Part shown: positions 1 through 18,179 of the stretch, piece by piece
Layout: every line of letters starts with the position of its first letter
Position numbering within the stretch: position 1 is the first letter of the stretch
Virus record (IMG/VR): IMGVR_UViG_3300045988_013921
Span: 1 to 18,179 of that record
DNA length: 18,179 nt
Reading direction: 5' to 3' (one strand)
Origin: a virus
Notes under the pieces: model-generated
What the model was told of the DNA's origin: nothing
Databases searched by the model: none
Seen by the model: only the letters and a program-made list of their open reading frames with translations
Program-made: the position numbers and the translations under genes

Positions 1-38
1 GGGAGGTGTATGGATTTGTGTGAAGATTTTCCCTTGTG

Positions 39-152
39 GTTTTTTTTATTTGTATATTATTTTTTTTTGTTATGTGACGTCGTTGTCGCTTTGTTGTGTT
101 TTCTGTTCTATTATATTTTTTTCACGCCAGTTTGTCAAGTTTTTTTTATTTG
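39..152 (+). repeat. 14-bp direct repeat GTTTTTTTTATTTG at 39-52 and 139-152, exactly 100 bp apart, inside the ITR (mirrored in the right ITR)
   Basis: Read directly from the sequence. The second copy abuts the -35 box of the outward promoter and would act as an A-tract/UP-like element on that strand. Confidence 0.85.
110..138 (-). promoter_or_regulatory. Perfect consensus sigma70-type promoter firing outward toward base 1
   Basis: On the minus strand: TTGACA (133-138), a 17-nt spacer, then TATAAT (110-115). An A-rich tract lies immediately upstream of the -35. The predicted start is near 103, giving a ~100-nt run-off with no ATG. Confidence 0.55.
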
Positions 153-181
153 GGCGTGTCGTTTGTTTTCGGGCGTGTCGT
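152..181 (+). repeat. Two 11-bp direct repeats GGGCGTGTCGT (152-162 and 171-181); candidate operator or protein-binding sites
   Basis: Exact 11-mer repeated with a 19-bp period. The repeats lie between the outward ITR promoter and the inward terminal-gene promoter. The second copy covers the -35 position of the inward promoter. Confidence 0.8.
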
Positions 182-192
182 GTTTTTGTTTG

Positions 193-201
193 TGTTATAG
201 T
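193..201 (+). promoter_or_regulatory. Extended -10 promoter (TGTTATAGT) for the left terminal gene
   Basis: TG-N-TATAGT lies 34 nt upstream of the ATG at 235. The equivalent position at the right end carries TGTTATGAT. No good -35 box is present (GCGTGT, inside the 11-bp repeat). Confidence 0.45.
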
Positions 202-234
202 GTGGTTATCAACTTCAAGGGAAAGGAAAATAAA

Positions 235-480
235 ATGATGATTTCAAATATGACTCTCAAGGAAAAGAATGAACTGCTGACCATTTTGTGGGGTGACCCG
301 TCCGTGACGCTTCATGGCATCAAGGACGGTGTTACGAGTTCGATTGATCGCGATCAGGCCGTCGATGATTACGGTGTGGCCTTGCATGATTCGTATCAAT
401 TCCTTTTGCCTTATGAAACGGGTGACGGTTTGCTTCTGTTTTCTGCTGAGGATATGGAAGCGTTCGCTCGGACGTGGTAA
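235..480 (+). CDS. Hypothetical small acidic protein (81 aa); the only plus-strand gene, facing inward from the left ITR
   Basis: In-frame ATG at 235 within track ORF 10..480, preceded by GGGAAAGGAAAA (SD-like). The upstream part of that ORF is merely stop-free poly-T ITR. I count 14 D/E against 5 K/R. It ends at a bidirectional terminator shared with the convergent endolysin gene. Confidence 0.6.
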   Translation: MMISNMTLKEKNELLTILWGDPSVTLHGIKDGVTSSIDRDQAVDDYGVALHDSYQFLLPYETGDGLLLFSAEDMEAFARTW

Positions 481-481
481 T

Positions 482-520
482 AAATAAGCCCCTAGGTGAG
501 TAACCTAGGGGCTTATTTTA
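482..520. terminator. Bidirectional intrinsic terminator between convergent genes
   Basis: 15-bp perfect stem (482-496 pairs with 504-518; core AAGCCCCTAGG/CCTAGGGGCTT) with a 7-nt loop TGAGTAA. T-rich sequence follows the stem on both strands. Confidence 0.85.
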
Positions 521-530
521 TGCTGTCATG

Positions 531-1208
531 TTAGGCGAATACGAGGTACCATGCTGATTTATCGGCTGGTGCGAGTGCGACGTATCGTGTTGCGCCTGAC
601 CCGCCAGTGTAGTGTGCCCAAATGTATCCGTCTGCGATTACACCGCCTTCTGCGAGGTTGACGGTTTGTCCGTAGTGGTATTGTGCGACTACTTGTGCTG
701 AGGTGGATGGTGCTGATCGTACGTTGAGCGTATCGACGTTGACCTTGTAGGTTCGTGGGATGATGGTTACATTATTGTTGTTTGGTGCGGGTGCTGGTGC
801 GCTTGTCGAGCGTGGGTGGAAGTAGCCGATGATTCCGGCCTTGCTGATTGTGACGTATCCGGCCTTATTTGGATTTTGGCTCATGGTGTTAAGGGTGCCG
901 TTGCCGTTGTCTCGTACTACGATGGCGACGTGGTTCATGCCGTTGCCGTTCCAAAATGCCACGTCACCGTAGGTTGGCGTGTAGTTGCCTGCTTCGCGGG
1001 TGAAAGCGTTTTGCAATGCTTGGGAGCGATCGTATCGTGCGGTGTAGACGCTTGCCGCGTATCCGTCTACCGTGTTGGTGTCGGCTATTGGAATGCCGTA
1101 CACGTATTGTGCGTAGGAACTCCATAAGTCCCAGCATTGCCCTCCATATGCTAGGTCTATGTCAATGGTTTTACCGTTGACTGAGTTCATCCAGTCTTGA
1201 ATGTTCAT
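531..1208 (-). CDS. Endolysin: N-terminal CHAP-type peptidase/amidase plus C-terminal SH3b-like wall-binding domain
   Basis: Cys/His signature GGQCWDLW ... NHVAIV, an APAPAPNNNN linker, and a C-terminal region NVRSAPSTSAQVV...GYIWAHY typical of SH3b. It directly follows the holin. SD GAAGGAAA lies upstream of the ATG. Confidence 0.85.
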   Translation of the reverse strand: MNIQDWMNSVNGKTIDIDLAYGGQCWDLWSSYAQYVYGIPIADTNTVDGYAASVYTARYDRSQALQNAFTREAGNYTPTYGDVAFWNGNGMNHVAIVVRDNGNGTLNTMSQNPNKAGYVTISKAGIIGYFHPRSTSAPAPAPNNNNVTIIPRTYKVNVDTLNVRSAPSTSAQVVAQYHYGQTVNLAEGGVIADGYIWAHYTGGSGATRYVALAPADKSAWYLVFA

Positions 1209-1209
1209 G

Positions 1210-1581
1210 TTAGTTTTCCTTCTTATGTTTGGGGGTATCGGTTTGTGCGAATACGTTCATGAATGGTGCATCCGCTAGCTCGGGGTTGATGGCGGTGATG
1301 TTTTCGAGGATTGAGGTGAGTTCGATGAGGCTAATGCCGCCGACTGTGCATACGAATACGCTTACCGGTAGTCCGAGATCTACGTGTAAGTTGATCATGT
1401 CCACGAAATATGCCACCAAAGTGAGCATGAGGTATGCGAACTTGTGCCATAAGCCTTCTCGCATTTTTTGCGAACTGAGCGTATCGTTGAGTATGGCTTT
1501 GGCAAGTCCGGTAACGTAGTCTACGATGATGAAAAAGACTACCGCGAACACGCACCATACGTCGGTTGTGGTCATTGTCAT
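1210..1581 (-). CDS. Holin (three predicted TM helices)
   Basis: 123 aa with three hydrophobic segments and a charged tail (TDTPKHKKEN). The motif DYVTGLAKAI..SSQKMREGLWHK resembles the TcdE/phage_holin_4 family as I remember it. An AGGAGA SD is present. The gene lies immediately upstream of the endolysin. Confidence 0.75.
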   Translation of the reverse strand: MTMTTTDVWCVFAVVFFIIVDYVTGLAKAILNDTLSSQKMREGLWHKFAYLMLTLVAYFVDMINLHVDLGLPVSVFVCTVGGISLIELTSILENITAINPELADAPFMNVFAQTDTPKHKKEN

Positions 1582-1593
1582 TACTATTGTCTC

Positions 1594-2661
1594 CTATTTT
1601 CCTAACAATTCGCCGATGATCAGCCCAAAATCGGCTTTTACCTGTGAATCGTCGAATCTTATCTTACCCAGTCGGTAGCCGGTGGTGAGCCGTCTTACAA
1701 TATCATCTGATTTTTTGACATACCATGTTTTTTCGTCAACGTGATTGGGGTCTAACGTGTAAACCGGCCTAGTGTTGTCCTTGGGGATACGTCGTGAAAC
1801 ATATTGTGAAACGTGCCCGTCACGTTCCGAGATGGAAACCCATATGCCGAAACGTGCGTAATCGGTAGTATCCAAAATGTAAGACAACTCCCCGTCTGTA
1901 GGAATGGGTGCTAGCAGCGTGTCCGATTCGTCTCTAAACTTGTTTCTGATCGCGTAATCCGCGTAATCCCCGTCGTACTGTTCCAAAAATCTACCAAACT
2001 TTGACTTGGCGACTTTCGCGCTGAATCCGCCATAATCAGCCAATTCCAAGCATACGAACCCGCCACAGTACAGCTTGTATTGCTGCTGGTTAGCTTGTTG
2101 TGCGCCAATGTCAAGCCGGTATTTCGCGAAATAGGGGTTCGCTTTTTGCACGGCATTGGAGAGGAACAGTACTTTTGTCCTATCTTGCCATCTGTCAACG
2201 GTGTTGTAAAATTCGGAAAACGAGTTTACCTCATTGCTTAAAAATCTGAGGTTGTCGGGAAAGATTTCGTCAAAAATAATCAAGTGTACTTTAGGGTAGG
2301 CCACCGACTTCAGCCCGCCAGCTTGTGAGAGCGCTACGAAATAGCAGCATGTGCGCCAATCTTTTTCATCCCACGACGTCTTATGCACTTGCCCCTTTTC
2401 GCCATTCACACGAAACTCATAGGAAGGGAAAAACTCTTGGATATCCTTGAAAAACGTTTCCTTACGGTGCTGTTCTATGTCAGTGCGACGAAGATAAATA
2501 AATTCATGGCCGTTTTTAATATACTCTTTAATACCGTATCGTTTTGCGGCGAAAGTTTTGCCGAGGCCGCGTGCGCCGATAATGAAATTCCATGGCGCGT
2601 TTCTGGTGAGCAGATTGTGCAGATCGTAGTAATCGTCTTCGGCCAATGTCTGCAATGCCAT
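1594..2661 (-). CDS. DNA encapsidation (packaging) ATPase, phi29 gp16-like
   Basis: Strong by-eye match to phi29 gp16: NFIIGARGLGKTF (Walker A), FIYLRR, LIIFDEIF (Walker B), LSNAV..NPYF, VYTLDP and RFDD near the C-terminus. A GGAGGTG SD lies upstream. Confidence 0.93.
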   Translation of the reverse strand: MALQTLAEDDYYDLHNLLTRNAPWNFIIGARGLGKTFAAKRYGIKEYIKNGHEFIYLRRTDIEQHRKETFFKDIQEFFPSYEFRVNGEKGQVHKTSWDEKDWRTCCYFVALSQAGGLKSVAYPKVHLIIFDEIFPDNLRFLSNEVNSFSEFYNTVDRWQDRTKVLFLSNAVQKANPYFAKYRLDIGAQQANQQQYKLYCGGFVCLELADYGGFSAKVAKSKFGRFLEQYDGDYADYAIRNKFRDESDTLLAPIPTDGELSYILDTTDYARFGIWVSISERDGHVSQYVSRRIPKDNTRPVYTLDPNHVDEKTWYVKKSDDIVRRLTTGYRLGKIRFDDSQVKADFGLIIGELLGK

Positions 2662-2771
2662 ATGCTCACCTCCATTATGAATAATGGGGGGTATGACGTC
2701 ATGACCACCGCCATACTCCCCGCTATAGTTACGGTCGGCTCAAGGGAAGTCATCACATGCCGACATCAATT

Positions 2772-2780
2772 ATTATACCA
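2772..2780 (-). promoter_or_regulatory. Extended -10 promoter TGGTATAAT upstream of the ATPase-holin-endolysin cassette
   Basis: Exact TGNTATAAT on the minus strand inside the 123-bp intergenic gap, about 110 nt upstream of the ATPase start. Confidence 0.55.
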
Positions 2781-2784
2781 CAAT

Positions 2785-3999
2785 TTAAAATGCGGGCGGA
2801 TTCGATCTACCATCCCACACGGTCAGTAACGAATATGCCTGATTATACCGGCTCACGTATGGCTGGAACGGGTACGTGCTCAAAATATTGTTTTTGAGCT
2901 GCGCGAGATTCGACGCTTTCGGCACCTTGAGTGCATTGGCCGGCGATTGATGATATGCGGTAACCCACAAAATCTGCATTTTATCATCATCATACTCCTG
3001 TGGATAGCCTACGTAGTCTTCTGCAAACTGCCTGCGCTGCCCCTCATGCGACTCGCTACGTCGTGCCCACGTTTGGAATGCCGTAGCTTCCGCCGAAGTG
3101 AGCGGTCGGGTAAAATCACCCCCCAATTCCATAAGTCCAGCAATCTCGGGAGCTGAAGACTTGAATGCAGCATAGCCGGTAGGGTCAGCCTCACGCATCT
3201 TATTGAGCACTTGCAAGCGTCGTCCGAAACTCCACTGCGCAATACCGATGCCTTGGAGATTGGCCGCTTCCACCGCATCCCATTGCAGACTGGACTCCAC
3301 CGTACCGACAACGTAGAGCGCATACGAGTTTTCCGGCGACGTCGAACTGGACGGGTACCCTTGCCCTTGCGAGTCGGACGGTTGCCTCTGTGATGCCTTT
3401 TCGGAAAAATTGTTGGCCGTTGTCTTGTAAAAAATACGGGTGCGTGCCCCGCTATTATCCGTCTCGTGCAAGTATAGGTTGTCGCCTTGCCAGTGTATCC
3501 ACGCCCCACCCCGTCCGGTGTCGGGGTGTCCTTGGTTGTTGTCGCCGGTGGGATTGTCCACGTCCGGCTTAGGCATGGTACGGGGATGCAGATAGCCTAA
3601 CAGTCCGTCGATTGGAAACCATTTGAGCGCGCTTGCGTCCGGATTTTGCGTGATCACGTAGATTCTGCCGTCTTTTACCCCATCATTGCCGGCGACTATG
3701 GCAACATGCGTGTAGGGGGTGTACGTGCCGTACCCCCATATTGCCACGTCGCCTGCCACTGGCGAGTATCCGCTTGCGGGGGTTCGTTCGTACACCTGTT
3801 CGCACCGTGCGGATACGGGGTATGACGTGTACAAGCCTCCCGCATAGCCGGTAGGGGTAATGCAATCCTGAATGGACATGCCGTACATGTCCATACTGTA
3901 TTTAGCCCACAAGTCCCAGCATTGCGCGCCATACATACCGTCCATGTCCCAAAAACGTCCTTGGGTCTGTTTTATCCAATCATTAAAAGTAATAGCCAT
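2785..3999 (-). CDS. Virion (tail)-associated peptidoglycan hydrolase: N-terminal CHAP plus C-terminal lysozyme/transglycosylase-like domain (phi29 gp13 position)
   Basis: The N-terminus (GAQCWDLW ... THVAIV ... GYLHPR) is paralogous to the endolysin CHAP domain. The C-terminus has VESSLQWDAVE...GIGIAQWSFGRR, resembling ES-type lytic transglycosylase or phage tail lysozyme motifs. It lies between the fibre and packaging genes, as gp13 does. Confidence 0.7.
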   Translation of the reverse strand: MAITFNDWIKQTQGRFWDMDGMYGAQCWDLWAKYSMDMYGMSIQDCITPTGYAGGLYTSYPVSARCEQVYERTPASGYSPVAGDVAIWGYGTYTPYTHVAIVAGNDGVKDGRIYVITQNPDASALKWFPIDGLLGYLHPRTMPKPDVDNPTGDNNQGHPDTGRGGAWIHWQGDNLYLHETDNSGARTRIFYKTTANNFSEKASQRQPSDSQGQGYPSSSTSPENSYALYVVGTVESSLQWDAVEAANLQGIGIAQWSFGRRLQVLNKMREADPTGYAAFKSSAPEIAGLMELGGDFTRPLTSAEATAFQTWARRSESHEGQRRQFAEDYVGYPQEYDDDKMQILWVTAYHQSPANALKVPKASNLAQLKNNILSTYPFQPYVSRYNQAYSLLTVWDGRSNPPAF

Positions 4000-4025
4000 A
4001 CACTAAGTATAGTGTATGGCTATTA
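3990..4025 (-). promoter_or_regulatory. 15-bp perfect hairpin covering the start codon of the tail lysin (attenuator or translational occlusion)
   Basis: TAATAGCCATACACT (3990-4004) pairs with AGTGTATGGCTATTA (4011-4025), with a 6-nt loop. On the minus-strand RNA the 3' arm contains the ATG (3997-3999) and is followed by CUUUUAAU. No SD is visible upstream. Confidence 0.6.
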
Positions 4026-4033
4026 GCTATATG

Positions 4034-5491
4034 TCAGGCTGCGTAGGATGCCATATAGCTTGCATTGCCCTGATTCGAGGTGGTTGGATTGAAAATACCC
4101 CATTCACCGTTAGACTGGATAAAAGATAGCGTGGGCTGTGTGGTATTGCCACCGGTGACTATCCATGCCCAAATGTTGTGTCGCGGTTTCGCCCAACCGG
4201 CCAGCTGACCGCCCTTGCCTGCGCCGATCGACGGAATCTGACCTTGCCCGTCCGCAACGATAAGGCCGTTTTGCAGCTTGAACTCCACATGCATGTCGCC
4301 GAGCATGGAGACAGCGTATTCCTGTCTGCCGCGGTAACTGTCACGGCAAGCCGTATACAGGTATTTTGCAATGACCTTTGCCCCCGTCTCGTTAGGGTGA
4401 ATGTCACCCGATGGGAACCAACCGGTCTCGCCCTTGCACCACACGTAGGCGCTATCGGCCACCACCACACGATGATTGCCCAAACCGCCAGCGATCGCAC
4501 CGTTGAACAATCCGCTATATTTATTCATGCCATCTTCGCCGAGCGTGGCGTGGTCGAACAGCATGGGGGCAATCACGATGATCGCGTTCGGGAACGCTGC
4601 GATCATTGCCGACACAACCTCACGTGCTTTCGATAATCCGGTGCCATAGTTCAGAATGTCGTTGCGGCCACCTGCGCAGACGGCAACCTTGACCTTGGAC
4701 TTATCCACGGTGGTATCGGAGACGCAGTTTGCAATCTGCTGAGCAAAAGTGGGAATTCCGGACACATTGAAGCCTGCACCGGCTTTCGCATAGTTTTTCC
4801 ACGTCAATTCGGGAAGCATGGTGGACAATTGGTATGACCACGTACGCTCGCGAGTGTTATCCGCATAGGAATCTCCGAATGTTACGAGATATCCGGCAGA
4901 ATATTGCGCCTGACCCAATTTTTCCTTGATCGATGCAATCTGTGCCGCGTTGGTGGAAACCGACGAAGACAATGTGGCAATGTCCGTAGTGTTTTTATCC
5001 CACTTGTTTTTCGCAGCGGTGGCATTATCGGTGGAATCCGCGCCGAGCGCATCGAGGATATCCCTGTTCGAGTCGGCTTTTCCGATGGCGGCTGTGGCGT
5101 CCGTTCCGGCCTTATCCCACTTGGCTTTGTTCGCGGCTGCGTGTGCGGTGGTGTCGGCTCCCAATGCGGTGAGAATAGCGGTATTCTCATTGGCTTTTCC
5201 GACTGCTGAAGCGGCGTCGGTCATTGCTTCAACGGAGTCCGTGCCGGCTTTGTCCCACTTGGCTTTCGCAGCGGTCGCAGCATCCACCGTATTGTCGCCA
5301 AGCAGTGCCTTCGTGACTTCCTCATCATGCGTTTCACGCGATTCAACCGATTCGATGCGGTTCAAATGTTTTTCGAGCGTATCGTCAATGGTGCGCATGG
5401 AATCGTTGTATCCGTCGCGTAGGTCGGCGGGGTCGTTGTCACCGTACAGGTTCAGGCTGTAATTGTCGGTTTTATCGTAAATGGCGCTCAT
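4034..5491 (-). CDS. Tail fibre / appendage protein with SGNH (GDSL-type) esterase domain
   Basis: The N-terminal anchor-like motif is LYGDNDPADLRDGYNDSMRTID followed by a coiled coil. Three tandem ~40-aa repeats are centred on KWDK (residues ~68-192). SGNH blocks are FGDSYADN, GGRNDI and DIHPNETG. A strong AAGGAG SD is present. It occupies the phi29 gp12 position. Confidence 0.75.
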   Translation of the reverse strand: MSAIYDKTDNYSLNLYGDNDPADLRDGYNDSMRTIDDTLEKHLNRIESVESRETHDEEVTKALLGDNTVDAATAAKAKWDKAGTDSVEAMTDAASAVGKANENTAILTALGADTTAHAAANKAKWDKAGTDATAAIGKADSNRDILDALGADSTDNATAAKNKWDKNTTDIATLSSSVSTNAAQIASIKEKLGQAQYSAGYLVTFGDSYADNTRERTWSYQLSTMLPELTWKNYAKAGAGFNVSGIPTFAQQIANCVSDTTVDKSKVKVAVCAGGRNDILNYGTGLSKAREVVSAMIAAFPNAIIVIAPMLFDHATLGEDGMNKYSGLFNGAIAGGLGNHRVVVADSAYVWCKGETGWFPSGDIHPNETGAKVIAKYLYTACRDSYRGRQEYAVSMLGDMHVEFKLQNGLIVADGQGQIPSIGAGKGGQLAGWAKPRHNIWAWIVTGGNTTQPTLSFIQSNGEWGIFNPTTSNQGNASYMASYAA

Positions 5492-5654
5492 TGGTTATCT
5501 CCTTTGCTTCGCGGATAAGGGTTTCCAGCTGGTTGATTTTTTTATCGAGAATACGCATTGCCTCATTGTACCCATCCCGCAAGTCCATAGGCGTATCGTC
5601 CGCATAGAGGGGTAGTGCGAGGTGTCGTGTCCTCTTGTATGCGTCATTGTTCAT
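5472..5654 (-). CDS. 60-aa protein paralogous to the N-terminal anchor and coiled coil of the fibre
   Basis: LPLYADDTPMDLRDGYNEAMRILDKKINQLE compares with fibre LNLYGDNDPADLRDGYNDSMRTIDDTLEKHLN. It overlaps the upstream gene by 11 nt and the fibre gene by 20 nt. The SD is weak. Confidence 0.5.
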   Translation of the reverse strand: MNNDAYKRTRHLALPLYADDTPMDLRDGYNEAMRILDKKINQLETLIREAKEITNERHLR

Positions 5655-6171
5655 TGTTGTTCGTTCTTTCTCGTGGGGTGACCCTCGGCTCTTCGTTTCC
5701 GAAAATCTCTCGATTGCCTACAACCGCCCATGTGATGCAGTCATGTTGCGCGGCCTGGGCTGCGGTCATGGTTGCCATCTGGTTCACCCGTGCGCCGAAT
5801 ACGGCCAGTTCTCGGTACATGTCACGATCGGTGTTTTTGGAATCCTCATACCGTCCCGTGGTCGGATTATAGGTGATCGCCGACGCCTGATACTGGTCCA
5901 CCTTTTTCGCAAGATCGTCCAAGGCGGTATCAACCGAGGTTTTCCATGCTGCGATTCCGGCGAGAACCTTATTGATGGCTTCGATGTCCGCGTTTTCATC
6001 CTTGGCGAGATTGTCCAACTGCTCGCGCAGTTCGTTCAAGTGGTCGGCCACTTCCTGCACGTATCCGAGTACGGTGAGCGTATCGCGATAGCCAAAGGGC
6101 TGTACGGTGGTGAAATACCGTTGTCGCGGGTCGATATCCAAGGGGGCGGCGCACACGTTGATTCCGTCCAT
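5644..6171 (-). CDS. Putative tail/appendage-associated structural protein with coiled coil (175 aa)
   Basis: ATG at 6171 preceded by GGAGG, which I prefer to the TTG at 6192 used by the track ORF. The heptad-like region is VQEVADHLNELREQLDNLAKDENADIEAINKVL. It lies between the lower collar and the fibre. Confidence 0.5.
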   Translation of the reverse strand: MDGINVCAAPLDIDPRQRYFTTVQPFGYRDTLTVLGYVQEVADHLNELREQLDNLAKDENADIEAINKVLAGIAAWKTSVDTALDDLAKKVDQYQASAITYNPTTGRYEDSKNTDRDMYRELAVFGARVNQMATMTAAQAAQHDCITWAVVGNREIFGNEEPRVTPRERTNNNEQ

Positions 6172-6204
6172 ATATCCTCCAATCTTTCTCAAATCAAGTA
6201 TACT

Positions 6205-7017
6205 CTAATGGCCGAGATTGTAGGCGAGTGACGTGGAATGCAATTGTGGCACGTTGGTCATGTTGTCGCCACTTCCCCACATCCCCATAAACAGGTTTTC
6301 CAACGAATTAATGACCATGAGATCGATATTGAGCATGGTGTTGCGCCAGTCCTGCAACAATTGTGACTGCGATCCGCTGGTTCCGAGTGTGTGCGACATG
6401 GAATTTCCCTTGTCGGAGGAATGCGCATAGTCGGTGTTGCTTGTGCTGGTTGCGGTGGCCGTACTGTCCTGCTGGGTTGCCGTATGCGTGTTGCCGGTTG
6501 AATCCGTCTGACTTGCGGTGGTGGCGTACTTGCGAAAATCGTCGATACGGGTCTGCGGGAACTCGCTGTTAAACGTCATGCTGGAATTGTCGGCGGTAGT
6601 GTCGGACGTGCTGTTGGCGGTGGATGTATTGGATTGTTCCCCTGTGGATTTTCCGCTCGACTCGTTCGTACTGGTCGAGTCCATTTCCTGTCTGATGTCG
6701 GACGTGATGAACGGGTCGAACTTGCGTTGCGCAGATAAATACAGTTGGTTAAAATAGTCCATCTGCTCACGCATAGTACGCCCAAGGTAAAAGATAAACA
6801 TTTGTGGCGTTTCGCTTCCGATTTCCCTAAGTGCGTAGTGGGCTACGATTTTCTCGTTCAATTTCGCACGATAGTTTTCGTCGAAAATAGGATAATATTG
6901 CGAACTTAAATGCAGTTTTTCGTCCGTATTGAAACCACGATCAATCAGATTACCCAACGTCAACGTATAGTCCGCCATACTGTCCTTGACGGCATACATG
7001 CTCAAGTCCTGTGCCAT
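6205..7017 (-). CDS. Lower collar protein (phi29 gp11 analogue)
   Basis: It follows the connector with a TAATG stop/start overlap. The motif YPIFDENYRAKLNEKIVAHYALREIGSETPQMF matches the pattern I recall for picovirus lower collar proteins. The central region is long and rich in S/T/N. Confidence 0.65.
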   Translation of the reverse strand: MAQDLSMYAVKDSMADYTLTLGNLIDRGFNTDEKLHLSSQYYPIFDENYRAKLNEKIVAHYALREIGSETPQMFIFYLGRTMREQMDYFNQLYLSAQRKFDPFITSDIRQEMDSTSTNESSGKSTGEQSNTSTANSTSDTTADNSSMTFNSEFPQTRIDDFRKYATTASQTDSTGNTHTATQQDSTATATSTSNTDYAHSSDKGNSMSHTLGTSGSQSQLLQDWRNTMLNIDLMVINSLENLFMGMWGSGDNMTNVPQLHSTSLAYNLGH

Positions 7018-7958
7018 TATTCTTCCTCCTCTTTGTTTCCGTCAACGTCCAACAACCCGCCGGACGTGGTGTCGTTCCACTCGATGCCGATAGGGTATCC
7101 CGAGTCGGCCATTTGCGGCCACAGTCGGTTAATCGTATTGCACGCCTGCTGCCGTGATTTAAGATAGCTTAGGCGGAAAACGTTCGTACGCGAATTCCCT
7201 GCCGTGACTTCCGATTCAAGTAATCGCTCCTTTTTTTCCGTGGTCGAATTATCGATTCCAAGATAATTAACCAACTCGTTCCAAATTTGCGTTTTCGTCG
7301 TGATGATCTTATCGGCCAAAAATGGGGTGACGTTGGGGAATGTCTGGAACATCCCGGTGATGTCTGCCGAGTCGTATGCGTAAATATAGGGGTCACCGTC
7401 TTCTCGTGCCTTCATAAGGTTTTGGGCGGTGAGTTTGTTGGTTTCGGACGTGGCGATAATCAGCGGTACGCTGATATTGTCCAAGTTGACGTCCAAGGCG
7501 CGGTCTGCGATGGCGAGTCGGGTCGCATAATTCCACATGACGTCAATCATGGTGCACCGCAATTGGTTGTCCCAAATGGGTACGCATTCCTTGCCGCCGA
7601 TCTGCGGATGAGAATAATTCGTGGCAACCGGCTGGAACGACGTCGGATTATTGTAGTTATTGACGCCCCCGATATTGCCTGAAGTGACCATAAAACGGTT
7701 CACGCCCTTACGCTTGTCGGGAAAAAAGAGGGCGAGGCCGTTTTCAAACAAAGTCAATTCCAAATATCTTTCGTCAATGTACGGGGGTAGGTTAATCCAT
7801 TTGAAACGGCTCACGGCCAGCATTTCGATCAATTTCATATACTGGTTGATGCGTAATGATTGCCGCATTTCGGGGAGGTTCAAATTGCCCCACATTGAGC
7901 CTAATACGCTCTGGTTATCCCAGTGCGCGGCCTTGCGCGCATTATTGCGTTTACCCAT
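7017..7958 (-). CDS. Head-tail connector / portal (upper collar), phi29 gp10-like
   Basis: By-eye homology to phi29 gp10: FKWINLPPYIDERYLE, NELVNYLGIDNSTTEKKERLLESEV, YLKSRQQACNTIN. I prefer the ATG at 7958 (AGGA 8 nt upstream) over the GTG at 7964 used by the track. Confidence 0.9.
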   Translation of the reverse strand: MGKRNNARKAAHWDNQSVLGSMWGNLNLPEMRQSLRINQYMKLIEMLAVSRFKWINLPPYIDERYLELTLFENGLALFFPDKRKGVNRFMVTSGNIGGVNNYNNPTSFQPVATNYSHPQIGGKECVPIWDNQLRCTMIDVMWNYATRLAIADRALDVNLDNISVPLIIATSETNKLTAQNLMKAREDGDPYIYAYDSADITGMFQTFPNVTPFLADKIITTKTQIWNELVNYLGIDNSTTEKKERLLESEVTAGNSRTNVFRLSYLKSRQQACNTINRLWPQMADSGYPIGIEWNDTTSGGLLDVDGNKEEEE

Positions 7959-7970
7959 GGTCACCGTCCT

Positions 7971-8008
7971 AAAAATAATGGAGAGAGTTAATATGCTCTC
8001 TCCATTAT
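7971..8008 (-). terminator. Intrinsic terminator/attenuator between the tail-knob and connector genes
   Basis: 13-bp perfect stem (7975-7987 pairs with 7996-8008; ATAATGGAGAGAG/CTCTCTCCATTAT) with an 8-nt loop, followed on the minus strand by UUUUU. A TATAAT hexamer (8004-8009, minus strand) is embedded in the upstream arm. Confidence 0.6.
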
Positions 8009-8014
8009 ATCCAA

Positions 8015-10246
8015 TCAGTACGAGATACCGGCTAACGGCACATTGTCCGCATAGTCGGTGACACCGATTTTGTCCGGGTCAGTCCACACCGTCACGCCAC
8101 TTTCGAAAATGCCCTTGACAGTCAATCGGTACTCTTCGGGACACGTCGAGCTACGCACATACAATTCGTGTAGTTTCCAATAAGTAAAATTGCTCATTGC
8201 CATGAGATTCTCCGGCAAGCGCATAAACCTTTGTACATAGTATCCATATCTTAGCCACACTTCGCCGATGGCTTGCATGGCGGCGGGTGGTATCTGTCGA
8301 AAACGCACCATGACACCGATCAATCCGTTCGCCAGGTTAAAGGCGTCACCACCTAATGCGCCGGACGTGGTAGGGGGTACAGTCTGAGTTTGCTGCACTT
8401 GGGCGTTGATGCCGGCGATCGTGTTTTCGTAATCGCCTTGCGCGGTGGCCTGCGCAAGCTGCCTGTTCATATCGGCCAGCTGCATGGCCTGCTGATTGGA
8501 CAAATTGGTTTGCGCAAGCGAGTAGGCATTGGCTTGCGAGGTGGTTGCGGCGTTGGTGGTAAAAGTGTTCGAAAGCGCTTGCGAATTGGACGAAACACTA
8601 TTGTCATAACTTTGTTGGTTTGCCCATGCGCCGATGGAGGTTCCTGCGATAGCGCCCACCGCACCCCCAACATTGCCGGTTGCGAGCGAGCCAATGGCGT
8701 TCGCGGCACCCGAGCCTACCGTATTGATCTGATTCATCCTGTTATTAAAACTTAGGTTTTTCAAGGTCAAGTCGGAAGACATTTGAGCGCTTTGATTGTT
8801 GATCGCCATCATCGCGTTGCGGTTCGCGGTGCCGAGCCTGTTCTGCTCGCTCGCATACTGCGTGCCGACCTGTGCCTGAGCGTAGGCATTGTTGATGCCC
8901 ATCTGGGTTTTCTGATACCCCCAATCTGCGCTCTGCTGAGCATAGGCACGTGTGTAGGCACTATTCGCAAGCGCTAGGGCACTGCCGTTGTTGACGGCCA
9001 TAAACGTTGGAAAATTGGTGATGCCAAATGATGCGTTCAGCATTTCGCCCGTATCAATCGGCAATCCCTTACCATCCGGCAACGGTTGACGGTCACCGAG
9101 ATTGCCCGCATGATACCCTCTCGCGTAAAAATTCAAACGTGGAGAGGGGGGCGCATAATTCCACGTCTCCCTGATGATCAAATCTTCGGACGGTATCTGC
9201 TCAGGCTCGTAGGTTATCACCGTGCCGTTGAGACACGAGCATTCGACATACGCGTAGGGGGCAGTAAGGAATTTCTTCAGATACCGGTATCGTTCCGGTA
9301 GCTGGAACATGTCGCGGAAATTTTTGAGGTTGATAATATCATCATACCTGTCCTGACTGTCTGTGGCACTGGCTCCCATTTTCCAACAATTGCCGATAAA
9401 ATGCGCGTCCTTACCGAAAAGTTCCGTGACTTTCGCACCCCAGCGGGTAAGTCTGTCAGGCAGTGACGGTACCGCGAAAATTCCGCAAATGCCCTGTGTT
9501 ACCCATGGTGAGGTTGCTCCACCGTCGAAAAACCTGCCAATGTCCAGTGGATTGTCGAGGTAGTAGACTTCCGTTCCGTTTGCCTGTGACTCAAAAAAGC
9601 TGCCGCTGGCAGACTGGATAGTGGGGTTGTCTTTGGTGCCAGAGTCCACAGATAGGGAGGTGGTCGAAAGTATGATGATACCAAATTTCAAATTATGACC
9701 GTCCACTACGTCCATAAGTGGCTTCCACGATTCGTTTGTGAGTACGGTGCATTTGCCCGTGTCGAGTCCTTCGGGCAGATCGAGATAGGTTTTGCCCCAG
9801 TCCTTCCATGCGTTTTCGTTGGCAACCCCAACATGTCCCCTTTCAACATAGGCGTTGCCCAGCTGAATATCATGCTGAAAACTTTGCCACACGTCCAATT
9901 GGATGTTGAGCTGTGTCGTGTTGGCGTTGACATAGTCGCAGGTTTGCACGAAATAATACCAACTGCGGGGGGTATCAAAATCGTAGTCGTTTGTGGCGAT
10001 CAGATAATTATATTGCGACGCTTGGGCGAACGGTACCGGCAATCGTACCGGCAGACCGTACTTGGCCATCGTGCAGTCGGTAAATTCGATGCCATCCAAA
10101 CGGTCGAAATACTCTTTTTGAGACTGTCTATCCCATTTGACAATATCCCTATACCCCATGTCCCACGGGACATTGCACAACTTGAATCGCGTGTTTGGCG
10201 TCCATTTCGCGTATGAAAAATTAATCGGTAGGTCGTTTGCGCTCAT
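8015..10246 (-). CDS. Tail knob protein, phi29 gp9-like
   Basis: The N-terminal block WYYFVQTCDYVNANTTQLNIQLDVWQSF and the C-terminal block YGYYVQRF...GVTVWTDPDKIG align by eye with phi29 gp9. The internal Gly/Ala-rich hydrophobic stretch GSGAANAIGSLATGNVGGAVGAIAGTSIGAW matches the position of the gp9 membrane-active loop. Confidence 0.88.
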   Translation of the reverse strand: MSANDLPINFSYAKWTPNTRFKLCNVPWDMGYRDIVKWDRQSQKEYFDRLDGIEFTDCTMAKYGLPVRLPVPFAQASQYNYLIATNDYDFDTPRSWYYFVQTCDYVNANTTQLNIQLDVWQSFQHDIQLGNAYVERGHVGVANENAWKDWGKTYLDLPEGLDTGKCTVLTNESWKPLMDVVDGHNLKFGIIILSTTSLSVDSGTKDNPTIQSASGSFFESQANGTEVYYLDNPLDIGRFFDGGATSPWVTQGICGIFAVPSLPDRLTRWGAKVTELFGKDAHFIGNCWKMGASATDSQDRYDDIINLKNFRDMFQLPERYRYLKKFLTAPYAYVECSCLNGTVITYEPEQIPSEDLIIRETWNYAPPSPRLNFYARGYHAGNLGDRQPLPDGKGLPIDTGEMLNASFGITNFPTFMAVNNGSALALANSAYTRAYAQQSADWGYQKTQMGINNAYAQAQVGTQYASEQNRLGTANRNAMMAINNQSAQMSSDLTLKNLSFNNRMNQINTVGSGAANAIGSLATGNVGGAVGAIAGTSIGAWANQQSYDNSVSSNSQALSNTFTTNAATTSQANAYSLAQTNLSNQQAMQLADMNRQLAQATAQGDYENTIAGINAQVQQTQTVPPTTSGALGGDAFNLANGLIGVMVRFRQIPPAAMQAIGEVWLRYGYYVQRFMRLPENLMAMSNFTYWKLHELYVRSSTCPEEYRLTVKGIFESGVTVWTDPDKIGVTDYADNVPLAGISY

Positions 10247-10257
10247 AAAATCCTCCT

Positions 10258-10298
10258 AAAAAACAATAGGTGTGGATAAAAGTCTATCCACACCTATT
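10258..10298 (-). terminator. Intrinsic terminator after the major capsid gene
   Basis: 14-bp perfect stem (10265-10278 pairs with 10285-10298; AATAGGTGTGGATA/TATCCACACCTATT) with a 6-nt loop. On the minus strand it is followed by GUUUUUU and then the AGGAGG SD of the tail-knob gene. Confidence 0.8.
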
Positions 10299-10318
10299 TT
10301 ATCTGCTATCGCCTAATG

Positions 10319-12061
10319 TCAGGCGGAGGCGGCGGCGGTGGCGACGGTGACGACGGCCTGCCCTTCGGCCCCCGCAAACTTTGCGACAACATGAGCCTGT
10401 CCTGCGCCTTTGCCGGTAACCAGTCCCGTCTGATCGACAGTGGCGTATGAGGTGTCGGACTTCCACAGCTGCCACGTGGCAAGATTGCTTACATCCTGCG
10501 TCGAGCCGTCCGTCGTGACTGCCTGCGCGGTCAGCTTGACGGACTCGCCAACCTTGATGGATTTCGCACCATCGACGCGCAGGCCGGACAGTGCTCCGAT
10601 CTTGATGCCACCGACCCACGTTCCAACAACCGGAACGGACAATGCTGCGGAAACGGTCTGGTCGATCTCGGGGTGGGCTGGGTTGATATAGGTTGCCTGA
10701 GCAGTGACCTTAAGCGTTTCGGCGGTTTCGTCGAGGCCGCAACGCAGAATACCCCCGTTGTCGATCGAGGTGAACTGAGAGGTTGCACCCTCAACCTTGT
10801 ATTCGATGCCGACCGGCTGGAAGCTTGCAGCATCCTTGTTGGCGCTTGTGATTTCGGATTCGACTTGTACCAAGTCACCGCGAGACACGTTCTCGGGGGA
10901 AACCGATGGCTGACCATATTTCATGACGCGCAAAGTGAACTTCGGCGTGGAAGTGGTGAGCGTATCCGGCAACGTCACGGACTCGGAGGAACCTTCGCCC
11001 GTCCAAAACAGCACGGCATTCGCAAACGGGTTAGGGGTGATGGACCCGCGGTGCTTATAGAAAATGTTCCTCGTGCCGTCAATCGGATTCACGGGGGAAT
11101 TCGTAGTTTCCAACGTTTCATCCCAGCAGAAGAAGAAGTCTTCCGTGGTCAGCACGGCCTGAACCTTGCCACCGGCACCGCCGATACCGAACATACCCTC
11201 CGGAATCGGAATGATACGATACGGCACATTGACCTTATCGATGTTAAACGCGGCGGCAAGGGCTTCGACGTTGAGCGCTGCGATCACCTGTGGCGTGGCG
11301 AACAGAATCGCCTCGGAATCTCGCCATGGGGTGACCCAGCTCATGGCGTTATAGCGTGGCATGGCCGACATTGGGCTAGCCTTGAGCTCGTTCGCGGTCT
11401 GCTGGATAAGTCGCAAAAGATTCTTGGCGTCCGCTTCAGTGGAGTCAGCCGCGCCAACGTCCTTGGTGTGGACTCGATAGAAACCGCCCTTGCGCGCGTA
11501 CTCGGCGAAGCACTGTGTCTTCATCAGGTACATATCATTACGGTCGGACAAGATCGGCGCGTTCATGATTTCCGCGATATAATCCGCCATGCCCGACTCA
11601 CCGTCAAAAGCGGTCAACAGCGCGTCTTCCGGGATGGTGACCGGATAGTAGTGGTCGAACGTTAGGGGGTGGAATACGGAAGCGGTAGGCAGCGAATAAC
11701 GCCCGTAAACGTCGTCGCCCAAGTATTCCTTGTTGAAATTGCGGGTGCGTGCCTTGACTAGGCCAACCGCGGCCTGTTCGTACGTGCTGCCGTAACGCTT
11801 CAACGTGCGTGGGGAGCCGATAAGCTTGAGTGGGTCATCCCAATCGGCGTGCTGGACGTACAAGCCGATAAGACGCTGAATCAATACCCCCGTGAATTCA
11901 TCGCGCAAGTACGGGAAATTACGCATGGTGTCCACGGCATTGCGGATATTGCCCTGTGTCGCAGACGGGATGCGTACCTGAAACTGGGGTGAGGTTGCGG
12001 AACGGACGGCATTGAAAATCTCAACGTCACCCTTACCGGCCAATGGTCGAATATTAGACAT
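10319..12061 (-). CDS. Major capsid protein, phi29 gp8-like, with C-terminal Ig-like (Big_2-type) domain(s)
   Basis: The N-terminus IFNAVRSATSPQF...IPSATQGNIRNAV...LIQRLIGL aligns by eye with phi29 gp8. The C-terminus VGESVKLTAQAVTTDGSTQDVSNLATW...VDQTGLVTGKGAGQAHVVAKF is a typical Big_2 pattern, and a second Ig-like segment precedes it. Confidence 0.9.
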   Translation of the reverse strand: MSNIRPLAGKGDVEIFNAVRSATSPQFQVRIPSATQGNIRNAVDTMRNFPYLRDEFTGVLIQRLIGLYVQHADWDDPLKLIGSPRTLKRYGSTYEQAAVGLVKARTRNFNKEYLGDDVYGRYSLPTASVFHPLTFDHYYPVTIPEDALLTAFDGESGMADYIAEIMNAPILSDRNDMYLMKTQCFAEYARKGGFYRVHTKDVGAADSTEADAKNLLRLIQQTANELKASPMSAMPRYNAMSWVTPWRDSEAILFATPQVIAALNVEALAAAFNIDKVNVPYRIIPIPEGMFGIGGAGGKVQAVLTTEDFFFCWDETLETTNSPVNPIDGTRNIFYKHRGSITPNPFANAVLFWTGEGSSESVTLPDTLTTSTPKFTLRVMKYGQPSVSPENVSRGDLVQVESEITSANKDAASFQPVGIEYKVEGATSQFTSIDNGGILRCGLDETAETLKVTAQATYINPAHPEIDQTVSAALSVPVVGTWVGGIKIGALSGLRVDGAKSIKVGESVKLTAQAVTTDGSTQDVSNLATWQLWKSDTSYATVDQTGLVTGKGAGQAHVVAKFAGAEGQAVVTVATAAASA

Positions 12062-12076
12062 TACTATTCCTTTCGT

Positions 12077-12358
12077 TTAGTCGAACAAATCTTCGATGGA
12101 CTCTTGCGTTTCGTCACCGTCACCGTCATTGTCGGTTAGGGCAGGTTCGGTGTATCCGAGCGTGTCCATCATGGCTTTCAATGCGGCCAATTCCTTTTCG
12201 ATCGAGTCAAGTCGCGCGCTCACGTCCGGTTCGGACGGTTCCGGTTCCGACTCAGGTTCCTTCGGCTTGATTTCGTCATCGACGGTTTCAGTCTGCCTCT
12301 CTTCTTCGGTAGGCGGCGGGGTGGTGTTTTCGTCGCTCTCATTGTTTGGGTCTGCCAT
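12077..12358 (-). CDS. Putative scaffolding protein (93 aa, very acidic)
   Basis: It lies immediately upstream of the capsid gene, as phi29 gene 7 does. The composition is E/D/P-rich with a helical segment LDSIEKELAALKAMMDTL. An AGGAG SD is present. Confidence 0.6.
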   Translation of the reverse strand: MADPNNESDENTTPPPTEEERQTETVDDEIKPKEPESEPEPSEPDVSARLDSIEKELAALKAMMDTLGYTEPALTDNDGDGDETQESIEDLFD

Positions 12359-12393
12359 GCAAGCTCCTATCTATCGGCAATGTTTCCACCAAA

Positions 12394-12402
12394 ATTATAT
12401 CA
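12394..12402 (-). promoter_or_regulatory. Late promoter, extended -10 TGATATAAT
   Basis: Exact TGNTATAAT on the minus strand about 36 nt upstream of the scaffold ATG and directly after the 12411-12444 terminator. Confidence 0.65.
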
Positions 12403-12410
12403 TGCGACGG

Positions 12411-12444
12411 GAGAAATAAAATGACCCTCCAATCACGGAGGGTC
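12411..12444 (-). terminator. Intrinsic terminator ending the early operon / small-RNA unit
   Basis: 8-bp stem GACCCTCC/GGAGGGTC (12423-12430 pairs with 12437-12444) with a 6-nt loop, followed on the minus strand by AUUUUAUUUCUC. Confidence 0.78.
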
Positions 12445-12581
12445 TAAATCGTCCTATCGGAGCGCAAAAGTGATGATCGTAGGGCACTACCGCCACGATA
12501 GTGATTCCATGGTTGGCGGCATTCTCAGCCGTGGCGGTCCAGCCTATGTTGCTCCCAGTCGAAAATCGACGCTCACAAGAC
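12415..12581 (-). ncRNA. Candidate ~165-nt structured small RNA (pRNA-like packaging RNA candidate)
   Basis: Non-coding interval bracketed by its own TGCTATAAT box (12588-12596) and the terminator (12411-12444). Internal helices are visible: 12489-12497 pairs with 12530-12538 (9 bp), and there is a hairpin at 12558-12570. It lies downstream of TP and pol in the same orientation, like phi29 pRNA. The ends are estimates. Confidence 0.4.
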
Positions 12582-12587
12582 ACACCT

Positions 12588-12596
12588 ATTATAGCA
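12588..12596 (-). promoter_or_regulatory. Extended -10 promoter TGCTATAAT overlapping the polymerase stop codon
   Basis: Exact TGNTATAAT on the minus strand (ATG CTA TAA T, the last two pol codons plus stop). The predicted start is a G near 12581. Confidence 0.5.
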
Positions 12597-14040
12597 TGAC
12601 CATTGTCCCGCAATCGTCCATGACTTGCACGCCATGTCGAAACTTTTCGTAAGGAATGGGCTGCGTAAATTGGCTTCCGGCCATGCAAATATCAACCTCA
12701 CCATCATCCTTCCACCCTTGATATCGGTTCATGCCTAAAATGGTGAGCTTTTCGTATCGTGCTGCGATTTTCCACTTGCCCAGCTCGGTAGGGTGGATTT
12801 CGCATGAGTCCACCGGCCCCCAGCCGGATAGGATGCACCCATCCGTGTTCGCATACAGCAATCGGCCGGCATTGGCGTGACAGACGGTCATAAGCTTTTT
12901 TCTTGCGTAGGCGTTGACCCATACGGGCACGGGGAGAAAATCGGTTTTCAAATTCGATTCTTCGCGTCGTGCGATATCCCAATCGAGGGTTACACCGTCT
13001 TTTGACATGGGGAGCATGACGGCACCTTTGGGCAGGCTCGCCATTTTCCCCACAAGCGCGTTCATGACCAATTTCGCCATTTGCCGCCTTTCGCCCGTCG
13101 CCTTCTGCTTCAACTCCCCCCATTCATCGACGAACGAACGGAAAAACCCCTTGCTTTGCCGGAACTTCCACCCCCTTACGTGCCTGTATATGCTTACCTC
13201 ATAGTTTTCGTATAACAATTGCTGGTCAATGTCGGTTAAGACTCTTGTGACATACCCTCTTGTGCCGGTAAGTCGATTGAGTCCATATACGCTACGATTG
13301 TCCAACAGAAAAGGGTATCCGTTTGGTTTGAGTTCCGCGCGAAACGTTAATTCGTCGCAATGCAATGGCATGTCATCATCCTGCACGTATTTGCCCTCAT
13401 ATGATTCCGGCAATCCCCACGGCAACCATTCGTCCCGCAATATGGACGGGTACATGCTATTGCAGTCAACGTCAATAGCCTTGCCATACGCCCCCTCCTT
13501 GGCTATCATGAAGCCACCGATATAGGCCTCATGCAATGACTTTTTCGTGTCCGGTTCGAGCTGAGGGAATTTGTCGTAATACCATTTCCACTCGCCGGAC
13601 GCAAACGCCTCCATGCTCGCACCGCCGGCAGTGATCCTGCACAAGCCGTGATTATCGTACTCGCTTAAAATGTTGAGCAGTTGAGTATCAGTCATGGTAA
13701 GCTTGCAGTTTTCGCGTAGCAGATTCGATATGTCGAAAAAGCGTGCGGAATTTTCACGGTCGATACGCACCGTAAAGCTAAAAAACTTACCCTTTTGGGA
13801 AACGATGGCATCCCAGCTCAAATTCGCATTATGTTCATTATGGGGGAGGAAATGTACGACATGTGCGATAAAATGGTCTAAAATATCAGTGTTAGTCATG
13901 TAGACGGTGAGTTTGCCGCCCGTCATGATGGACGCCAAAAGACGGTTGGGTGCGATAACGCCACGAAGTACGGTGCCGTCCACGAAGCGTATGACGTTAT
14001 CCGCGCACCATAATCCCACCCTATTATCACTCACTGTCAT
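12589..14040 (-). CDS. Protein-primed family-B DNA polymerase (phi29 gp2-like), short form (483 aa)
   Basis: Extensive by-eye alignment to phi29 pol: ITAGG, AYIGGF, DCNSMYPS (motif A), LPWGLPESYEGKYVQDDDMPLH (TPR1 start), KLVMNALVGK (motif B), LLYANTDG (motif C). An upstream in-frame stop rules out a longer N-terminus. Confidence 0.95.
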   Translation of the reverse strand: MTVSDNRVGLWCADNVIRFVDGTVLRGVIAPNRLLASIMTGGKLTVYMTNTDILDHFIAHVVHFLPHNEHNANLSWDAIVSQKGKFFSFTVRIDRENSARFFDISNLLRENCKLTMTDTQLLNILSEYDNHGLCRITAGGASMEAFASGEWKWYYDKFPQLEPDTKKSLHEAYIGGFMIAKEGAYGKAIDVDCNSMYPSILRDEWLPWGLPESYEGKYVQDDDMPLHCDELTFRAELKPNGYPFLLDNRSVYGLNRLTGTRGYVTRVLTDIDQQLLYENYEVSIYRHVRGWKFRQSKGFFRSFVDEWGELKQKATGERRQMAKLVMNALVGKMASLPKGAVMLPMSKDGVTLDWDIARREESNLKTDFLPVPVWVNAYARKKLMTVCHANAGRLLYANTDGCILSGWGPVDSCEIHPTELGKWKIAARYEKLTILGMNRYQGWKDDGEVDICMAGSQFTQPIPYEKFRHGVQVMDDCGTMVML

Positions 14041-14068
14041 AGTATATAACTTCCCTTGTTGTTGACCA

Positions 14069-15127
14069 CTACTTTTTCAGCGCGCCCGCTTCTGCCAGCC
14101 ACCGGTCAAATTGCCGTCGTGATCGCCAATAACCCTCACTGTTACCCTTGAAAATCGAGGCGAAACCGTGTCGAACGGGGTCATACATCGTCCAATCAAA
14201 AACGATGCGGGGGGCGTCTGTCTGTTCGATAAACGCGCGTTTCTGTGCTGCGGATAGTTGACGGAATCGTTTCAATCGTTTCGAACCGAGCGAGGTGGCA
14301 AGAATCTTTTCGAACACCTCATAGCGTCCGCGCGACATGTAAGATGGCCATTCGTGCTCACCGTACAAGTCTTTGCTCTTTTTCCCCGTCCTCTGTTTTG
14401 TAGACTTGCGTTTCTGTTCGGTGCGCAGTCCTAAGATTTCGGCTGCGTCATGCATTTGCTCAAGCAGCTCGTTACGGTGACCGCTCTCCAATTGGGAGCG
14501 CACGAACGCTTCGTCACTCAATACGTTTGTCATCCGCAGAAAATCCGTGAGTTTTGATGGGATGATCTGAGTTCGTCCGAAACCCTCGCCGGTAGTGCCG
14601 GTGATTTCTGCCACGCGCTGATCGTATACGCTGCGACGTGGCATTGCCTGCGCCTTGTTCCATTCGTTGATTTTCCGTCTTGCCGCATTGATTTTCCGCT
14701 GCTGCTGCCGTAACAGTTTACGTCGTTTCGCCACGGGTTCCGCTTCGATCTGAGCATTCGTGATGGGCGCGCGTTGGGCGAACATAATGTCTTTTTTCGT
14801 CGGCTTTTCCACAGCGGTGGCATGGTATGGCGTGCTTTTCGCTTCCGCTATGGCCTGTTTCTTCTGCCGATCCCACTCTTTGCCCAAGGTTTTTGCGATA
14901 TTGACCAATTGCTTGTCGGCGGTTTTTGCGAGATTTGTATGGGAGTATGACCCAAGCTTGCTAATGTTGCGGGCTGCGCGTGCTTCCGCTGCCCGACGTG
15001 CCTTGACGTGCTTACGTGCATTGCCGTCCGCCTTGATGGCTACCGTGCCAATACCGGTATTGTTGGTGCGAGGGGTATAATATTGACTTGCGACTGCTCG
15101 GGATGATTTTCTTTTCTTACGTGACAT
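14069..15127 (-). CDS. Putative terminal protein (352 aa, highly basic)
   Basis: Assigned by position only. It lies immediately upstream of the protein-primed polymerase, as phi29 gene 3 does. It is K/R-rich, including an N-terminal MSRKKRKSSR. I recognised no sequence similarity. Confidence 0.55.
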   Translation of the reverse strand: MSRKKRKSSRAVASQYYTPRTNNTGIGTVAIKADGNARKHVKARRAAEARAARNISKLGSYSHTNLAKTADKQLVNIAKTLGKEWDRQKKQAIAEAKSTPYHATAVEKPTKKDIMFAQRAPITNAQIEAEPVAKRRKLLRQQQRKINAARRKINEWNKAQAMPRRSVYDQRVAEITGTTGEGFGRTQIIPSKLTDFLRMTNVLSDEAFVRSQLESGHRNELLEQMHDAAEILGLRTEQKRKSTKQRTGKKSKDLYGEHEWPSYMSRGRYEVFEKILATSLGSKRLKRFRQLSAAQKRAFIEQTDAPRIVFDWTMYDPVRHGFASIFKGNSEGYWRSRRQFDRWLAEAGALKK

Positions 15128-15146
15128 GTGCAGTCCTTAAGATGGC

Positions 15147-15172
15147 GAGAGCACCCAAGATTGGGTGCTCTC
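15147..15172 (-). promoter_or_regulatory. Stable leader hairpin upstream of the terminal-protein gene
   Basis: 11-bp stem GAGAGCACCCA/TGGGTGCTCTC (15147-15157 pairs with 15162-15172) with a 4-nt loop. No U-tract follows on either strand. It lies between the 15195 promoter and the AAGGAC SD of the TP gene. Confidence 0.5.
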
Positions 15173-15194
15173 TATGAACGAACGCTATTTAACG

Positions 15195-15203
15195 ATTATA
15201 GCA
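15195..15203 (-). promoter_or_regulatory. Extended -10 promoter TGCTATAAT upstream of the TP-pol genes
   Basis: Exact TGNTATAAT on the minus strand in the 79-bp SSB-TP intergenic region. Confidence 0.55.
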
Positions 15204-15206
15204 AGG

Positions 15207-15641
15207 TCACTTCGTCTCTTCGTCCACCGGCTCGATGCTGAAAAACTTGAAGCCGCGGCGGGAACGACGTTCCACTACCTTGATGGATAGCGGCGCGTCC
15301 CAAGTGTTCGGCGTGCCGAAGATACCGAACATGGTGTTCAGTCCGGCAGCGAGAGTGGGGGAGGTGGCCGCATACGCCTTGTTATCGTCGGTGACGATGA
15401 TGACGCGCACGGTATTGGAGATTTCGCCCGTCTGATCATCCGTCACCTGTACAGCCTGTGCGACTGCGTTCACCATGTTCAGGGTTTCGTTCAAATGTTC
15501 GTCAAGCTTTTCGGCGTTCTGCAATGCGGAGTAGAGCTTGATCTTGCCTTCGCGGGTGGAAGTGTCGATGAAGTGCTGGACAGTGCCGAGTTCGGTGGAC
15601 TCGGTATTGAATGCTACGAGTGCGGTGTTGGTGTTTTCCAT
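15207..15641 (-). CDS. Putative single-stranded DNA-binding protein (144 aa)
   Basis: It occupies the position of phi29 gene 5. The pattern VRVIIVTDDNKAYAATSPTLAAGLNTMFGIFGTPNTW..PLSIKVVERRSRRG resembles phage-type SSBs of Gram-positive phages as I recall them. This is not verified. Confidence 0.45.
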   Translation of the reverse strand: MENTNTALVAFNTESTELGTVQHFIDTSTREGKIKLYSALQNAEKLDEHLNETLNMVNAVAQAVQVTDDQTGEISNTVRVIIVTDDNKAYAATSPTLAAGLNTMFGIFGTPNTWDAPLSIKVVERRSRRGFKFFSIEPVDEETK

Positions 15642-15700
15642 AATATTACCTTCCCTTTATACTGTTGTTGTTATTTTGTTTAGGCTTATGCCTAAAATCT

Positions 15701-15709
15701 TTTATATCA
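15701..15709 (-). promoter_or_regulatory. Extended -10-like box TGATATAAA upstream of the SSB gene
   Basis: TG-N-TATAAA on the minus strand overlapping the stop codon of 15707..16021, about 60 nt upstream of the SSB ATG. Confidence 0.4.
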
Positions 15710-16021
15710 CATACCGTCATTATTTTCAATGTCGGCGTGTCGTTTTGTATGTTCTTCGGGATTCCATTCTTTCGGCTCCCCGAAAGTCGCATACTTATAA
15801 AAAGTTTCCTCATTCATGGAAACTTTTTGCGAAAAAATATTAATGGAACGTGGGATGAAATTCGGAAACAATTTCTTCGCACGAATCGAATACGCGCGCT
15901 CATCCTTAAGTCGCCCATCAATGACATGCTCGGCTTCCATAAAATCACCGTCCACCAATTCCATACCCTTGAGCACGGCATACACTCTCGTGCGAAAAAT
16001 ATCGGTTTTGGTTCTAGCCAT
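15707..16021 (-). CDS. Hypothetical early protein (104 aa); possible phi29 p6-like dsDNA-binding protein by size and position
   Basis: A GGGAGG SD is present. The gene lies immediately upstream of the SSB gene, as phi29 gene 6 does. It is similar in length, has an acidic C-terminus, and contains a TRVYAV..ELVDGDF segment reminiscent of my recollection of the p6 N-terminus. This is a weak assignment. Confidence 0.6.
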   Translation of the reverse strand: MARTKTDIFRTRVYAVLKGMELVDGDFMEAEHVIDGRLKDERAYSIRAKKLFPNFIPRSINIFSQKVSMNEETFYKYATFGEPKEWNPEEHTKRHADIENNDGM

Positions 16022-16026
16022 CTGTA

Positions 16027-16545
16027 TTACCTCCCTTGTAGCAAGATTTTCTGCAATTCAATGTCATTATACCGTGTCGTGTCCAGTCTGTCAAAATTTT
16101 TAAACACCGCAATAATAAGATTCTGAGCTTGTGGACTATCAAAAACCACACAGCAATCGAACGACGTGCACCCTTTGACAGCACAGACAGCACACCATGC
16201 GATCAGATTAGGCGGGTTGATGTGACCGTCCAAGCATTCCACGTCATACGTGCAGGACAGGGCTGCGGAAAACCCGTCCGATATGGTCATGCTCCCACAA
16301 ATCTGCGATACCGTTATCACCGCTTGCGTAAACCATGGGCTAGCCCCCTCACGCCACAGTTCGCATAGCATATTTACGGCACGGCAGCATGTCTCAAAAT
16401 CGCCATACCCCTTATCATAGCGTTTCAAATTCAGGTCACGTTTCCGTCCTTTCGTAGCCTTGACAATACGTGGCGATTCCATGATCGCATCATCAAATTT
16501 CCTCATGCGATAAATCGGTGTCCTATCATTGCCACGATTAAACAT
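16027..16545 (-). CDS. Hypothetical Cys-rich early protein (172 aa, 13 Cys)
   Basis: A GGAAAGG SD lies 7 nt upstream of the ATG, and the gene is tightly packed with its neighbours. I recognised no family. Confidence 0.65.
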   Translation of the reverse strand: MFNRGNDRTPIYRMRKFDDAIMESPRIVKATKGRKRDLNLKRYDKGYGDFETCCRAVNMLCELWREGASPWFTQAVITVSQICGSMTISDGFSAALSCTYDVECLDGHINPPNLIAWCAVCAVKGCTSFDCCVVFDSPQAQNLIIAVFKNFDRLDTTRYNDIELQKILLQGR

Positions 16546-16714
16546 AATAGCGCCTTTCCACCTTAAAATATGCGATATTCATCGTATGCGAGGGCACCGC
16601 AGCCCACTTGCGCACAAGCTCGGCGGCTTTATCGTACGAAGTGGCATACCCCACTTCGATAGGAGGCTTATCGCCATGCCTGAGATATGCCAGTGCGACA
16701 AAGGTTTCATACAC
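16538..16714 (-). CDS. Unlisted small ORF (58 aa, GTG start): hypothetical early protein
   Basis: Hand translation gives (V/M)YETFVALAYLRHGDKPPIEVGYATSYDKAAELVRKWAAVPSHTMNIAYFKVERRYYV. A TGGAG SD lies 7 nt upstream of the GTG. It fills the gap exactly and overlaps the next gene by 8 nt. It is below the 60-aa cutoff of the track. Confidence 0.45.
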   Translation of the reverse strand: MYETFVALAYLRHGDKPPIEVGYATSYDKAAELVRKWAAVPSHTMNIAYFKVERRYYV

Positions 16715-16716
16715 GA

Positions 16717-16911
16717 TTAAAACTCCAATTCCTCAGATTCAGCGCCAAATTGCCACATATCATGCCATAGTTGGAGGTTGGGACACCGTTTCGGCATTCC
16801 TCGCCTGTGCCTTACGCCCGCCCAAAACGCTCTCAGCCGCCAATACGTGTCGGCATAAAGACAATTCCTGCAAGTCCACGAATGCAGAAACCCAAGAAAA
16901 TACACGATCAA
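16717..16911 (-). CDS. Hypothetical small W/C/R-rich early protein (62-64 aa)
   Basis: It fits exactly between its neighbours. The start is either the TTG at 16911, overlapping the upstream TGA, or more likely the GTG at 16905 with AGGGA 6 nt upstream. It contains CxxC and has an acidic C-terminus. Confidence 0.45.
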   Translation of the reverse strand: MIVYFLGFLHSWTCRNCLYADTYWRLRAFWAGVRHRRGMPKRCPNLQLWHDMWQFGAESEELEF

Positions 16912-17153
16912 TCCCTATCCAATAATGGTGTGCGCGCGATATCGATAGCATCCAACATAAGATCAACCACCTGACTACCATCACCCGCATCATATGCACA
17001 CAAGGCGGTAGCATTGCAAACCCCGGCTAAAGTGCGGAATCGGACGGCATACCTCAACTCATACCTTTGACCATGCGGACAATACCACAACCCCACATTA
17101 CCCCCCACAAACTGCGAGGAAAACGTAGCAACCTTCATATCATGTTCAGCCAT
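16908..17153 (-). CDS. Hypothetical early protein (81 aa)
   Basis: ATG with a GAAAGG SD 8 nt upstream, and a normal-looking composition. Confidence 0.65.
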   Translation of the reverse strand: MAEHDMKVATFSSQFVGGNVGLWYCPHGQRYELRYAVRFRTLAGVCNATALCAYDAGDGSQVVDLMLDAIDIARTPLLDRD

Positions 17154-17154
17154 T

Positions 17155-17322
17155 TCAAAAACCTTTCACCACGAAAACCAAAACCATAGCCACGCTTACC
17201 GCAAGCATGACCAAGAAACAAAACGTGTCACGCCAATCACGCGGCAGTTCGCAAAACACCGAAGCAGCCATCGTGAGAAACAGTACGGAAAGTATGCAGA
17301 CGGCAACAATCATGCCAACCAT
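17155..17322 (-). CDS. Unlisted small membrane protein (55 aa, two predicted TM helices)
   Basis: Hand translation gives MVGMIVAVCILSVLFLTMAASVFCELPRDWRDTFCFLVMLAVSVAMVLVFVVKGF. The start ATG overlaps the upstream stop (TAATG). Its stop lies 1 nt before the next ATG. It is below the track cutoff. Confidence 0.6.
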   Translation of the reverse strand: MVGMIVAVCILSVLFLTMAASVFCELPRDWRDTFCFLVMLAVSVAMVLVFVVKGF

Positions 17323-17329
17323 TATACCA
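17321..17329 (-). promoter_or_regulatory. TGGTATAAT box at a gene junction (possible internal early promoter)
   Basis: Exact TGNTATAAT on the minus strand. However, it is partly dictated by the TAATG stop/start overlap, and a transcript starting here would miss the ATG of the 55-aa ORF. Confidence 0.3.
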
Positions 17330-17552
17330 GCACCACCTTAACCATACCTACCATAGTACTATCCATGTCAAACGTAGCATTATCAATATCCACGCTTACA
17401 TCCACACCGGCATAGGCGCTGCGGATATGAGACAGTACACCGTCCAGCGACGCTTTCAACGACGTCGTATGAAACATTCCGCTAGGCTTCACACAATCAG
17501 GTAGAATCTCAAACACCCGAAACCCATCATTAGCGATGATAAAATACCACAT
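17322..17552 (-). CDS. Hypothetical small acidic early protein (76 aa)
   Basis: An AAGGAG SD lies 7 nt upstream of the ATG. I count 9 D/E against 5 K/R. Confidence 0.65.
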   Translation of the reverse strand: MWYFIIANDGFRVFEILPDCVKPSGMFHTTSLKASLDGVLSHIRSAYAGVDVSVDIDNATFDMDSTMVGMVKVVLV

Positions 17553-17566
17553 GTCAATACTCCTTT

Positions 17567-17947
17567 TCAGCGATCAAACGACTCGAAACTCTTCAGCAAC
17601 TCTTCACGCATGGGGTCAGTCAATGTCACGTCATACCCCTTAGACTCACCGCAACGCAAACGCTCAGCACTAACAAAACGCCAAGAACGCTTCTCATACG
17701 CAAGCGTGAAATGAGTGCTCATAGGAACCCCACGGTAGGCGTTCGGAAAGTCCTGAGAGTTCAAATCAACATTGACAGTTAGACCCTCCATGCTTTTCTT
17801 GGTGCAACCGTCGAACTTCCGTTCGAGAATATAGACAGCATCATACACGTCATCAATATCAACGATACGAGTACGGGCAAAATGGTTAGCAGCATCAAGC
17901 TGAGACTTAACCTCAGTGTCATGCTTGTGATTAAGAATGATATTCAT
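17567..17947 (-). CDS. Hypothetical early protein (126 aa), the right-terminal gene
   Basis: Internal ATG at 17947 of track ORF 17567..18160, preceded by AAGGAAAGGAAA. This is the same SD/leader as the left terminal gene. The upstream extension is poly-T ITR sequence. Confidence 0.65.
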   Translation of the reverse strand: MNIILNHKHDTEVKSQLDAANHFARTRIVDIDDVYDAVYILERKFDGCTKKSMEGLTVNVDLNSQDFPNAYRGVPMSTHFTLAYEKRSWRFVSAERLRCGESKGYDVTLTDPMREELLKSFESFDR

Positions 17948-17978
17948 TTTATTTCCTTTCCTTGTGGTTGATATTTTT

Positions 17979-17987
17979 ATCATAACA
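17979..17987 (-). promoter_or_regulatory. Extended -10 promoter (TGTTATGAT) for the right-end early genes
   Basis: Mirror position of 193-201 in the degenerate ITR extension, 32 nt upstream of the ATG at 17947. Confidence 0.45.
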
Positions 17988-17998
17988 TAAACAAAACT

Positions 17999-18028
17999 AC
18001 GACACGCCCGAAAACAAACGACACGCCC
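17999..18028 (-). repeat. Mirror copies of the 11-bp direct repeats (ACGACACGCCC on plus strand at 17999-18009 and 18018-18028)
   Basis: Part of the perfect ITR, with the same geometry relative to the right-end promoters. Confidence 0.8.
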
Positions 18029-18041
18029 AAATAAAAAAAAC

Positions 18042-18070
18042 TTGACAAACTGGCGTGAAAAAAATATAAT
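18042..18070 (+). promoter_or_regulatory. Perfect consensus sigma70-type promoter firing outward toward base 18179
   Basis: TTGACA (18042-18047), 17-nt spacer AACTGGCGTGAAAAAAA, then TATAAT (18065-18070) on the plus strand. This is the ITR mirror of 110-138. Confidence 0.55.
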
Positions 18071-18179
18071 AGAACAGAAAACACAACAAAGCGACAACGA
18101 CGTCACATAACAAAAAAAAATAATATACAAATAAAAAAAACCACAAGGGAAAATCTTCACACAAATCCATACACCTCCC

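Follow-up and report, generated by a model that had tools for sequence, protein, structure and literature searches.

The largest internal non-coding stretch of a phi29-like phage genome lies directly behind its DNA polymerase gene and raises the question of whether it encodes a packaging RNA (pRNA). To our knowledge, no RNA other than pRNA is built into a viral DNA-packaging motor as an integral component. The window, by which we mean the whole 18,179-nucleotide stretch of viral DNA analysed, is a complete ∼18-kb genome of a phi29-like Bifidobacterium podophage in which a protein-primed-type polymerase and ITRs were both found. Nearly all of its genes run in one direction. The polymerase gene (pol), whose counterpart is annotated as a DNA polymerase in BP1 and BD811P1-3, is separated from a 93-amino acid scaffold-like ORF (12077-12358) by a gap of 230 bp. 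An initial annotation had proposed that this gap contains a candidate pRNA gene.

Homologues of gp10 and gp16 had also been claimed, and the matches to phrog_2038 and phrog_2150 bear this out (Table 1). The packaging ATPase is 28.5% identical to the phi29 gene-16 protein across 94% of its length (E = 4e-35), and the window likewise encodes lower collar and gp9-type tail knob proteins. No second structured non-coding gap was found elsewhere in the window, and no pRNA was detectable with Rfam window-wide. A competing pRNA near the genome ends was considered and rejected, the outward ITR promoters being expected to yield an unstructured, A-rich run-off.

A non-coding unit between two predicted promoters

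The initial annotation had described a discrete non-coding unit with a promoter in front and a terminator behind, and the predicted signals were found where it had placed them (Table 1). The order of promoter, non-coding stretch, terminator and second promoter was kept in all 81 distinct relatives that make up the alignment. The extended −10 box proposed over the pol stop was confirmed, as was the late promoter beyond the terminator. In 81 of 81 relatives the upstream box reads TGYTATRAT, and a gap of constantly 6-7 nt separates it from the base at which the end-to-end helix described below (helix A) begins; sequence conservation starts at that helix, past the variable 6-7-nt spacer. The G-C-rich terminator was recovered as a 9-pair hairpin that, with ATTTTATTT after it, ranks first among the terminator-like sites of the window. 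Its stem is kept via compensatory change (CCCUCC/GGAGGG to CCCCGC/GCGGGG), and a 6-nt linker separates it from the rest of the RNA. The motif TGNTATRRT occurs seven times in the window, compared with 1.95 expected, a count that 3 of 200 shuffles reached. All copies are gene-directed and located at gene boundaries, and TGNTATRRT is the usual predicted promoter type of this phage.

Table 1. Positions of the predicted RNA, its parts and associated genes and signals in the window
Feature	Coordinates	Strand	Remarks
DNA polymerase gene, protein-primed type	12589..14040	(-)	phrog_1907, E = 3.6e-41; closes the early block; the RNA follows downstream
Extended −10 promoter of the RNA, TGCTATAAT	12588..12596	(-)	pol stop codon TAA inside the −10 hexamer
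Predicted RNA, ∼168-171 nt	12414..12581	(-)	predicted +1 near G12581; 3′ end within U-tract 12422-12414
Helix A, 5′ strand	12554..12581	(-)	RNA positions 2-29; contains invariant CGACUGGG
C/E-like arm	12508..12548	(-)	RNA positions 35-75; 4 + 1 compensatory pairs in two of its helices
5′-side bulge ACCGCCA, CE-loop-like	12532..12538	(-)	core CGCC (12536-12533) complementary to the D-like loop
D-like hairpin	12485..12503	(-)	RNA positions 80-98; 6-bp stem, 7-nt loop CGUGGCG
Helix A, 3′ strand	12451..12484	(-)	RNA positions 99-132; contains invariant GCCCUACGA; directly abuts the D-like hairpin
3′ hairpin, predicted intrinsic terminator	12423..12444	(-)	9 pairs (6 G-C), 4-nt loop; followed by AUUUUAUUU (12422-12414)
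Second extended −10 promoter, TGATATAAT	12394..12402	(-)	for the scaffold-like ORF and capsid genes; in 81/81 relatives, downstream of the terminator
Upper collar connector gene, gp10-like	7017..7964	(-)	phrog_2038, E = 1.5e-54; basic N-terminus MGKRNNARK
DNA-packaging ATPase gene, gp16-type	1594..2661	(-)	phrog_2150, E = 4.7e-59

Among the 81 sequences, at most 18 have any given reading frame open throughout the element, in agreement with the earlier view that the gap holds no credible ORF. The lengths of the element in relatives (165-173 nt) show no multiple-of-three pattern, and a coding explanation was rejected on these two grounds. Identity to relatives is nevertheless 73-92% across the element, near that of the coding flanks, whereas it falls to 54-87% in the adjacent leader.

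At least 88 variants carry the element. A tighter pattern scan of IMG/VR contributed only seven of them, among which no new bulge or loop states were found. A covariance model built in this analysis (R1) scored 186.8 bits over 12414-12582, and R1 gave no matches in BadAztec, Curtobacterium, MT835826 or B103. An intermediate lineage was absent from the phage collection, in which pol identity steps from at least 76% down to ∼31%. A metagenome scan with CTGGG-N(55-85)-GCCCTACGA, a pattern that proved too loose, returned no R1 match among the 80 loci listed. All five annotated GenBank records that were examined lack an annotation of the element.

Comparative fold and the bulge-loop contact

The fold obtained on 81 sequences paired 95.3% of cells, compared with 37-49% in slid controls, and contained 17 compensatory pairs, compared with 3-8 in the same controls; the observed values were reached by none of 500 shuffles. 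The presence of many G-U pairs indicates that the folded strand is the minus strand, which is also the one predicted to be transcribed. The single-sequence fold was not clearly more stable than shuffled sequences (z = −1.76; 7/200), making the folding check suggested by the initial annotation marginal only. The evidence for the predicted structure stems from comparison among genomes, not from single-sequence stability. Alignment of related pol-scaffold gaps, another check suggested, did reveal covariation, but for a fold unlike most of the helices first drawn.

In this fold, the end-to-end helix A closes a junction with two arms, one of 13 bp and the other a 6-bp hairpin. Between 86 and 100% of cells are paired in helix A, which covaries from GAGCG/CGCUC to GAGCA/UGCUC in six sequences and from C-G to U-A in five. 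The longer, C/E-like arm opens with 3 bp and, after a 1-nt bulge, continues with 6 bp; a 7-nt 5′ bulge comes next, and above it stand a 4-bp apical stem and the 7-nt loop UGAGAAU. The 3′ strand of this arm runs unbroken over 13 nt. The 3-bp extension of this arm is paired in 94% of cells, with U:A replaced by C:G in 13 sequences. The D-like hairpin is 99.5-99.8% paired, with 4-5 compensatory changes among its 6-8 pairs. Loops are invariant and stems covary, and UGAGAAU is highly conserved together with the two helix A motifs CGACUGGG and GCCCUACGA. Helix A was also seen to contain large internal loops.

The core of the D-like loop, GGCG (12494-12491), is complementary to the CGCC core of the 5′ bulge in the C/E-like arm. 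This 4-bp complementarity is present in 99.7% of cells (G-C 66, G-U 8, A-U 4), and its chance expectation is ∼0.05 for at least four contiguous Watson-Crick pairs and ∼0.008 for at least five. The relative L079 retains the complementarity in a shifted register, GUGGU/ACCAC. Within the window's clade, covariation of the contact is based on one pair. Alternative partners exist for the bases of the D-like loop, which may close the hairpin further to a UGG triloop (G-C to A-U in two sequences) or may match another copy of CGCC.

This contact accounts for part of what had been drawn initially as a 9-bp helix (12489-12497 with 12530-12538). Its central 4-5 pairs are conserved, whereas 13, 9 and 4 sequences have lost outer pairs with no compensating change. 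As a long intramolecular helix the pairing was rejected, and it also competes with better supported helices. The earlier helix is better read as a short bulge-loop contact, in which loss of the flanks of the longer pairing is as expected of short kissing. The other pairings first proposed within the body of the RNA fared less well. An apical intermolecular contact through CCAUGG (12507-12512) was not upheld, the palindrome being present in just 13 of the 81 sequences, and the alternative pairing of CCGCCA with TGGCGG (12514-12519) involves a second CCGCCA copy that sits within covariation-supported helices. A 5-bp hairpin at 12558-12570 may otherwise form, but its outer pair is broken in eight sequences in which the long-range partner compensates.

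Comparison with Bacillus pRNA and other phi29-like lineages

Phages of the phi29 family and the window phage are small protein-primed podophages with ITRs, a gp10-type connector and a gp16-type ATPase. The predicted RNA is of similar size to phi29 pRNA (∼170 nt as compared with 174 nt) and has a predicted promoter of its own, as pRNA does. The initial annotation had pointed to a relative position like that in phi29, and the predicted RNA gene does follow pol, read in its direction, as the last element of the early (TP/pol) block. Bacillus pRNA genes are likewise located at the end of the early region (PMC6266182), and in B103 the pRNA (172-287) also follows pol and shares its orientation.

The predicted helix order and the helix, bulge and loop sizes match the consensus topology of the Rfam pRNA family, RF00044. 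In both, the C/E arm has 13 bp with an unbroken 3′ strand; 9 bp lead from the junction to a 5′ bulge of 7-9 nt; the apical part is a 4-bp stem with a 6-7-nt loop; and the D hairpin has a 6-bp stem with 0 nt between it and helix A. The 4-bp complementarity between bulge and D loop falls inside the pRNA range, for which 2-5 bp have been reported (PMC4201828). In the window RNA, as in pRNA (PMC5066667), a short unpaired linker leads to a hairpin domain at the 3′ end. This hairpin stands at the position of pRNA domain II, but the correspondence is loose; unlike the pRNA domain, it appears to be simply a plain terminator hairpin.

Other features set the two RNAs apart. The junction strands of the window RNA are longer (5, 4 and 0 nt, compared with 1, 3 and 0 in phi29), and its helix A has larger internal loops than that of Bacillus pRNA and no obvious CCA bulge. 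The predicted kissing core is all G-C (CGCC with GGCG), in contrast to AACC with GGUU in pRNA. The gene lies mid-genome, right before the late promoter, rather than near the genome end, and the host is an actinobacterium rather than Bacillus. The scan with the Rfam phage pRNA model that the initial annotation had called for left RF00044 without a match both in 12250-12750 (E ≤ 10) and window-wide (E ≤ 1), and neither the gap nor the window as a whole matched an Rfam family of any kind, with gathering or with permissive thresholds. The gathering score of RF00044 is 100 bits, and the B103 pRNA used as a positive control, at 50.2 bits (E = 5e-10), itself fell below this cut-off. At the level of covariance models, the window RNA is not a member of RF00044. 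The remark that pRNAs are hard to recognise by sequence is in keeping with this result. Because Bacillus pRNAs share only ∼12% sequence similarity among themselves (PMC5066667), the failure of a covariance model is not disqualifying. A precedent of this kind is the putative pRNA of Streptococcus phage Cp-1, which a Bacillus-trained covariance model was not able to recognise reliably (PMC6266182); Cp-1, likened here by description alone, is also a non-Bacillus phi29-like podophage with a candidate pRNA, although its host is a Firmicute.

A comparable RNA family was found in phages of Arthrobacter (Anjali, Swim, Tillums and Mendel) and Curtobacterium (Fairywren, Reje, Prophecy, Ayka, Ellison17 and Mantle). 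A second model, R2, cross-matched the two groups, scoring the Curtobacterium elements at 22-46 bits, and they are treated as one family. As in the window, the RNA occupies a large non-coding gap between the replication and the scaffold-like or capsid genes, and its predicted fold comprises a closing helix, a 5′-bulged arm, a hairpin pairing through its loop with the bulge and a terminator-like hairpin. Compensatory changes were found at 27 of its 42 pairs. The pairs of the bulge-loop contact themselves covary, with A:U, U:A and C:G at one position and U:A and A:U at another.

In a further likeness to the window RNA, the apical hairpin of the arm is rich in G/C and has a UGAA-type loop, but the kissing core of this family is NGCN with NGCN, compared with CGCC with GGCG in the window RNA. 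The Curtobacterium members differ further in an additional small hairpin that produces a four-way junction. A small gene lies between pol and the RNA, encoding a ribbon-helix-helix protein in Arthrobacter and a hypothetical protein in Curtobacterium phages. No clear dedicated promoter of the RNA was identified in either group; TGCTATAGT within the Fairywren gap was rejected as a conserved promoter, as it belongs to a hairpin stem. An Rfam scan of Anjali returned nothing relevant, and the papers searched contained no description of this RNA family. In BadAztec1, TGCTATAGT is present at the site equivalent to the promoter of the window RNA. The two BadAztec sequences at hand are identical in the interior of the element, leaving no covariation there from which to derive a fold.

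With R2, the pol-scaffold gap stayed without a match, the sole R2 matches in the window being weak (E > 3) and located elsewhere, and RF00044 and the models from this analysis showed no cross-detection, R1 missing the B103 pRNA. Given that none of RF00044, R1 and R2 detects the others' RNAs, homology of the window RNA with Bacillus pRNA, or even with the Arthrobacter/Curtobacterium family, is unproven.

Probable function of the predicted RNA

The gap probably encodes a packaging RNA of a new, pRNA-like lineage that would be the functional counterpart of phi29 pRNA. The initial proposal of a pRNA candidate is supported by the pRNA-like covarying fold, the bulge-loop complementarity and the phi29-type connector and ATPase genes, from which we infer its function. 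Transcription would begin at the first base of helix A, the predicted +1, and would end at the strong intrinsic terminator, a role for the 3′ hairpin, which stands where pRNA has domain II. As in phi29, several copies of the RNA may link head to tail by intermolecular CE/D-type bulge-loop pairing (CGCC with GGCG), and the resulting ring would assemble on the connector of the empty prohead. We infer that the gp10-like connector would provide the docking site of the RNA and that the gp16-type ATPase would be the partner of helix A. The distal part of helix A would bring in the ATPase, which would then translocate the terminal-protein-capped genome, and the RNA would be expected to depart prior to tail attachment.

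The conserved structure might instead belong to a trans-acting RNA with another job, for example as a regulatory small RNA, as an anti-defence RNA or as a protein sponge or scaffold that binds replication or transcription factors. The bulge and loop would then form an intramolecular tertiary contact, and convergence or coincidence would account for any likeness to pRNA. The sequence evidence speaks for a selected, structured and independent unit but does not link it physically to the prohead, covariance models show no similarity between it and Bacillus pRNA, and highly conserved loops and internal loops would fit any specific protein partner. Against this, the element has a fixed place in the core gene order of every clade genome. 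Such clade-wide presence, together with analogous RNAs in three more phi29-like lineages, points to a core rather than an accessory function. These genomes also encode gp16-type ATPases, which work with pRNA in the sole systems studied (PMC11476376, PMC3362512), and the window holds no other pRNA candidate. Added to the match of the arm dimensions with those of pRNA, these observations make a different job for the RNA unlikely in our view.

Riboswitch aptamers such as those of the purine type have a closing helix, two arms that pair with each other and a terminator downstream, and the element could by this anatomy be a cis-acting leader or attenuator of the late operon, riboswitch-like or protein-binding, with the bulge-loop contact as an intramolecular pseudoknot. 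Sensing of a metabolite or phage protein, for instance, would then set the share of transcription, begun at the upstream promoter or running on from pol, that continues past the terminator into the scaffold and capsid genes, and would so time the early-late switch. The element does finish in a terminator-type hairpin and is always directly upstream of scaffold-like or capsid genes (in the window clade, BadAztec, Curtobacterium and Arthrobacter), and in BadAztec and Curtobacterium there is no obvious promoter between the 3′ hairpin and the scaffold gene. In the window clade, however, a separate extended −10 is located past the terminator in all 81 genomes, so that late genes with a promoter of their own would be independent of read-through. 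The window RNA also differs from purine-type riboswitches, to which it is an architectural look-alike only, in having an internal bulge as one of the pairing partners. The best antiterminator-like duplex (−10.1 kcal/mol) is weaker than the terminator stem (−16.4), which speaks against an antiterminator, and no Rfam riboswitch or leader family gave a match. An attenuator would, moreover, leave the match to pRNA arm dimensions unexplained, and we regard this explanation as quite unlikely. Far more improbable is that the region is a passive 3′ untranslated region of pol followed by an ordinary terminator and promoter spacer, with a functionless folded body. An ordinary terminator and promoter do occur there, and the fold of the single sequence is not significantly above shuffles. 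Yet the compensatory pairs and the extent of pairing across the alignment exceed those of the slid controls, conservation is on a par with that of the coding flanks, with faster decay in the adjacent leader, and invariant loops occur alongside covarying stems; the passive reading is effectively refuted by the covariation in the aligned sequences.

We hold evenly balanced the proposition that pRNA, rather than being special to Bacillus phages, is a general and ancient part of gp16-type motors with equivalents in phi29-like phages of Actinobacteria, namely the window's clade of Bifidobacterium gut phages, probably BadAztec, and the Arthrobacter/Curtobacterium family. Under this general reading, ring-forming RNAs would be encoded just upstream of scaffold and capsid genes, and their sequences would have diverged past covariance-model detection with the arm, bulge and hairpin geometry and a co-evolving kissing contact retained. 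A 2024 review, which lists roughly 2,100 phi29-like genomes, described pRNA as unique to phi29 and related Bacillus phages “according to current knowledge” (PMC11476376), and pRNA has been described as the sole identified natural RNA that multimerises by kissing between identical copies (PMC4201828).

Experiments are made feasible by cultured phage-host pairs, namely BP1 with B. pseudocatenulatum U19 and BD811P1-3 with B. dentium DA811. If RNAs structurally equivalent to pRNA occur in Bifidobacterium, Arthrobacter and Curtobacterium phages, they would offer RNA nanotechnology new scaffolds in the form of G-C-rich three-way junctions and kissing loops and would close an annotation gap in human-gut Bifidobacterium phages, of which at least 88 variants carry the element. 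They would also account for connector docking by gp16-type ATPases in the numerous phi29-like phages that lack an annotated pRNA. The origin of pRNA, as an RNA-world relic or as a late substitute for a lost terminase domain, would then become directly testable.

Transcription signals in the polymerase-scaffold gap

The 18,179-bp window was found to be a complete small podophage genome, with inverted terminal repeats of ~180-200 bp at its ends and nearly all of its genes on the minus strand. Its nearest relative is Bifidobacterium phage BP1 (87% identity across 85% of the window), further near relatives being an unannotated human faecal contig and the Bifidobacterium dentium phages BD811P1-3 (~76%). 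A phi29-type gene set was assigned by PHROG profiles, and the packaging ATPase aligned with the phi29 gene-16 protein at 28.5% identity, with 94% of the length aligned (E = 4e-35). The connector begins MGKRNNARK. The basic RKR at the N terminus of phi29 gp10 is implicated in pRNA binding, and the basic start of the connector here would agree with pRNA docking.

The gap between the polymerase and scaffold genes is the largest internal non-coding stretch of the window. The initial annotation had placed a promoter, a terminator and a second promoter around ~165 nt of this gap, and all three were present, the terminator hairpin heading the list of terminator-like sites in the window. The motif TGNTATRRT occurs seven times in the window as against 1.95 expected, always at gene boundaries and oriented with the genes, and is therefore the usual promoter type of this phage. 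The five other sites (193-201, plus; 2772-2780, 15195-15203, 17321-17329 and 17979-17987, minus), one of them immediately preceding the packaging ATPase gene, are probably its remaining promoters. Two long perfect terminator-like hairpins of 16 and 15 pairs at 3990-4025 and 10265-10298 (minus), which come after a 485-aa ORF and the tail-knob gene, respectively, split the late region so that it consists of several transcription units. The terminal repeats (about 1-190 and 17990-18179) each carry a perfect TTGACA-17-TATAAT promoter (110-138, minus; 18042-18070, plus) facing outward to the genome end, with a predicted run-off RNA of ~100 nt that is A-rich and unstructured (-4.8 kcal/mol); these promoters may represent an origin or transcription-activation element.

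Features of the window, of its predicted RNA and of analogous elements (RNA position = 12583 minus window coordinate)
Feature	Location	Strand	Remarks
DNA polymerase	12589-14040	minus	PHROG profile
Major head protein	10319-12061		PHROG profile
Tail knob	8015-10246		PHROG profile
Upper collar connector	7017-7964	minus	PHROG profile
Lower collar	6205-7017		PHROG profile
Endolysin	2785-3999		PHROG profile
Packaging ATPase, 355 aa	1594-2661	minus	PHROG profile
Extended -10 promoter TGCTATAAT	12596-12588	minus	hexamer includes polymerase stop codon
Non-coding body, ~170 nt	between 12588 promoter and 12444 hairpin	minus	
Terminator hairpin GACCCTCC-GTGATT-GGAGGGTC, then ATTTTATTT	12444-12414	minus	
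Second extended -10 TGATATAAT	12402-12394	minus	
Ribosome-binding site and start of 93-aa acidic ORF	after 12402-12394 promoter	minus	
Helix A	RNA positions 2-29 with 99-132		five segments
C/E-like arm	RNA positions 35-75		3 bp, 1-nt bulge, 6 bp, 7-nt 5' bulge ACCGCCA, 4-bp stem
Linker	between C/E-like arm and D-like hairpin		4 nt
D-like hairpin	RNA positions 80-98		6-bp stem, loop CGUGGCG
3' end of RNA			6-nt linker, then terminator hairpin
BadAztec-type element	L086:12695-12852; L091:301-495	minus (L086)	honeybee-gut Bifidobacterium phages
Arthrobacter/Curtobacterium RNA family	L336:4988-5103; L337-L339; L087:4080-4199; L331-L335		

Conservation and predicted fold of the RNA

An unannotated gap of ~228 bp was common to all five GenBank relatives, and the element was present at each of 80 further loci (polymerase 74-91% identical) from an IMG/VR scan anchored on the polymerase. 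Alignment of the distinct versions of the element yielded A3, with 81 sequences; seven further variants came from a pattern scan. All 81 contain the promoter as TGYTATRAT, with 6-7 nt between its end and the start of the terminal helix, and another extended -10 after the terminator. Across these sequences the polymerase stop, TAA or TGA, co-varies with TATAAT or TATGAT, and in the distant BadAztec phages a TAG stop lies within TATAGT (about 12858-12866 in BadAztec1, L086). With the stop codon inside the -10 hexamer (12588-12593 in the window), six bases are therefore doubly constrained in two distant lineages.

The gap had also been described as devoid of a credible ORF, and this was borne out: no conserved reading frame was found in the element, any frame being open in at most 18 of 81 sequences, and its lengths (165-173 nt) follow no codon periodicity. 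Identity to the window was 73-92% for the RNA, 73-87% for the last 600 nt of the polymerase gene and only 54-87% for the leader 3' of the terminator.

The fold was obtained with RNAalifold and refined by hand. Folded alone, the window sequence was barely more stable than its shuffles (z = -1.76), so the structure call could not rest on one genome; covariation among relatives, in contrast, upheld the structured RNA proposed initially. In A3, 95.3% of cells were paired, compared with 37-49% when partners were slid by 1-3 columns, 17 pairs had changed on both sides (3-8 in slid controls), and none of 500 shuffles matched the observed values. Pairing reached 99.5-99.8% in the D-like hairpin, which adjoins the 3' strand of helix A directly and has 4-5 compensatory pairs, and 94% in the basal 3 bp of the C/E-like arm, where U:A is replaced by C:G in 13 sequences. 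The abundance of G-U pairs identifies the folded strand as the transcribed minus strand.

A 9-bp helix in the initial annotation connects the bulge of the first arm with the apex of the second. Conservation is confined to the central 4-5 pairs, the outer ones failing uncompensated in 13, 9 and 4 sequences; this pattern is that of a short bulge-loop contact and not of a long helix. Pairing in the contact core, CGCC (12536-12533) with GGCG (12494-12491), extends to 99.7% of cells, the pair states running from G-C (66) through G-U (8) to A-U (4), and in the divergent relative L079 bulge and loop are still complementary, with the register shifted (ACCAC with GUGGU). For a random bulge and loop of equal size, at least four contiguous Watson-Crick pairs are expected in ~5% of cases and at least five in ~0.8%. 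Two loop bases could instead close the D-like hairpin into a triloop, and a second CGCC copy lies within the first arm. An alternative pairing with the second CCGCCA copy gained no support, nor did the CCAUGG palindrome, once a candidate for intermolecular pairing, which occurs in only 13 of 81 sequences; a small local hairpin at 12558-12570 is possible.

Analogous elements in other phi29-like phages

BadAztec1 and BadAargau2 (ATPase 44% identical) have a 178-nt gap at the equivalent place, which contains an extended -10. Covariation is seen in its closing helix, which has a GAGCG/CGCUC core in common with the window RNA, and in its 3' hairpin. Between these two sequences, the only ones available for this comparison, the interior of the element is invariant, and a possible C/E-like arm, GGUG-[CC]-GG-[AAACC]-CGUA-UUAAGU-UACG-CC-CACC, competes with an RNAalifold hairpin.

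Curtobacterium and Arthrobacter phages have gaps of 180-300 nt directly upstream of a scaffold-like gene, each folding into a closing helix, two hairpin arms and a terminator-like hairpin; in the first arm a 5' bulge lies below a G/C-rich hairpin whose loop is of the UGAA type, and the second hairpin follows. A covariance model (R2) built on four Arthrobacter sequences matched each of the six Curtobacterium elements over its whole length, with scores of 22-46 bits (E = 1e-3 to 5e-10), and the two groups are therefore one family; the window RNA was not found with R2. In the joint alignment 92.8% of cells were paired and 27 of 42 pairs were compensatory, compared with 5-11 when the partners were slid. 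At the core of the bulge-loop contact G-C/C-G is invariant, and the flanking pairs are A:U, U:A or C:G at one position and U:A or A:U at the other, with some mismatches. The Arthrobacter junction (0, 3, 0 nt) is nearly the same as that of phi29 (1, 3, 0 nt), and the layout of the family is pRNA-like. Some annotated CDS starts (Reje, L331:366; Tillums, L338:193) lie inside the element or immediately 3' to it, where the terminator-like region is, and may be mis-called. The unannotated phi29-like contig MT835826.1, from human faeces, carries a Pistol self-cleaving ribozyme (L089:16259-16334, minus; 55 bits, gathering score 34.5).

Relation to Bacillus pRNA and interpretation

The Rfam model of Bacillus phage pRNA, RF00044, has a cut-off of 100 bits; the known B103 pRNA, used as positive control, was detected at 50 bits (E = 5e-10), so the test works. 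No RF00044 match was found in the window at E <= 10 locally or E <= 1 genome-wide, nor was the B103 pRNA found with R1, a covariance model of the window RNA, and the element therefore lies outside RF00044. A weak R1 match in the early region, at 15793-15909 (minus; 11 bits, E = 0.86), stems from a terminator-like hairpin and is probably another terminator.

The RF00044 consensus nevertheless shares the anatomy of the window RNA: helix A, an arm, a linker and a hairpin adjoining helix A. As in the window RNA, its arm comprises 13 bp with an unbroken 3' strand; the order in RF00044 is 5 bp, 1-nt bulge, 4 bp and 9-nt 5' bulge, topped by a 4-bp stem and 6-nt loop where the window RNA has a 4-bp stem and the 7-nt loop UGAGAAU; the linker is 3 rather than 4 nt, and both hairpins have 6 bp. 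Bacillus pRNAs keep their fold at only ~12% sequence similarity (PMC5066667), and their CE loop (the bulge) and D loop pair between molecules through 2-5 bp to form the prohead ring (PMC5066667, PMC4201828). The genes for these RNAs are found where the early gene region ends (PMC6266182); in B103 the pRNA is at 172-287, downstream of the polymerase gene and in the same orientation.

The fold, promoter and terminator signals, conservation and genomic setting observed for the element are read most economically as those of a pRNA-type packaging RNA, copies of which would form a ring, bind the connector and ATPase, and act in packaging. The main rival, a cis-acting leader or attenuator of the late operon, is suggested by the position of the element before that operon, but is weakened in the window clade by the independent promoter after the terminator throughout the 81 sequences, and by the failure to find an antiterminator. 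Another trans-acting function, with the bulge and loop forming an intramolecular pseudoknot, is possible; a passive 3' UTR is ruled out by the covariation.

Full-text literature searches found no pRNA reported for phages of Bifidobacterium, Curtobacterium or Arthrobacter and no description of the Arthrobacter/Curtobacterium RNA family. The only non-Bacillus precedent found was the putative Cp-1 pRNA (PMC6266182), and in a 2024 review on the phi29-like phages pRNA is presented as restricted to phi29 and related Bacillus phages (PMC11476376). By the computational tests applied, the element resembles a pRNA, yet it falls outside the curated family. The Arthrobacter/Curtobacterium family gives independent evidence that a co-evolving bulge-loop contact, built into this type of fold, has been selected in actinobacterial phi29-like phages.
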